A DNA stretch of 64,000 bases from an uncultured delta proteobacterium (GCA_963737265.1 CAVTRY010000011.1:448001-512000), one strand, 5' to 3'. Shown: positions 1 through 64,000, counted from the stretch's first letter. Translations and numbers: made by a program. Notes: generated by a model not told the origin, from the letters alone.

Positions 1-696
1 CACCGCCGTGCTCACTGGCTCCGCCGACCAAACCATGGTCGAGCACAGCTCCACATCGTTGTCGTCGGCGGTGATTTCCGACGCCAGATTGCGCGGGCGC
101 GCGACCTTGGGTTCTGGACACTGCAGCATCTCGACCTCCACGCAGGCTTCGCCAAGCGGGCGAGAGACCGTCGCGGCGGCGAGGCTGGCAACCACGGGAC
201 GCTCCAAATCGGCGATGTCGATGCGGCGTTGGCCGTCGCGCGCAGCTCGCAACCGGTGGAGGACGATGCGCTGAGAGGCGGCCTCGGGCGTGCGGTCCTC
301 GGCGCGCACCTCCACGCTGGCGCTGGGGAAATAGGCGGCGCCGATCCGCACAGCCAACGCTGGACCAAGCTCGATACCGACGCCGCCCGCGGGAAAGAGA
401 AACAGCAGCGGCCGCAATCGTTCGGCGAGCTCGGCCAGCAGCATCCCGTGGGTGACGTCGAGAGGCACACCCGCAAGGATCTCGTCCGAGGAACAAAGGA
501 TGCGATCTGCACCGGCGGAGCTGACTTGGGCTGCCAGCCGGTCGATTTCGACGTGCGAACAGGGACCCAGCGTCAGCAGGGCGTAGACCGTCGCCCCGGC
601 CGCGTCCGCAATGCGGCGCGCCTCCGCGACGACAAAGCGCGATGGGCTTGTCATTGCGCCTTCCCGCACTTCGATGTAGGCGACGATGCTGGCCAT
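1..696 (-). CDS. Electron transfer flavoprotein alpha-subunit-like protein (N-terminal domain), partial, runs off the window start
   Basis: Manual translation from ATG at 696: MASIVAYIEVREGAMTSPSRFVVAEARRIADAAGATVYALL...AGADRIL...ELGPALAVRIGAAY. This resembles the EtfA/FixB N-terminal domain. Absent from the ORF track because it is open at the edge. Confidence 0.65.
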   Translation of the reverse strand, partial: MASIVAYIEVREGAMTSPSRFVVAEARRIADAAGATVYALLTLGPCSHVEIDRLAAQVSSAGADRILCSSDEILAGVPLDVTHGMLLAELAERLRPLLFLFPAGGVGIELGPALAVRIGAAYFPSASVEVRAEDRTPEAASQRIVLHRLRAARDGQRRIDIADLERPVVASLAAATVSRPLGEACVEVEMLQCPEPKVARPRNLASEITADDNDVELCSTMVWSAEPVSTAV

Positions 697-743
697 GCTA
701 GACGCAAGTCATTGTAGCGGCGTCCGTGGTAAAGTGCAGAAGA

Positions 744-2234
744 ATGAGTGTTGGTGACAGTCCTCCACTAAGGCCCGATCCCCTTATCGAGCAGCTTGTC
801 GCAGATCGTTATCGGATCGTCCGCAAACTTGGCGAAGGCGGGATGGGGTCGGTGTATCTGGCCGAGCACGTCGTCATCGAGAAAAAGATGGCGCTCAAGG
901 TGCTGGCGCCCGAGCTGGCGCGGCGGTCGGACCTTGTCGCGCGTTTTCTGCAAGAGGCGCGCAGCGCATCCCGCATCGGTCACGAAAACGTCATCGACAT
1001 CTCGGATTTTGGCCAATCCATCGACGGGCTGGTCTACATCGCGATGGAGTTCTTGGACGGCAAGGATCTCGGCGAAATCGTGCGCACGCAGGGGGCGATG
1101 ACGTGGACTGAGGCGCGCGACATCGTACTGCAAATCTGCCGCGCGCTGCGGGCGGCGCACGACAAGGGCATCGTTCACCGGGACATGAAGCCCGAGAATA
1201 TTTTCCTGGTTCAGCGCGAAGGCCAGCCACATTTCGTGAAGATCCTGGATTTCGGCATCGCCAAAGTCATGGGCCTCGATCCAAACGGCCCGCGCCTCAC
1301 CCGAACCGGCATGATTTTCGGAACCCCCGAATACATGGCGCCCGAGCAGGCCGAAGGCAAGGACACCGACCGCCGCGCCGACATCTATGCCGTTGGCTGC
1401 ATCATCTACCACCTCATCACCGGCCAAACTCCCTTCGTCGCCGAATCCTTCATGACGATGCTGACCAAGCATCTGATGGAGGATCCGGTCCCGCCCAGCT
1501 CGCGGCGGCCCGATCTGGCCATCACGCCCGAGATGGACACCCTGGTTCTCAAGGCGTTGGAGAAGGATCGCGACAAGCGCTGGCAGTCGATGGCCGAGCT
1601 ACTCGATGCGGTCGCCGTCTGTCCCGGCCCGGAAAGCTCCGCGCCCAAGCTGCCGGGCGGACAAACCGTGGAAATGGGCGGCGCGCATGCTGCCGCGGCC
1701 CTGCGAGTCTTGCGTTCCAAGGGCAGCGAGCCCGCGACCGCGAGGGTCTCGCGCGAGATCGTGGATGCCGAGCTGCCCGATATCGACACCGACGTGCGGC
1801 CAAGGCCCAAGGTCCGAAACAATACCCATGCCGTCCTCATTGCCGTCGGCGTGGCGCTGGGCGTCGCCGTCGCGGCTTGGTTCGCCCTCTCGCACGGTAA
1901 GTCCGCGCCCCAAGACCCCCAAGCTCCAAGCGTCCGGCAAGCCGAACCGGCGCAGCCGGCGCCGCCACCATTCGCGCCAGCGCCTGCCGCCGCACCGACT
2001 CCGCCCGCGGCGCCCGCCAATGAGCCGCTACCGCGCGCACCAGCCGCGGAAGAGGAGGCCGCGCCAGGTGCCACGCCACGTCGCGCGGTCCATGGACACC
2101 GCATCCGAACGGCAAGCCCGCCCCCCACGACCAATCCAGCCGTCTTTTCGCCGTCGCCAGTCACGCCGATCCCACCGCCCAGGCCCTTGCCACCACCGGT
2201 TCCGGGCGAGCTCAAACCGTTCCCGAAACTCTAG
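744..2234 (+). CDS. Membrane-anchored Ser/Thr protein kinase (Hanks type)
   Basis: GEGGMGSVY Gly loop, ALKVL, HRDMKPEN, DFG, GTPEYMAPE; TM segment then Pro-rich tail. Confidence 0.95.
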   Translation: MSVGDSPPLRPDPLIEQLVADRYRIVRKLGEGGMGSVYLAEHVVIEKKMALKVLAPELARRSDLVARFLQEARSASRIGHENVIDISDFGQSIDGLVYIAMEFLDGKDLGEIVRTQGAMTWTEARDIVLQICRALRAAHDKGIVHRDMKPENIFLVQREGQPHFVKILDFGIAKVMGLDPNGPRLTRTGMIFGTPEYMAPEQAEGKDTDRRADIYAVGCIIYHLITGQTPFVAESFMTMLTKHLMEDPVPPSSRRPDLAITPEMDTLVLKALEKDRDKRWQSMAELLDAVAVCPGPESSAPKLPGGQTVEMGGAHAAAALRVLRSKGSEPATARVSREIVDAELPDIDTDVRPRPKVRNNTHAVLIAVGVALGVAVAAWFALSHGKSAPQDPQAPSVRQAEPAQPAPPPFAPAPAAAPTPPAAPANEPLPRAPAAEEEAAPGATPRRAVHGHRIRTASPPPTTNPAVFSPSPVTPIPPPRPLPPPVPGELKPFPKL

Positions 2235-2273
2235 TAAACTCAGGGCCCAACCAGCGACGCAGCCCAAGCGCTA

Positions 2274-2477
2274 CTACTTGCCGATCATGACATCGGTCGC
2301 CTTGATGACGACGAGGACATCGTCCCCTTTCTTGAGCGCCAATCGGTCTATCGACGCCAGCGTGATGGACGAAGTCACCGTTTGGCCGCCCACATCCACG
2401 CTAACCTCGCCGTTGACGGATCCACGAACGACGTCCTTGATCTTGCCCCTGAGCTGGTTTCTCGCGCTGATTTCCAT
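2274..2477 (-). CDS. TOBE-domain molybdate/tungstate-binding protein (Mop/molbindin)
   Basis: 67 aa, MEISARNQLRGKIKDV...SSIT..SIDRLAL..GDDV...IKATDV, classic Mop signature; AAGGA SD upstream. Confidence 0.92.
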   Translation of the reverse strand: MEISARNQLRGKIKDVVRGSVNGEVSVDVGGQTVTSSITLASIDRLALKKGDDVLVVIKATDVMIGK

Positions 2478-2650
2478 GGTTCCATCCTTTTGATGTGGTG
2501 TCGCACCGCCAGCTTCAGGCTGTCGATATCGCACCACTTGGCACCAGGAATGTTTTGTGGCAAGCGCGCGGGTGTCAAGCCGACTCAGCGATCGCCGAAA
2601 GTTTTTACAGGGTGGAAACCTAGCCAGATGAAGACTGATGCCCAGCTCAG

Positions 2651-3301
2651 CTAATTGGTCTTTGTCTGCATTACGGTCAAGAACTGCGCCGCCACTTGAG
2701 CTGCGGACGTATCATCAGCGTATCCGGTCAACTGTACCTCGAAATAGGACGCCTTGAAATGGGCATAGGCAGTGATACCGGAAAGGACCGAATATCCAAT
2801 CGCAGTCGACGCGTCAAAGCCCGGGATTGGCGTAGTCGCGTTCCTAAGTTGCTGCTCATACGTAAACATCGAAGTAGCGTTGGCAGCCGTGCCGAAATCC
2901 ATGGCCACCAACCTGCAGAGTTGCGGATCCGGGCCCACTAGATTTTGGTACATGTACAGCAAACACCCGTTATCCAAATAGGGTTTATTGCCGCCGTCGA
3001 TGACGTTGACTAGTGTCGTAGCGCTTCCAGTCAGGAGCGCCGTGGCTGCGGTGGCTGGATTGGTATCTTGCGTCCAGCCAGGCATCTGCGTGGTACCGGA
3101 AATCTTGTAGAGATTGCCGAACGCAGTCGGATCGAGAGCGCCTCCGGTGCCACTGATACCGCCGCTGCCAGTGGCACCGCCGGTGGCAGTGGTCCCGCCG
3201 GTGCCGCCAGCTGGGGTGGCGTTACTGCCACATCCCGGAACGCCGTAAACCAGAAACAGAGCTACGAAGGACAGACGGATACTCACAGCATGAATTCTCA
3301 C
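2651..3301 (-). CDS. Lipoprotein with Gly-rich linker and DUF6599-like domain
   Basis: GTG start after AAGGAG; signal peptide with VPGC lipobox; IDGG..PYLDNG and AMDFGTAANA..MF resemble DUF6599 proteins often found next to DUF362 genes. Confidence 0.6.
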   Translation of the reverse strand: MRIHAVSIRLSFVALFLVYGVPGCGSNATPAGGTGGTTATGGATGSGGISGTGGALDPTAFGNLYKISGTTQMPGWTQDTNPATAATALLTGSATTLVNVIDGGNKPYLDNGCLLYMYQNLVGPDPQLCRLVAMDFGTAANATSMFTYEQQLRNATTPIPGFDASTAIGYSVLSGITAYAHFKASYFEVQLTGYADDTSAAQVAAQFLTVMQTKTN

Positions 3302-3371
3302 GAAAATCTCCTTTGAAAGTTCTCTCTTGAAGCGTCGGGGATCGGGCGCGGCTGCCACGCGTCACCACTGC

Positions 3372-5047
3372 TCAAGGCAATGGCTTATCGGTGACATCCT
3401 TTTTCTGATCGGTTCCGGCCGGGGCCGTCCGCTCTCCAGACTCAACTTGCGCGGCACGACGCCAAAGCTTGCCGACCACCACCGCTCCAACCGCTAGCAG
3501 CGCGCCGAGCGGGCTGGTTCTCCGCCCGAGTCCTACTGCGTCACAGCCTCCGCTCGAGCTTGATGTCACGCCGCTTCCGCCCGTCGCAGCCGAACCTCCC
3601 GCTGCTGACACAGTGCTTGTCGCAGCACCACCAGCAGCTCCTCTGCCGCCAGCGCCCGCCGAGGCCCCGCCATTGCCGGATGTTCCACCGGCCAGACTCG
3701 AACCGCCGCCGCCCGAGCCTCCTTTACCACTGGCGCCGCCGCTGCCCGAGCCTCCGTTGCCGTTGGCGCCGCCGCTGCCCGAGCCTCCATTGCCGCTGCT
3801 GGCGCCGCCGCTGCCCGAGCCTCCATTGCCGCTGCTGGCGCCGCCGCTGCCCGAGCCTCCGTTACCACTGGCGCCGCCGCTGGCTCGGCTGCCGCCGCTA
3901 GCGGAACCTCCGCTTCCACTGGCGCCGCCGCTGCCGGAGCCTCCGCTTCCACTGCTACCGCCGCTCCCGGAGCCTCCGCTCCCACTGCTGCCGCCAGCGC
4001 CAGAGCTGGCCGTAGCGGGAGGAACGACGACCCACACTGGGTCGGTCGCGGCGTATCCGAAAGTAGTGAGGTACGACGTGATAACGTTTTCATCGTGGCT
4101 GCATCCCATGACCGCCTCGCGGACCTTCTTTACGGTCAAGTAGTCGACGATGGGACCGAACACACCCATGATCAGATAGCACGGCATGACCTCTGGCGTT
4201 CCCGTGTTGGACACTTCGTTAGCGAACAACGAATCGATGAAACAGAGCTGCTGCCGAACGGGAGTTCCGCCGAGAATCGCATCGCTCTTGTTGATGTTGA
4301 ATATGTATGCGTTGCCGCCGTCGTGGTTAGGGGCAAAGGTGCCAAAGTGGTTCTTCATGCTGAGCGTGGCCCCGCCCAGCGCCCAGTGGCCCTTGTTATT
4401 CGCGATATTGATGAGAATATCGACCGTGCCGTTGGCGATATTCGCCGAGCAGGATGCGGATCCACCAGGATAGGGGGCGTTTACCGTGCCGCCCATGGCG
4501 GAATTGTAGCTGCTAACTACCCCCGGAATCTTGGTCGTGTCGGTGGTGCTGAAGTAACTACTGTAGTTCGAGATCCCGCTGCCGAACGTGCCGTTGCCAT
4601 CGTAGATAACGATGTTGGCCGCCGGCACGCCAAACCCGGTCATGATGTTGCAGAATTTCTGAATCACCGCAACGCGGGCCATGTTCATGGGTTCGATGAC
4701 GTTGACCTTGATGGCGACTTTCGTGGAGGCTTGCTGGATCGAAAGATGGCTTTCCACGCCGCGTCCGCCGTCGGTTGATTGGCAAGCTGCATGGCCATCG
4801 CATCCATATTGGCCTGAACCTGGGCGGTGTTGACGGCGGCGTTTTCCGCGGCGAACGACGCCGCCGGAGTGCTTTTCATCATGCTCTTGTCGTAGCACGA
4901 CACGACGCGCGTATTGCTGATGTTCGGATTGACCGCCATCGTTCCCGTGGCTGGCCAGGCAGCAAAGGCATTGTCCGTCCGCAAAAGCGCAAATCCCGCG
5001 GCGCCCGCGGCCGTCATCTTGAGGAAATCCCGTCTCTGATTCTCCAT
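3372..5047 (-). pseudogene. Tat-exported DUF362-domain protein with Gly/Ser linker and MYXO-CTERM-like anchor; frameshifted near 4730
   Basis: ORF 4685-5047 gives Tat signal (QRRDFLK). ORF 3372-5105 frame gives KVAIKVN and NKGH..GATLSMKNHFG (DUF362), then SSSGGC-TM-basic tail. Frames switch at ..IFRSSK/ASTKVAIK. Confidence 0.75.
3700..3995. repeat. Coding tandem repeats (about 30-36 bp units) encoding a GGSGSGGASSGN linker
   Basis: Repeated gcgccgccgctgcccgagcctcc units. Confidence 0.85.
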
Positions 5048-5260
5048 GAACAGCTCCTTCTCTCAGAGAAGTCAAAACAGATTTGCGGTATCTGAATGTG
5101 CTCAAGAGATTACTCTAAATCCAATGAGACGGGTCAGTTTTTCTTTAACCCCGAAGGCCGCCTGCACACGTCGGCGCGGGTCTTTGGTGATGCCGCGGGG
5201 CGGGCCGAAAGCCACGATCTGCCCCTTCTCGAAAGGGAAAACGGGCAGAGCGACGCGTCG

Positions 5261-7329
5261 CTACCGGCGCTTGGGCGGCCGAGCGGGTTCGCACAACACC
5301 GCTCGTCCGCTGTGAGTCCGGCCATTCATCGCCATGCACAACCTCTCGGCCGCGTCTGCGGCCACATTGACATAGCTGTGCGTGTTCATGAGCTCGACGT
5401 GCCCGGCCGGCACAGCCACGCCACTTGAGGACAGGAGCTCGGCAATACCCTCTGGCGTCGCATTGTCCTTGCGACCAAGGTTCACGTACAGGCGGGTTTG
5501 CCCCGTGGGAGCCAGCCGTCCATCAGGCGTCGCGACGGCGGCCGGAGCGGGCGGGTTGGCGGCTGGCGGCGGCGCGAGGGTGTTGCTTGGCTCCGAAACT
5601 CGTGCGGCTTCCGCTGGCGGAGGCGGCGTACGCCCGACCTCTTCACTCCAGACTTCCCAGAATTCCCGAGTATCTTCCTTGCGCGGCGCCTGGCTCGTGG
5701 ACGCCGGGCTCGGGGGCGCCGGCGTCGGCTTTGCCGACGGTCCATTTCGCCTCTGGTCTCCTCGATCTTGGCGATCTGGAACGTCGATCGACTGCGCTCG
5801 CGCGCGGGTCTTTCCCGCTCGCCAAAGCCACGCGGGCGCCGCTCGCCGTGCATGGTTCTTTCCCGGCGCTCGGGTTCCTTGATTTCGACTGGCGTTTTGA
5901 GTGGCGAAATCGGTCGCGTCTCCGCGCCGGTGCTGGCGGCGGGAGCGGCGGCCGGGCGCACGCTCGACTTCGGTTCGGCGAAGGCACCCCGTAACATGGC
6001 ACCGACCAGTCGCTCGGCGTCGATCGCGTTCATCAGGCGGCGGGCCAGGGAGTGCCATTCTGGGCCCGGATCGCCCGGCAACAGCGTGCGCAGGTGGGCC
6101 AGCCGCTCGCCCTCGTGGCGCGAGCGCACCTCGGCCTCGGAAGGCAACGATTGCTCTTCCGGCTTAATCTTGTAGAGCAACTTGAGATAGTAAAACGAGC
6201 CCACCTCGGTGGGCCCGATGAGCGAAATGGCGTGGCCAGAGCGTCCGGCCCGTCCCGTGCGGCCGGTGCGGTGGATGTAGATCTCGGGGGATTCCGGGAA
6301 CGTGTAGTTGATCACGCACGGCAAGTTCTCGATGTCGATGCCGCGCGCCGCGACGTCGGTGGCGACGAGGAAACGGATGCCGCCCGCGCGCATTCGTTGC
6401 ATGACGTCCTCGCGTTCGGACTGCGAGAGATCCGACGAGATGGGTTCGGCGTTGAGTCCTTGGCGGCGCAGGTGTTCGGCCACTCGGCCGGTTTCGTCGC
6501 GCGTGTTGCAGAAGATGACTGCCCGGTCCGGCTCTTCGAACGCGAGAATGCGCGACAACTCGGCCTCGCGCTGACCGCCGGGGATGGAATAGTAGGTGTG
6601 ACGAATTTCGTGTACGCCGACGAAGTCGGCCGACAATTTCAGGATCTCGGGGTCGCGCATGAAGCGGCGGGACAACCGTTGAATGCCTTCGGGAATGGTG
6701 GCCGAAAAAAGCAGGGTCTGCCGCGTGGTCGGGGTCTCGCTGAGGATCGACTCGATGTCCTCTTGGAAGCCCATCGAGAGCATCTCATCGCATTCATCGA
6801 GCACCACGCACTTGATCTTGTCGAGTTGCAGCGTGCCGCGACGGATATGGTCGAGAATTCTGCCGGGGGTACCGCACACGACCTGGGCGCCAGCGCGCAG
6901 TTGCTCGATCTGACGGCCCATGGGCGAACCGCCGTAGACCGGAACCACCGCCAGCGACGTCGCCGCGCAGATGCGCGCTGTCTCGGCGGCGACTTGCAGG
7001 GCTAGCTCGCGCGTGGGCAGCAACACCAAGGCTTGGGGAAACTTCTCGGCCGGATCGGCAATCCAGTCGGCGAACGGCATGGCGAAGGCAGCCGTCTTTC
7101 CCGATCCGGTGCGCGACTGCACCAGGATATCGCGTCCGGAGCGGACCTTCGGGATGGTCTCGCGTTGGACATCCATGGGCTCGACGAAACCCATGTCCGC
7201 CACGGCCTTGAGCACCTCGGGGCCGAGGCCGAGATCGGCAAAGGTAGCCTTGGGCGGACTATCGGGCGCAGGTTCGGCTGGTTCGACGGATGCTAGGTTG
7301 GTAGCGGACTCATGGTCTAGATCGTTCAC
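5261..7329 (-). CDS. DEAD-box RNA helicase (DeaD/CsdA-like) with C-terminal DbpA RNA-binding domain; frameshift near 5790
   Basis: SRTGSGKT, PTRELA, TPGRILD, DECDEM, FSAT, TDVAARGID, HRTGRTGRAG. The DbpA-type domain (RLYVNLGRKD...HSYVNV) lies in a different frame (ORF 5261-6058). Confidence 0.9.
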
Positions 7330-7892
7330 GGTTTTTCTCCTGCGGGCACGCTGGACTCGGCCAGGTGATCGCCAATTTGGTCGACGCGCTTGTTGATGCG
7401 ATCCAGGCGCGGCGCCAGTTCGCTGCCGAAGCGCAAGAGCTCTCTCGAGTAGGTCGTTTGAATGCTGCCCAGCTCTTCGAAGGCAGCAGCCATGGCATCG
7501 AAATCCTTGTGGGGCGGACCCGGCCGGCTCTCGACGAGGCGGCAGCGTTCGCCGAAAACGCGCCAGCGCTTGCGCCAAACTTCGCCTTCGCCGGACCAGC
7601 GCATAGCCTCGGCCGAGTCGTAGCCGCCGAGCAGGTGGTAGGCGTTTTCCAGGTGCTTCGCCAGCGCCACGGACACGTCACGCAGCTCGTCGAAGCAGCT
7701 GGTCACTTCAGTCGCAGTGAATTGCGTGCTGATGCGATCCCCAAGCACCACGTTGCGCTGGCGCTGTAGCGCGACCGCGACCGACGCCAGAAGATACAAG
7801 GTACCGCCCGCGACCAGCACCAACGTCGTCCAAGCCACCAACGTTCGGTAGCGGCGAAATTCTTGTGGGGAAGGATTCGAGGACGATGACAA
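7326..7892 (-). CDS. Hypothetical membrane-anchored helical protein
   Basis: One N-terminal TM segment; stop overlaps helicase GTG start. Confidence 0.7.
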   Translation of the reverse strand: MSSSSNPSPQEFRRYRTLVAWTTLVLVAGGTLYLLASVAVALQRQRNVVLGDRISTQFTATEVTSCFDELRDVSVALAKHLENAYHLLGGYDSAEAMRWSGEGEVWRKRWRVFGERCRLVESRPGPPHKDFDAMAAAFEELGSIQTTYSRELLRFGSELAPRLDRINKRVDQIGDHLAESSVPAGEKP

Positions 7893-8056
7893 GGGCGGCG
7901 ATACGGCAAGTCCATTGAGGACCCACCTGCGAAGGGCTCCCAGCGAGGAGCGCGCGCTGTCGGAGCGCCGACAGGTGAGGTGAGTCTACGTGGTCGCCCG
8001 CAGGTTGTCAAACCTTCCCCTGGGTCCCGCTGGGTCTTTCGCCGTGTGGCCCGGAG

Positions 8057-8566
8057 CTACGGGCAAGCGAGATTGAACTGCCAAGCACCTTCGACCAGGA
8101 AGCCCGAGCCGACGGCATCCAGATTGCCCTGGCTGGGATCTTCGCTGAGAAAGGGCCCGTCCGTGGCCGCCAACAATAGACGGTGGTCGGAAAAGCCGTG
8201 CGCGATGTCGTTGCAGTTGGGAGCGAAATAGATCGCGTCTCGGCCCAGCTTATTACCTCCCGGCTGGACGCCCTCCAGGGTCAACCGTGAAATTCCCGCT
8301 GAGTAGGGTGGGTAGTCGACAATCCAGCGATAGTAGAGGTTATCTTGCGTGTTGGGATCCAGCAGCTCGACTTCGACCGTGAGCGGCGCGCCCCCGTCGG
8401 CGTCCAGTCCCAAGATCGACCCCACCGGCGGATTGGCGTAGGCAATGGCGGGCGGGTAGTTGTTCTGTGGCGTCGACCATTCTGGACCAATCGGAACGAC
8501 GCAGCTCGTGGCCGAGAACAGCACGGCGAGCCCTGGCAGCAGGCGGCGTGGCTGATGTGAGCTCAC
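8057..8566 (-). CDS. Hypothetical lipoprotein
   Basis: Signal peptide with ATSC lipobox; start overlaps upstream stop. Confidence 0.75.
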
Positions 8567-10383
8567 GGCTCGTCCAACGACGGTAGGCCGCCGGTCGCGT
8601 CGCCGGCTTCTTCTTTTTCGAGATGGCGAAAAATCGTGCGCGGGTCGACGCCGAGATCGCGGGCCGTCTTGGTGCGGTTGCCGCCGTTGAGGCCCAAAAC
8701 CTCGTTGATGTACGTCCGCTGCCAGCGCTCGCGGGCCTCGGCCAAGGGAAGAATGGCTGGGATTTCGTCGGGGTTGATGCCGAGGTCGTCCGGCCCGAGC
8801 ATCGCCTTGTCCGCAAGCACCACGGCCTTCTTGATTCGGTTTTCGAGCTCTCGAATGTTGCCCGGCCAGCGATAGCGCTTGATAGCGACGATTGCGCCCG
8901 GCGTGAACCCGCGCACCTTGCTGCCGTACTCGGGGGCGTAGCGCGACAGCATGTAGCGCGCGAGCACGACGATATCGTCACCCCGTTCGCGCAGTGGCGG
9001 CAGATGAAGCTGGACGACGTTGAGTCGGTAGTAAAGGTCTTCGCGGAAACGTCCGTTGCGGGTTTCGGCTTCGAGATCGCGATTGGTGGCGGCGACGATT
9101 CGAATGTCCACGTTTTCCGACGCCGTGTCGCCCACCCTGGTTACGTTGTGTTCCTGCAGGGCGCGCAATATCTTGACCTGCAAGGCGAGCGGCATATCGC
9201 CAATCTCGTCGAGGAACAGCGTTCCCTTGTCCGCGGTTTGAAAGCGCCCAGCCTTGTTGACGACCGCGCCGGTGAAGGCTCCGCGCACGTGGCCGAAGAG
9301 CTCCGACTCGAGCAGGTTTTCAGGAATGGCGCCGCAGTTTACACTGACGAACGGTCCTTTGGCGCGTGGCGAGCGGTTGTGGACTTCGCGCGCGATGAGC
9401 TCCTTGCCGGTGCCGGTTTCGCCGGTTACGAGAACCGTAATGTCGGTTCCGGCGACCCGCTGGACCTTGCGAAAAACCTCCTGCATCGCGGGTGAGGAGC
9501 CCAGAATTTCACCAAAACGAATGCGCTCGATGCGATCCTGCAGCGATTGGTTGTCGAGCTGGAGCTCGTTGACGAGCAGGGCGTTGCGAATGACCAGCGA
9601 GGCTTGGGCCGCAAAGATGGTGAGGATTTCGAGGGCGGCCTGGTCAAAGAGCTGGGCCACGTTGTCGTTGCCCACGTAGATGAGACCGATGAGATTGCCA
9701 CGCTCGAGCATGGGCACGCACATCACGGACGTCAGACGAAGATTCATCACCGACAAGGAATTCTTGAAACTGGCGTCGTTGAGCGCGTCCGAGATGATGA
9801 GCGGTTCGCGGCTTTCGACCACGCGCTTGACGATGGAATCGGACAGGTGGCGAACCGCATCGGAAATCGTTTCGTGGCGCAAGTTGCGCGCCACCTTGAC
9901 CACGGGTTCGCCCGATTCGATGAGAACGATGAAGCCCTTGTCGGCATTGGTAACCTGAATCACCACGTCCAGCAGGGCATCGAGCAGGTTGGGAATCTCG
10001 TAGTTGTTCATCAGTCGCCGGGCGAAATCGAACAGCCGCTTGTACGAGGTGAGCTCGGCCATGGTCTTGGCCGCCACCTCGTCAGTCACCGGTTCGTCGT
10101 AAAGCGAGAACTCAAGCTCGACGCTGCCCATGCGGACGCGGTCGTCTTGCGACAGCCGGTGCTTGGTCCGACGGCGCCCGTTGACGTTCAGATCGGCATC
10201 GCGATCGGTGACCGAAATGTTGAAGTCGCGCCCGTCGAAATGGATGTGCGCGTGGGTATCGGCGAGCAACGGGTCGAGAAGAAGGACATCTACCCCTTCG
10301 CCTTTTCCAAGCGACGTGAGCTTCTTGTAGATGTGGTACACCTTCACGCTAGTTCCTGGGCTGTGGATTCGAAGGGTAGCCAT
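8563..10383 (-). CDS. FHA-GAF-AAA+ sigma54-dependent transcriptional activator (Fis-type HTH)
   Basis: [36 protein letters not shown]-terminal HTH; N-terminal FHA-like then GAF region. Confidence 0.95.
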
Positions 10384-10406
10384 GGCGCCAGTTTGGCTTC
10401 TTCCGC

Positions 10407-11315
10407 TTAGAAACGGAAGTAAAGACCGGGCCCGATTGCACGATCCATCACGGCCGGCGAAAGGCGCAGGCTTGCCAGACCGCTGGCTTGCTTGGGCGCG
10501 TCTGAAAATGTGAGCTGCGTCTCAGGCTGGTAGTAGTAGATGGCGTCGATAAGGCCCCAGACAACCGCGCCGAAAAACATCGCGCCGCTGGCGACCTGGA
10601 CGCGCGTAAGCAAGCGCGATCGATCCTCGCCGGTGTGGTCGACATATTGGGTCGGGCAGCCGCTATCGCCCACGTCGACGAGACAGCCGCGCTGCGGACG
10701 AAAACCGTAGGCCGCCAGATTGGTCGCAAACGCTCCGACGGAAACCGCCGCCAACAGCGATTCCGCCGAGAGGAACGCCCACGCCTTCTTGCGATGGCCA
10801 TTTTGAAACTGACCGGCGCCAAAAGGGAAGAAGTTGACCACGAACGAATTGCGGCCCACGCGTTTCTCGACGACCCTGGGACCAGCCCGCACCTTTTCGC
10901 ATTGCTCTTGGTCGCGCTGGCGCGCGCGTTCGGCTTCCTTGCGCTTGGCTTCGAGCTGGCCAAGCTCGGTTTCGTATGCCTGGAGAACCTTGTTGAAGAA
11001 GTCGACGACCTCCGGTGGATCGAGCAAGGGGTCGAAGCGGTAGTCCGGCGCTATCTGCAACAGCCTGCGGAATTCTTCGGCCGCTTCGTCTTGATGTTTT
11101 TCGAACAAGCAGGCGACGCCGAGAATGCGGTGCGCCTGCACCATCTGATTATCGGATTGCAGGCGTATTTCAGGGTAGAGCAGGGGGCGGATGATTTCCA
11201 CCGCGCGCGCGAATTCGCCCCGGTCGTACGCATTCTTTCCGCGCTGAAGCTCGTCGGTGGGCGCGGGCGTCGCTGCTTGGAAAAGAATTGCGACGAAAAG
11301 AAGTCCAGCGCCCAA
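10407..11315 (-). CDS. Secreted TPR-containing protein
   Basis: Signal peptide, TPR-like helices, [10 protein letters not shown] motif, C-terminal aromatic end (GLYFRF). Confidence 0.75.
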
Positions 11316-11316
11316 G

Positions 11317-13227
11317 CTACTTGTCCAGGTGGATCGTGATAGGGCGAGTCTCTCCTGCCGCGATGGTGACCTGGTTGGTTATGGTTTTATCGCCCTTGAA
11401 AATCACCACTTCCAGACTCTTGCGCATCTCATCGCCCGCGTCAAAGGGAACTGGAATTTTTTCGCCCGGCTGGGCCGGGGCACGCCACAGTTTCGTCTTG
11501 GCATCGTTGATTTCGCGAATCAGCAGCGTCGCGCCCGGGATGGGCGGATCGAGCGTCACCACCAGGCGGGCCGGTTTCGGGTCGAGATTGACGAACAGGT
11601 GATCACCCGGGGGACGATAGACTTGCGGCCCGACCGTGACTTCCTTGCGATTGCAGCAGCTGTCGTTGCGGAATTCGAGCCGATGCGCCTTGTTCCACGG
11701 GATCTCGATGCGATTCTGCTGTGGACCGAAGTCGAAAGCCTTCGTCCCGTCCATCCACACTTCGACCCGCGCGGGAGAAAAACCCAGCGAAAGGGTTATG
11801 GTCGGGATGGCGTCCGAATCGCCGACGCGGGCGGCGCCGTTATTCTTCGTACTTTCTTCCTTCGCACTCTCTTCCGTGTCTTCCACCCGATCCCCAGCGC
11901 GGCCGGCCGCCCTTTCAGCGGCGGCGGTTTCGCGGCGGTGCGACGGACGCCCCCCTTGGCCGTGCGGCGGGGCATTGGCAGCGTGCCCCGCCTGGTGGGT
12001 AGATTCGGGCGAACGCACCTTGGCGGAAGGCGCGGCTTTCGCGACGGCACCTCTGGCCGTCGCGGCGGCAAGGATGGCCTTCTTTTCGCTGACCGCCTTG
12101 CGCGCGATAAGCAGCGCTCCCATCGCCATACCAAGCAGCAGGACGAGGGCCGCGCCGCCGATGCCCCAGCGGCGCAGGTGTTCGCCACGTTCGAGACGTC
12201 GCAGCTCGGCGAGCACCGCCACGTTGTGGGGATCGAAAGCGAGCGCACGGTTCCACAGCTCGAGCGCCCGTGCCCGATGTTTGCTCTCTTGCTCGCGCAC
12301 ACCGGAAGCGACCAGCGCCAAAACCATGCGCGGGACGAGTGCCTTCTCGTACCCTTCGGCGTCCGTGAGGTATTGCCCAAGCTCGTCTCTAGGCCCTCCC
12401 AGGCCGGCGTCGGCGACGTAGCTCCGCAATTCCTCCACCATGGCGGCCACGGTGGGAATGCGATCCTCGGGTTTGCGGGCGAGCGCTCGCGCGATCACAC
12501 GGGCGAGTTGATCGGATACAAGACGATTCACGGTGCGCGGGTCGGCGAACTTTCCCTCCGATACGCGCCGCAGGACCTCGTGCGGGTTTTTTCCCGTAAA
12601 GGGTAGCACGCCCGTGGCCATCTGGTAGAGCATCACGCCCACGGAGAAGACGTCGCTGCGAAAGTCGAGCGTGCGACCATCGAGGACTTCCGGCGCCATG
12701 TAGGCCGGCGAGCCGAGGATCTGTCCGGTCACCGTCATGCGTTCGAGATCGACGACCTGGGCGACGCCGAAGTCCATCAACTTGAGAACGCCATCCTTGC
12801 GGACCATGACGTTTTCGGGTTTGACGTCGCGATGAAGGATGCCGAGCGAATGGGCGTGGCTCAGCGCCTCGCCCAATTCGATGACGATGAGAGCCGCCAG
12901 CTCGGGTACGGGAAGCTTGCGGTTGGCCAGAAATTGCTTGAGCGTCTGGCCATCGATGAACTCGGTGACGATGTACGAAGAAGCCGCTTCTTCGCTCGAA
13001 TAGTCGAAGATCTGCAGAATGCCGTCGTGGTTCAGCTTGGCGACGGCGCGCGCTTCTCGCTCCAACCGGGCTTTCGATTCGGGCTCGGCGAGCAGGTGGG
13101 CGTGGAGAACCTTGACCGCGACCTCGCGGCGCAACTTCTCGTCGCGGGCACGGTAAACCACGGCCATGCCGCCCTGGCCGACTTCTTCGATGATTCGATA
13201 GCGCGATGGCAGGGGTGTGGAAAGCAT
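11317..13227 (-). CDS. Ser/Thr protein kinase with TPR-like and TM segments
   Basis: GQGGMAVVY, VAVKVL, HRDVKPEN, DFG, GSPAYMAPE. Confidence 0.95.
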   Translation of the reverse strand: MLSTPLPSRYRIIEEVGQGGMAVVYRARDEKLRREVAVKVLHAHLLAEPESKARLEREARAVAKLNHDGILQIFDYSSEEAASSYIVTEFIDGQTLKQFLANRKLPVPELAALIVIELGEALSHAHSLGILHRDVKPENVMVRKDGVLKLMDFGVAQVVDLERMTVTGQILGSPAYMAPEVLDGRTLDFRSDVFSVGVMLYQMATGVLPFTGKNPHEVLRRVSEGKFADPRTVNRLVSDQLARVIARALARKPEDRIPTVAAMVEELRSYVADAGLGGPRDELGQYLTDAEGYEKALVPRMVLALVASGVREQESKHRARALELWNRALAFDPHNVAVLAELRRLERGEHLRRWGIGGAALVLLLGMAMGALLIARKAVSEKKAILAAATARGAVAKAAPSAKVRSPESTHQAGHAANAPPHGQGGRPSHRRETAAAERAAGRAGDRVEDTEESAKEESTKNNGAARVGDSDAIPTITLSLGFSPARVEVWMDGTKAFDFGPQQNRIEIPWNKAHRLEFRNDSCCNRKEVTVGPQVYRPPGDHLFVNLDPKPARLVVTLDPPIPGATLLIREINDAKTKLWRAPAQPGEKIPVPFDAGDEMRKSLEVVIFKGDKTITNQVTIAAGETRPITIHLDK

Positions 13228-13470
13228 AGTCCCTGGAACGAAGAACCCGGAAGACCAAGCTAGGGTCCCGGATACTACGAGAGTAATGTCCCAGACACAA
13301 CTGGAGACGCATCGCGCGCAAAAAAGTTCGCGTCACGCCCAATGGGCGCGTGGAATGGCGATGGGTGACTTGGCTGGTCCTTTCTTTGTCGCCTAATCAG
13401 CGTAATCACCGTGTAAATCACCGGGTCGGACTTGATCGGGAACGCGGCGGAGATCACTATAGGCCTCCCC

Positions 13471-15294
13471 ATGCCGGCGCGCGAAAGCGGTATTTTCCTA
13501 CCGCCAGCACGAAGTGCGAACGTGATTTGGCGCACGCGCGCGCAGAAGTTTGCCGAGCGATCCGCTTTTCGATTCCGGCGCGACGACGCGTGGAACAGCT
13601 TCACCTGGAGCCAGGCCGACCGCGCCGCGCGCGAGATCGCCGCGGGGCTCTGTGCGCTGGGGCTCCAGCGCGGGGATCGGGTGGCCCTTTTATGCCAGAC
13701 GCGACTCGAGTGGGTGCTGTGCGACGTCGCCATCGCCATGGCCGGCCTGGTTTCGGTCCCCGTCTATCCGTCGAGCACGTCCGAGCAGTGCGCTTTCGTC
13801 ATCACCGACAGTGGCGCCAGCGCGGTCATCGCCGAGAACGCCGTGCAAGTCGCCAAACTGGCGCCGCTCGTGGCCAAGAATCCCGAGCTGTGGGTTGTTC
13901 GCGTCGACGACGACCTGCAAGCCGGGGATCCGAAATCGGCGGGCGCGAGCGCCACGCTGACCCTCGCAACTTTGCGCGCGGCGGGCGTGACCTGGCTTGA
14001 AACGAATCCCGGCGAAATCGATCGGCGCGCGGGCAGCGTTCATCCGGAAGACGTCTTCACCATCATCTACACCTCGGGCACGACCGGCCAGCCCAAGGGC
14101 GTCGTGCTCACGCATGCCAACCTGGTGGCTTCCTGCGAGAGTGCGGTGCGTGCCTTCAACCTAAGGCCAGACGACGTCCAGTACATGTTCCTGCCTCTGG
14201 CCCACGTGCTCGGTCGCGAGATCGAGTGGGCGCCCATCATCATCGGTTCCGAGGTTGCGTTCGCGGAGAACCTCGGGCGCATCAAATACGATCTGGTCGA
14301 AGTACGGCCGACCTTTATGGCGGGAGTACCACGCATCTTCGAAAAGCTCTATTCCGCGGTGCTGGCCGGCGCGCAGCAGGGCAGCCTCGCCATGCGGCGG
14401 CTGGTGGGCTGGGCGTTCGGCGTCGCAGCCCGCTATTCCACCGCGGTTTGCGCCGGAACCTCGCCTCCGGTCGGCCTGCGGCTGGCGCACGCGCTGGCCG
14501 ACAAGCTCGTGCTGGCGAAACTGCGCAAGCGTCTCGGGCTGGACCGCTGTCGCTTCTTGATTTCAGGTGGCGCGCCCCTGGCGGCGGAAATCGCACAATT
14601 TTTCCACGGCGCCGGCCTGCTCATTCTCGAAGGCTACGGCCTCACCGAAACCACGGCCGCGGCTTTTGTCAACCGCTGGAACCGCTATCGCTTCGGCACC
14701 GTCGGCACGGCCATCGACATCATGGAGTACAAATTTGCCCGCGACGGTGAAATCCTTCTCCGTGGACCATCGGTGTTCGCGTCGTACCACGGAAATCCGG
14801 AAGCCACGGCGGAGGCCATCGACGGCGAGGGCTGGTTTCACACCGGCGACATCGGCGTGGTCGAGGACGATTTTCTGCGCATCGTCGACCGCAAGAAGGA
14901 TTTGATCATTACGGCGGGCGGCAAGAACGTTGCCCCGCAGAAGCTGGAGAATGCCCTCAAGGCCCATTCCCCTCTCGTCAGCCAGGCGGTGGTATTCGGA
15001 GATAGGCGCTCGCATTGCGTCGCCCTCATCACGCCTTCGGAACCGGCGACGCGACAATTCGGAGCAGGCGAGGTTGCCCAGGCGGCGGCATCGGCCGAGC
15101 TGCACAGGGCCGTCGAGAAAGCCGTGGCGGAGGTGAATGCCACGTTGGCCAGCTACGAAACGATCAAGGCGTTTGCCATCCTGCCTTGCAACTTCAGCGA
15201 AGAGAGCGGCGAGCTGACGCCGAGCCTCAAGGTCAAACGCGACGTGGTCGCGGCAAAATTCGCCCGCGTGATTTCCGGACTCTACGGCAAGTAG
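13471..15294 (+). CDS. Long-chain fatty acid-CoA ligase (AMP-dependent synthetase)
   Basis: YTSGTTGQPKG, EGYGLTET, WFHTGDIG, DRKKDLIITAGGKNVAP, GELTPSLKVKR. Confidence 0.93.
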   Translation: MPARESGIFLPPARSANVIWRTRAQKFAERSAFRFRRDDAWNSFTWSQADRAAREIAAGLCALGLQRGDRVALLCQTRLEWVLCDVAIAMAGLVSVPVYPSSTSEQCAFVITDSGASAVIAENAVQVAKLAPLVAKNPELWVVRVDDDLQAGDPKSAGASATLTLATLRAAGVTWLETNPGEIDRRAGSVHPEDVFTIIYTSGTTGQPKGVVLTHANLVASCESAVRAFNLRPDDVQYMFLPLAHVLGREIEWAPIIIGSEVAFAENLGRIKYDLVEVRPTFMAGVPRIFEKLYSAVLAGAQQGSLAMRRLVGWAFGVAARYSTAVCAGTSPPVGLRLAHALADKLVLAKLRKRLGLDRCRFLISGGAPLAAEIAQFFHGAGLLILEGYGLTETTAAAFVNRWNRYRFGTVGTAIDIMEYKFARDGEILLRGPSVFASYHGNPEATAEAIDGEGWFHTGDIGVVEDDFLRIVDRKKDLIITAGGKNVAPQKLENALKAHSPLVSQAVVFGDRRSHCVALITPSEPATRQFGAGEVAQAAASAELHRAVEKAVAEVNATLASYETIKAFAILPCNFSEESGELTPSLKVKRDVVAAKFARVISGLYGK

Positions 15295-15330
15295 GCGGAT
15301 GAACGACGGCGGAGTAGGGTAGGGCTCGCC

Positions 15331-18060
15331 ATGCAAGGAACACTCTTTCTCATCGACGCGCTGAACTACTTGTTTCGGGCCTTCCACGCGCTGCCGAGCC
15401 TGACCACCAAGTCGGGCCTGCCGACCGGCGCGGTCTATGGTTTTTGTCAGATGCTGCTGCGAATCGATCGGGAACATCAGCCGACCCATTTGGCCGTGGT
15501 ATTCGATGCGCCCGGCCCGACCTTTCGCGATGGTCTATTCAAGGACTACAAGGCCAACCGTCCCGCCACGCCACCCGAGCTGATAGAGCAGATCGATCTC
15601 GCCCACCAGGTCGCGGCCGCGTTTGGCTACACCGTGTTTTCAGTCCCAGGGGTCGAGGCCGACGACGTGATTGCCACCCTCGTTCGCAACGCGAGCGCCG
15701 AAGGTTTGGCGGTCGTGATCGGCTCGTCGGACAAGGATCTGATGCAGCTGTGCGGGCCGGGCGTTCAACTCCTCGATGCCATGAAGAATCGGCTGATGGG
15801 AGCGGCGGACGTACACGAAAAATGGGGCGTGCTGCCCGACAAGCTCGGCGATGTTCTGGCGCTGATGGGCGACACCGTCGACAACGTACCCGGCGTTCCC
15901 GGCATCGGACCCAAAACCGCCGCCGAGCTCGTCAACGCCTGGGGTTCGCTCGACGGGGTTTTGGCGAATGCGGACAAGATCAAGGGCAAGAAGGGGCAAG
16001 CCATCGCCGAAGCCAGGGCGACGCTGGCGCTGTCACGCGAGCTCGTCCGGCTGCGCGACGACGTGACACTTCCCGAGACCATCGCAAAACTTCGCCGAGA
16101 ACCGGCATCGACAGAGAAACTACGTGGCCTGTTTCAACAACTGGAATTCGGCCGCCTTCTTGCCCAGTACTCGCCAGTGGTCGAGGCCGCTGCCGCCGAC
16201 GAAATTCAAACCAACGAATTGGCCTCCGCGGCCCCGACCCCGCCGGCCCCGCTGCCCGCGAGCCCCGCCGTTCAAATCGTGACGGATCCATCGGGCCTAG
16301 CGGATCTGGTCAGCGCCATGCGCACGTCTGGGGAATGCTCGGTATCGTTTTTGTGCGACAGCGACGTGGTCGTGCGATCCGATTTGGTGGGGCTGGCCGT
16401 TGCCCTGCCCGACGGTCGGTCATTTTACGTCCCCATCGGGCAGCGATCGCTCGGCAGCGCGGCCACACTGCGCGAGAAGGATGTCCTCGTCGCGCTGACG
16501 GAGGTCTTGGCGACACGAGACGTGCGCAAGCAGCTCTACAATGCCAAGTCCCTCGACGTGCTTTTGCGAGTCCGTGGCCAGACGCTTGGCGGAGTGGCGA
16601 ACGACGTGATGTTGGCGGCGTATGTCCTCGATTCCGCGAGCGCGGACTATGAGCTGCCGGTATTGGCCGATGCGGAGCAGCTTCCGGACGTGTCGCCGCG
16701 CACGGCGTGGCTTGGGAGCGGGCGCAACACGCACATTGCCGCCGACATTCCGACCGAGGATGCGGCCATGCACCTCGGCGCGGAAGCAAGAGCCATTCTG
16801 CACTTGTCCCATCGGCAGAGCGACCGCTTGGCGGCCTCGGGTCAGGAACATCTGTATCGCGATGTCGAGCTGGCGCTATCGCCCGTGCTAGCGGCGATGG
16901 AGTGGCGGGGCATCCGCCTCGACTGCGACTACCTGCGCAGTCTAGGAAACGACGTTGCCCGCGGTGCGCAGGCTCTGCAAGCCGAGATCCACGCGATGGC
17001 TGGGACGGAATTCAACATCGCATCGCCCAAGCAGCTTGCCGAGGTGCTCTTCGGCAAACTGGCCCTGCCCGTGCTCCGCAAGACCAAGACCGGGGCGTCA
17101 ACCGACGCGGACGTGCTCGAAGAATTGGCGGCCATGCACCCCGTTCCGGCCAAGATCCTCGAGTACCGCACCCTCACCAAGCTGAAAGGGACGTACATCG
17201 ACGCGCTGCCGGCTCTGGTCAACCCACGCACCGGGCGCTTGCACACGACCTTCGGCCAGGCGGTTGCCGCCACCGGGCGCCTGTCCTCGAGCGATCCCAA
17301 CCTGCAGAACATCCCGATTCGATCGGAAGTCGGCAAAAAGATCCGCCATGCCTTCGTCACCGATCCGGGATTTTCCCTGGTTTCTGCCGACTACTCGCAA
17401 ATCGAGCTGCGGGTGCTGGCGCATTTCTCCGAGGATCCGGCTTTCCTGGAGGCGTTCCGCTCGGGCGCCGACATCCATCGCCGGACCGCTGCGGAGGTCT
17501 TCGGTGTCGGCGAAGGCGACGTCAGCGCCGAACAGCGGAGGGTCGCGAAGGCCATCAACTTCGGACTGGTATTCGGGCAGACGGATTTCGGTTTGGGTCA
17601 GGTCCTGCACATCCCGCGTGCCGAGGCGCACAAGTACATCGAAAGCTACTTCCAGCGCTACGCTCGCGTGCGCGGACATATGGACGAGATGATCGCGAAC
17701 GCCCGTCGTACCGGCTCCGTGTCGACCCTTCTCGGCCGGACGCGGGCGCTGCCCGAGATCAATTCCAAGCGACCGCAGGAGCGCAACTACGCCGAGCGAA
17801 TCGCGCGCAACACGCCCATTCAAGGTTCGGCAGCCGATATCCTGAAGCTGGCCATGTTGCGCGTCGCCGGTGGACTCGCGCGCTTTCCCGAGGTCCACCT
17901 CCTGCTCACGGTCCACGACGAATTGGTCTTCGAGGTGCCCCAGGCGGAAGTCGACGACTTCTCGCGCTGGGTGAAGGGCGAAATGCAATCGGCGTACGAG
18001 CTACGCGTGCCGCTGGTCGTGGACGTGCACGCCGGGCGTTCGTGGGGTGACGCCCACTGA
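15331..18060 (+). CDS. polA: DNA polymerase I
   Basis: 5'-3' exonuclease (EADDVIAT, GIGPKTA), ATGRLSSSDPNLQNIP, ADYSQIELR, AKAINFG, NTPIQGSAAD, VHDELV. Confidence 0.99.
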   Translation: MQGTLFLIDALNYLFRAFHALPSLTTKSGLPTGAVYGFCQMLLRIDREHQPTHLAVVFDAPGPTFRDGLFKDYKANRPATPPELIEQIDLAHQVAAAFGYTVFSVPGVEADDVIATLVRNASAEGLAVVIGSSDKDLMQLCGPGVQLLDAMKNRLMGAADVHEKWGVLPDKLGDVLALMGDTVDNVPGVPGIGPKTAAELVNAWGSLDGVLANADKIKGKKGQAIAEARATLALSRELVRLRDDVTLPETIAKLRREPASTEKLRGLFQQLEFGRLLAQYSPVVEAAAADEIQTNELASAAPTPPAPLPASPAVQIVTDPSGLADLVSAMRTSGECSVSFLCDSDVVVRSDLVGLAVALPDGRSFYVPIGQRSLGSAATLREKDVLVALTEVLATRDVRKQLYNAKSLDVLLRVRGQTLGGVANDVMLAAYVLDSASADYELPVLADAEQLPDVSPRTAWLGSGRNTHIAADIPTEDAAMHLGAEARAILHLSHRQSDRLAASGQEHLYRDVELALSPVLAAMEWRGIRLDCDYLRSLGNDVARGAQALQAEIHAMAGTEFNIASPKQLAEVLFGKLALPVLRKTKTGASTDADVLEELAAMHPVPAKILEYRTLTKLKGTYIDALPALVNPRTGRLHTTFGQAVAATGRLSSSDPNLQNIPIRSEVGKKIRHAFVTDPGFSLVSADYSQIELRVLAHFSEDPAFLEAFRSGADIHRRTAAEVFGVGEGDVSAEQRRVAKAINFGLVFGQTDFGLGQVLHIPRAEAHKYIESYFQRYARVRGHMDEMIANARRTGSVSTLLGRTRALPEINSKRPQERNYAERIARNTPIQGSAADILKLAMLRVAGGLARFPEVHLLLTVHDELVFEVPQAEVDDFSRWVKGEMQSAYELRVPLVVDVHAGRSWGDAH

Positions 18061-18062
18061 AG

Positions 18063-18824
18063 CTACTTCTTCTTGCCGCCTGGGACGGACTTGTCGCCCT
18101 TGGGGCCGCCGCCCTTTTGGTGCGCGGCCCAGCCGACGGTCTCGGCGGACTTGCCTTCAAGCTGGATGGTCTGCGCCTCGGGCGGAAGAACGGCGTTGCC
18201 CTCGGCCAGCACCTTGCCCTGCAGATCCTCGAACTTCTTGTGGATGATAAGGCCGTTCGACGCCGCAAACCCCGTCATCGAGTTGATGGAGAAGGTTCCG
18301 GTGACGATGTACTGCTCGCCGGCCTTGGCTTCGAGGGGCTTGGGATCGCCGGTGTCCCAGTCTTTGATGGGGTAGTCCGCGATGAGCAGGGCGCGCTCTT
18401 TCTTGGTGGTCGGTGTGTCAGCCATGAAGAAGTGGGGCTGATCGCACGGACGGCAGCCGCCGCGGTCCACCTGGACGTTGCTGGTAAGGGCGTCGCCGCC
18501 CTTCTTCATCGCCTTCTTCTTTTCCTTCTTGGTCTTTTCCGACAATTCGTCGTTGCACTTGCGCAGCTCGGCGGGACATTCGTAGATCTCCACCAGATAG
18601 GCTTTGACCCGAACGTCCTTGTCCATGTACTTGTCTTTCATCTTGCGCAGCCCCATCACGGAAAATTCCCCGGTTGGGTACTGCGTGGGTACATTGGATG
18701 CGGCAAAGCTGGGCGAGGGCGGCAAGTTAACCTTGATTGGAGTCACCTCTTGACCCTGAGCCAAGGCCACGCCCGACATCAGGGAAGCCAACGCGAACAC
18801 CGAGAGCAGACAGATTCGGATCAT
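18063..18824 (-). CDS. Hypothetical secreted Cys-containing protein
   Basis: GAGGGG SD, signal peptide MIRICLLSVFALASL..ALA, C..C motifs, Lys-rich. Confidence 0.7.
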   Translation of the reverse strand: MIRICLLSVFALASLMSGVALAQGQEVTPIKVNLPPSPSFAASNVPTQYPTGEFSVMGLRKMKDKYMDKDVRVKAYLVEIYECPAELRKCNDELSEKTKKEKKKAMKKGGDALTSNVQVDRGGCRPCDQPHFFMADTPTTKKERALLIADYPIKDWDTGDPKPLEAKAGEQYIVTGTFSINSMTGFAASNGLIIHKKFEDLQGKVLAEGNAVLPPEAQTIQLEGKSAETVGWAAHQKGGGPKGDKSVPGGKKK

Positions 18825-18891
18825 GTGTTTCCCCTCTTCGAAAGATCGCGGCCGACAACCATGCGGCTCGCTCATTTCGTCCCTGAATAAC

Positions 18892-20583
18892 ATGGTCAAA
18901 TCCCGGCTACAAGACCCGCGCGTCTGGTTCTGTCTCTTTGCCGTCCTGTCGGTGACGGCTGCCTGCACCCGGCGAATGCGTGACAAGGCTTCCCAACGAG
19001 GCGCCGGTGCAAGGGCAGACGGCGGGGTGGGGGGCCGATCTGGAGAAGCCGCAGGTGTCCTCCGTCCGCCCGTTGCGTTCCTGCCGGAATTTTCCGGTTT
19101 CGACGAGAAAAGGGCACAGCGAGGCGGCATTTTGAAGGTGCACTTGGAGGGCGAGCCACCCCACCTCAATCCCTTGCAAGATTCGCTGCAGGTGATCGAT
19201 CGCGTGGTCGTCGGCCTGGTCTACGAAACCCTCGTCGAATGTCGCGCGGATCGCTACCTGCCGGGCCTGGCCGAAAGCTGGGATGTGTCAAGTGACGGTC
19301 TTCGGCTGACCCTTCGCCTCAAAACGGGTGTGCGCTGGCACGACGACAAGGTTTTCTCGGGCATCGACGTACAGGCGACTCTGGAACATCTCATGCGCTC
19401 GCAGGCCGCGGCTCCCCTGCTGCACGCCATGATCTCGGATCTGGAAGGGGTCGACGTGCTCCCGGAGCGCATGGTCCGCCTGCGGCTGACCCGACCGTCG
19501 GATCTGACGCTGCGGGCTTTATGCGAGATCCCGATCCTTCCTGCAGAACCGCTGCGTACCGGTGGAACCAAGCTTGCCCAACTCGGGCGCGCACCCGTTG
19601 GCACCGGGCCCTTCCGAGTGGCGGCGTGGGAACATGGCAAGCGGATCAAGCTCGTTCGCAGTCGCTCCGCCGATGCGCCTGGCGCTCCCAGGGTGGACGA
19701 AATCCTATTCGAGATCGACTCCGATGCCGCCCGTGCGCTGATTCGCCTGCGCCGGGGCGAGATAGACGTCTTGCCGCGCGTGCTCGACATCCACTATCCG
19801 GAACAAGTTTCGCAGGCAACCCTGCGCGATTCGCTCACGCTCTACCTTCTGGCGCCGCATCGCTACTCTCTTGTCGCCCTCAACACGCGCCGGGGAGTGC
19901 TGGCGAACCCGGTCTTTCGCCACGCCCTGAGCCTGCTTTGGGATCGGAGTCGGTTTGCAACCGAGTTTCACCATGGGCTGGTGCGCGCCATCGGTGCGCC
20001 GACCTTCGGCGACGCGCCTCCCGATGCCTTCAATCCCGCCCTGGCCGCGCGTCTACTCGACGAGGCGGGTTTCAAGGATAGCGACGGCGATGGCGTCAGG
20101 GAGGTCGGCGGAGAGCCGATTCGCCTGACTTTTCTCGTGCCTGCCTCCGCGCACACACTGAGCATGGAAATCCGTGCGTACGCGCTCGATCTCCGGCGTG
20201 CTGGTATTCTGCTCGACACCACCAACGTCGACGGTGCGGCGGTCGTCGCACGCGTGCAGCACGGGGATTTTGACTTGGCGGCGCTGACCTGGGACGGCCG
20301 CCAGGATGAGGACGCGCGCCTCCTTACGAGCCCGCAGGGCGATTATCAGTACACTGGCTATCGTTCCGACCGATTCACCCAGCTCCTCGATCAGGTGCGT
20401 TCCGCCCCGTCGCCGGCAGCCCGGGTGCCGGTGCAGCGGCAGTTGGCCAACCTGCTCGCGACCGACCGTCCGGCGCTGTTTCTCTACCGCCACGACGTCC
20501 CTGTATTGTCTTCGAAGCGCGTCCACGGCCTTGCGGCCGTCGGCGACCGTCTCGATCTGCGCTCGGTGTGGCTTGATCCATGA
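18892..20583 (+). CDS. ABC transporter peptide-binding lipoprotein (family 5 solute-binding protein)
   Basis: TAAC lipobox, PGLAESWDVS, WHD, PVGTGPF, LLDEAGF.DSDGDG. Confidence 0.9.
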   Translation: MVKSRLQDPRVWFCLFAVLSVTAACTRRMRDKASQRGAGARADGGVGGRSGEAAGVLRPPVAFLPEFSGFDEKRAQRGGILKVHLEGEPPHLNPLQDSLQVIDRVVVGLVYETLVECRADRYLPGLAESWDVSSDGLRLTLRLKTGVRWHDDKVFSGIDVQATLEHLMRSQAAAPLLHAMISDLEGVDVLPERMVRLRLTRPSDLTLRALCEIPILPAEPLRTGGTKLAQLGRAPVGTGPFRVAAWEHGKRIKLVRSRSADAPGAPRVDEILFEIDSDAARALIRLRRGEIDVLPRVLDIHYPEQVSQATLRDSLTLYLLAPHRYSLVALNTRRGVLANPVFRHALSLLWDRSRFATEFHHGLVRAIGAPTFGDAPPDAFNPALAARLLDEAGFKDSDGDGVREVGGEPIRLTFLVPASAHTLSMEIRAYALDLRRAGILLDTTNVDGAAVVARVQHGDFDLAALTWDGRQDEDARLLTSPQGDYQYTGYRSDRFTQLLDQVRSAPSPAARVPVQRQLANLLATDRPALFLYRHDVPVLSSKRVHGLAAVGDRLDLRSVWLDP

Positions 20584-21701
20584 ACCTGGTTTTTCTCCTG
20601 CAGGTGTTCGCGGCGGTATGTCCGGCGAGCCTCGCGGCGCCCGACGCGCCCGGCCTGACCGCGGTAGCACGACTGCCGACTGCCGAGGCCATGCGACTCA
20701 ACGGAGAAGGCAAGCGCCTCTACCGGCTCGAACGCTGGGTCGAGGCGCAAGAAAAGTATCGGGCTTCGCTCGCCGCGGATCCTGACTTTATCGACGCTCG
20801 GCTCAACCTGGCGTGCGCTCTGTCGCGCCAGAGCCACTACACCGAAGCTGCTGACGAAGCGGCGAGGCTGATCCGGCGGGCCTACGTACCATGGAGTCGC
20901 GAGGTGGTCGAGGCCGCGGATCTAGGCGTCCTTCAAGATCGCGGCGACTGGAAGAAGATTGAGGCGGCGCGCACGGAGTCAGCGGAGGCATGGGGCAAGC
21001 GCGTTCGCGAGGGCGTGCTCTTCGTGGCCAGAACCAAGCCGCCCGTCAACGTCGACCGCGAGGGTGTTCTCGTGCTCGGCCTCGCACAGGAGATTTTTGC
21101 CTGGATCCCCGAGACTGGACGGTATTTTCAGCTTACCGCCGAAGACGGTCGCGTGCTGGCCTTCGCCCGTTCCGCCGACGGAACGCGAGTGGCGTACCTG
21201 CTGGCCGGAAAACTGGTCCGGCTGCCTGGCCAGGACGCATGCTTGCGTGGCCTTTCCGTGCGCGTGCTGGACATCCCGACCATGTCCCAAAGCAAGTCAG
21301 TCGCAATCCCAGGCGACATCAGGCAAGTGCGGCTGTGGTTCGCGGCGCGGCCCGAGCTTAGCGTGACCGATTCCCTCGGAAGAATCAGCGGATTTCGCGT
21401 GGCCAGCGACACGCTAGAACCGGCCACCGCCAGCAACCCTCCGGCGCGCACGGATTCTGTTGCCCTCTCCGGTCTCGGCGTGGAAGCGAAGAGTCGCCGA
21501 GGCGGGCGGACCGCCTGCCGTTTCGATCTGAGCGCGCGCAAGGGCGCGGACGGAATCTGGCGCATTCAGGTTTCGCGGCCCGGAATGACTTCCTTCCCGC
21601 TCGATGCAAAGTATGGCGCCGGGCTTTCCGGCTTGCCCTTTTCCCGCGACACCTCCTGGCATCCCGGAGCGGCGCAAGGGGCGGGCAAAGACCGGCCTTG
21701 A
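20580..21701 (+). CDS. Secreted TPR protein
   Basis: ATGA overlap with upstream gene; TPR (LNGEGKRLY...ARLNLACAL). Confidence 0.75.
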   Translation: MNLVFLLQVFAAVCPASLAAPDAPGLTAVARLPTAEAMRLNGEGKRLYRLERWVEAQEKYRASLAADPDFIDARLNLACALSRQSHYTEAADEAARLIRRAYVPWSREVVEAADLGVLQDRGDWKKIEAARTESAEAWGKRVREGVLFVARTKPPVNVDREGVLVLGLAQEIFAWIPETGRYFQLTAEDGRVLAFARSADGTRVAYLLAGKLVRLPGQDACLRGLSVRVLDIPTMSQSKSVAIPGDIRQVRLWFAARPELSVTDSLGRISGFRVASDTLEPATASNPPARTDSVALSGLGVEAKSRRGGRTACRFDLSARKGADGIWRIQVSRPGMTSFPLDAKYGAGLSGLPFSRDTSWHPGAAQGAGKDRP

Positions 21702-21771
21702 CGCCGAGAATCGCTGTTGCCACTGGCGGGGCCGGATTCTCGCGTGGTATTGCGTTCGACGAGAACCTGAC

Positions 21772-22668
21772 GTGAACAAAGAAGTTGTCAGCATGACGGG
21801 ATTCGGCAGAGCAAGCGCCACGCTTGGGCTGCGCACCGTCGGGGTGGAGATTCGTTCGCTCAACCATCGCGGCCTGGACGTGAAATTGCGTGCGTATGAT
21901 GTTCAGCTGGCACCTGAAATCGAAGCCGAAATCGTGCATATGACCCGCCAGCGCATGACCCGTGGCTCTATCGCCATCAGCCTGCGCGGCGATGTGGTTT
22001 CCGGAAACGACGATCCTTTTGCCATCGCTCGCGTGCGCCAGATGCACGCGGCGCTCGACGGTTTACGCCAGGAGCTTGGTCAAACGCAGCCACTCGATTT
22101 GGCGGCGGTGGGCCCGTTTCTGAGCGCGGCCAATCTCGGTACCGCGTTTGAAATTCCGGCCTCGAGTTGGGACGCAATTGCCCCGGCGATCGAAACCGCG
22201 CTAGCGCATTTGTGCGCCATGCGGGCGCGCGAGGGTGGGGCAATCCGCGCCGATCTCGAACAACGTCTGACCGCCTTGCGCGGTCTGGTGGAGCGGATCT
22301 CCGGGCTCGCGGCCGGCATTCCCGGTCGCGCCGCCCGCCGTCTCGAGGAACGATTGACGGCGCTGCTCGGTGCGACGCCGGCGGTGGACCCTGGGCGCCT
22401 GGCGCAGGAGGTGGCGATTCTGGCCGAGCGCTTCGACGTCAGCGAGGAGCTCGTGCGCTTGCGGTCGCACTTCGATCATCTCGGCGCGCTGTTGGCAGGA
22501 CAGGCGAAGGACGCGCCGGGGCGGCGCATCGACTTTCTGGCCCAGGAAATCGGGCGCGAAATCAACACGCTCGGCGCGAAGGTCCAAGACGCCGCCATCC
22601 TGTCGCTGGTCGTCGACGCCAAGGCCGAGCTGGAGAAGCTGCGCGAACAGGCGCAGAATATTGAGTGA
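21772..22668 (+). CDS. yicC: YicC/YloC family endoribonuclease
   Basis: SMTGFGR, EIRSLNHRGLD, DVSEELVRL, GRRIDFLAQE..REINTLGAK, EQAQNIE. Confidence 0.96.
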   Translation: MNKEVVSMTGFGRASATLGLRTVGVEIRSLNHRGLDVKLRAYDVQLAPEIEAEIVHMTRQRMTRGSIAISLRGDVVSGNDDPFAIARVRQMHAALDGLRQELGQTQPLDLAAVGPFLSAANLGTAFEIPASSWDAIAPAIETALAHLCAMRAREGGAIRADLEQRLTALRGLVERISGLAAGIPGRAARRLEERLTALLGATPAVDPGRLAQEVAILAERFDVSEELVRLRSHFDHLGALLAGQAKDAPGRRIDFLAQEIGREINTLGAKVQDAAILSLVVDAKAELEKLREQAQNIE

Positions 22669-22697
22669 AGGTTGCCAATCTCGGATTAAGTGAAGCG

Positions 22698-23342
22698 ATG
22701 TCCAGGGAAGTTCCGCGCGGCCTGCTGTTAGTCATTTCGTCACCGTCGGGCGCGGGCAAGACCACACTAGCGCGCCGATTGGCCGCGGAGTTCGATATCC
22801 GCTTCTCGGTGTCCTTCACCACGCGCAGCCCGCGCGCCGGCGAAGTCGAGGGCAAGGACTACTGCTTCGTCAGCAACGAGCGCTTTGACCAGATGATCGC
22901 GGCCAAGGAATTCGCGGAATGGGCGGTCGTGCACGGCAACCGCTACGGCACCAGTATCGCCGCGGTCAAGCAATCCATCGACGGCGGGCTCGACTGCCTG
23001 TTCGACGTCGACTACCAAGGCGGGCAACAGATCCGCAAGCTGTGGCCCGACGACAGCGTGCTGTGCTTCATCCTGCCCCCGTCCATGGAAGAGCTTGAAC
23101 GGCGGCTGCGCCGGCGCGCCACCGACGCGCCCGACGTCATCGAGCGTCGGCTTGCCATGGCGTGCAAGGAACTCCAGCACTACCACGAGTACGATTATCT
23201 GGTGGTGAACGACGATCTTTCTCGGGCCTACGATCAGCTGCGCGCGATCTACCTCGCGGCCCGTTGCACGCGCGCGCGGAAGGAACCGGTGGCGCAGGCA
23301 CTGCTGGCCGAGGCGGCAGCGCGCAGGTCCCAGAGCGCGTGA
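22698..23342 (+). CDS. gmk: Guanylate kinase
   Basis: SSPSGAGKTT, SFTTRSPRAGE..GKDY, VHGNRYGT, YDYLVVND. Confidence 0.98.
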   Translation: MSREVPRGLLLVISSPSGAGKTTLARRLAAEFDIRFSVSFTTRSPRAGEVEGKDYCFVSNERFDQMIAAKEFAEWAVVHGNRYGTSIAAVKQSIDGGLDCLFDVDYQGGQQIRKLWPDDSVLCFILPPSMEELERRLRRRATDAPDVIERRLAMACKELQHYHEYDYLVVNDDLSRAYDQLRAIYLAARCTRARKEPVAQALLAEAAARRSQSA

Positions 23343-25495
23343 TGGTGAGCATCGACGCCATCTGTGAATCGGTTCTGCAACGTCACCCGGCCGCGGACAT
23401 CGATCTGATTCGACGGAGCTACGCCTTCGCCGAGTCTGGGCACGCGGGACAGTTCCGCCGTTCGGGCGATCCGTACTTGGTTCATCCCATGGGCGTGGCC
23501 AAGATCATCTCCGATCTCAATCTCGACGTCGCGTCGATCTGCGCCGGCATGCTGCACGACTGCGTCGAGGACACCACGGCCACGTCGGAAAATATCGGCG
23601 AGAAATTCGGCTCCGAGATCCAGAAAATCGTCGATGGGGTTACCAAGCTTGGACAAATCCCGTGGACGACGCGCGAAGAGCGCCAAGCCGAGAATTTTCG
23701 CAAGATGCTCATGGCCATGGCGCGCGACATCCGCGTGATTCTGGTCAAGCTCGCCGACCGCGTGGACAACATGCGCACGCTCGAGTTCATGTCGCGCGAC
23801 AAACGCGAGCGCATCGCGCGCGAAACGCGCGAGATCTACGCGCCGATTGCCAACCGGCTTGGTATCCAGTGGATGAAGGTCGAGCTGGAAGATCTCGCGT
23901 TCAAATTCTTGGAACCGCAGGACTGGAACGACTTGCACGCCAAGATGGAAGGGACCGAGTCGCAGCGTGGCGCGTACATCAGCGACGTGTGCACCAAGCT
24001 CGGCGAGGTGTTGGCGGAGAATGAAGTCGACGGGCAGGTGAGTGGCCGCGCCAAGGGTTATTGGTCCATCTACCAGAAGATGAAGCGCACCGGCCGCGAC
24101 CTCGAACAGGTATTCGACATCATCGCCTTCCGTATCATCACCGACAGCGTACGCGACTGCTACGCCACGCTCGGCATCATTCATTCGAACTGGACGCCGG
24201 TTCCCGGCCGATTCAAGGACTACATCGCGCTGCCCAAGCCAAACCTTTATCAGTCGCTGCACACTACGGTGATCGGGCCGCGGTCCGAGCGCATGGAGGT
24301 CCAGATTCGCACGCACGAAATGCACCGCACGGCCGAGCAGGGCATCGCGGCGCACTGGCAGTACAAGGAGCAAGCGCCTCTGGGCGCGGGCGATCGGAAG
24401 GCGTTCGCCTGGCTACACCAGCTGATGGAATGGCAGCGCGACCTCAAGGATCCGGCGGAATTCATCCAGACCGTGAAGATCGATCTCTTCGAGGAAGAAG
24501 TCTTTGTCTTCACGCCGAAGGGCGATGTCAAAGCCCTGCCCAAGGGCTCCACGCCCATCGATTTTTCCTACGCGGTGCACTCGAAGATCGGCGACCACTG
24601 CTCGGGCGCGCGGGTGAACGGAATGATGGTTCCCTTGCGCTATCTGCTGCGCAACGGGGACATCGTCGACATCATCACGTCGCCCACGCAGCGGCCATCC
24701 AAAGACTGGTTGAAGTTCGTCGTCACCAGCCGAGCGCAAACCAAAATTCGCCATCATCTGCGCAACGAACAGCGCGAGCGAAGCCGACGCCTTGGGCGCG
24801 ATCTCCTGACCAAAGCCCTGCGCAACCAGCACCGATCTTTGGCCTCGGCCGAGCGGGACAAGCTGTTGGAAAAGGCCGCAGAATCCCTACATCTTGGCAG
24901 TGTCGACGAGATTCTGGTTCACGTTGGCTACGGAAAGCTGAATCCCGAGGCGGCGGCGCTGGCCATCTATCCCCAGGCATCATCCGACTTGACCTCGGAT
25001 AGCCCGCCGGCCGTCGGCACGGAGATCCGCTCGCAACCAAGACGCGATCCCCGTCGGTCGGTCGGCGGCGTCCGGGTTCAAGGCGAGGCGGATATCGTCG
25101 TTCGCTTCGCCAAGTGCTGCAGCCCGGTGCCTGGCGACGCGATCGTCGCCTTCATCAGCCGCGGTAGGGGGGTCATCGTTCACACCCGCCAGTGTCCCAA
25201 GGCCTTCAATCTCGATCCTGCTCGCAGCGTCGAGGTGAGCTGGGACGAAGAGACTCGACTTTTGCACCCCGTCGCCGTGGAAGTCATTTCAGAGGACAAA
25301 CCGGGGATTCTGGCCGCCATTTCCAAATGTTTCATGGAACACAGCGTGAACATCGCACAGGCCAAGTGCAGAGCTACCGACGACCATCGCGGACAAAACA
25401 CATTTCAGGTCGCGGTCAACCACGTCGACCAGCTAAAAAAGGTCCTGCGGGCCATCCAAGGGATCGAAGGCGTCATCTCAGCCGTCCGACTTTGA
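23342..25495 (+). CDS. relA: Bifunctional (p)ppGpp synthetase/hydrolase (long RSH)
   Basis: HD hydrolase (LHDCVEDT), KLADR, YQSLHTT, EVQIRT, TGS (VFTPKG..TPIDFSY), AKCCSP, ACT domain. Confidence 0.96.
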   Translation: MVSIDAICESVLQRHPAADIDLIRRSYAFAESGHAGQFRRSGDPYLVHPMGVAKIISDLNLDVASICAGMLHDCVEDTTATSENIGEKFGSEIQKIVDGVTKLGQIPWTTREERQAENFRKMLMAMARDIRVILVKLADRVDNMRTLEFMSRDKRERIARETREIYAPIANRLGIQWMKVELEDLAFKFLEPQDWNDLHAKMEGTESQRGAYISDVCTKLGEVLAENEVDGQVSGRAKGYWSIYQKMKRTGRDLEQVFDIIAFRIITDSVRDCYATLGIIHSNWTPVPGRFKDYIALPKPNLYQSLHTTVIGPRSERMEVQIRTHEMHRTAEQGIAAHWQYKEQAPLGAGDRKAFAWLHQLMEWQRDLKDPAEFIQTVKIDLFEEEVFVFTPKGDVKALPKGSTPIDFSYAVHSKIGDHCSGARVNGMMVPLRYLLRNGDIVDIITSPTQRPSKDWLKFVVTSRAQTKIRHHLRNEQRERSRRLGRDLLTKALRNQHRSLASAERDKLLEKAAESLHLGSVDEILVHVGYGKLNPEAAALAIYPQASSDLTSDSPPAVGTEIRSQPRRDPRRSVGGVRVQGEADIVVRFAKCCSPVPGDAIVAFISRGRGVIVHTRQCPKAFNLDPARSVEVSWDEETRLLHPVAVEVISEDKPGILAAISKCFMEHSVNIAQAKCRATDDHRGQNTFQVAVNHVDQLKKVLRAIQGIEGVISAVRL

Positions 25496-25557
25496 ACAGA
25501 AGTTGGCGGTCTTCTTCATTTGACCTACTGGTCCGCCTCTGCTAGTTGAAGCCGACC

Positions 25558-25725
25558 ATGGCATCGAACTCCCGCCAGACCTGGAAGCGACGAACGCGCC
25601 GGCACGCAAACGCCGGACGCAAGCGCAAGAACAAGGAAAGCCGTCACTCGACTCCGTCGGAGGCCGAGCTTTTCGCTGGACTGGGCGAGCCCGGCCAGCC
25701 CGCGGCCAAAACCGCGACGAAGTAG
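25558..25725 (+). CDS. 55-aa highly basic small protein (below ORF-track cutoff)
   Basis: Manual translation MASNSRQTWKRRTRRHANAGRKRKNKESRHSTPSEAELFAGLGEPGQPAAKTATK*; fills the rel-kinase gap on the same strand. Confidence 0.7.
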   Translation: MASNSRQTWKRRTRRHANAGRKRKNKESRHSTPSEAELFAGLGEPGQPAAKTATK

Positions 25726-25881
25726 CCGGTCGAGAACGCCCGGCGTCATTGACTGATAGCTTTCTCGCACCTCGACGGGACGAATGTTGATTTTGGGGGG
25801 TGCTCTGCCCTAAAATCCCCCAACTTCGCTCCCGCTTCCGGGTATTCCGCGCGGTCGGAGTGGCCTCACCTCTAGGTACAG

Positions 25882-27930
25882 ATGAAACTCTGCCCAACTT
25901 GCAAAACGCAGTACCCCGAGGACGCGAACTTCTGCCCGCTCGAGAGCTGCGCGACTCCCGACGGACCGCAGCGTCTTCAGCCCATCCAGACACGGCCCGC
26001 GTCCCGCTTTCAACCGATCGAAAAGCTTGGTGGCGGAAGAACGGGCGAGGTTTGGCGCGCGCGCGATAGCCAAACCGGAATCGAGGTGGCCTACAAGGCG
26101 GTGCCGGCCAATGTTCTCGCAACGCCGGCGATCGTCGCCAGGACGGAACGAGAATTCAGGCAGCTGATGCGGGTCAGCAGTCCCAAGATTGCGACGATCG
26201 TCGACTGCGAAAAGACCCCAGCGGGCGGGATTGTGGTAGCGATGGAGCTCTGGCAGAGCGATTCCCTCGAGCGCATCCTCGAAGCGGGGCCTGTCGCTTT
26301 TGCGCAAGCCAAGTCCATCGTGTTGCAAGTGGGGCAGGCACTTCTCGAAGCCCAGAAGGCCGGCTTGGTTCACCGCGACGTCTCCCCCAAGAATATTTTG
26401 GTCTCATCCTCCGGCGATGTGAAGGTTATCAACTTTCCCTTGCCCGTTCCTATCAACGACAAGGTGGCCGGGGTCGCGGCCTACCTGTCGCCCGAGCAGG
26501 TTCAGGGGAAACCCGTCGACCAGCGCTCGAATACCTACAGCCTCGCCGCGATTCTGTACCATTTGTTTACCGGAGAAACGCCCTTCCAGGGCGCCACGGT
26601 TCAGGCGGTGCTCGACATGCACGTGTCGTCGCCGATCCTGCCTCCGACGCAGCGACGTCCCAGCGCCAACCTTCCGGTGGACGCAGACAAGCTGATTCTG
26701 AAGGCTCTGGACAAGAGCTCCAGCCGCCGACATTTGACCCTTCGTTTGTTCTTGAACGAGCTCGAGGCCCTGAAAGCGCAGGCTGCCGGAGCCGCGAAGG
26801 TGGATCGCGGAGCCGGTCTAGCCAAGACCATGATGTTCGGGGGAAACCAAGCTGAAATCGCCAAGATGGTGGCCGAAGCGCGGGCCGCCAAGGCTGCCGC
26901 AAGCGGCATGACCCCCGCCACCGGCGTGGCGGCTACCAGTGGCCCGGCAGCGCCTCCGCCAATTGCGATAGGCCAAACCATTGCGGCGGGCATGATGTCG
27001 CCACACGCGGCGACGCAAGTTGAAGGGCTTTCTCGACCTGCCGCACCCGCGCAGCCTCGGCCGACCGGTCTCGCCGCGCACGCTCCGACCCCTGCGCCCT
27101 TTGTGAAGACGCCGCCACCGGTTCCGGTTCCATCCGCGCAAGCGACGGCACACGCGACACCCGCGGCTCCTCCGCCCGCTCAATCGCCGGCGATGCGGCC
27201 AGCCGAGGCGGGCAAGGCGCCGGCCCCAAAGGCGGGCTCCGCCTTTCGCGAAACCCTGTGGTTCAAGAAAGGCGATGTCGAGCAGATGGTGGCCGATGCT
27301 AAATCGAAACTGCAGGCCGCCGGCAAGGTTCCCGTCGAATCGGCCGAGCTGACGGATGACGCCAGACCGCTCGAGGATCGTTACCTCGATGATGGTTCGG
27401 TCACGGTTGAGGACCGGAAGAAGTTCTCATTGCGAACGGGAGGAACGGCGACCGCGATGCCGACCGCCGCCCCTTCTGTCGCGGGCGAAAAAATGGACGA
27501 GCGCGAGATCGTTGGCGAGATTGGCGGGGGTCGGCGCACCCTGATTCTCGTGATCGCGGCCGTGGTCATTCTTGCCCTCGTGGTGGTGATCGTCATGATG
27601 GCCAAGGGAAAAGGGAAGGGGACGTCGACTTTGCCGACTACCTCGTCCGCGGCGACTCTGGCTCTAGCCAATCAGGCGCCAAGGCCAGGCAGCGGTGCGG
27701 AGGGACACCTGGGGCCGCCGGATGCCGAGGTCGTGGCCGCGCCACGCGTAGCGACTCCGCCAGGAGTACCGGGAGCCCAAGCCGCGGTTCCCGGGCTTGG
27801 CACCTCCGACGGCAGCACCAAACCCAATGTTGGTGCTGCCGCCAGAGGTGCCAAGCCCGCGGTGGCCCAGGCGAAGAAGCCGGCGGCAAAGAAGAAGCCA
27901 GTGGTCAAGCGCGCCAAGCGCAAGCGCTGA
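25882..27930 (+). CDS. Ser/Thr kinase-like protein (probable pseudokinase) with N-terminal Zn ribbon and TM
   Basis: CPTC..FCPLESC ribbon, VAYK, HRDVSPKN, DFG replaced by NFP, YLSPEQ. Confidence 0.85.
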   Translation: MKLCPTCKTQYPEDANFCPLESCATPDGPQRLQPIQTRPASRFQPIEKLGGGRTGEVWRARDSQTGIEVAYKAVPANVLATPAIVARTEREFRQLMRVSSPKIATIVDCEKTPAGGIVVAMELWQSDSLERILEAGPVAFAQAKSIVLQVGQALLEAQKAGLVHRDVSPKNILVSSSGDVKVINFPLPVPINDKVAGVAAYLSPEQVQGKPVDQRSNTYSLAAILYHLFTGETPFQGATVQAVLDMHVSSPILPPTQRRPSANLPVDADKLILKALDKSSSRRHLTLRLFLNELEALKAQAAGAAKVDRGAGLAKTMMFGGNQAEIAKMVAEARAAKAAASGMTPATGVAATSGPAAPPPIAIGQTIAAGMMSPHAATQVEGLSRPAAPAQPRPTGLAAHAPTPAPFVKTPPPVPVPSAQATAHATPAAPPPAQSPAMRPAEAGKAPAPKAGSAFRETLWFKKGDVEQMVADAKSKLQAAGKVPVESAELTDDARPLEDRYLDDGSVTVEDRKKFSLRTGGTATAMPTAAPSVAGEKMDEREIVGEIGGGRRTLILVIAAVVILALVVVIVMMAKGKGKGTSTLPTTSSAATLALANQAPRPGSGAEGHLGPPDAEVVAAPRVATPPGVPGAQAAVPGLGTSDGSTKPNVGAAARGAKPAVAQAKKPAAKKKPVVKRAKRKR

Positions 27931-27933
27931 AGA

Positions 27934-27975
27934 CTGCAATCTGCAAGCTGCAAGGCGCAGGCTGCAGGCGGCAGA
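27934..27975. repeat. Degenerate 7-bp tandem repeat (CTGCAAG-like x6)
   Basis: ctgcaat ctgcaag ctgcaag gcgcagg ctgcagg cggcaga. Confidence 0.7.
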
Positions 27976-28098
27976 ACCGGCACTGCCGGGAAATCCCGAC
28001 GTGCCCACGAGTGGGGCGGATGGGGCCTGGGGCCGATTAAGTGATGATGGACCGGGACAGAACAACCCGGACCGGAGCGAGTGCCCCTCCGCGCCATG

Positions 28099-28662
28099 CT
28101 ACTCGTCGGCTATCGACAGGGTCATCCGTTGCGCCTTGCCGTCTCGCAAGTAGTCGACGACGATCGTGGGCGCGGCTCTGAGGGATTGGGCGACGTCGAA
28201 CGCTTGTTCGGGCTTCTCGATAGACTTTCCGTTTACCTTCTGGACGATGTCGCCGCTGCGCAGCTCGATGGCCTGGTAGCAAGGGTTGCCGGTATACATG
28301 GTCTTGATCACCCAGCCTTGAAAGCGGTGATTCGCGAGCACGCGATCGCCCTGCACACCCTGCAGCCACAACGGCAAGCCGGCGTCGATTAGGCGCACGA
28401 GCGCCGGCCGGCGCAAGACGCCCGGTTTGGAAAACATTTGGCATACCCGCGGCGGCGGAGTTGGTTCGACCGTTGGGGCGGGCGGAGGCGCCCGGTCGGG
28501 AGACAGCTCTGGCAAATCGAGCGGGGTGGGGGCGATTCCGAGCGCTGGCGGCGATGGCATCTCCTGCGAAGTGGCAGCGCAGGACGACAGCAACAGGGTG
28601 AGCATCGCCAGGGACGGTTCGAGGCGGAAGCGCAAGTGCTCCATCGAGGTGTATTGTCGCAT
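28099..28662 (-). CDS. PDZ-domain lipoprotein (GspC C-terminal-like)
   Basis: LSSC lipobox; FQGW, LRSGDIVQKVNG, RDGK. Confidence 0.75.
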   Translation of the reverse strand: MRQYTSMEHLRFRLEPSLAMLTLLLSSCAATSQEMPSPPALGIAPTPLDLPELSPDRAPPPAPTVEPTPPPRVCQMFSKPGVLRRPALVRLIDAGLPLWLQGVQGDRVLANHRFQGWVIKTMYTGNPCYQAIELRSGDIVQKVNGKSIEKPEQAFDVAQSLRAAPTIVVDYLRDGKAQRMTLSIADE

Positions 28663-28664
28663 GC

Positions 28665-29294
28665 TTAACCGGCGGGCGCGAACAGGGCGTCGATCTCCCG
28701 GCACAGGGCAGCAGTGACCGCGTCCTTGGTGGCGCCGCCATCAAGAATGACCGTGGACCAATCTTGCCCCGCCAATGCCCGGTAGTTGGCGGCGACCTTG
28801 GCGAGGAACGAGTCCGCGTCGTAGCGCTCGACTGGACGGCCCGCGGCCTCCCGCCGACGGGCCGCGATTTCAATCGGCAAATCGAGGAGAATCGTCAAAT
28901 CCGGGTGGCGAATGCCACGGGCCAGGCCGGCCACCCATTCGCGATCCGCTTCCTCGGCCTGGTAAGCGAGCGAGGAAAAGAGATAGCGGTCGGAGATTAC
29001 CGTCGCGCCCGCCGCCAATTGAGGCTCGATCTCCCGTTGCAAGTGATCGATTCTGTCGGCCGCGAACAACAAGGCCATGGTACGGCCGGCCATCGCGGCG
29101 CCATTCGGCATGGTCAGCCGTCCCACAAGCGCCTCACGCAAGAGGCGCCCGATCGGGCCGTCGCTGGGCTCCCGGGTGGCGACGGCGAAGTGCCCCAGAC
29201 CTCGTACATATGAGACCGCCCGGTCGAGCTGCGTGGTGGTGCCCGATCCGTCGATTCCTTCGAGAACAATGAACTTACCGCGGGCGCTGGTCAC
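28665..29294 (-). CDS. tmk: Thymidylate kinase
   Basis: FIVLEGIDGSGTTTQ, TREP, LLFAADR, SDRY..SSLAYQ; GTG start after AAGGAG. Confidence 0.97.
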   Translation of the reverse strand: MTSARGKFIVLEGIDGSGTTTQLDRAVSYVRGLGHFAVATREPSDGPIGRLLREALVGRLTMPNGAAMAGRTMALLFAADRIDHLQREIEPQLAAGATVISDRYLFSSLAYQAEEADREWVAGLARGIRHPDLTILLDLPIEIAARRREAAGRPVERYDADSFLAKVAANYRALAGQDWSTVILDGGATKDAVTAALCREIDALFAPAG

Positions 29295-29315
29295 GATGGT
29301 CTCCTTGGACAACTA

Positions 29316-29347
29316 TTACAACCAATCGATTGTTACAACCAATCGAT
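29316..29347. repeat. 15-bp direct repeat TTACAACCAATCGAT x2 in a divergent promoter region
   Basis: Copies at 29316-29330 and 29333-29347. Confidence 0.85.
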
Positions 29348-29418
29348 GCCGCTGCCGAGCTCGCTTGTCCTATACTCGATGGCGTTCCACTTACCACCTG
29401 TCACCACCCGGAATCCTC

Positions 29419-30912
29419 GTGCGCCGACCAACAACGCTCTTACTGACACCGCTGCTCCTCACGGCGATATGTGGTTGCAAACGTTCGCCTGGCGCCAAGA
29501 GCAGCCAGCCCCCGGGCGGCGCCGCGCCGGTGCTGCGCGACGCCCTTTGCCTGGAACAGCCGGACGGATGCATCTATTGCACCGGCCGTGACAGCGTGGC
29601 GGCACCGTTCCTGGAAGCCGACCAGTCGCGCCCGACGGTCTGCGATCCCAAGGACGAAGACAACTGCATCGAATTCTGCACCGCGCTTGCACCCGAATGC
29701 GCGCTGCCGTGGTCGTCCAGGCCACGCTGTATTTTTGATTCGGAATTGGAGTTTCAACGGGCCGCCTTCAACCGCGACACGTCAGACCGACCTGAGGTGA
29801 CCGTCACGGGCCGATTGGTCGACGACAGTGGACACCGAATAGAAGGTGCGCACATCGACGTTTGGGTCGCTCGTGGGGCGCAACAAACCGCGCTTGCGCA
29901 AGAGGTTTCCGCCAAGGATGGAACCTTTCGAATCCGCCTGCGCAGTGGACCGTGGACATACTCGTTGCGTTTCAGCAAGCCCGGTTTTGCCAGCGAGATC
30001 ATCGAACGTTTGCCGGCGGAGAAGGTGTCTCCGCCGGTCGGCAACCAGCCCAGAGTCATCCGACTTGGACCGGAAAATTCCATCAAAGGCAGAATTGTCG
30101 ACAGTTCGCCAGCAGCGATACCCGTGAACGACGCCGAAGTATCAGCCGCGCGCGCCTCGGAGGGTGGCGTCGAAAGCAGCAGCGCGCGCACGGGATCCGA
30201 TGGAAGCTTCACCCTCGGCGGCCTGGAAGCGCGCCGCTACTTCCTGCGCATAACGCGATTCGGCTGGCGACCGCTGCTCGTGAAAGGCGTCCAGGCGGGC
30301 CCGGGCGCGCGCGTCTCCATCAAACTCGCGCGAGCCACCGTGATCCGGGGCGTCGTGCGGGACAAGGACGGCGATCCTGAACCCAACGCCACGGTTGCCG
30401 CCGTGTTGTCCGAAATTCCCGGAATTCCGACGACGCCGATCTTCTGGACCACCGACAACACCGGAGCCTTCGCCCAGGATCGCTTCGCGCCAGGAACCTA
30501 CTACCTCTGGGCACGCCGCGGAGACATGCTGGCCTATCCGCCGGAGAAGATCGAATTGATGGATGGTGCCGATGTCGAGGTTTCCATCGTTCTCAAACAA
30601 AAGGGCGCGCGAGTCACGGGCACGGTTGTGCCTCAAGTCGGCTTTCCCATTTCACCCGACGCGCGGGCGCTCCTCATCAGTCGGTCCTCGCCGCTCGCTT
30701 TTCCCCGGCCGGCTGTGGCGGATCTGGACGACAACGATGGCCGCTTCGCCTTTACCGGACTTCTCCCCGGACGCTATGAGCTAAGCGTCCGCGATGGGAC
30801 CAAACCGCTGGCCATCGTTGCTGGACCACGCGAGGTGGAGATTCCCATCGATGCGGATGTGACCGTGCCCCTCAAGGACTCGATCGTGGTTCGGCCACGC
30901 GTATCGGAGTGA
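29419..30912 (+). CDS. Lipoprotein with Cys-rich N-terminus and repeated carboxypeptidase regulatory-like domains
   Basis: ICGC lipobox; repeated I.G.V.D...P...A.V and T..DG.F...GL..G.Y.L units. Confidence 0.8.
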   Translation: MRRPTTLLLTPLLLTAICGCKRSPGAKSSQPPGGAAPVLRDALCLEQPDGCIYCTGRDSVAAPFLEADQSRPTVCDPKDEDNCIEFCTALAPECALPWSSRPRCIFDSELEFQRAAFNRDTSDRPEVTVTGRLVDDSGHRIEGAHIDVWVARGAQQTALAQEVSAKDGTFRIRLRSGPWTYSLRFSKPGFASEIIERLPAEKVSPPVGNQPRVIRLGPENSIKGRIVDSSPAAIPVNDAEVSAARASEGGVESSSARTGSDGSFTLGGLEARRYFLRITRFGWRPLLVKGVQAGPGARVSIKLARATVIRGVVRDKDGDPEPNATVAAVLSEIPGIPTTPIFWTTDNTGAFAQDRFAPGTYYLWARRGDMLAYPPEKIELMDGADVEVSIVLKQKGARVTGTVVPQVGFPISPDARALLISRSSPLAFPRPAVADLDDNDGRFAFTGLLPGRYELSVRDGTKPLAIVAGPREVEIPIDADVTVPLKDSIVVRPRVSE

Positions 30913-30920
30913 GACGCTAG

Positions 30921-31313
30921 CTAGTTTAGGACGCGGAAGCGGTTGAGGCAGTCGTCGAGGACGCGCTGGCTCTCGTTCTCGAAGCCTTCGAAGCGGACTG
31001 CCATTCCAGAAACCGATCGCGTGGCGCCGTTTTGAACGTAGTTGACGAAGTAATGGTTCTTAACTTCGCCCACTGCCACGATTTCGGCTGTCTCCTCCGG
31101 GTTCATGAAGGAAATTCGAACGCGTGCGCCGAGGGGTAGGGGATCGCGCATTTCAAGGAAGATTCCACCGGCCGATACGTTTCGCGCGACGGCGGCCAAC
31201 TCCCCGAAAAGCACGGACTCCACCCGCACCGGGAATACCTTGTCGAAACGAAGGTGCTGGCGCTTCTCACCGCAAGCGTCTTGTCGATTTGACTGTGAAA
31301 TGCCGTGTCTCAT
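30921..31313 (-). CDS. PilZ-domain protein
   Basis: RQHLR (RxxxR) and NVSAGG (D/NxSxxG) c-di-GMP motifs. Confidence 0.9.
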   Translation of the reverse strand: MRHGISQSNRQDACGEKRQHLRFDKVFPVRVESVLFGELAAVARNVSAGGIFLEMRDPLPLGARVRISFMNPEETAEIVAVGEVKNHYFVNYVQNGATRSVSGMAVRFEGFENESQRVLDDCLNRFRVLN

Positions 31314-31476
31314 ACGTACACGGTACGACATATGGGCAGATGAAGTCAAATTACCTACATAAACCTTCATCAGTTTGGGTCTTCGTCGGGAACGCCATTG
31401 TTGCTTTCAATTAGCGGTTTCATTGAAAAATTGAGGTGGCTCTGTTACGGTGGACGTGCGAGGTTCTGCGCGGCGA

Positions 31477-32664
31477 ATGCTTCCCAACGAACGTACGACG
31501 CGAAATGAAGTCGCTGCGACGCCGGGTGAAGTTGAAGGACTGGTCGTCGCCCCGGATCGCAATTCTGCGCGCCCTCTGGTCGAGTTTCTCCGCTCGGAGG
31601 GAGTCAACGTTCAGGTTGTCAACTCTGCCGACCATGCATTTGAAGAAGCGCTGCTTCACCGGCCCAACGTCGTGCTCATCGACGAGAGCATCACCGGCGC
31701 CGGGGGTGTAGACCTGTGCGAGCGCATCAAGGCCAACTCCCGGACGCACTTTCTGCCTACCATTCTGTTCTCGCGCAGCAAGCAGAGTCCTCTTTTACGC
31801 CTCGACGCCCTGGCCGCGGGCGCGGATGCGATGTTCAGTCCGTCCACGAGCAAGGAAGAACGGCGAGCGCGACTTTGGGCACTGCTCCGCTCGCAGGCAA
31901 TCTTTCGCAAGATCGAGAACAAGCAGCAGGCTCAAGGCACCGCGATCCGTAACAAACGACGTTGGGTGCGCGGCCTGGTTCACGACGTGCAGAATTCCCT
32001 CGGTGCGATTCAGGCCAATTTCGAGTACCTCGCTCAGGAATCGGAGGGCCACAGCCCGAAGAAGCGCGAAGACCTCGCCGAATGCGTTCAGGACACGCGC
32101 ACGACGTTTCGCGAGCTCGTGCGCAACCTTCGTACCGTCCTCGAATACGAGCGCTTCGAGGCTGGGGATATCGTCATCAAGAAGGGCAAGCTACGACTCT
32201 CCGACGTGATCGAAGGCGTGCGGTCTAATCTTGAGCATCTGGCCGCGAATGCCGTCAAGGAAATCGTTTTGGACAGCTCTCTTTACGCGCTGCCGGTGCA
32301 AGGAGACGATGTCTACGTCAAGGAGGCCGTGAGCAATCTAACGACCTACATCTTGCGCCAGGCTGATAATCGAACCTGCTTCCTTTGTGCGTCCTCCGAG
32401 GGAGGCATTTCCCGTCTGCGCGTTTACGGTGACAGACACAAAATGTTGCCGGAAACCAGGCTGCGCATCTTCGATCCATTCTTGGGCTCCACGGACGAGA
32501 AGGCGACCAAAGTGGCACACGGGGTGGGGCTCGCGCTCGCCAAGGCCATCGTCGATGCACACCACGGCTCGATATGGGTGGAGGACAATCCCCAGGCTGG
32601 CTCTGGGTTCGTGCTTGAGTTTCCGTCGCATTGGCCAAGCAGGGAGCATCGCTCTTCCGAATGA
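31477..32664 (+). CDS. Hybrid response regulator/histidine kinase-like protein
   Basis: Atypical receiver (VVLID), H-box VHDVQNSL, IFDPF, GVGLALAKAIV..HHGSI. Confidence 0.85.
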   Translation: MLPNERTTRNEVAATPGEVEGLVVAPDRNSARPLVEFLRSEGVNVQVVNSADHAFEEALLHRPNVVLIDESITGAGGVDLCERIKANSRTHFLPTILFSRSKQSPLLRLDALAAGADAMFSPSTSKEERRARLWALLRSQAIFRKIENKQQAQGTAIRNKRRWVRGLVHDVQNSLGAIQANFEYLAQESEGHSPKKREDLAECVQDTRTTFRELVRNLRTVLEYERFEAGDIVIKKGKLRLSDVIEGVRSNLEHLAANAVKEIVLDSSLYALPVQGDDVYVKEAVSNLTTYILRQADNRTCFLCASSEGGISRLRVYGDRHKMLPETRLRIFDPFLGSTDEKATKVAHGVGLALAKAIVDAHHGSIWVEDNPQAGSGFVLEFPSHWPSREHRSSE

Positions 32665-33491
32665 AAGCTTTCCGCTGGGTCCAGCCGGCGATGGCGGCCT
32701 TCTTCGTGTCGCTGTTCTTGGTCGCGGGCCTGGGCGCTGTTTCGGCCGCGAACAAGGTGGATGCGCTGGCGGGTGCCTTGCTAACAGATCCCAGCTTCAA
32801 GGTGCGGACCCAGGCAGCGCTGCTACTCGGCAAGCTGGGGGACAGGGACGCCATCGATTCGCTCGTCAAGGCGCTGGGCGACGACAACAAAACCGTTCGC
32901 GCCATGGCCGCCCAGTCGCTCGGTAAGCTTGGCGGAGACAAAGCCACGGTGGCGCTCAAGAGCCTGCTTGAGCGCGAGTCCGACCCCTTCGTGCGCGGCC
33001 AAGCCGAAAAAGCCCTGGCGGCGTTGACATCCGCTCGTCCGGTCGAATCACAGGACGGCAAAGATCGAAAGGTTTACTTGAAGTTTGGTCCATTTACCGG
33101 CGGAAGCAAAGCGGCGGACGCGAACCTGCTGGCGCTGCTCAAGGGGGCGCTCCGGCAGTCGCTCGAGAAGTTGCCGCAAATCGTTGTGGCCGAAAGCGCG
33201 GACGAGAAGAACCTCGGCAAGAACGGTAGGTTGGCCTTCCTCATTGATGGCAACGTGCTGAAACTGGAGGACAGCGCCGCCGGCTCGGGACTCGAGACGA
33301 GCTGCGAGGTCAAGGTCATGGTCGCCCGCTGGCCTTCCAAGAGTGTCATCCTTTGGACCAGCGCGGGCGCCGCGGTCCAAGGAGGCAGCCGAGACCGAGA
33401 CAAGCAAAATGCCCGACGTGATTGCATTGAAGCCTCCGCCGGGCAATTGGGTGACAGCTTGGTGGGTTACTTCAAGTCACAGGGAGGCTAG
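32661..33491 (+). CDS. Secreted HEAT-repeat protein
   Basis: Signal peptide; DPSFKVRTQAALLLG, VRAMAAQSLG repeats. Confidence 0.85.
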   Translation: MKAFRWVQPAMAAFFVSLFLVAGLGAVSAANKVDALAGALLTDPSFKVRTQAALLLGKLGDRDAIDSLVKALGDDNKTVRAMAAQSLGKLGGDKATVALKSLLERESDPFVRGQAEKALAALTSARPVESQDGKDRKVYLKFGPFTGGSKAADANLLALLKGALRQSLEKLPQIVVAESADEKNLGKNGRLAFLIDGNVLKLEDSAAGSGLETSCEVKVMVARWPSKSVILWTSAGAAVQGGSRDRDKQNARRDCIEASAGQLGDSLVGYFKSQGG

Positions 33492-33524
33492 AACTCGTAT
33501 GGAACGCGGCATAGGAGCATATCG

Positions 33525-34142
33525 ATGACGAAATTCGAGCGAGCACCGCAGCAAAAGCGAAAGCTGCGCAACTATCTTCTCGATGTTGGACTGCAGCTTC
33601 GCTACACGGTCTTTATCATCGCGGTGGCGGTGTTTCTGACCGCGTTTCTTGGCCACCGCATCTACGTGGCCACGCAGGAAACCACCCGCATCGTCATCAT
33701 GACGGCCTCCGTGGATCCGAGCGTGGAACAGGAGCTGCGCTCGCAGTTCCGCGCCAACGACCGGGTGGTTCTTTGGGGCATCGTCGGGTTTGGCGTCGTT
33801 CTGCTGGTCACGGTCACCGGCGCGGGCATTTGGATGACTCACAAGATCGCCGGGCCCTTGCACAACATCGGCTCGACGTTTGCGCGCGTTCGCGACAACA
33901 AGCTTCCGGCTGACCTCGGCAAACTTCGCAAGGGCGACGAATTGCACGCCTTCCACGCCGGGTTTTGCGAGATGTACGAGGCCATTCGCGGTCGTATCGT
34001 GAAAGACACCGAGGTCCTGGCGCGAGCAATCGCCGCCATCGAGGCCGAGCCATCGCGCTCGGCGGAGCTTGAGCGAACCCTGGAGACTCTGCGCGCGCTT
34101 CACCAAGAGAAGGTTCAGAGCCTGGCGTCGTTGGGACGTTAG
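33525..34142 (+). CDS. Two-TM HAMP-like membrane protein
   Basis: Two TM helices, THKIAGPL...LRKGDEL HAMP-like motif. Confidence 0.75.
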   Translation: MTKFERAPQQKRKLRNYLLDVGLQLRYTVFIIAVAVFLTAFLGHRIYVATQETTRIVIMTASVDPSVEQELRSQFRANDRVVLWGIVGFGVVLLVTVTGAGIWMTHKIAGPLHNIGSTFARVRDNKLPADLGKLRKGDELHAFHAGFCEMYEAIRGRIVKDTEVLARAIAAIEAEPSRSAELERTLETLRALHQEKVQSLASLGR

Positions 34143-34215
34143 GCTCAATCGCCGCGCGCGCGGGCGACTTCTGGTTTTGAGGCGGTTGGGCTAGGTTTGG
34201 CGCGCAGGTGAAGGT

Positions 34216-34243
34216 AGTTGACATAATATCTGTTATCGGACAT
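34216..34243 (-). other. dif site (XerCD chromosome dimer resolution site)
   Basis: Minus strand ATGTCCGATAA-CAGATA-TTATGTCAACT: 11-6-11 layout matching dif (E. coli GGTGCGCATAA-TGTATA-TTATGTTAAAT); AT-rich, intergenic, between convergent genes. Confidence 0.88.
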
Positions 34244-34268
34244 TCGGGCTTTCAATCGTTCAGGCTTG

Positions 34269-34320
34269 TCAGACCGTCGGCGCGCGACCTTGTCGCTCAG
34301 ACCGTCGGCGCGCGACCTTG
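34269..34320. repeat. 24-bp tandem duplication of the gmd 3' end
   Basis: TCAGACCGTCGGCGCGCGACCTTG at 34269-34292 and 34297-34320. Confidence 0.9.
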
Positions 34321-35301
34321 AAGCGACGAACGAACGTCAGCTTCGTCGGACCTGACCATCATCTCGATGAGCTCCTTGAAGCGCACGCGCGGCTTCCAGC
34401 CGAGCTTCGCGGCCGCCTTGCTGGCGTCGCCGCACAGGTGGTCGACCTCGGTCGGACGATAGTAGCGGGGATCGATCTCGACGAATTTCTTCCAGTCGAG
34501 GCCCAAGGTTCCGAACGCCACGTCGAGCGCCTCGCGCACCGAATGCGCCTCGCCGGTGGCGACGACGTAGTCGTCCGGCTTTTCCTGCTGCAGCATCAGC
34601 CACATGGCTTCGACGTAATCGCCGGCAAAGCCCCAGTCGCGTTTCGCGTCCAGGTTGCCGAGGTACAGCTTCTTGTCGAGGCCGTGGCTGATGCGCGCCG
34701 CAGCCCGGGTGATCTTGCGCGTGACGAACGGGATGCCGCGGCGGGGAGATTCGTGATTAAAGAGAATGCCACTGCAGATGAACATGCCGTAGGCCTCGCG
34801 GTAGTTCTCGCACAAGTGATGGGCGAAAACCTTGGCACATGCGTACGGACTGCGCGGGCGAAACAGTGTGCTTTCGTGTTGCGGCGGCGCCGAACCTCCG
34901 AACATCTCGCTCGACGACGCCTGGTACAGTTTGCACTTGTGTCCGGTTTCGCGCAGGGTCTCAAGCAAGCGCAGCGTTCCCAGCGCGACGGTGTCGGCGG
35001 TGTACTCCGGTACATCGAAGCTGACGCGAACGTGGCTTTGCGCGCCCAGGTTGTAGATTTCGTCGGGCGCCGTCGTCCGGATAAGGTGGTTAAGCGAGCT
35101 GGCATCTTCGAGGTCGCCGAAGACCAGCCGGAAGCGATAGTCGCTGGCGTGCGGATCCTGATAGATGCCCTCGATGCGATCGGTGTTGAAGGAGCTCGAC
35201 CGGCGCACCATGCCGATGACCTCGTAGCCCTTCTTGAGCAACCACTCCGCCAGATACGATCCATCCTGTCCGGTAACCCCGGTGATCAACGCACGCTTCA
35301 T
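34297..35301 (-). CDS. gmd: GDP-mannose 4,6-dehydratase
   Basis: [55 protein letters not shown]. Confidence 0.98.
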
Positions 35302-36254
35302 AGCTCTCCCTGTTTGTGGTGTTCTTCGAAATACGCGATGGTCGCACGCAAGCCGTCGGCAAACGATGTCTTGGCCACGAAGCCAAAGCGCTCACGCGCG
35401 CGTGTCACGTCGAGGCGCCGGCGTGGCTGCCCGTTGGGCTGGCTCTTGTCCCAGCGCAACTGACCGCGAAACCCGGTCTGCTCGGCGATGAGCGTGGCCA
35501 GGTCGCGAATGGAAATTTCTTCGCCGGTGCCGAGATTCACCGGATCGCTGGCATCGTAGCTGGCGGCGGCCATCACCAATCCGACGGCGGCATCGCCCGC
35601 GTATAGGAATTCGCGCGTCGGCGATCCGTCTCCCCACAGGACGATTTGGTCGCTGCCCGCGTCGCGCGCTTCCACGCATTTGCGAATCAGCGCCGGGATC
35701 ACGTGAGACGACTTGGGATCGAAGTTGTCGCGCGGGCCGTAAAGGTTCACGGGAAAAAGCACCACGCTGTTCATTCCGTACTGCTCGCGGTAGCCCTGCG
35801 ACAGCACCAGCATCATCTTCTTGGCGATGCCGTAGGGCGCGTTGGTCTCCTCAGGATAGCCATTCCACAGGTCGTCCTCGCGGAACGGCAACGGCGCGAA
35901 TTTGGGGTAAGCACAGATGGTTCCCACCGCCACCAACTTCTTCACCGCGGACAGCCGGCACTCTTCGAAGACGTTCAGACCCATCGCCGCGTTCTCGAAC
36001 ATGAAGCGGCCGGGGTTCTCGCGATTGGCACCGATGCCGCCCACGCGCGCCGCCAGGTGGAAAACCAAATCCGGCTTGGTGTCCGCGAGAAGACGTCGGC
36101 ACGCCAGCCGGTCGACCAGGTCGACGTCGCGGCTGCGCGGCGAAACGATGTCGGTCGCTCCGCGCCTGCGTAGCTCTTCGCCGACAAAGCTACCGAGAAA
36201 GCCAGCACCGCCGGTCACGAGAATTCGGGATTTGGAAAAGTCGATGGCGCTCAC
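35298..36254 (-). CDS. fcl: GDP-L-fucose synthase
   Basis: [34 protein letters not shown]...[17 protein letters not shown]. Confidence 0.96.
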
Positions 36255-36311
36255 TCGGCTGTCATAGCGCAGGTGGCCCGCTTCTGGCCAGTTTGCAATC
36301 TGCCCGACGGC

Positions 36312-37502
36312 TCACTTGGCCGTCTGGGCAAAGGCGTCGCGCAGGGTTCGTTTGCCGGCCGCCACTTGCGCCGCGAAGGCCGTCAGCTCGGCCAAGGTGC
36401 GATTCGTGTCCTCGGGCCGCATCGAGCTTCCGCCCGGCTGGATGGTGCCACCGTAGGTCGTCACCACAAAAATGCGGATGACTTCGGCGCGCTCGGCGGG
36501 AAACATGCCGCCATAGAGTTCCACGAGGTCGACGATGTCCTTGGGCGCCTTTCCGCGCAGCGCCGCGCTGGCCCAGGCGCCGAGCAGCTTGGCCTGGAAG
36601 TTACGAAAGGTGCCCAAAATGGCCGCCGGGCTTATTCCCGGTGGCATGCGGTTGGCGGCAAACGGAGCGTAGAACGCCTCCGGCGCCACGCGCGGACCCA
36701 CCGCGCGCGATTGGGCCATGCGGTACAGGATGGTCGCAGCCACGCCGGGCGATGCCACCAGCTCGCTCGCCGGTTGCAACATTCCACCGTTGAGAACGAA
36801 GTGATTCTCGCGCACGTCTGCAAACAGCGCGCGCTGCTCGGAGGTTCCTTCGTCGAGCTGAATCACGCCGGCCGGACCCGACGTGAAACGCCATTCCCGC
36901 GCGATCACCTCCATGGCCATGCGGTAGCCGTCAACCAAGGCTTTCGGCGGCGCCGGGGCCGCATCGAGCAAGCCCGCGCTGGCGACCAGATGGGCGGCGT
37001 ATGCGGCGAAGCGAGACGCCAGGGTCTGAACCAATGCCTTGTCGCGCGCGGGATCGAATGTGATGCCGAACCAAGGCAGGGTCGGACGAACCGTGGAAGA
37101 CCCGAAGCTACCCGCAACGGCCAATCCGCGAGCGTAGGGTGTCTGGTCGACACCGACGACCAGGCAGACCGGCGCGCTGGCGTTGGCCCGCGCCAACTCG
37201 GAGAAACGCTGGCCGTCCACCGTGGCGTCGCGAATGAATTGTCCTGCCAGATACACCGTGCGCAGCATCTCCGAGGCAAAGCCGGCCTCCAGCAGTCCTG
37301 GCACCGGCTGAACCGCTTCGGTCTTGACGTTGGCGGTTCGCACCGCCAGCGGTTCGCCCGGCTTGGCGGCGGCGCCGTTCGGGACGAAAAGGACATACGA
37401 ATCCGGCGGCGCGATCGGTTTGTTGGGATTCGCATGGCAGCCGGCCAGCCCAGCGATGAAGCAGGCAAATACCAGGACGGGCGACCGATGGAATCTCGAC
37501 AT
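36312..37502 (-). CDS. Hypothetical lipoprotein
   Basis: LAGC lipobox, long ORF with coding-like bias; family not recognised. Confidence 0.7.
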   Translation of the reverse strand: MSRFHRSPVLVFACFIAGLAGCHANPNKPIAPPDSYVLFVPNGAAAKPGEPLAVRTANVKTEAVQPVPGLLEAGFASEMLRTVYLAGQFIRDATVDGQRFSELARANASAPVCLVVGVDQTPYARGLAVAGSFGSSTVRPTLPWFGITFDPARDKALVQTLASRFAAYAAHLVASAGLLDAAPAPPKALVDGYRMAMEVIAREWRFTSGPAGVIQLDEGTSEQRALFADVRENHFVLNGGMLQPASELVASPGVAATILYRMAQSRAVGPRVAPEAFYAPFAANRMPPGISPAAILGTFRNFQAKLLGAWASAALRGKAPKDIVDLVELYGGMFPAERAEVIRIFVVTTYGGTIQPGGSSMRPEDTNRTLAELTAFAAQVAAGKRTLRDAFAQTAK

Positions 37503-37608
37503 GTACAGCACTTTACCATCGCCGCAACTTCCGCGCGGCGATGCCGATAAGACGGCATGCGCACCTGGATCTTTTTCGCATTCGCGGCGGCTCTCGGCCT
37601 ACCCTGCA

Positions 37609-38508
37609 ATGATGTTCAAGCACAGATGGTTGGCGAAGCTAGCCATCGCGACATCCCTGTGCTCGCTGCTTGCCTGCGCTCGGTTCGACAAGCCCACGTC
37701 GCCGACATCGCAAGGGGCGAAGCTCCACGTCGATTTCCTGGATGTGGGGCACGGCGACGCCGCGCTCATCACCTCTCCCACCGGAAAAACCGTTCTCATC
37801 GATGGTGGCTTGGAGGAGGCATCCCCAAGCATCGTCTCGTTTCTGCGCGGTCGGAACGCCTGCCCGCTCGACCTGATCCTGCTGACCCATCGTCACGCCG
37901 ACCATCTGGGCGGCCTGGTGCATGTCATCGAGTGGTGCGGCACGCGCCTGTACCTAGACGCGCCCTACCCCCACGACAGCGCCATCTACGCCAAGCTCCT
38001 GCGCGCCATCGAGAGCCATCACGTGCCAGTTCGCCAGGCGGAACGCGGGCGCAGCATCGAGCTCGGGGATGGCGCTCGGCTGTTGCTCCTCGGGCCGCCC
38101 TCGCCCTTTATCGGAGATACGGAGGGCGTGAATGCCAACAGCGTTGTCAGCCGCCTCGACTACGGCAAGGGCAGCGTGCTGTTCGCGGCGGATGCGGAGG
38201 AACTGGCCGAGAAGTGGCTGCTCGGCAGCGGGGCGGAGTTGCGCGCCTCGATCCTGAAGGTCGGGCATCATGGCGGCGGGCGGTCGTCCACCCTGAGGTT
38301 TCTGCAAGCGGTCGCGCCCAAAGTGGCGGTCGTCAGCACCGCCCCTGGCGATCCCAAGCATCCCCATCCCGACACCCTGGACCGGCTGGCGCAAGTCGGG
38401 GCGCGGGTCTTCCGCACCGACCTCGACGGGACGATTGCGGTCGATCTCGACGGCGCATCGGTCAGTGTGCACAGTCGAACGCGCACGGAGGCATTCAAGA
38501 CGCCATGA
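37609..38508 (+). CDS. ComEC/Rec2-type metallo-beta-lactamase-fold lipoprotein
   Basis: LDVGHGDA, LIDGG, THRHADHLGG, NANSVV, LKVGHHG, HPHP, RTD..G. Confidence 0.92.
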   Translation: MMFKHRWLAKLAIATSLCSLLACARFDKPTSPTSQGAKLHVDFLDVGHGDAALITSPTGKTVLIDGGLEEASPSIVSFLRGRNACPLDLILLTHRHADHLGGLVHVIEWCGTRLYLDAPYPHDSAIYAKLLRAIESHHVPVRQAERGRSIELGDGARLLLLGPPSPFIGDTEGVNANSVVSRLDYGKGSVLFAADAEELAEKWLLGSGAELRASILKVGHHGGGRSSTLRFLQAVAPKVAVVSTAPGDPKHPHPDTLDRLAQVGARVFRTDLDGTIAVDLDGASVSVHSRTRTEAFKTP

Positions 38509-38753
38509 CAACGAGGAAGCCCGCCGCGAAAGTCAGCACATTGTTCATCGACGAAATAGACGACGACATCGCCAGACTGCTGCTCGGCGACCGCAGCTTC
38601 GCGGTGCCGCGCTCTCTCCTGCCCGAAGACGCCCGCGAGGGCCAGTGGCTTGAGCTATCGGTGGTTCACACGTCGGCGCCCCCCGGCGATGACAGCGCCG
38701 CCCGACGCGCGCGCCTGGGAGCCGATGACCCCGGCGGCAAAATCAAGCTATGA
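38505..38753 (+). CDS. DUF3006-like small protein
   Basis: FIDEIDDDIARL...VPRSLLPEDAREG.WL; ATGA overlap with the ComEC-like gene, a typical pairing. Confidence 0.8.
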   Translation: MTTRKPAAKVSTLFIDEIDDDIARLLLGDRSFAVPRSLLPEDAREGQWLELSVVHTSAPPGDDSAARRARLGADDPGGKIKL

Positions 38754-39368
38754 TCCATGTACCCGCCGCGCCGCCTTGGCCGACCTAGCGAGCCGCCTCT
38801 GCGCATCCGAGGATGGATCTCTGCCACGAAAAAGACGATCTGAGATCGTGTCGGGAAATTTGGGACCTGCAGCTCGAAGGTGGGAGCTTCCGGGGAGTCC
38901 GTGTCTTCCGGGCGCTCACTAGCAGTTAGAGCGTGTCGGGAAGTTGCGGGCTGCCCGAAGTGCCGGCCGGCGGATCGCGGCTGCCGGCTCGCGAGAACGT
39001 GAGGGTGAGCGAGTTCGTGGGCGGTGCGCGGGAGGCGGAAAGCGCAGCGCGAGAGCGCGAGCGCTCCGCGAGTCGCGGGCCGCGCACGCTTACTCGAGCC
39101 GGCCACGCTGGCCGCGACACGCTGCGGGCGCTCACGCAACCGCGACCGCTCACGCTCGCCGATCCGCGCTGAACTGGAAGGCCGCTCGCCCATCTGGGCC
39201 AGCCGGGCCTCGCACGCCTCGCCACGAGTGCAGCGGAAGCGGCACAGTCGGTCGGCGCCTTGGCGACTGGAGGCCTCCGTATAACCTGAAGACGCTCCAC
39301 GGTCGCGCAAAACGTAAGGCCGCGGAGCCGGCGGTGCCACCCGCACCGGCTAAATAGCGGGAATGAAG

Positions 39369-39405
39369 AAGGCCGGCGGTGACAGGCGAGCGCCGCTGGC
39401 CTTTT
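39369..39405 (+). terminator. Putative intrinsic terminator hairpin
   Basis: AAGGCCGGCGGTG / CGCCGCTGGCCTT stem (with G-U pairs) followed by a short T run. Confidence 0.45.
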
Positions 39406-39488
39406 CGACGTTGTCTTGGCCCGCTTCGGGCTTAGATTAGGATACCGTCGTGGATCCGAATTGTCCTGCCCTTCGAATCACGCATAGG

Positions 39489-41019
39489 ATGGCGCTACGT
39501 ATTTGATTGGTCCCTCGCTTGGGCCTGATTCGCGAGATCGAAGCCAAGACGGGTGGGAAACTCACCGAGGCGGGCCGGCACTATCGGCTGATCCGGGACA
39601 TCGACTTCGAGAAATTCCCCGAGCGCAACTACTACCACGTGGTCCGCCAGGATGAGGCCAAGCAGATCCTGGACGCGCTGGCCAAGCAGCCTGGCACGTC
39701 GACGAAATTGGCCGAGCTTCTCGTCAAGGCGCGCGACCAGGTCACGCGCGACTGGCACGCGCTCACCGAGCCCGACGGTCTCATCCTTCTTCGCCGGGCG
39801 CCGGTTCGAGCGCGCGCCCGAGAAGGACACGGGACCGGCCATCACGCCGTCGCAGATGCGCAAATTGATGGAGGAGGCTGCCTTGGAAGTTTTGGCGGTG
39901 GATCTGGACAAGACGCCGCAGGAAGGGCTGGCATATCGAATCAAGGCGCCCGACGGAAACGTGGCCACCGGCAAGCTGGACAAGGAAGGCCGGACGCGCG
40001 TGAGGTCGTCCTCGCCTGGCATCTTCACCGTCGCCTTCCCCGATCTAGACGGCGCGGACTGGGATGGTGACGGCGCGATGGACCTGCCACCGGAAGAGAC
40101 GCGCGCCGACGCCAGCCGTCACAAGGTCGCGCAGGGCGAGCGTCTAGCCACCATTGCCGGCCAATACGGTTTCGCGTGCTGGCAGACCATTTGGAATTTC
40201 AAGGGCAACCAGGAGCTCAAGGACCTGCGCGAAGATCCCAACGTGCTCTTCCCCGGCGACGAAGTCGTCATTCCCACCAAGCTCAAGCGCGACGCCGAAG
40301 TGCCGGGCGGCACGGCGACCTACGTGGTGAAGCGGGGCAAGGAAGTGCTGCGAGTGTGCTTCCCCGTGGGCTGGGGCTGGGACGACGATCCGGTCTCGTA
40401 CACGGCCAAACCCGACACCGGCGGGCCGGACCTCACTGGGCCGCTCGATTCCGAAGGCTGGATGGAAATCGCCCTGCCGCCAGACACCAGCCAAGTCGAC
40501 GTTGCGCTGTGGACCGGCGATCCCGACAATCCCATCGTCAGCTATGCCCTGCGCGTGGGCGAGATGGATCCCATCGACGAGGTCACTGGCGTGCAGGCCA
40601 GACTGGCCAATCTCGGCTACTACGACGGCGCCATCGACGGCGACACGAAGAAGGTGACCGCCGCCGCCATCGCCCAGTTCCGCCGCGAGCAAGGCCTGCC
40701 AATGGGCGACCAAGTCGACGATGACTTGCTCAACGCCCTGAATGGCATGCACGGCGCCGACGAGTCGCCCGTTGACACCGAGGCGGATCAGACATTTACA
40801 GACGACGATTCCGCGGATGACGAAAGTACCGACGCCACGGAGGGCGAAGCCGCCGAACCGGCGCAAGAAGGCGATGACGATGGCCAGGATGATGAGCAGG
40901 ACGACGAATGGATCGAGGACGACGAATGGGACGGCGACTGGGAAGAGGAAGATGAAGACGGCGATAGCGACCAGGAAGACGCCGTCGAGGATTCGTCTGA
41001 CAGCTCGCCGCGGGAGTAG
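39489..41019 (+). CDS. Multidomain protein: unknown N-domain, transthyretin-like domain, LysM, second beta-sandwich, PG-binding-1 domain, acidic tail; frameshift near 39815, start region also irregular
   Basis: ORF 39507-40070 then 39652-41019 frames. LAYRIKAPDG...GKLDKEG (TTR-like), HKVAQGERLATIA..DPNVLFPGDEVVIP (LysM), GVQARLANLGY..G.IDG...AAIAQF (PGBD), D/E-rich C-terminus. Confidence 0.75.
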
Positions 41020-43128
41020 ATGATGTCGAAGAGCAAGTCGAAGTCCAGCGCACACACCCGGGCCAAGGCCAAGGCAAGGGCAAAGGCGAGCAAGAAGCCA
41101 GCGGCGACCGAGGCGAAGCCACTGGAGAATGGCGAGGTGGGAAAAAACGATCTGATGTACGGCGGCTTCCTGCTCCAGCTTGGCGACCACGACCTGCGCG
41201 AGAAGGAGCCCGCCGTGTACGGCGGCCTGATTCGCAAGCCAATCTTCAAGGACATGAAGGCCGCAGTCGCCCCTGGCGCCACCTCCGGCAACCTCATCAA
41301 TCGTGTCAACTTGGTCGCGGCCCTGCGGGACAATCTTTGGCACCTCGGCTTCTGGGTTTTTGCGCGCCAGCAAACTGGCAAGGGTGGCGTTGTCCGGCCA
41401 GTGGCATCAGACGCTTTCGACTGGCAAACCGCCTGGGCCGTGCGCGAATTCCAGATCGCCGCATCCATGCCCAACGTCGCCGTCGAAGACGTGAACAAGA
41501 AACCATCCGAAGATGAAGCCAAGAAGAAGGGCAGCTACCTCTCGCGCCTCTCGGCCAAGCCGAATGACAAGGTGTTCAATAATCCGCCATGCGGAGTCGT
41601 CACTTCGGAAACTGCCAACCTCATTGAGTACTGGATTGAACAACACTACCGCTGTCCCGTGGTCATCCAGGCCATGAAGATGGTTCCGGGACCGAAGCCC
41701 AAGGCAAAGAAGAAGGCGCCGCTTGTCATCGACAGCGTTCGGGTCGAGAACATTTGGCGCCACGACGAGGTCACGGCCGCAAATACGAAGATGTACGCCT
41801 GGGACTTCTCGGGCCACTATGACTTTCCTGGCGACCATACAAACGAACAGATTCCCGTCGGCAGTTTTAAGGCCAAAGGGAACTTCTGCGGGCCCATCGG
41901 GGATCGAAGAGATAGCTGGCCGGTAGCGCGGGTGACCCCGCAATCCTGGCGCGGAAAAGACTGGGCCTCGATGACCAGCAAGGAAAAGTCCACCTGGCGA
42001 GCCATCATGGCGGTGGCAGACCAGGAATGCGGCGGCGGCCTTGACGTCGTCAATTTCTGGGACAACTGCCACGGCTCCGCGGGACACTACCATTGGACCA
42101 TGCCCAAATCCAATGGGTCGGGTGGCGAGTTCTGCGGTCTAATGGCCATGCTGGAAGCGAAATTCCCCCAGGCTTTCAAGAAGTGCTTTGCTCAATTCGG
42201 CCTGTGGGGTCCGCGTTGGGTGGGCTCCACGGCCTCGGATAGGCGCGAGCAACTTCTTCCAGGCGTCACGTACGGCGGCTATGTGTACATCAAGGACGTG
42301 AACGGCAAATTCGTGCCTCAGCCGGAAGAGGGCAAGTTTCGCGAAGGTAACTGGCTGCGAAGCTGGCACGCGGCCTACCGTCTAGAGATGGCCGCGCGCA
42401 CCTGCGCGGACTATCGCAAGGCCATGTGGGACTACGCGCTGACGCGCCTCCAGGGCCTGCTTACCATGTCTGAGGTCGACGCCTGGCTACCTGCCGCATG
42501 CAAGACACCTGGCAAGCGCGTGACTCTGGGTGACGTCTTTACCAGCGAGCGAGGTGTGGCCTTCATCCTGCGCCTGCACGTCTGGCGACCGACCAGCTTC
42601 ACTAGCAAGACGCGGGAGCAAGTAGAGGTGAAGAACAAGAAGACCAGGAAGATCGAGAAGAAATGGGTTGGTCTGCCGATTCTTCACGATGCCTTGAAGA
42701 AGCTCATGGCCGAGGGAACGCTGATGAATGAGGATGGGTCGCCGATGACGGACGACACCGGCATCCTCAAATGGGAGATTCCCGTCAAGCAGTGGGAGGA
42801 TCGTCACGAGTGCAAACTGCTCGATGCAATGCTCAACTTCGCGGGACAGTACACCATGCAAGGCGCCAAGGGCAGCCTTCAACGTGCGCGATTCTGGCCG
42901 CTTCTAGTCGATGAAAAGACCTCCTACGGGCTTGTGTTGGAAAAGACTGGGCCAGACGAAAAGGGAAAGCCCGCCAAGACGATCAGCCCGAGCCTTGCGG
43001 TTCGACAGAATTCCCCGGGCCTTCCACGACGCCCAGGACGCGGAAAAGGCCAAGAGGCGGCGATTCGTCGTGATCTGGAGGAATTTCAGCCTAGCCCAAC
43101 GAGGAAATCCTTCCAATTGACGGATTGA
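41020..43128 (+). CDS. Putative peptidoglycan-binding, lysozyme-like hydrolase (possible toxin/effector)
   Basis: Lys-rich N-terminus; degenerate PGBD (LRDNLWHLGF..FDWQTAWAVREFQ); QECGGGLDVVNFWDN..SAG..HWT resembles E..G..D..N.WD...S.G..QW muramidase-like motifs. Confidence 0.6.
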   Translation: MMSKSKSKSSAHTRAKAKARAKASKKPAATEAKPLENGEVGKNDLMYGGFLLQLGDHDLREKEPAVYGGLIRKPIFKDMKAAVAPGATSGNLINRVNLVAALRDNLWHLGFWVFARQQTGKGGVVRPVASDAFDWQTAWAVREFQIAASMPNVAVEDVNKKPSEDEAKKKGSYLSRLSAKPNDKVFNNPPCGVVTSETANLIEYWIEQHYRCPVVIQAMKMVPGPKPKAKKKAPLVIDSVRVENIWRHDEVTAANTKMYAWDFSGHYDFPGDHTNEQIPVGSFKAKGNFCGPIGDRRDSWPVARVTPQSWRGKDWASMTSKEKSTWRAIMAVADQECGGGLDVVNFWDNCHGSAGHYHWTMPKSNGSGGEFCGLMAMLEAKFPQAFKKCFAQFGLWGPRWVGSTASDRREQLLPGVTYGGYVYIKDVNGKFVPQPEEGKFREGNWLRSWHAAYRLEMAARTCADYRKAMWDYALTRLQGLLTMSEVDAWLPAACKTPGKRVTLGDVFTSERGVAFILRLHVWRPTSFTSKTREQVEVKNKKTRKIEKKWVGLPILHDALKKLMAEGTLMNEDGSPMTDDTGILKWEIPVKQWEDRHECKLLDAMLNFAGQYTMQGAKGSLQRARFWPLLVDEKTSYGLVLEKTGPDEKGKPAKTISPSLAVRQNSPGLPRRPGRGKGQEAAIRRDLEEFQPSPTRKSFQLTD

Positions 43129-43401
43129 CCTGCGCGCGGTGAACTATTGTCTCACACCTGCGTTCTCTGCCTTTTCCCACTCCGAAAGGTCGGCGCACTC
43201 CTCCGGCTTGCTATTGCACTTGGTACGCGTGCACAATGACCTTCCTCGTTGGATAGATGCAGACGGAACGAATGGCGCTGCCTGGCCGTTCGACCACACC
43301 GACGCTCGTGTTGACGTCGGAGGCCTCCAGGTCTGAAGTGGACCCCAAAAATGGGACCAGGAGCTAAGGTGTAGTCCGCCTCAACAACGAGGCAGGACAC
43401 G

Positions 43402-43695
43402 ATGAAAACGAACCGCCAAAAGCACACAGCACTCTTCAAGGCGCAGGTAGCTCTCGAAGCCATGCGGGAGCAGGCAACGGTTGTGGAGATCGGGCGCCGA
43501 TACAAGATCAACCCGAACCTGGTTCACAAGTGGAAGAAGGAAGCCGTCACACGGCTGGCCATGGTTTTCGAACCAGGCCATGCAAATGCAGAGGAATCGG
43601 CGAACGCCGAACGCGAATCGGAATTGCTGCGCAAGGTGGGGCAGCTGACGCTGGAGAATGATTTTTTAGCACGCGGGCTCGCGCGCATTCGCTGA
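43402..43695 (+). CDS. IS3 transposase OrfA
   Basis: HTH FKAQVALEA...WKK, GQLTLENDFL; slippery TTTTTTA at 43662-43668 for -1 frameshift into OrfB. Confidence 0.95.
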   Translation: MKTNRQKHTALFKAQVALEAMREQATVVEIGRRYKINPNLVHKWKKEAVTRLAMVFEPGHANAEESANAERESELLRKVGQLTLENDFLARGLARIR

Positions 43696-43709
43696 CGGAG
43701 AAGCGCGCC

Positions 43710-44546
43710 ATGATCGAGCCCCACAACGACCTATCTGTCCGTCGGCAGTGCGAGCTGCTGAATCTTGCGAGATCGGGCATCTACTGGGAGCCGATGCCGA
43801 TGGCAGAGGAAGATCTGGCCATCTGCAAGGAGCTGGACAAGCTGCATCTTGAATTGCCAGCATTCGGCAGCCGGAAGCTGTCACGGTTGCTAAAGGCACA
43901 GGGGCAGACGGTGAATCGCAAACGGGTGCAGAGACTGATGCGAATCATGGGCATCGAAGCGCTGGCGCCCAAACCACGGACGACCGTGCCCGCGCCGGAA
44001 CATACGAAATTCCCGTACTTGCTGCGCCATCTCGCGATCATTCGGCCCAATCAGGTGTGGGCCTCGGATATCACGTACATCCCGACGAGACAGGGGCATT
44101 GCTACCTGGTCGCCGTGATGGATTGGTACACGCGCCGGGTTCTGTCCTGGCGCATTTCAAACACGATGGACAGCCGTTTTTGCATCGAGGTCGTGGAAGA
44201 AGCTCTTGCGAACTTCGGCTTGCCGGAGATCTTCAACACCGACCAGGGGTCGCAGTTTACCGACGACAACTTCACATCGGTTTTGCTGGACAAGGGCGTA
44301 AAGGTCAGCATGGACGGTCGCGGCCGATTCATGGACAACATCTTCGTCGAGCGTCTATGGCGGTCTGTCAAATGCGAGGAGGTCTACTTGAACGACTACC
44401 GAGACGTGGCCGACGCCCGCAGTGGCATCGCGATCTACCTGGACAAGTACAACCACAGGCGGCCTCACCAAACCCTTGGATTTCAGACACCCGTAGCGTT
44501 TTACGAATTCGAACTAAAGAAGTCGGCGATGAAAGAGGCCGCCTAA
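43710..44546 (+). CDS. IS3 transposase OrfB (DDE integrase)
   Basis: WASDITYI, NTDQGSQF, DNIFVERLWRSVK, YN..RPH. Confidence 0.97.
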   Translation: MIEPHNDLSVRRQCELLNLARSGIYWEPMPMAEEDLAICKELDKLHLELPAFGSRKLSRLLKAQGQTVNRKRVQRLMRIMGIEALAPKPRTTVPAPEHTKFPYLLRHLAIIRPNQVWASDITYIPTRQGHCYLVAVMDWYTRRVLSWRISNTMDSRFCIEVVEEALANFGLPEIFNTDQGSQFTDDNFTSVLLDKGVKVSMDGRGRFMDNIFVERLWRSVKCEEVYLNDYRDVADARSGIAIYLDKYNHRRPHQTLGFQTPVAFYEFELKKSAMKEAA

Positions 44547-46179
44547 ATCGCCGCTGCATCATGCTGATGGCACGCTGCCCACAACTGCAACGCGTTCACC
44601 TGCTTCTGTGGGGCCGTGCGCGCATTGCATCCGTGGACAGCAGCCATCAGCATGCCTCCGCTCTCAACAATTTCCTTGCCGGCGAGGCTCACCCGGATCT
44701 ACAAACAAACCCACGCGGACTCTCTCTTAGCTCGGGCCATTTCTGGTCCTACCAAAGGGGTCCACTTCAGTCCACCTGCGGGTCGTTGTAGTTGAGCTCG
44801 GTGTTCCGACCCAATATCTCCCGATAGTCGCCAAGACGGCCGCAACCGATTGTCACGGAAAATGCGTTCCAGCGAATGGTTGGAAGGCCGTATCCGTTCA
44901 AACCCGACGATGACAAATCTTCCCATCGACCGTCCCACCCGAAGACTAGATCGCCTAGGCCGTCGCCGTTGATATCCCCCGCCCAAACGATCCTTCCGTC
45001 ACGCTCTCCGGTCGGATTGCCCTTCCATGCCGTCGTTCCAGTGAGATCCCAGGCCGGCAGGCCACGATCCTCGTCCGGCGGGTGGCTTGAACACCAAGCC
45101 AGGGTTTGGGCGCGCAGCTTCGACTGAGCCGCTCGCGCAGCAATCGCCTTCCTGCGTGCCTCGTTGGCCGTCGCGCATTTTGTTGCCCCCAGGCTGCATG
45201 GTCCTCCGCAGAGAGCGCGGTTGAATGCGGTGCCGGGCGCATCGGGCGCGGGTAACCCGCTGAGGCATCTGATGCATGAGGCGTCGTCGCCCCGGTGATA
45301 GTTGACCATGGCCTCATCCTTGGCGAGGGCTTCGGCAACATCCGGCGTAATTTCCTTGCCGCAAGTGCGGCGGTACTTGGTGATCAGGCGCAGGGCGCTG
45401 TCGCGAAAGGCGGCCTTGTCCAATTTTGTGACGAGCTGGCGAGCTTTCTTGAAATCGCACGGTACGGTCTGATCCGAATCGTAGTCCTCCACCGTTCGGT
45501 CTCGGTCCTTGGCGCGTCTGATATCCTCTTCAATTTCCTCCTGGCGCTTCTTGACGCCGGCCTTGCAACTCCCCGCAAGAAGCGCCTTGGAACAATCGCC
45601 GCCACAGTAGCCGAACGACTTGTTGATTTCGCCTGCCGGCCCACCGCGCTCGACCAGCCGCAAGCCACGCTCGGCGACACGCCGGCAGCCGTCGAGGCCG
45701 GGGGGATCGTCTTTCAGAAACATCCTGACGATCTGGATGAGTATGTCGAGGTGGTCGCTGCTGTCGATCTTCCCCTTACAGAGTTCCAGCTCATGCTCGA
45801 AGGATCGAATCGTGTCCGCCGTCTTAATCGACGCGGCTTTGTCGAATCCGCGGTTGAGAACCTTGTGATAAGTACACTCCGCATCTTCCGCCGCCGCCGT
45901 TTTGGCCACCCCCGCGCAGGCGCAAACGACCGCGAGCGACAGCCACCAGCGGCGGGATGTCGGCGCGGCGTCGCCGCGTGTTCTATTTATCGAAAGGTCC
46001 TCTCGGACAAACCAGCCAAACATGCCAACGGTCTGCCTGGCAGTCGGAAATCTGTCAAGCAGGCATCGCGAGGCGTGCAACCGCAGCTTCCCAGCGATGC
46101 TGTGGTCGGTGGTGCTTGCCTGGCCTCCGGGTAGGCGTTCCCCAGCGATCGGGTGGAACCGAAAAGCGTTTTGGATCGG

Positions 46180-48321
46180 CTACGGTTTGTACTCGTCTGC
46201 CCCGCAGTCGCAGGCCGTGCCTTGCGGGCGGGTGTTGCCGTCGATGTCGTCGGGCGGGCAGGTATTGCCGCCGGCGTTCACACAGGGCGATGTTGCTGAC
46301 AGGTGGTAGGGGACGCTGCTGAAGGCTGGCGCCGCCGTGGATGTCGTGGCGTCGGTTTGGCAGTTGGCGGAGAAATTGGCGGTGCCGTTGCCGTTCGCGA
46401 GAATTCCGGTGACGGCGTAGGTGGCACCGCATACCACGCCGCCGAATCCATTGTTCACAACGGTATTGAACGCGAACTTGGTCGGGCCCGTTCCTGTGTA
46501 GGCACCGAGGTTGACCCCGGGAAAATTCATTCCGCCATTGCCCGCGATCACGGTATTGACGATGTCGAAGGCCGACGCGGTGGTCAGGATGCCGGTGCCG
46601 GTGTTGCCAAGCACATAGCAGCGATCCATGTGCAGGATGGACTCGCCGGTGACGCTGACGCCAACACCGTAGCCACCGGAAATCGTGAGGTCGCGCAAGG
46701 TGACTTCGCCGGCCGTGATTGCCACCACCGGAATCGCACCGCCCGGCGGACGCCCGAGGATCGCCGATGCTTGTCCCGCGACCAGCACGGGCTTGGTGGT
46801 GACTGCGAAAACCAGGTTCGTCGTTGGCGCGACAGTGCCCCGTACCACAATGACCGACTTGGTCGCCGACAGAGCCGCAACGGCGTCATCGGGAAAGCAG
46901 AACGGCGATGCCGCCGTGCCGATGCCTCGGTTGAGCGTGGAGCACGAGGGGCTATTCTGCACGTAGATGAGGTTGGCGTCCGGGCAGGCGCCGCTGAGGT
47001 CGCAAACCCCCGCAGTCGAGATGCCCACGCATTCCGAGTCGCCCTTGCACGTGCGGCACTTGTTGGTGTCGCAGATGGGATTGGCGGCGGCGCAGTCGGA
47101 ATTGAGCAGACAGCCCACGCACTGGCCGCCCACTGTCGCCGTGGTCGAGGGGGCGCACACGGGTGTGGCTCCGCCGCACGGATTGGTGGCAACCTTGTCG
47201 CAACCTGTGCAGGAGTTGGCTACGCAGAAGTGCTTGGCCGCGCTGGCGGTGCAGAGGGTGCTGTCGACGCACTCCACGCACTGGCCGGCCAGCACGCCGG
47301 TGGCGGCGCACGCGGCCTTCGCGCCCGTGCACGCGGTGGCGCCCGCGTTCTGGCAGCCGGTGCAGACGTTGTTCACGCAGAACCCCTTAGCCGGATCCGC
47401 CGTACAACCGCTGGCATCCACGCATTCCACGCACTGGCCGGCAAGCGTGCCGGTGGTGGCACACGCGGTCCTGCCGTCGGTCCTAGCCGCGCACCCGGCG
47501 GCACCCGTCGTGCCGCAGCCGGTGCACGCGTTGGCCACGCAGAAAGCCTTGGCCGGATCGGCCGCGCACTGGCCATCCGCCATGCACTGCACGCACTGGC
47601 CCGCGGCAGTCCCGCTGCTGGCACAGACCGTCTTCCCGTTGGTACGCGTGGCACAGCCAGTGGCGCCCGTCGTATTGCAGCCCGCGCATGTGTTGGCCAC
47701 GCAGAAGCCTTTGGCCGGATCTTTCGTGCATTGCCCGTCCGCCGTGCAATCGACGCATTTTCCAGAGACCGGATCGCACACCTGCGTTCCGCAAGCACTC
47801 GCGCCCGCCGCCTGGCAGCCCACGCACACTTCCGCCACGCAAAACGCATTCGCTGAGTTGGTGCAGTCGCTGTTCACGCCGCAGCTGCCCGCTGAATCGG
47901 GCACGCGCGAATCGACCGCGCTATCGACTCCGTGCGCGTCGATGGCAGCATCGAGCGCGCCTGAGTCGCGCGGCTCGATGGAGGCGTCCGATGCCGGCTG
48001 CACATCCGATGCAACAGCCGGCGCATCGCTTGCCGGCCTGTCTGCCGGTCTATCGCCTGACCCTGCGCCGTCTGTCCCCACACCTTTCGCGTCGGCCGTG
48101 GCGTCCGCGCTCGCCCCGCCATCGATGAGCTTCGCGCAACCTGGATCCGTGGCGGTGCCGTCGCAGACGCAGACATTCCTGCTTGGGTCGCAAGTGAAGC
48201 CAGCGCCGCATTCGTCGCTGGTCGCGCACGCGACCTCCTCCGACTTGGTGGGAAGGCACGCGGGCAGGGCCGCCGAAAGGAATCCGACAAGAACACAAAG
48301 GCGAAGCAAGGATGCGCGCAT
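46180..48321 (-). CDS. Cys-rich repeat lipoprotein with C-terminal parallel beta-helix
   Basis: LPAC lipobox; about five C..C....C..DPAK.FCVAN.C.GC repeats; beta-helix; SPCVNAG...DIDG..RPQG..CDCGADE end. Confidence 0.8.
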   Translation of the reverse strand: MRASLLRLCVLVGFLSAALPACLPTKSEEVACATSDECGAGFTCDPSRNVCVCDGTATDPGCAKLIDGGASADATADAKGVGTDGAGSGDRPADRPASDAPAVASDVQPASDASIEPRDSGALDAAIDAHGVDSAVDSRVPDSAGSCGVNSDCTNSANAFCVAEVCVGCQAAGASACGTQVCDPVSGKCVDCTADGQCTKDPAKGFCVANTCAGCNTTGATGCATRTNGKTVCASSGTAAGQCVQCMADGQCAADPAKAFCVANACTGCGTTGAAGCAARTDGRTACATTGTLAGQCVECVDASGCTADPAKGFCVNNVCTGCQNAGATACTGAKAACAATGVLAGQCVECVDSTLCTASAAKHFCVANSCTGCDKVATNPCGGATPVCAPSTTATVGGQCVGCLLNSDCAAANPICDTNKCRTCKGDSECVGISTAGVCDLSGACPDANLIYVQNSPSCSTLNRGIGTAASPFCFPDDAVAALSATKSVIVVRGTVAPTTNLVFAVTTKPVLVAGQASAILGRPPGGAIPVVAITAGEVTLRDLTISGGYGVGVSVTGESILHMDRCYVLGNTGTGILTTASAFDIVNTVIAGNGGMNFPGVNLGAYTGTGPTKFAFNTVVNNGFGGVVCGATYAVTGILANGNGTANFSANCQTDATTSTAAPAFSSVPYHLSATSPCVNAGGNTCPPDDIDGNTRPQGTACDCGADEYKP

Positions 48322-48323
48322 GG

Positions 48324-49235
48324 CTAGAACCTCACGCTGAGCGCCACATGGTTGGGGGATGCCGAAACCGAGGTCGTCGACGAGGGTGTGGTGATTTCCC
48401 AAATCACCCCCGCCACGACGAGCACGCCCCCGCCCACCAGGCCGATTACGCCCAAGGTGTGGGAAGAATAGACGTCGCACATCTTGGCGGTCGGGCCGGC
48501 CGAGCACGTCCCGGTGGACTTGCCGTCCTCGTAAAGCCCCCAAGCGCCGTAGCCGATAGCCAAGACCCCCACGCCCATCACCGTCCACGGCACCCACGCC
48601 ACTCCGCCTGACTCCGGCGGCGGCGGCGGCTCAACCAGATTTGCGGCGGGCGTCGGGCCAGGCGCCGATTCCGCTGCCGGCGCCGCTTCCGCCGGAATAG
48701 ATTTCTCTTCCGCGGTTGGGGTCGCGGCCTCCGCCATGGCAGCCGCGTCGGCAACGAGCCGCTCCGTCTCGCCCGCCAGGGCCTTGCGGACATTGGTGGC
48801 CACGGCCTCGGCGAGCTCGGCGCCCGAGCACACCGCGCACTCGCCACCGAATTCCCCTACCCATCCGCTCCCGTTCCTGCCGTTCTTGCTCCAAACCTTG
48901 ACGGTGAAGCTATACACGCTGCCGCTGTAGTTGCCGTCGATGGAGAGGACGGTTTCGACCAGCTCGCGCTGGGCAATCTCGCGCGGGCAGTCCTTGGCCA
49001 GGCAGCCGTTGGGGCCGGTTTCCACCTTTAGCGGCGCCCAGCCGCTGTCCTTCACGCTGGCCTCGACCTTTTCCCACACCTTGGAGCGATACTTCTGTGC
49101 CTTGGGCGCGAAGGCGATGGATTCCCCGACCACCACATGCTTCGCCTCCGCGCCGCCCGTTTCCGCCCAGGCCACGCCCGCGCCGGTCAGGATCAGCGTC
49201 ACCAGAAGAACCATCTTGACTAGTCTGTTTCGCAT
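48324..49235 (-). CDS. Secreted hypothetical protein (myxobacterial type, Gly-rich C-terminal hairpin)
   Basis: AAGGAG SD, signal peptide, C...C motifs, C-terminal hydrophobic helices and terminal F. Confidence 0.7.
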   Translation of the reverse strand: MRNRLVKMVLLVTLILTGAGVAWAETGGAEAKHVVVGESIAFAPKAQKYRSKVWEKVEASVKDSGWAPLKVETGPNGCLAKDCPREIAQRELVETVLSIDGNYSGSVYSFTVKVWSKNGRNGSGWVGEFGGECAVCSGAELAEAVATNVRKALAGETERLVADAAAMAEAATPTAEEKSIPAEAAPAAESAPGPTPAANLVEPPPPPESGGVAWVPWTVMGVGVLAIGYGAWGLYEDGKSTGTCSAGPTAKMCDVYSSHTLGVIGLVGGGVLVVAGVIWEITTPSSTTSVSASPNHVALSVRF

Positions 49236-49262
49236 CGAGGCTCCTTTATTGCGCGCTTCAAG

Positions 49263-50951
49263 CTACTGATTGTCCAAGCGCTCGCGCGTGCTGTCCAGGC
49301 CGGCGCGAGCGTCGCTGTTTTCGGGATCCTTGGCCACAGCCTTGCGGAACTCGGCCTCGGCTTCCTTGAGTCGCTCCATCTTCAACAGAAGGCGGCCGGC
49401 CATGATACGCGCCTTGGCGCCGCCCCCGGCCCGCGCTGCCTGGCGCGCCAGTCGTAACGCCTTGTTGGGGTGTCCGTCCATCACCTGCGTCTCCGCGTCT
49501 TCTAGGAGCTCGCCGCTGCTTCGCCGAGGTTCGACGTGCGCCGGCTCCTCTAGTGGCTCCGCGGGCGGCGAATTCGTGGGCGGGGGCAACGCCTGCACCG
49601 CCGCTGGCGGAATTGTTTCCGGCAGCGAGAGCGTGGCCGCTGGCGCCACCACGCGCGCGTCTGGGTAGACCGCCAAAGCTCGGCTCGGGGACGATTGCAG
49701 CAGCGCTGGCATCGTCGCCCGCGCTGGGCTGCGCCGCGGAAAAATCGCCCAAAACACGGCAGGTACAGCGGCCGCGCACAGGACGATAAGTGCAAGCGCG
49801 CCCCATTTTCGGCGTGGACTGGGCGAGGTTTCCATGTCCCGTGCAGGCTGCTTGGGAGTGGGGACTTGGTCGAGCAGCGGCCGCGCCCCGGCGACCAGAG
49901 ACGCCAGCAGCTCGTCCTTTCGGACGGCGCTGTAGCGGGAAAGCAGCGTCGCCACCTGCCGCTCGCCGAGAAAAGCCGTCGGGATGAAATGCGACACGAC
50001 CTGCTGGAAGTCCTCGGCGCGCTGATAGCGAAACTCGGGATCCGCGGCCATCGCCTTGGCCACGATGCGATCGAGCGCAATGGAAATCTCGGAGTTGAAG
50101 GCGGAAGGCGGTGGAAATCGTTCGTTCGGCTCCGTCGATTCCGCGACGATGGATCCCGGATCCTTGCCCGAAAGCAGATACCAATAGAGCAGCCCCAGGG
50201 AATAGAGGTCGGCCCGGCGGTCGAGCTTCCCGCCCCGCGCCAGCTCCGGGGCGGTCCAGTTGGGCTTGCCGAGCCAGCCGCCCCGTTGGGTCAGGCCGTC
50301 CTCCAGCATGGTGGACTTGGCCACGCCGAAGTCGATCAGCTTCACCTCGCCGGTGAAGGAAAGCAAGACGTTCTCGGGCGTGACGTCGCGGTGGACGAGG
50401 CCACGCCCCTGGAAATCGTGCAGGTAGGCCAGCCCGCGCGCGATCTGGGAGACAATATACGAGGCGGTTGCGACCGGGATGGCGTCGCCGGTGGACGTGG
50501 CCGCCGAGACCAGCGAGCGGAGATCCTTGCCGTGCACGAATTCCTGAACCAGATAGGGGCCCTGTTCCTCGCCCGCGTGGTACGTCTGGGCGATCGAGCC
50601 GTGCGACAGCGACATCGCGATCTTGGCCTCGCGCCGAAAGCGCCGATCCATCTTGGGCGGCTCCCCCGCCGGAACATTCGCCCACACCGTGCCCATGCGC
50701 TTGACCACGCACAACTTCTCGGCGCCCTGGGTCCCCATGAGCGCCAGGTATACGCGGCCCATTCCGCCCTCGCCGAGAAACTGCATCAAGACGTAGGGCC
50801 CGAAACGGAAGGGAAACTTGCTTACCTCGTCTTCGCGCAGCTTGGGAGGACCGGGGATCGTCGTGGGAAAGGGCAGCGGAGCATCCGGCAACGTTGGGCA
50901 CGGGGCCGGATGCTTGAGCTTGCCTATTTTACCCTTGGGCATGGTCGCCAT
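49263..50951 (-). CDS. Ser/Thr protein kinase with TM and C-terminal TPR
   Basis: GEGGMGRVY, CVVKR, HRDVTPEN, DFG, APE; TPR AEAEFRKAVAKDP. Confidence 0.93.
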   Translation of the reverse strand: MATMPKGKIGKLKHPAPCPTLPDAPLPFPTTIPGPPKLREDEVSKFPFRFGPYVLMQFLGEGGMGRVYLALMGTQGAEKLCVVKRMGTVWANVPAGEPPKMDRRFRREAKIAMSLSHGSIAQTYHAGEEQGPYLVQEFVHGKDLRSLVSAATSTGDAIPVATASYIVSQIARGLAYLHDFQGRGLVHRDVTPENVLLSFTGEVKLIDFGVAKSTMLEDGLTQRGGWLGKPNWTAPELARGGKLDRRADLYSLGLLYWYLLSGKDPGSIVAESTEPNERFPPPSAFNSEISIALDRIVAKAMAADPEFRYQRAEDFQQVVSHFIPTAFLGERQVATLLSRYSAVRKDELLASLVAGARPLLDQVPTPKQPARDMETSPSPRRKWGALALIVLCAAAVPAVFWAIFPRRSPARATMPALLQSSPSRALAVYPDARVVAPAATLSLPETIPPAAVQALPPPTNSPPAEPLEEPAHVEPRRSSGELLEDAETQVMDGHPNKALRLARQAARAGGGAKARIMAGRLLLKMERLKEAEAEFRKAVAKDPENSDARAGLDSTRERLDNQ

Positions 50952-50954
50952 GAC

Positions 50955-50990
50955 TCAGGAATAATGGATAGTTCAGGAATAATAGATGGT
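50955..50990. repeat. 18-bp AT-rich imperfect tandem repeat directly upstream of the kinase start
   Basis: TCAGGAATAATGGATAGT / TCAGGAATAATAGATGGT (16/18). Confidence 0.75.
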
Positions 50991-51153
50991 TATGGTGATA
51001 GCAGCCCCGACGCCCAAGGGCAAACCCGGCGAGGCAACTGATTCGATGCTCCAGCAAAGCCTTCCGCGACGTCAAAGAAATGGCGCATGGAAACGTCGCC
51101 GCCCGACCGGCCTGCAAGAACAGCGGTAAGACGCTGCATCCGGGAAAGGGGTC

Positions 51154-52845
51154 CTACTTCCCTCGCGTGTCCACGAATTCAAACGCCGGCAATTCCCTGA
51201 TCCCGTACGCGGTCAACGCAAAGTCATCGAGCCCCGCGAAGTCGCGCTCGCGAAAGGCCTTCTTGATCTGTTTGCACAGTGATGCCGACAGACTGTCCGG
51301 TGCTGGCAGCCGAATGCGGCGCAGGTACTGGGCCTGGAAGCGTAGATAGCCGCCGCGCATCTTGACTGCGTAGGACCACACGAAGAACAGTGCCACGCGC
51401 GAACTAAGCAGGCCGCCGAGAACCTCCAAGTCCCATTGGTCGGAAGTCACGAAGTACAGGTTGTGATGCGGATGGAACTTGCCTTCGTCGTAGGCAACCT
51501 CGTTTGCGCCCGCGATGTCGGGAATGAGCAGCTTGGGCGTGCCGACGAGCTTGGGGTAGACGCGGTCGATGGTACGAAACCAATTGGCCGGCGCTTTTTG
51601 GGCCACGTGCCGTTTCCGAACAGCAGGCATATTCGCCTTCAGATAGCGGGCCAGCTTGGGGTAGTCAGCGAGATTGACCACGCCACCCTCGTCCCGAAAG
51701 GTGTTGATGACGTACCGGCGGGCGTCGCGAATTCGCCCCTGGTCGATTTCGTCCCGCATGACCAAGGGCACCAGCCGCTCTGTTTCGATGTCCGCGTCCT
51801 TGCCCACAATGAAGACGGCGTCACAGCCCGTGGCCACGCCGATGCCCACGTGGGCGACGGCGTCCTTCTCAATGGGGGCGAATTTACCCTCCAGCAAGCG
51901 CAGCGTTTGGTTCTGTTCTGGGGAGGTCACAATCCAGGGTGCGTCGCCCCCGAACCAGGTTGGGTAGGATTCAACCTGGCTGTTGTCACCCGACCCGCTT
52001 CCTTGAACCGCTGCACGGATAGCTTCGCACTCTATGGAAGTGCCGGTGGTCATCCGCGCCACCACGACTGGACCGGCCGGCTCGCGGCCAATGGAGAAAA
52101 TGGCGGGATACGCCGACACCTCGGACTCGAAGGGCGAGGCCCGGTGCAAATCGACGTAACACCGGACGTGATAGCGCTCGGCGATCAAGCGTCGCAAGGG
52201 GGCGCCGTAGCGATTGAGCGTCCACCGATCCGCGCACACGTACGACAGCACCCCGCGCGGACCGAGAAGCTGGAGGCCGCGCTCGATAAAGGCCACGTAG
52301 AGATCGGCCCGGTCGTAAATCGACTGGTAGCGCGCGCGATACTCGGCTTGCAGCGCCGGCGCGATCTGTTCAATGCGGATGTAGGGAGGATTGCCGACCA
52401 CAGCATCGAACTGTCCTTCGCATGGCACGAGTAGGAAATCGCCCTGCCGGATCCAGGTCTGGGCCAGCTTGGAGGCGTCGGAGCCGCTCGCCCCGTATCG
52501 CCGAAGGACTTCAGCGACAGCGGAGCGAGAAATGGCAACATGGTCTTCGTCGATATCGAAGGCGTGCACGCAGGCCGCCAGTTTGTTTGGCTTCACCCTC
52601 GCGGCTTTGGCCGCCTTCATAAGTCGCTCGACGGCAGGCACCAAGAAGGCCCCGTGTCCGCAGGCCGGTTCGAGCAGCCGCATTTGCGCCAGGTCTTGGT
52701 CGCGCGAATAACCCGCGAGATCGAGGATGAGCTCTACGATATGGGGCTTGGTAAGGACCACGCCGTGAACCTCGCCCGACGAGCGCTGCCCATAGTCATA
52801 GGCCTCTTTCGGGAAGGTGATGGGGAGATTCATGGTGAGCTGCAT
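51154..52845 (-). CDS. Type II N6-adenine DNA methyltransferase (M.PaeR7I/M.XhoI-like, gamma class)
   Basis: LEPACGHGAF motif I, GNPPY motif IV, TaqI-like C-terminal TRD (KLLIPDI, PHHNLY, MRGGYLRFQAQYL). Confidence 0.92.
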   Translation of the reverse strand: MQLTMNLPITFPKEAYDYGQRSSGEVHGVVLTKPHIVELILDLAGYSRDQDLAQMRLLEPACGHGAFLVPAVERLMKAAKAARVKPNKLAACVHAFDIDEDHVAISRSAVAEVLRRYGASGSDASKLAQTWIRQGDFLLVPCEGQFDAVVGNPPYIRIEQIAPALQAEYRARYQSIYDRADLYVAFIERGLQLLGPRGVLSYVCADRWTLNRYGAPLRRLIAERYHVRCYVDLHRASPFESEVSAYPAIFSIGREPAGPVVVARMTTGTSIECEAIRAAVQGSGSGDNSQVESYPTWFGGDAPWIVTSPEQNQTLRLLEGKFAPIEKDAVAHVGIGVATGCDAVFIVGKDADIETERLVPLVMRDEIDQGRIRDARRYVINTFRDEGGVVNLADYPKLARYLKANMPAVRKRHVAQKAPANWFRTIDRVYPKLVGTPKLLIPDIAGANEVAYDEGKFHPHHNLYFVTSDQWDLEVLGGLLSSRVALFFVWSYAVKMRGGYLRFQAQYLRRIRLPAPDSLSASLCKQIKKAFRERDFAGLDDFALTAYGIRELPAFEFVDTRGK

Positions 52846-52851
52846 GGAAGC

Positions 52852-53586
52852 CTACTTGATGGCGGCCAGGTAGCCCGCAACGTGACCCGCGAAACTGGCG
52901 AGAAAGCGCTTCATCGTCAGATCTTCGGCTGGCTCCGCGAAGTCACCCCGGACGCCGCCCTTCTCTGTAGAGGTTAGAAAGGTCGCCGCGTCGTAAAGCT
53001 TCTCGTACACCAACTTGCGCAAGAGAAGCTCGTAGCGACCGGCGCAGGAGGCGGTGGAAAACTCTGAGAACACCTTGAAATGCGGCTCGGCCACTGCCAC
53101 CGGACGAGTTGAGCCAGCGCATTCTTCGAGGAGCATCACCCAACCGAGCCACGGGCGCGGTCGTCCCTTGCCATAGGCGCCCTCCCGAAATGCAGTCCAC
53201 AAGTCGGTGGCGGTCCCGAGCGCCTCCTCGGTGCGGTTGTTGAAGTTGTTCCCGAAGGATGGGCCACGTTGCGACTTGAATTCCACTGCGGCCACCAGGT
53301 GACCTTCATGCGCCACCAGCATGTCCCACTCTTTCGTCGGCCTAAAGAAGCCTGGGATTTCGCGGTCTGCGCGCATGTAGATACCGGCCTCTCCAAGACC
53401 GTTTTCGTGCAGGACCCAACGGGCCAACTCGCAGAATCCGTCCATATGCTTGCCGCCAGTGGCTTCCGAGCGGCGCCCGTGGTCCGTCCCGGCTTTCTGT
53501 CTGCTCAACTGGGCAGCGCGCGTTCCCCAGTAGTGGGCGACGGCTTCGCGGAGACGGTCTTCGAAGGGTGGCAGAACGATGGGCAT
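52852..53586 (-). CDS. PaeR7I/XhoI-family type II restriction endonuclease
   Basis: TGGKHMDGF, PGFFRPTKEWD, EFKSQ.GPSFGNNFNNRTEEALG. Confidence 0.93.
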   Translation of the reverse strand: MPIVLPPFEDRLREAVAHYWGTRAAQLSRQKAGTDHGRRSEATGGKHMDGFCELARWVLHENGLGEAGIYMRADREIPGFFRPTKEWDMLVAHEGHLVAAVEFKSQRGPSFGNNFNNRTEEALGTATDLWTAFREGAYGKGRPRPWLGWVMLLEECAGSTRPVAVAEPHFKVFSEFSTASCAGRYELLLRKLVYEKLYDAATFLTSTEKGGVRGDFAEPAEDLTMKRFLASFAGHVAGYLAAIK

Positions 53587-53766
53587 CCGGCGACGAATCA
53601 TGGCAGTTAAGGTTATCGGCGCATAGCCGAAAAAGGTGCGTGCGGAAGGCACGCTCGATGAGCGCTCCGGATGGGCATGGCGACCTCCGGTGCCTCGGGA
53701 TGTCCGCCGCTCTCCCTCCGCTACGCCCGTGCCGCTTCCAGCGGCGGCAAATGGTAGTATTGCCGC

Positions 53767-54188
53767 GTGACCATCGAGGAACTGACCCGCGCGCTCGGCC
53801 AGGCCCTGCAGGGCGGCCCGAGGTGCGCCTGGCGCTGCTCTTCGGATCGTCGGTCACGAGGGGATTGGAAAACGCCCGCGACCTCGATGTGGCGGTCGCC
53901 TTTATGCGGTCCGTCTCCTTGATGGAACAGTGCCGCCTCGGCGAACACCTGGAAAAGGTCGCCGGTCGCGAAATCGATCTCGTCGATCTGGACAGCGCCT
54001 CGACCCTCCTGCGCGCGGAGGTCGCACGCCACGGGGTTTTTCTGTGGGCCAGGGATCGGCGCGATCTGGTGGATTTCCGGGCGCGCGCGCCGCTTGAATT
54101 CTTCGACTTGCAGCCCTACCGCGAACGCGAGGCAGAAGGACTGCGCCGGATCTTGGAGGCGGCAAGGTGGTCCAGCTCAACCTCGTGA
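53767..54188 (+). CDS. MNT nucleotidyltransferase antitoxin (MntA-like); 1-nt frameshift near 53810
   Basis: LFGS-x10-DLDVAV, IDLVDL; natural GTG start at 53767 is out of frame by one missing G in CAGGGCGG. Confidence 0.85.
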
Positions 54189-54595
54189 GAGACAAGATCG
54201 TGCGCTTGCGCGACACCGCAGCGGCGCTACGGTCGTGTCTGCCTGGCACGGCGACTTCCATGACAACGAGTCGCGACGTTCGCGACCTCGTGTCCTTTCG
54301 CGTTTACTTGGCCGTCCAAGAAGCCATCGACCTTTGCTCGCATGTCATCGCCGACCGGGGCTGGGGCCCGGTCGCCAGCTTGCGCGACCACTTCACGCTG
54401 CTGGGCAACAAGGGCGTCCTGCCGACCGAGCTGGCTGGACAGTCTGCCACCGCCGTCAAAGTGCGAAACCTGGTCGGCCATGGTTACGCCGACGTGGATC
54501 CGGAAAAGATGCGCGAAGCTGCCGCCATCCTGGTGTCGCTTGTCGATCCATTCTGCGACGCGATCTTGGCCTTTGCCGGGACACACGCGACCTGA
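54167..54595 (+). CDS. HEPN/DUF86 RNase toxin (HepT-like)
   Basis: RNLVGHGY (Rx4H plus the adjacent Tyr), AVQEAIDL; overlaps the MNT gene. Confidence 0.92.
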   Translation: MVQLNLVRDKIVRLRDTAAALRSCLPGTATSMTTSRDVRDLVSFRVYLAVQEAIDLCSHVIADRGWGPVASLRDHFTLLGNKGVLPTELAGQSATAVKVRNLVGHGYADVDPEKMREAAAILVSLVDPFCDAILAFAGTHAT

Positions 54596-54628
54596 GCGCG
54601 AGAAGTCGATCGCGCACAGCCAGAATTT

Positions 54629-56878
54629 CTAACAACAGCGGCTTGGGCCGTGCGGGTTGTCGTATTTGTCGGCGAGGGTTTGGCTGAGCGCCTGGTCGGG
54701 CGGGAGTTGCGTGCGGGCGGCGGCGGCTTCGCCGGAGAGCTCGCGCACGAGGGCGCCCAGAATGATCACGGCCGGGCCAAGTTGCCACCAGGCGCGCCGA
54801 GCTTCCGACTCGATGACGGTCTTGGGCAGCCATTCCGGCGAGGTTTCGTGCAAAAGCGCGGATTTTCGCCGCAGCAGAACGAGCGCCCATTCGCGGAGGG
54901 AAACCGCCAGGATGGCCACGACCAGGACGAGAAAGAGCCCGGCCACAACGGCGTCGAGACGGCTATTGAAGATGAGAGCGCGGGTGGCGGCGACCTTGGC
55001 GGCGGGAATCTTGCCGGCGGCGAGTTCGGCGCCAAGCTTGCCGGCCATGGCGAGAAAGCCGATGCGCGGATTGGGATGGGCGATCTTTTCCATGCCGGCG
55101 GTGAAGGTGACCGCACCCAGGGCGACCAGGGGCAGTAGCACGACGAGCGACAAGCGCGCCCGCCCCGCCTTGATCAAAATGGTGGTGCCCAAACACAGCG
55201 CCACGCAGGCGAGCAATTGGTTGGCGATGCCGAAGAGTGGCCACAGCGAATTCACGCCGCCCAGGGGATCCTTGACGCCGGAATAGAGAAAATAGCCCCA
55301 CGCCCCGGCGAACAGCAGGCTGGCGCCGATGTTGGCGGGATAGAACTTGGTGTCCCCGGCGCGCCTCCAGATGCGGCCACCGAGCTCTTGGATGAGGAAG
55401 CGGCCGATGCGCGTGGCCACGTCCACTGTGGTCAGAATGAACAGCGCCTCGAACATCAGGGCGAAGTGGTACCAGAGCTTCATGGCAGCGTCGCCGCCGA
55501 TGATGGCGCGGAAGATGCTGGCCATGCCGATGGCCAGGGTGGGTGCGCCGCCGGTGCGCGCGAGAACGCTCTTTTCACCGATGGCGCTGGCGAGCGCATG
55601 GATCTGGTCGGCGCCGACCGGGAAGCCCCAGGCCGACACCGCCCGCGCCACGGCATCGGGCGCGCTGCCCACCAGGCCGGCGGGGGCGTTGACGGCGAAA
55701 TACACGCCGGGGTCGAGCACGCAGGCGGCGATCATGGCCATGATGGCGACGAAGCTTTCCAGGCACATGGCCCCATAGCCGACGGAACGAATGGTGCGTT
55801 CGCGGGTAATCATCTTGGGTGTGGTGCCGCTCGATACCAGCGCATGGAAACCGCTGATGGCGCCGCAAGCGATGGTGATGAAGCAGAACGGGAACAGGCT
55901 GCCCGACACCACCGGGCGCATGCCGCCGGTGAAGCTTGAAGGATTGGTCAGCCAGGGCATCTTGATGGGCGGCAGAACGACCACGATGCCAATGGCCAGC
56001 AAGATGACGACGCCGATTTTCAGGAAGGTCACGAGATAATCGCGCGGTGCCAGCAGCAGCCACACCGGCAACACGCTGGCGGCAAAGCCGTAGACGATGA
56101 GGCAGACGGCGAGCTTCTCTTTGCTGAGCGTGAACATGGGCGCGAGCGTGGGATGGTGGTTCACGGCAAAGCCCGCCAGCAGCGACACCGCGAGGAACAC
56201 GACGCCGATGGCGGTCATCTCCATCACCTTGCCGACGCGCAGGTAGCGCAGATAAAGGCCCATGAGCATGGCGAACGGCATGGTCATCCCCGTCGTGACG
56301 ATGCCCCACGGACTTTCCGCCAAGGCGTTGTCGACCACCAGGGCGAGGTTCGCGACCAGAATCACCAGGATGCCCAAAATGGCGAACATGGCGATGGTGC
56401 CGGCGGGTCCGCTGACTTCTTCGCGCACCATCTCGGCCAGGGATTTTCCGTCGCGGCGGACCGAGGCGAAGAGAATCACGAAGTCTTGCACCGCCCCGCC
56501 GAGCAGGGCGCCGATGAGGATCCACAACGTGCCGGGCAAGTAGCCGAACTGCGCTGCCAGCACCGGGCCGACGAGCGGTCCGGGGCCGCTGATGGAGGCG
56601 AAGTGGTGGCCGAAGAGGACGAGCTTGTTGGTCTTGACGAAGTCGCGGCCGTCGTCGTGCACCTCGGCGGGCGGGGCGCGCAGATCGTCGAGCATTAGCA
56701 CCTTGGCGGCGATCCACTTGGAATAGAAGCGGATGCCGATGGCGTAGCTGCATAGGGCGGCGACGATCAGCCAGGCGGCATTGAGGGGCTCGCCGCGGCG
56801 GAGGGCGATGACCGCGTAGGCGGCGGCCCCGAGAAGAGAAATCAAGGTCCAAAGAATCGTTCGTGCAACGCTCTTCAT
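54629..56878 (-). CDS. cstA: Carbon starvation protein A (CstA) transporter with C-terminal YbdD/YjiX-like extension
   Basis: GHHFASISGPGPLVGP, LPVWLLLAPRDY, ITIACGAISGFH, WPLFGIANQLLA; tail ends ..KYDNPHGPSRCC. Confidence 0.95.
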   Translation of the reverse strand: MKSVARTILWTLISLLGAAAYAVIALRRGEPLNAAWLIVAALCSYAIGIRFYSKWIAAKVLMLDDLRAPPAEVHDDGRDFVKTNKLVLFGHHFASISGPGPLVGPVLAAQFGYLPGTLWILIGALLGGAVQDFVILFASVRRDGKSLAEMVREEVSGPAGTIAMFAILGILVILVANLALVVDNALAESPWGIVTTGMTMPFAMLMGLYLRYLRVGKVMEMTAIGVVFLAVSLLAGFAVNHHPTLAPMFTLSKEKLAVCLIVYGFAASVLPVWLLLAPRDYLVTFLKIGVVILLAIGIVVVLPPIKMPWLTNPSSFTGGMRPVVSGSLFPFCFITIACGAISGFHALVSSGTTPKMITRERTIRSVGYGAMCLESFVAIMAMIAACVLDPGVYFAVNAPAGLVGSAPDAVARAVSAWGFPVGADQIHALASAIGEKSVLARTGGAPTLAIGMASIFRAIIGGDAAMKLWYHFALMFEALFILTTVDVATRIGRFLIQELGGRIWRRAGDTKFYPANIGASLLFAGAWGYFLYSGVKDPLGGVNSLWPLFGIANQLLACVALCLGTTILIKAGRARLSLVVLLPLVALGAVTFTAGMEKIAHPNPRIGFLAMAGKLGAELAAGKIPAAKVAATRALIFNSRLDAVVAGLFLVLVVAILAVSLREWALVLLRRKSALLHETSPEWLPKTVIESEARRAWWQLGPAVIILGALVRELSGEAAAARTQLPPDQALSQTLADKYDNPHGPSRCC

Positions 56879-56921
56879 GAGGGATGGAGGCGGCCGGGAT
56901 GGCCAGGCGAAAGTCTAGTCC

Positions 56922-57348
56922 TCACTTTGCGCGCGCTCCAGACTCCTCGCCGCGGGCGCCGATGGCTTTGCGAATGGCGGCGAATAGGTCCGAGGAATCG
57001 AAGGGCTTTTGCAGGAAGTGCTCGGTCAGGACGGGTTGTTGGCGCGTGGCCAGGCTCGAACTGATCGTAGCCGGACATGAACAGCACGGGCAGCCCGGGC
57101 CGCAAGCTGCGCACCCGTTCGATGAGCTCCTTGCCGTTCATCTCGGGCATGACCACGTCGGTGATGAGCAAAGCCACGGGGTAGGTCAGCACCTCGACCG
57201 CTTCGATGCATCGGCGTCCGCTGTCCACGGCGATAACCCGGTAGCCGTTTCCGCGTAGGGCGGCTTCCATCGACCTGCGCACCAGGGCGTTGTCTTCAAC
57301 GAGCACGAGCGTCTCCTGCTCGCTCGGTTGTGGGATTGGAAAAGACAC
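56922..57348 (-). CDS. Single-domain response regulator; 1-nt frameshift near 57060
   Basis: LVEDN, LLITDVVMPEMNG, FMSGY, then FLQKPF in the shifted frame; span is 3n+1. Confidence 0.85.
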
Positions 57349-57433
57349 GGCTCGCGGAGCATACCATCGTCGAAACGATCGTGATGATCCATGGACAACC
57401 GTGGGGCGGCCGCCGTAGGTTCTAGGCCTCGCC

Positions 57434-58639
57434 GTGAATTCCACCCCTGATGTTCCCGTCGATGTCGCCGTGCTGGGCGCTGGTATCAGCGGGCTTTCCT
57501 TTGCACACCACAGCGCGCGCGCCGGACTGCGCACGCTGGTCCTCGAGAAAGCCGCCGCTCCCGGGGGCAGTATCCACACCGTGCGCACGCCCGAGGGCTT
57601 CTGGCTAGAGCTGGGCGCTCATACGCTTTACAACTCCTACGGAGCGCTGCTGGAAGTCGTCGCGGCGCTCGGTCTCGAGGAGCACGTCTTGCGGCGCCAG
57701 AAAGCACCGTACCGGCTTCTCATCGAAGGAAGACTGCGTTCGGTCCCGTCGCAACTCGCGCTGGGTGAATTGTTCGCGTCGGCATGGCGCATCTTCAGCG
57801 AGCGCAAAGACGGCCGCACCGTCGGTGACTACTACGGCCGACTGGTCGGCAAACGCAACTGGCGGTGCGTCTTCGCCCCGCTGCTGTCGGCCGTGCCCTC
57901 GCAGCGCGCTGACGACTTCCCGACCGAGATGCTGTTCAAGCGGCGTCCGCGTCGCAAGGATTTGCCGCGCAGCTTCACCCTGGAAGGCGGCCTGAACACG
58001 TTGATCGAACGGATCGTCCGCGCCGAGGGCATCACGGTGCAGGCGAATCGTGGGGCGCGCGCCATCAAGCGCACCGAGCGCGGTTTTCTCGTCAGCACCA
58101 ACGACGGCGCCAGCGTCGAGACGCGCAACCTGGTTTTGGCGCTGCCGCCGGATGCCGCCGCAGGCCTGCTCCTTCCCATCGCGCCCGGCGCGTCCGCGGT
58201 CCTTGCGCGCATTCGCATCGCCTCCATTGACTCTACTGGCGTGGTGATTGCCAAGCGCGACCTGTCCATCCCTCGCCTGGCCGGGCTCGTCCCGGTGGAC
58301 GACATCTTCTTCTCGGCGGTCAGCCGCGACGTGATTCCCGATGATCGCTTTCGCGCCCTCGCCTTCCACTTTCGCACCGGGCTCTCGCGCGACGAGCGAC
58401 TCGATCACATCGCCGCCGTGACCAAGACCACGCGCGCAAGCTTCGTCCACGTCGCCGAGCACGCGACCTCCCTGCCCTCGCCCGGCCTCGGCCATGCCGA
58501 TCTCGTGCGCGCCATCGACGAGAGCATCGCCGGCTCGCGCATCTTCATCACCGGCAACTACTTCGGCGGCCTGGCCCTCGAAGACTGCGTGCTGCGCTCG
58601 GTGGCCGAAAGTCGGCGCCTGGTTAGCGAGTGTAGATGA
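57434..58639 (+). CDS. FAD-dependent oxidoreductase (protoporphyrinogen/coproporphyrinogen oxidase-like)
   Basis: GAGISGL..A, LEK...PGG.I.T, LELGA, GNYFGG..LEDC. Confidence 0.8.
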   Translation: MNSTPDVPVDVAVLGAGISGLSFAHHSARAGLRTLVLEKAAAPGGSIHTVRTPEGFWLELGAHTLYNSYGALLEVVAALGLEEHVLRRQKAPYRLLIEGRLRSVPSQLALGELFASAWRIFSERKDGRTVGDYYGRLVGKRNWRCVFAPLLSAVPSQRADDFPTEMLFKRRPRRKDLPRSFTLEGGLNTLIERIVRAEGITVQANRGARAIKRTERGFLVSTNDGASVETRNLVLALPPDAAAGLLLPIAPGASAVLARIRIASIDSTGVVIAKRDLSIPRLAGLVPVDDIFFSAVSRDVIPDDRFRALAFHFRTGLSRDERLDHIAAVTKTTRASFVHVAEHATSLPSPGLGHADLVRAIDESIAGSRIFITGNYFGGLALEDCVLRSVAESRRLVSECR

Positions 58640-59756
58640 CGATTTCCCGGTTGTTGTCGGACGTCTTGCGCGCAATCGCGATCTTGTTTCCGCCCGCCGA
58701 CCACGGATAGGGCTGCTTGTCCGGCAGCGGGATCTCGCCGATGACGGTTACCTTCGCGCTCGCGGGATCGAGGCTGAAGAAATCGAGGGCAAAGCGTGTC
58801 GACTCGTTCATATCGCCGCGCTTTTGCCCTGGACGATCCGCGAGCAACGAGAACACCACCTTGCCGCCCAGCTGATGCTGCTCCAGCGACGTGGGATCGT
58901 AGTCTTGCTTCGGTACTGTCAGATCGATGGCACGAACCTTCTCGCCCGGCCCCACCAATTCGTACCCCTGCTGGCCTTCGGCCGGGACGATGACCGCCGG
59001 CAGATCGGGCTTCTCGCCCCGCTTGCGAACGTAGTCGAGAAAATTATCCAGCTTGGGGGGCGTTTTGCCCGGCCCCGTCTTGCCGCTCTTGATGTCGTAG
59101 AGCGCAAATTGCGGCGGTTGGCGCACGTCGGTCTTGCGGTTGTAGGCGCCGGGTTTCTCGACCATCGCGGCGAAATGGCTGTTGGTGAAACCAAAAAATG
59201 TCGCCCCGTCCAGCCCGGCAACGTTTCCGGCACTGTCGACCACCAAGTCGTGCAGCATGAGTGTCGATCCGTCGGGCCGGTAGGCCTGAATGCTGAAACG
59301 CCGGTTGCCCCCCGGTTCGGTCCTCTCCGAATAGGCCACGAATGCCTTGGGCGACGTGGAAATTTCACAAGAGTCGAACGACTCCGTGGTTCGGCGAATC
59401 CTGCCGCTGGAATCCACGATGGCGGCCCGGCGCTGGCCTTCGTTCGACACCACGAACCAGTAGCCAGCCAGTCCAAGAATCTTTTCCGGCGTGGCCGAGA
59501 AGCTGGCGATGTCGGAAACATGTTGCTTGCCCCCCGGCGGCCCGACGAGAAACTGCACGGCGCCCTTGGCGGTGAACTGGATGGTGGCCAGCTTGCCGCC
59601 GGTTTCGTCGAGCGCGAAGGCGTCGTGAAGCGTGCCTCCGCTGGCGGTAACCTTCCCGGAAGGCTTTAGGAGCTTGGGCGCTGCCAGAAGGGGGCCGCTG
59701 ATTAAACATGAGAGCGAGAGCGCGGACAGCGAGAGGAAGGTCATGCTGCGCTTCAT
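58623..59756 (-). CDS. Hypothetical secreted protein (possible beta-propeller)
   Basis: Signal peptide, beta-rich repeats. Confidence 0.7.
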   Translation of the reverse strand: MKRSMTFLSLSALSLSCLISGPLLAAPKLLKPSGKVTASGGTLHDAFALDETGGKLATIQFTAKGAVQFLVGPPGGKQHVSDIASFSATPEKILGLAGYWFVVSNEGQRRAAIVDSSGRIRRTTESFDSCEISTSPKAFVAYSERTEPGGNRRFSIQAYRPDGSTLMLHDLVVDSAGNVAGLDGATFFGFTNSHFAAMVEKPGAYNRKTDVRQPPQFALYDIKSGKTGPGKTPPKLDNFLDYVRKRGEKPDLPAVIVPAEGQQGYELVGPGEKVRAIDLTVPKQDYDPTSLEQHQLGGKVVFSLLADRPGQKRGDMNESTRFALDFFSLDPASAKVTVIGEIPLPDKQPYPWSAGGNKIAIARKTSDNNREIVIYTR

Positions 59757-59826
59757 GGCGCGCATCTTACGTCCATGTCGGAAGAATTCGTCAAGCCATT
59801 CGCGCCCCAGTTTGCCAACCCGTTGT

Positions 59827-60404
59827 GGGTGCCTCCCTGAAACGGGGGCCCCAGCCGGGGGCTCGGTGAGGTAGCAACTTCTGGCGGAGTGCCGCCGAAA
59901 ACGCAGATATGGAACAGCGAGGAACGGAGAAACAGAGACAGGATGACTTTACTGGGCAAATTATCGCCGCCTGCATCGAAGTCCACCGTCACCTCGGTCC
60001 CGGGCTGCTTGAGTCGGCCTACGAGCACTGCCTGGCGCGCGAGCTAGGCCTGCGTGGATTTCGCACGCAACGTCAGGTCGCGATTCCTCTGCAGTACAAA
60101 GGCATTGACCTCGACTGCGGCTATCGCCTCGACCTCATGGTGGAAGGCCGTTTGGTCGTCGAAGTCAAGGCGGTAGAGCAGTTGCTTCCTGTCCACTTGG
60201 CACAGTCATTACCTATCTCAAGCTCCTACGACTGCCGGTGGGCCTGCTCGTCAATTTCCACGTCCCCGTACTTCGCGAGGGTCTCCGCCGCCTCGTCAAC
60301 CCAACCCGTGATTCCTCTGGTCCTCCGTTCCTCCCTGTTTTTCCCTCCGATCCCACCTGCGCGGGGCGAGGTGAAGCCACAGCCCCCATTTCAGGGAAGC
60401 ACCC
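59827..60404. mobile_element. 578-bp non-autonomous mini-element (MITE-like) carrying a GxxExxY gene
   Basis: 23-bp TIRs GGGTGCCTCCCTGAAACGGGGGC / reverse complement GGGTGCTTCCCTGAAATGGGGGC (21/23); perfect 9-bp flanking direct repeat ACCCGTTGT at 59818-59826 and 60405-60413; no transposase. Confidence 0.8.
59909..60312 (+). CDS. GxxExxY protein (PD-(D/E)XK nuclease fold); 1-nt frameshift near 60205, 3' end uncertain
   Basis: EVHRHLGPGLLESAYEHCL, YRLDLMVE..VVEVKAV, then (shifted) TYLKLL..PVGLLVNF..LREGLRRLVN. Confidence 0.9.
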
Positions 60405-60456
60405 ACCCGTTGTTCGGATCTGTGTATCGGGACGAGACACGGCTACAATAGTTCCG

Positions 60457-61437
60457 GTGTACGCGAGCTTGATTCTGGCCACCGCTCAGGCCGCCCTGGT
60501 CACGGTTGCCCCTGGTCCGAGCGACAACTGCCCGTCTTCGGCGCAGGTGCTGGCAGCGCTCGAATCACACGCACCAGCCTTGATAGCGCCAGGCACGGAT
60601 GGCGATTCGGCCGGCCAAACGACCTTGGTGCTCTCACCCGCGTTGGCCACCGGTGAGATCACCTTCTTCCTCCTCGACGGGGCTGGCCGCGTGAAACTGA
60701 ATCGCACCTTGCCTCCTCCCGATGGAGATCGCGGGCGCGACTGCGCCGCGCTTGCCGACACCGTGGCCTTGATCGTCGACCGCTACTACAACGAGGTCGA
60801 ACTGCCTCCGCTGCCCGAGAAAAAGGCCAAGGCCGAGCCAGCGCCCGCGCCACCTTCACAAAAGCTCGCGCGCGAGCCTGAGCTCAAGCCCCAGATCGAG
60901 GCTGGAAAGTACGCGCTTTCCCTAGGTACAGGCAGACGGACGCCGGACTCCGCGACGTATCTTGGCGGAGACGAGATTAGCCTGATAGGCGGAATGGCCG
61001 TGGCTGGGTTTGGACGGCGCGGAGGGCGGCTGTGGCTCGAAACGTCCGCGGGCATCGTGGGGATTGGGATTGTGTATTGGGGCTGGCCGCAGGGGAATGT
61101 GACCGTCGTCCGCACCGCTTGGGGTCTGTCTGCTCTGCTGGCCTGGCCGGTGTGGCGCGGGCGCCTCTACGCGGGCGCGTCGACTTCCGTCGAGTACCTC
61201 TGGTTAGATGCCACGTCCAACAGCCACCTCCAGCATGAAACGCGTCTGGCTTCGTCTTCCGGCCTGCGTGCTGGCTACTTGCTCTTCTTGCGAGAACACA
61301 TCTTCGTTCGAACGGACTTGGGCGGCGACGTCGCCACTGTGCGCTATAGACTTGCAACGCAAAGCGGCTCTGGCACGCTGCTTAGCGCACCGCGGGTTTT
61401 CGCCACGGTAGCCATTGGCGTTGGAATTTCCTTCTGA
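60457..61437 (+). CDS. Secreted hypothetical protein with C-terminal beta-barrel-like region
   Basis: CPS...C.ALAD..AL motif typical of myxobacterial proteins; ends GVGISF. Confidence 0.7.
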   Translation: MYASLILATAQAALVTVAPGPSDNCPSSAQVLAALESHAPALIAPGTDGDSAGQTTLVLSPALATGEITFFLLDGAGRVKLNRTLPPPDGDRGRDCAALADTVALIVDRYYNEVELPPLPEKKAKAEPAPAPPSQKLAREPELKPQIEAGKYALSLGTGRRTPDSATYLGGDEISLIGGMAVAGFGRRGGRLWLETSAGIVGIGIVYWGWPQGNVTVVRTAWGLSALLAWPVWRGRLYAGASTSVEYLWLDATSNSHLQHETRLASSSGLRAGYLLFLREHIFVRTDLGGDVATVRYRLATQSGSGTLLSAPRVFATVAIGVGISF

Positions 61438-61488
61438 TCTGGGATGATGAAGTCTGGCCAGCACGGTCTCTAATAGATAAAGGCAACG

Positions 61489-62067
61489 ATGGGACAAAAG
61501 CAGTTCACCAAAACCCCATTGCCGATGCCAGGGGCGGCGGCTGACGCCGAGCTTGTGCGGTTGTGCAGGGAAGGAGATACGGCGGCCTGGCGCAGCCTCT
61601 ATGATCGCCACGCGCCGTCGGTTTATCGTTTCACCGCCGCGCTTGGCGTGCCGGCCGAGGAGCGCGAGGATGCGGCGCAAGACATCTTCATCGCCGTCTT
61701 CCGTAGTCTGCGCCATTTTCGCGGGGAGGCGCAGCTATCCACCTGGATCTACCGAATCGCCGCGCGCCACGCGATTCGACTTGGGCGACGGCGACGAGCG
61801 CGCGAGATGATGCGCGCGGTCATGCTGAAAGAGTCGCCCCATCCCACCATCGACCCCGCCGAACGGTCGACACAAATCGCGACCCTCGACCGAATGCTGG
61901 CCAAACTTCCCCTGAAAAAGCGAACCGTCCTCGTTCTGTTCGAGATCGAAGGGCTGTCGGCCAAAGAGATTTCCGACGTCGTTGGGTGCCCCGAGAACAC
62001 CGTCTGGTCGCGCCTTCACCATGCGCGGGCCGAGATGGTTGCGGTGGCAAGGAGAATGGTGTCATGA
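61489..62067 (+). CDS. ECF RNA polymerase sigma-70 factor
   Basis: EDAAQDIF, FRGEAQLSTWIYRIA, EGLS..EI...NTVWSRLHHAR. Confidence 0.95.
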   Translation: MGQKQFTKTPLPMPGAAADAELVRLCREGDTAAWRSLYDRHAPSVYRFTAALGVPAEEREDAAQDIFIAVFRSLRHFRGEAQLSTWIYRIAARHAIRLGRRRRAREMMRAVMLKESPHPTIDPAERSTQIATLDRMLAKLPLKKRTVLVLFEIEGLSAKEISDVVGCPENTVWSRLHHARAEMVAVARRMVS

Positions 62068-63257
62068 AGTGGCTTGAACCGCCTCGCAGCGAAGCCGAGC
62101 GCCTAGTTCGCGAGGGATTGGACCAGGCGGCGCAGCGAACCGGCGATGAAATTACCCATCGCAGGGTGTGGGCCCAGATCGGCGACACGACCGAGGCGCC
62201 ACCTTTGCGATCTTACCGCGGCCTCGTCGTCTCGGGCGCTGCGCTCGTGCTGCTCGGCATGGCCGGCGTACTCGCGTATTCCCATCTGCATGGCAAGGTT
62301 CCGGTGGCGGTCGTTGCCGGCAATCCGACGCCCCCGACGGCTCCGGACAATCCACCGATGGTGGTTGGATCGGATTCCACGTCCTCGCAGGAGGCCGCCA
62401 TTGCCGAAGCCGAACACGTGCCTGGACACTATGTGCGAACCGGTCCGGGTGAGCGAGCACGCGTAGCGCTCGGCGGCGGGGCGGAAGCGGCTCTGGACGA
62501 GAGTTCCGCGCTCACTTGGGACAGCCAGCATCGCCCTTCAATTGAACGAGGGAGCGCGCGGATGTCGGTTCCCCATCAGCCACCCGGCTGGAGATTCTCG
62601 GTCACTGCCGGGCCCTATGTCGTCACCGTGGTAGGCACGAAATTCGACGTTCGCGTGGCAAGCCGCATGGTGGGAGTCGACGTGTCCGAGGGCATCGTCG
62701 AGGTCTGGCACGGAACGCACTCGACCAGGCTGGTTGCTGGTGACTCCTGGCATGGGCCGCTCTATCCCGAGGAGTCGTTGCCAGTGCAGCCGTCGCTTGC
62801 GCCCACGCCGACGGCTGACAACTCTCCGGCCGTGACTCCGGCGCGCGGCAAGCCGTCGTTGCAAACAAGCCAGAGTCTGCTGGATGCCCAGGCCGCTCTC
62901 CAAGCCGGGAACTCTTCCAAGGCTGTCGAGATCCTCACTCGCACTGCCCAGGGCAACGGCCCGGCCGCGGAGAACGCGGCTTATGAGCTGGGACGAATCG
63001 CGCGCTACCATCTCGATCATCCGCGCCAAGCGGTTGCCCTGTGGGACAAATATCGAATCCGATTTCCGTCCGGCCTGCTGCGCACGGAGGCCGACCTGTC
63101 CATCGTCGAGACATTGAGTCACATGGGCGACGTGCGCGCCGCCCTAGCCGAAGCCGACGCCTTTGTGACGCGCCACCCGGACAGCGAACGGCGTCTCGAC
63201 GTGCAGCGACTGGCCGAACGTCTGCGCGCCGCCGAAGCCGCCGCCGATTCCAGGTGA
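62064..63257 (+). CDS. FecR-domain anti-sigma factor with C-terminal TPR
   Basis: TM segment, VTVVGTKFDV...VDVSEGIVEV FecR motif, YRIRFPSG TPR. Confidence 0.9.
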   Translation: MKWLEPPRSEAERLVREGLDQAAQRTGDEITHRRVWAQIGDTTEAPPLRSYRGLVVSGAALVLLGMAGVLAYSHLHGKVPVAVVAGNPTPPTAPDNPPMVVGSDSTSSQEAAIAEAEHVPGHYVRTGPGERARVALGGGAEAALDESSALTWDSQHRPSIERGSARMSVPHQPPGWRFSVTAGPYVVTVVGTKFDVRVASRMVGVDVSEGIVEVWHGTHSTRLVAGDSWHGPLYPEESLPVQPSLAPTPTADNSPAVTPARGKPSLQTSQSLLDAQAALQAGNSSKAVEILTRTAQGNGPAAENAAYELGRIARYHLDHPRQAVALWDKYRIRFPSGLLRTEADLSIVETLSHMGDVRAALAEADAFVTRHPDSERRLDVQRLAERLRAAEAAADSR

Positions 63258-63262
63258 GTGCC

Positions 63263-64000
63263 ATGTTTCGGCGCGCCGCTTCCCTCGGCTTGGCGTTCGC
63301 GCTTGGAGGCTGCACCGAGACGGTCTTGATTCGCGACGTATGGGACAGCGGCTCCAAGGAGGCCACTATCGATGCCACTATCGTCTCGGCGGGAATCGAT
63401 TCCGGCTCCTGTCCCATATCGACCTATCAGGGCAGTTTACCGATCCAACATACCCAGCTCTGGATCTTGCTTGATCGATCGTCCTCGATGCAGTCCTCGT
63501 TCGACACGACGACTCGGCAGGCGGCTGTGCAAACGGCCTTGAACACCACCATTCCGCAGTATGAAGGTTCAGTCGACTTCGGGTTTGAGCAGTTTCCAGC
63601 AGGCCCCAATGACGGGAGCAACTGCCCGAGCAACAGATGCTGCGCGGGATCGCCGACCCCACCCACTCCCAGCAACTGGTTCGACGTAAAAACACTCATC
63701 GAGTGCGATGGGCCGCAGAGCCCCGCGTGCGACTCTCCGAGCCAAGATTCCCCGTCGTACGCCGCGCTTGCCCAGCTGGATGACTACTTCAACAAGTCCG
63801 GTAAAATAAAGGCGACGACTGGATACATCTTGCTTGTGACGTCGTCGGATCCCTCGTGCGCCGCCGATAGCAGCAATCTATGCAGCCAGGCCCTCAATGC
63901 CGTGGAAGATCTCGCCAATTCGTTCAGCATGCGGACCTTGGTGCTCAACGTGGGCTCGCCGGCAACCAGTTCCGGTTCCTGTCTGGCTCAAATCAGCAGG
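63263..64000 (+). CDS. von Willebrand factor A domain lipoprotein, partial
   Basis: Manual translation: LGGC lipobox, ILLDRSSSM MIDAS motif, ILLVT; open at the window end. Confidence 0.8.
   Translation, partial: MFRRAASLGLAFALGGCTETVLIRDVWDSGSKEATIDATIVSAGIDSGSCPISTYQGSLPIQHTQLWILLDRSSSMQSSFDTTTRQAAVQTALNTTIPQYEGSVDFGFEQFPAGPNDGSNCPSNRCCAGSPTPPTPSNWFDVKTLIECDGPQSPACDSPSQDSPSYAALAQLDDYFNKSGKIKATTGYILLVTSSDPSCAADSSNLCSQALNAVEDLANSFSMRTLVLNVGSPATSSGSCLAQISR

Follow-up and report, generated by a model that had tools for sequence, protein, structure and literature searches.

We identified, in a 64,000-nt stretch of DNA from an uncultured delta proteobacterium (hereafter the window), a short element that is very probably a non-autonomous mobile insertion cassette of the ISKra4 group, i.e. 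a MITE with a passenger, bearing a captured GxxExxY module. It is classed as a mobile insertion cassette rather than as a plain MITE because it carries a gene. In the genome to which the window belongs (G000; 6.55 Mb in 25 contigs, 99.5% complete, 63% G+C), copies of this element contain 42 of the 43 matches to PF13366, the GxxExxY family. Judged from the closest relatives with a name, the genome falls among metagenome-assembled genomes of Myxococcales/Deltaproteobacteria. An earlier note on the window had proposed a transposase-free, mobilizable MITE with a passenger; the multiple copies, their target-site duplications, the empty sites in congeners and a related insertion sequence (IS) in the same genome all speak for this proposal.

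Structure of the element and its genomic copies

The window copy is flanked by perfect 9-bp direct repeats, ACCCGTTGT, at 59818-59826 and 60405-60413, seen both in the sequence itself and by repeat finding. Immediately inside lie 23-bp terminal inverted repeats (TIRs): the left one, GGGTGCCTCCCTGAAACGGGGGC, occupies 59827-59849 on the plus strand (repeat finding and end scan), and the right one occupies 60382-60404 and reads GGGTGCTTCCCTGAAATGGGGGC on the minus strand. The inverted ends start with GGGTGC, are complementary at 21 of 23 positions (the repeat finder extended them to 25 nt at 92%) and enclose 578 bp. Both kinds of repeat had been described in the earlier note, at the same places and with the same degree of matching.

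Three parts, all given for the plus strand, can be told apart between the TIRs. The left backbone (59850-59866) is absent from the cargo relatives found in sister species, the right backbone (60358-60381) is unmatched in the cassettes of these relatives, and between the two a putatively captured GxxExxY cassette at 59867-60357 (element positions 41-532) comprises a leader, the gene and two arms. The GxxExxY gene, delineated by gene calling and a profile match, extends from 59909 to 60300 and is frameshifted in this copy. The arms form a nested inverted repeat of 25 nt (88%, 22 of 25 positions). Its purine-rich 5′ arm (59913-59937), built of phased ~8-nt words, lies over the first codons, and its pyrimidine-rich 3′ arm (60315-60339) pairs with the 5′ arm in the RNA fold.

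The sole family match inside the window element in a profile search was PF13366 (PDDEXK_3) with E-value 1.9e-29. The same search found no transposase gene inside the element; all matches to the transposase profile NF033572 are located elsewhere in the genome. The 578-bp interior is thus free of a transposase, as had been claimed. An Rfam scan of 59000-61200 gave a chance-level match alone (13.6 bits versus a gathering score of 210), and a consensus scan of 59600-60600 for promoters and terminators called none, including no promoter internal to the element.

A blastn search with the window element against its own genome produced 44 pieces, which correspond to ~39 copies, 31 of them full-length and 8 either partial or interrupted, with identities from 93 to 100%. 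The full-length copies are 564-580 bp long (mode 579), and the matches are all bounded by the inverted ends; the left TIR is constant over all full-length copies, bar 0-2 variant bases. A perfect 9-bp duplication is present in 29 of the 31 full-length copies; in one more the duplication is offset by one base and in the last it has two mismatches. The duplicated 9-mer varies from site to site, the single exception being two adjacent tandem copies. Multiple copies, each with its own 9-bp duplication, are what the earlier note had expected of a transposing unit.

The tandem pair (C17:62354-63520) consists of members of different subfamilies. Here one target position was hit twice, because GCGCCACGG stands three times: before, between and after the two copies. 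The pair sits 16 bp upstream of a good promoter (TTGACC, 17-nt spacer, GATACT). The older subfamily has four copies, with ~93% identity, a 10-bp deletion and a variant end; the two subfamilies, at 93 and 99% identity, differ in age.

Of the eight copies that are not full-length, four are interrupted: a 1428-bp IS lies in two, a 187-bp insert in a third and a 116-bp insert in the fourth. Three of the remaining copies are truncated, and the last has an internal deletion. The 1428-bp IS (G000:C20:14672-16099 and G000:C23:162589-164016 within the two element copies) has ends CATAGGCATTAACCC, contains an open frame of 441 aa and occurs in ten copies in this genome. The 187-bp insert (G000:C13:548132-548318) has inverted ends AGGGCCA(A/T)CGCATC and a 12-bp duplication, GAGGGTCTCCGC, and is probably another small MITE. 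The cargo is broken twice at element position ~182, by the 116-bp insert (C20:7510-7625) and by the internal deletion (C12:402741-403101). This position falls in the DNA for the GxxExxY motif, and a deletion seen in two sister genomes (G003 and G004) begins there too. Copies with and without the GxxExxY gene had also been anticipated: in one copy the gene is internally deleted, but no copy with these ends and wholly without the gene was found in G000.

The GxxExxY gene and its repeat-bracketed module

The window copy of the gene scores 102.9 bits against PF13366, compared with up to 140.9 bits for intact copies. Its match ends at profile position 89, and the domain continues in another frame, where a second protein was matched. 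The window copy lacks a G after 60204 that 23 of the 31 full-length copies have. The missing G is common to 8 of the 31 copies, which do not form a clean clade; transposition of the frameshifted variant itself was dropped as evidence for this reason, and recurrent errors or gene conversion may account for the recurrence. In public reads (Logan contigs from four soil-metagenome runs of one study) the G is present in contigs of all four runs. The window frameshift may be real or an assembly error, as no G-bearing contig links to the window locus. The window copy reads as a frameshifted pseudogene, with the reservation that many of the single-base indels may be assembly errors. Thus, of the earlier claim that the element encodes one GxxExxY protein, the family assignment holds and the intact frame does not.

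A frame from the start codon to the right end is kept in 15 of the 31 full-length copies. The intact cargo frame meets no stop codon before the right end of the element and therefore continues into the host DNA; the read-out frames (from 60405 onward in the window) range from 179 to 414 aa depending on the site. Nearly half of the element-borne PF13366 matches (20 of 42) span the profile from position 2 or 3 to position 115 or 116. Substitution events among the copies are distributed over the three codon positions as 12:9:14, and substitution density is 0.085 to 0.096 per site, alike in the leader, the gene and the tail. Since there is no codon-position bias and density is equal in coding and non-coding parts, no purifying selection on the gene after insertion is seen.

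In the 31-sequence alignment of the family, three residues (E35, E85 and K87) do not vary and a fourth, D75, is almost invariant. The AlphaFold model based on this alignment is confident, with pLDDT of 89.5. Its Foldseek comparison with the PDB produced only weak matches (E > 0.01 throughout) to PD-(D/E)XK proteins, namely Cas4 SSO0001, Hjc and lambda exonuclease, and no PDB sequence matched the family profile at E <= 1. We found no report in the literature of the putative nuclease activity of GxxExxY.

Apart from the element copies, the genome has a single GxxExxY gene (C22:198374-198724), located immediately upstream of a recA-like gene and with the same layout. It is accompanied by an inverted repeat of ~50 nt made of phased CACAGAG-like words, with a purine-rich 5′ arm over the first codons and a complementary arm over the last codons. 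We fetched 80 related loci from other species and scored 72 of them for the best inverted repeat across the gene; the other eight were left out, mostly as the gene was too near a contig end. The median arm score was 36.5 versus a control mean of 21; the score exceeded the locus's own best control by more than 8 in 34 of the 72 loci and did not in 38. A few controls scored high from neighbouring repeats. In 16 loci inspected, across phyla, the arms consist of about three words of 8-9 nt, e.g. ACCACAGAG-GACACAGAG-GGCACAGAG, and their position relative to the start codon varies. We found no publication on mobility or repeat-bracketing of GxxExxY (PDDEXK_3) genes.

Relatives of the cargo occur in sister genomes without the ends of the element. 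Genome G005 has element positions 41-514 at 91% identity, without ends, and this unit is preceded by the truncated tail of another unit. This head-to-tail junction sets the limits of the cassette at element positions 41-532 (59867-60357 in the window); the extent is also supported by the match ranges in G005, G009, G003 and G004. Genome G009 has two cargo copies at 81-82% identity (element positions 47-523 at 82%), so that homology to the copies of G005 and G009 starts at element position 41-47. Genomes G003 and G004 have many internally deleted forms, in which positions 80-180 are joined to 455-536; these lie in another repeat backbone with different inverted ends. The cargo can thus be separated from the transposon ends.

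The G003 and G004 repeats (L024, L025 and L031-L041) are apparently ~390 bp long, have ends of the type GGAACCCT..AGGGCAGCCCTTTCAAGG and are flanked by further palindromic repeats. A similarity between the right flank in the window and this repeat was considered and set aside as unconvincing (11 of 500 shuffles reached its score).

Insertion sites and relation to ISKra4-group elements

The window copy lies in a divergent promoter region, as the earlier note had stated: a minus-strand gene (58623-59765) starts at 59765 and a plus-strand gene (60457-61437) starts at 60457 with GTG. Neither gene has a family match. The host promoter beside the insertion (60421-60449, plus strand) has a −35-like TGTGTA, a 17-nt spacer and a −10 box TACAAT. 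It was not called by the consensus scan, its −35 being below the scan threshold. We searched 58700-61500 against 12 other genomes of the genus; the flanking genes are adjacent in several of them, and five loci were aligned. The TACAAT box at 60444-60449 is invariant in the window and the five congeners, and the GTG start is conserved in all six sequences.

The insertion is absent at the orthologous site in four of the five aligned congeners (G001, G004, G008 and G002), which have a short intergenic region there. In the fifth (G009) the site has a different small palindromic repeat (L138), related to the palindromes of the G003 and G004 repeats. The target 9-mer is not conserved in the congeners, because the intergenic DNA is only ~70% alike. 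An empty site, expected from the earlier note, is therefore seen as a missing insertion in four of five congeners and not as a conserved single 9-mer. In the public reads, contigs of the four runs break at the element ends and depth is ~10× higher inside the element than in its flanks, as expected for a repeat; no joint skipping the element was found in these contigs.

To characterize the flanks of the 31 full-length copies, TTG was counted outward from the duplication at offsets 0 to 49. At offset +8, i.e. 16 bp from the element end, TTG was present in 8 of the 31 right flanks and in 5 of the 31 left flanks, and at every other offset in 0-2 flanks. Given the genome-wide TTG frequency of 0.0138, the right-side count has a binomial p-value of 8e-9. 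At the +8 offset, TTGACA is matched in five or six of its six positions by six right flanks, and seven of the eight right flanks with TTG have an nAnnnT box 16-18 nt beyond it; the signal is limited to 13 of the 31 copies. The window copy fits this spacing (TGTGTA 16 bp from the element end, 17 nt, TACAAT), with a weak −35. Guerillot et al. 2014 (PMC3942029) report that elements of the ISKra4 group insert at a distance of 13-17 bp upstream of sigma-A promoters and that elements whose two ends are nearly alike have promoters on both flanks. The 16-bp distance to the −35 box found here lies in this range; the ends of the element are 91% alike, and the TTG signal appears on either side. Co-oriented ORFs follow downstream in 21 of 31 cases on either side, a crude count discarded as uninformative in a genome with 63% G+C.

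The ends themselves also point to this group. GGG ends and 9-bp duplications are features of ISKra4-group elements. A scan of G000 with the 23-nt ends, allowing up to five mismatches, gave 76 matches, 73 of them inside element copies. The sole other end pair bounds a single-copy IS of 2120 bp (G000:C20:66979-69098, the C20 IS), whose ends, GGGTGCCTAACCGAAACGGGGGA (GGGTGCCT...GAAACGGGGG), match those of the element at 19 of 23 positions. It is flanked by a perfect 9-bp duplication, GGAAAGCGG, and encodes an intact protein of 466 aa scoring 256.9 bits against NF033572 (ISKra4 family; cut-off 205). The earlier note had called for an autonomous IS with such ends; the C20 IS, with its related ends, is a candidate for it in the same genome. 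Downstream of the transposase the C20 IS has a second ORF of 141 aa (G000:C20:68536-68961; L021 3058-3483), with no Pfam or NCBIfam match. Similarity of the element to the C20 IS is restricted to the 22-bp ends, with nothing internal, so that the element is not a simple deletion derivative of this IS.

A second ISKra4-like IS in the genome is 1782 bp long, with ten full-length matches and one partial match, ends GGGTGGGTTGCACGGG of the GGGTG type and a perfect 9-bp duplication in three of the four copies read; no clear promoter targeting was seen in ten flanks of this IS. For the other ISKra4-like genes of G000 the ends are unrelated or none were found. Given that the C20 IS and the 1782-bp IS both show GGGTG ends and 9-bp duplications, the combination is the local signature of the ISKra4 family. 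The element itself has no NF033572 transposase, so it can only be a derivative of the ISKra4 group.

We scanned 89 genomes of the order for the end pattern with up to two mismatches. The pattern was found 73 times in G000 (in element copies), four times in G009 (three of the four at contig ends), twice in G018, once each in G011 and G100, and in none of the 84 other genomes. In G018 the exact ends stand alone: neither a partner end within 3.3 kb nor a transposase match accompanies them. A search of 400 bp around 65 GxxExxY loci of other species found inverted ends combined with a 9-bp duplication in none of them; the window, used as a positive control, was found. Packaging of the gene between TIRs and 9-bp duplications is thus specific to this lineage and was followed by a burst.

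Mobilization, cargo and related systems

According to our preferred explanation, a GxxExxY module would have become enclosed by ISKra4-type ends, either through capture or by inserting into a small ISKra4 MITE, given that the module occurs without these ends in sister species and, with different arm sequences, in many phyla. The absence from G000 of a gene-free copy keeping the ends is compatible with both orders of events. The resulting cassette would be moved in trans by an ISKra4-family transposase and would insert upstream of promoters without destroying them. A passive and recent amplification of the module would then account for the presence of 42 of the 43 PF13366 matches in element copies, which would drift neutrally after insertion.

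The earlier note also considered that GxxExxY itself targets or mobilizes the MITE. In such a case the protein would act as a tiny nuclease-type transposase or homing enzyme, with the GGGTGC ends as its recognition sites. The gene is indeed the only ORF inside the element, the frame from start to right end is kept in 15 of the 31 copies, residues of catalytic type (E35, D75, E85 and K87) are conserved in the alignment of the family and the modelled fold weakly resembles PD-(D/E)XK nucleases. Yet the signature is that of ISKra4-group DDE transposition: its type of ends, a 9-bp duplication and a constant distance from the −35 box; GxxExxY genes elsewhere have different arms, with none of 65 loci packaged in TIRs and 9-bp duplications; G005 holds the same cargo lineage without these ends; and no purifying selection acts on the gene among the copies. 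We therefore consider mobilization by GxxExxY very unlikely. It is improbable, too, though less so, that the cargo was retained as useful to the element or the host, e.g. as a defence nuclease or in processing of hairpin intermediates. An intact domain in the majority sequence, the tie of the cargo lineage to another repeat backbone as well (in G003 and G004) and at least one copy keeping the frame from start to right end in both subfamilies (93 and 99%) would agree with a useful cargo; but substitutions have no codon-position bias, about half of the full-length copies are broken, the copies in G003 and G004 are numerous despite having lost most of the gene, and no promoter was called inside the element.

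As to the transposase acting on the mobile insertion cassette, the C20 IS, the single intact candidate, would be the likeliest helper; judging from its related ends we assign it this role tentatively, as something close to an even call. Its ends match at only 19 of 23 positions and the similarity stops at 22 bp. The true helper may be another element, lost or unassembled (the genome is in 25 contigs), and it is quite possible, if short of probable, that an autonomous element with exact ends was lost, is unassembled or resides in another replicon or strain. Besides the four differing end positions of the C20 IS and its lack of internal similarity, this possibility draws on G009, where ends that differ from the search pattern at 1-2 positions (and from either MITE end at 2-4) lie at contig ends. 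Such contig breaks are typical of a multicopy element, and one of the G009 ends is followed by a possible start of a basic N-terminus. The 99-100% identity of the copies, by which the burst is recent, fits as well. Against it, G000 is 99.5% complete, no further end pair was detected there at up to five mismatches, and the remaining ISKra4-like genes have unrelated ends or none that were found; cross-mobilization of MITEs by a related transposase is, moreover, common. A search with the C20 transposase as the one query in the fragmented assemblies of G009, G005, G018, G003 and G004 did not find it.

A further reading concerns the module rather than its vehicle. The same cargo lineage is present in at least two repeat backbones within the genus, the ISKra4-type one in G000 and the other inverted-end repeat in G003 and G004. 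The repeat-armed GxxExxY module could conceivably be an independent selfish unit that repeatedly colonizes small DDE-transposon backbones, or is captured by them, as vehicles, although we regard this as unlikely. If true, two layers of selfish DNA would cooperate, the large GxxExxY paralogue families of many phyla would arise partly in this way and the hairpin-forming arms or the ends might be substrates of the nuclease.

Understood as an ISKra4-group mobile insertion cassette, the element can be compared with several known systems. A known mobile insertion cassette (MIC) is MIC231 of Bacillus cereus, and ~39 copies is a high number for a MIC. In ISfinder usage MICs and MITEs are non-autonomous derivatives of ISs (PMC3129680). 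The element shares with them TIRs, target duplications, lack of a transposase and, probably, mobilization in trans by a related IS, and with MICs also the passenger gene. It differs from MICs in its ISKra4-group ends and in its passenger, a repeat-bracketed, selfish-looking module rather than a resistance or metabolic gene. With ISKra4-group ISs (p-MULT 4; NF033572) it shares ends of the GGGTG type and duplications of 9 bp, both seen also in the two ISs of G000, as well as the fixed insertion distance of 16 bp upstream of the −35 box, on either side if the two ends are nearly alike (PMC3942029); unlike these ISs it has no transposase. The term MITE does not occur in the text of that paper. Pack-MULEs of plants are non-autonomous Mutator-like elements carrying host gene fragments (PMC3942029). 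Similarly, the element is a non-autonomous member of the Mutator superfamily with a captured coding sequence and a preference for 5′ ends of genes, but it is prokaryotic, and its cargo is a complete small gene that brings its own arms, instead of host fragments.

The element resembles other repeat-bracketed GxxExxY cassettes in that its PF13366 gene is enclosed by inverted arms, which are made up of some three phased words of 8-9 nt. Its arms, however, are degenerate (22/25), and its multiplication is explained by the outer DDE-transposon ends and not by the arms. A small gene between short inverted repeats and many genomic copies are also reminiscent of REP/REPIN sequences with their RAYTs. 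RAYTs are HUH (Y1) transposases, whereas the gene of the element is of the PD-(D/E)XK type (PF13366), and the element copies have classical TIRs and 9-bp duplications, which REPINs, to our knowledge, lack.

MITEs, MICs and promoter targeting by the ISKra4 group are already known, and Pack-MULEs are a eukaryotic analogue. What appears to be new is that an ISKra4-derived cassette reaches ~39 copies, that its cargo, a nuclease-like gene, is repeat-bracketed and selfish-looking in its own right, and that nearly all GxxExxY paralogues of one genome originated by the spread of a cassette. The element would represent a clean bacterial counterpart of plant Pack-MULEs, i.e. a gene-bearing, Mutator-like, non-autonomous element, and its 31 natural insertion sites, including the double hit on one 9-mer, display the promoter-distance targeting of the ISKra4 group. 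For annotation the finding is a warning, as most GxxExxY ‘genes’ in such genomes would be repeat copies, many of them broken. Copies with intact and with broken genes in otherwise identical contexts offer a handle on the GxxExxY module, and the spread of the cassette would provide a concrete mechanism by which a family of unknown function reaches dozens of copies in one genome.
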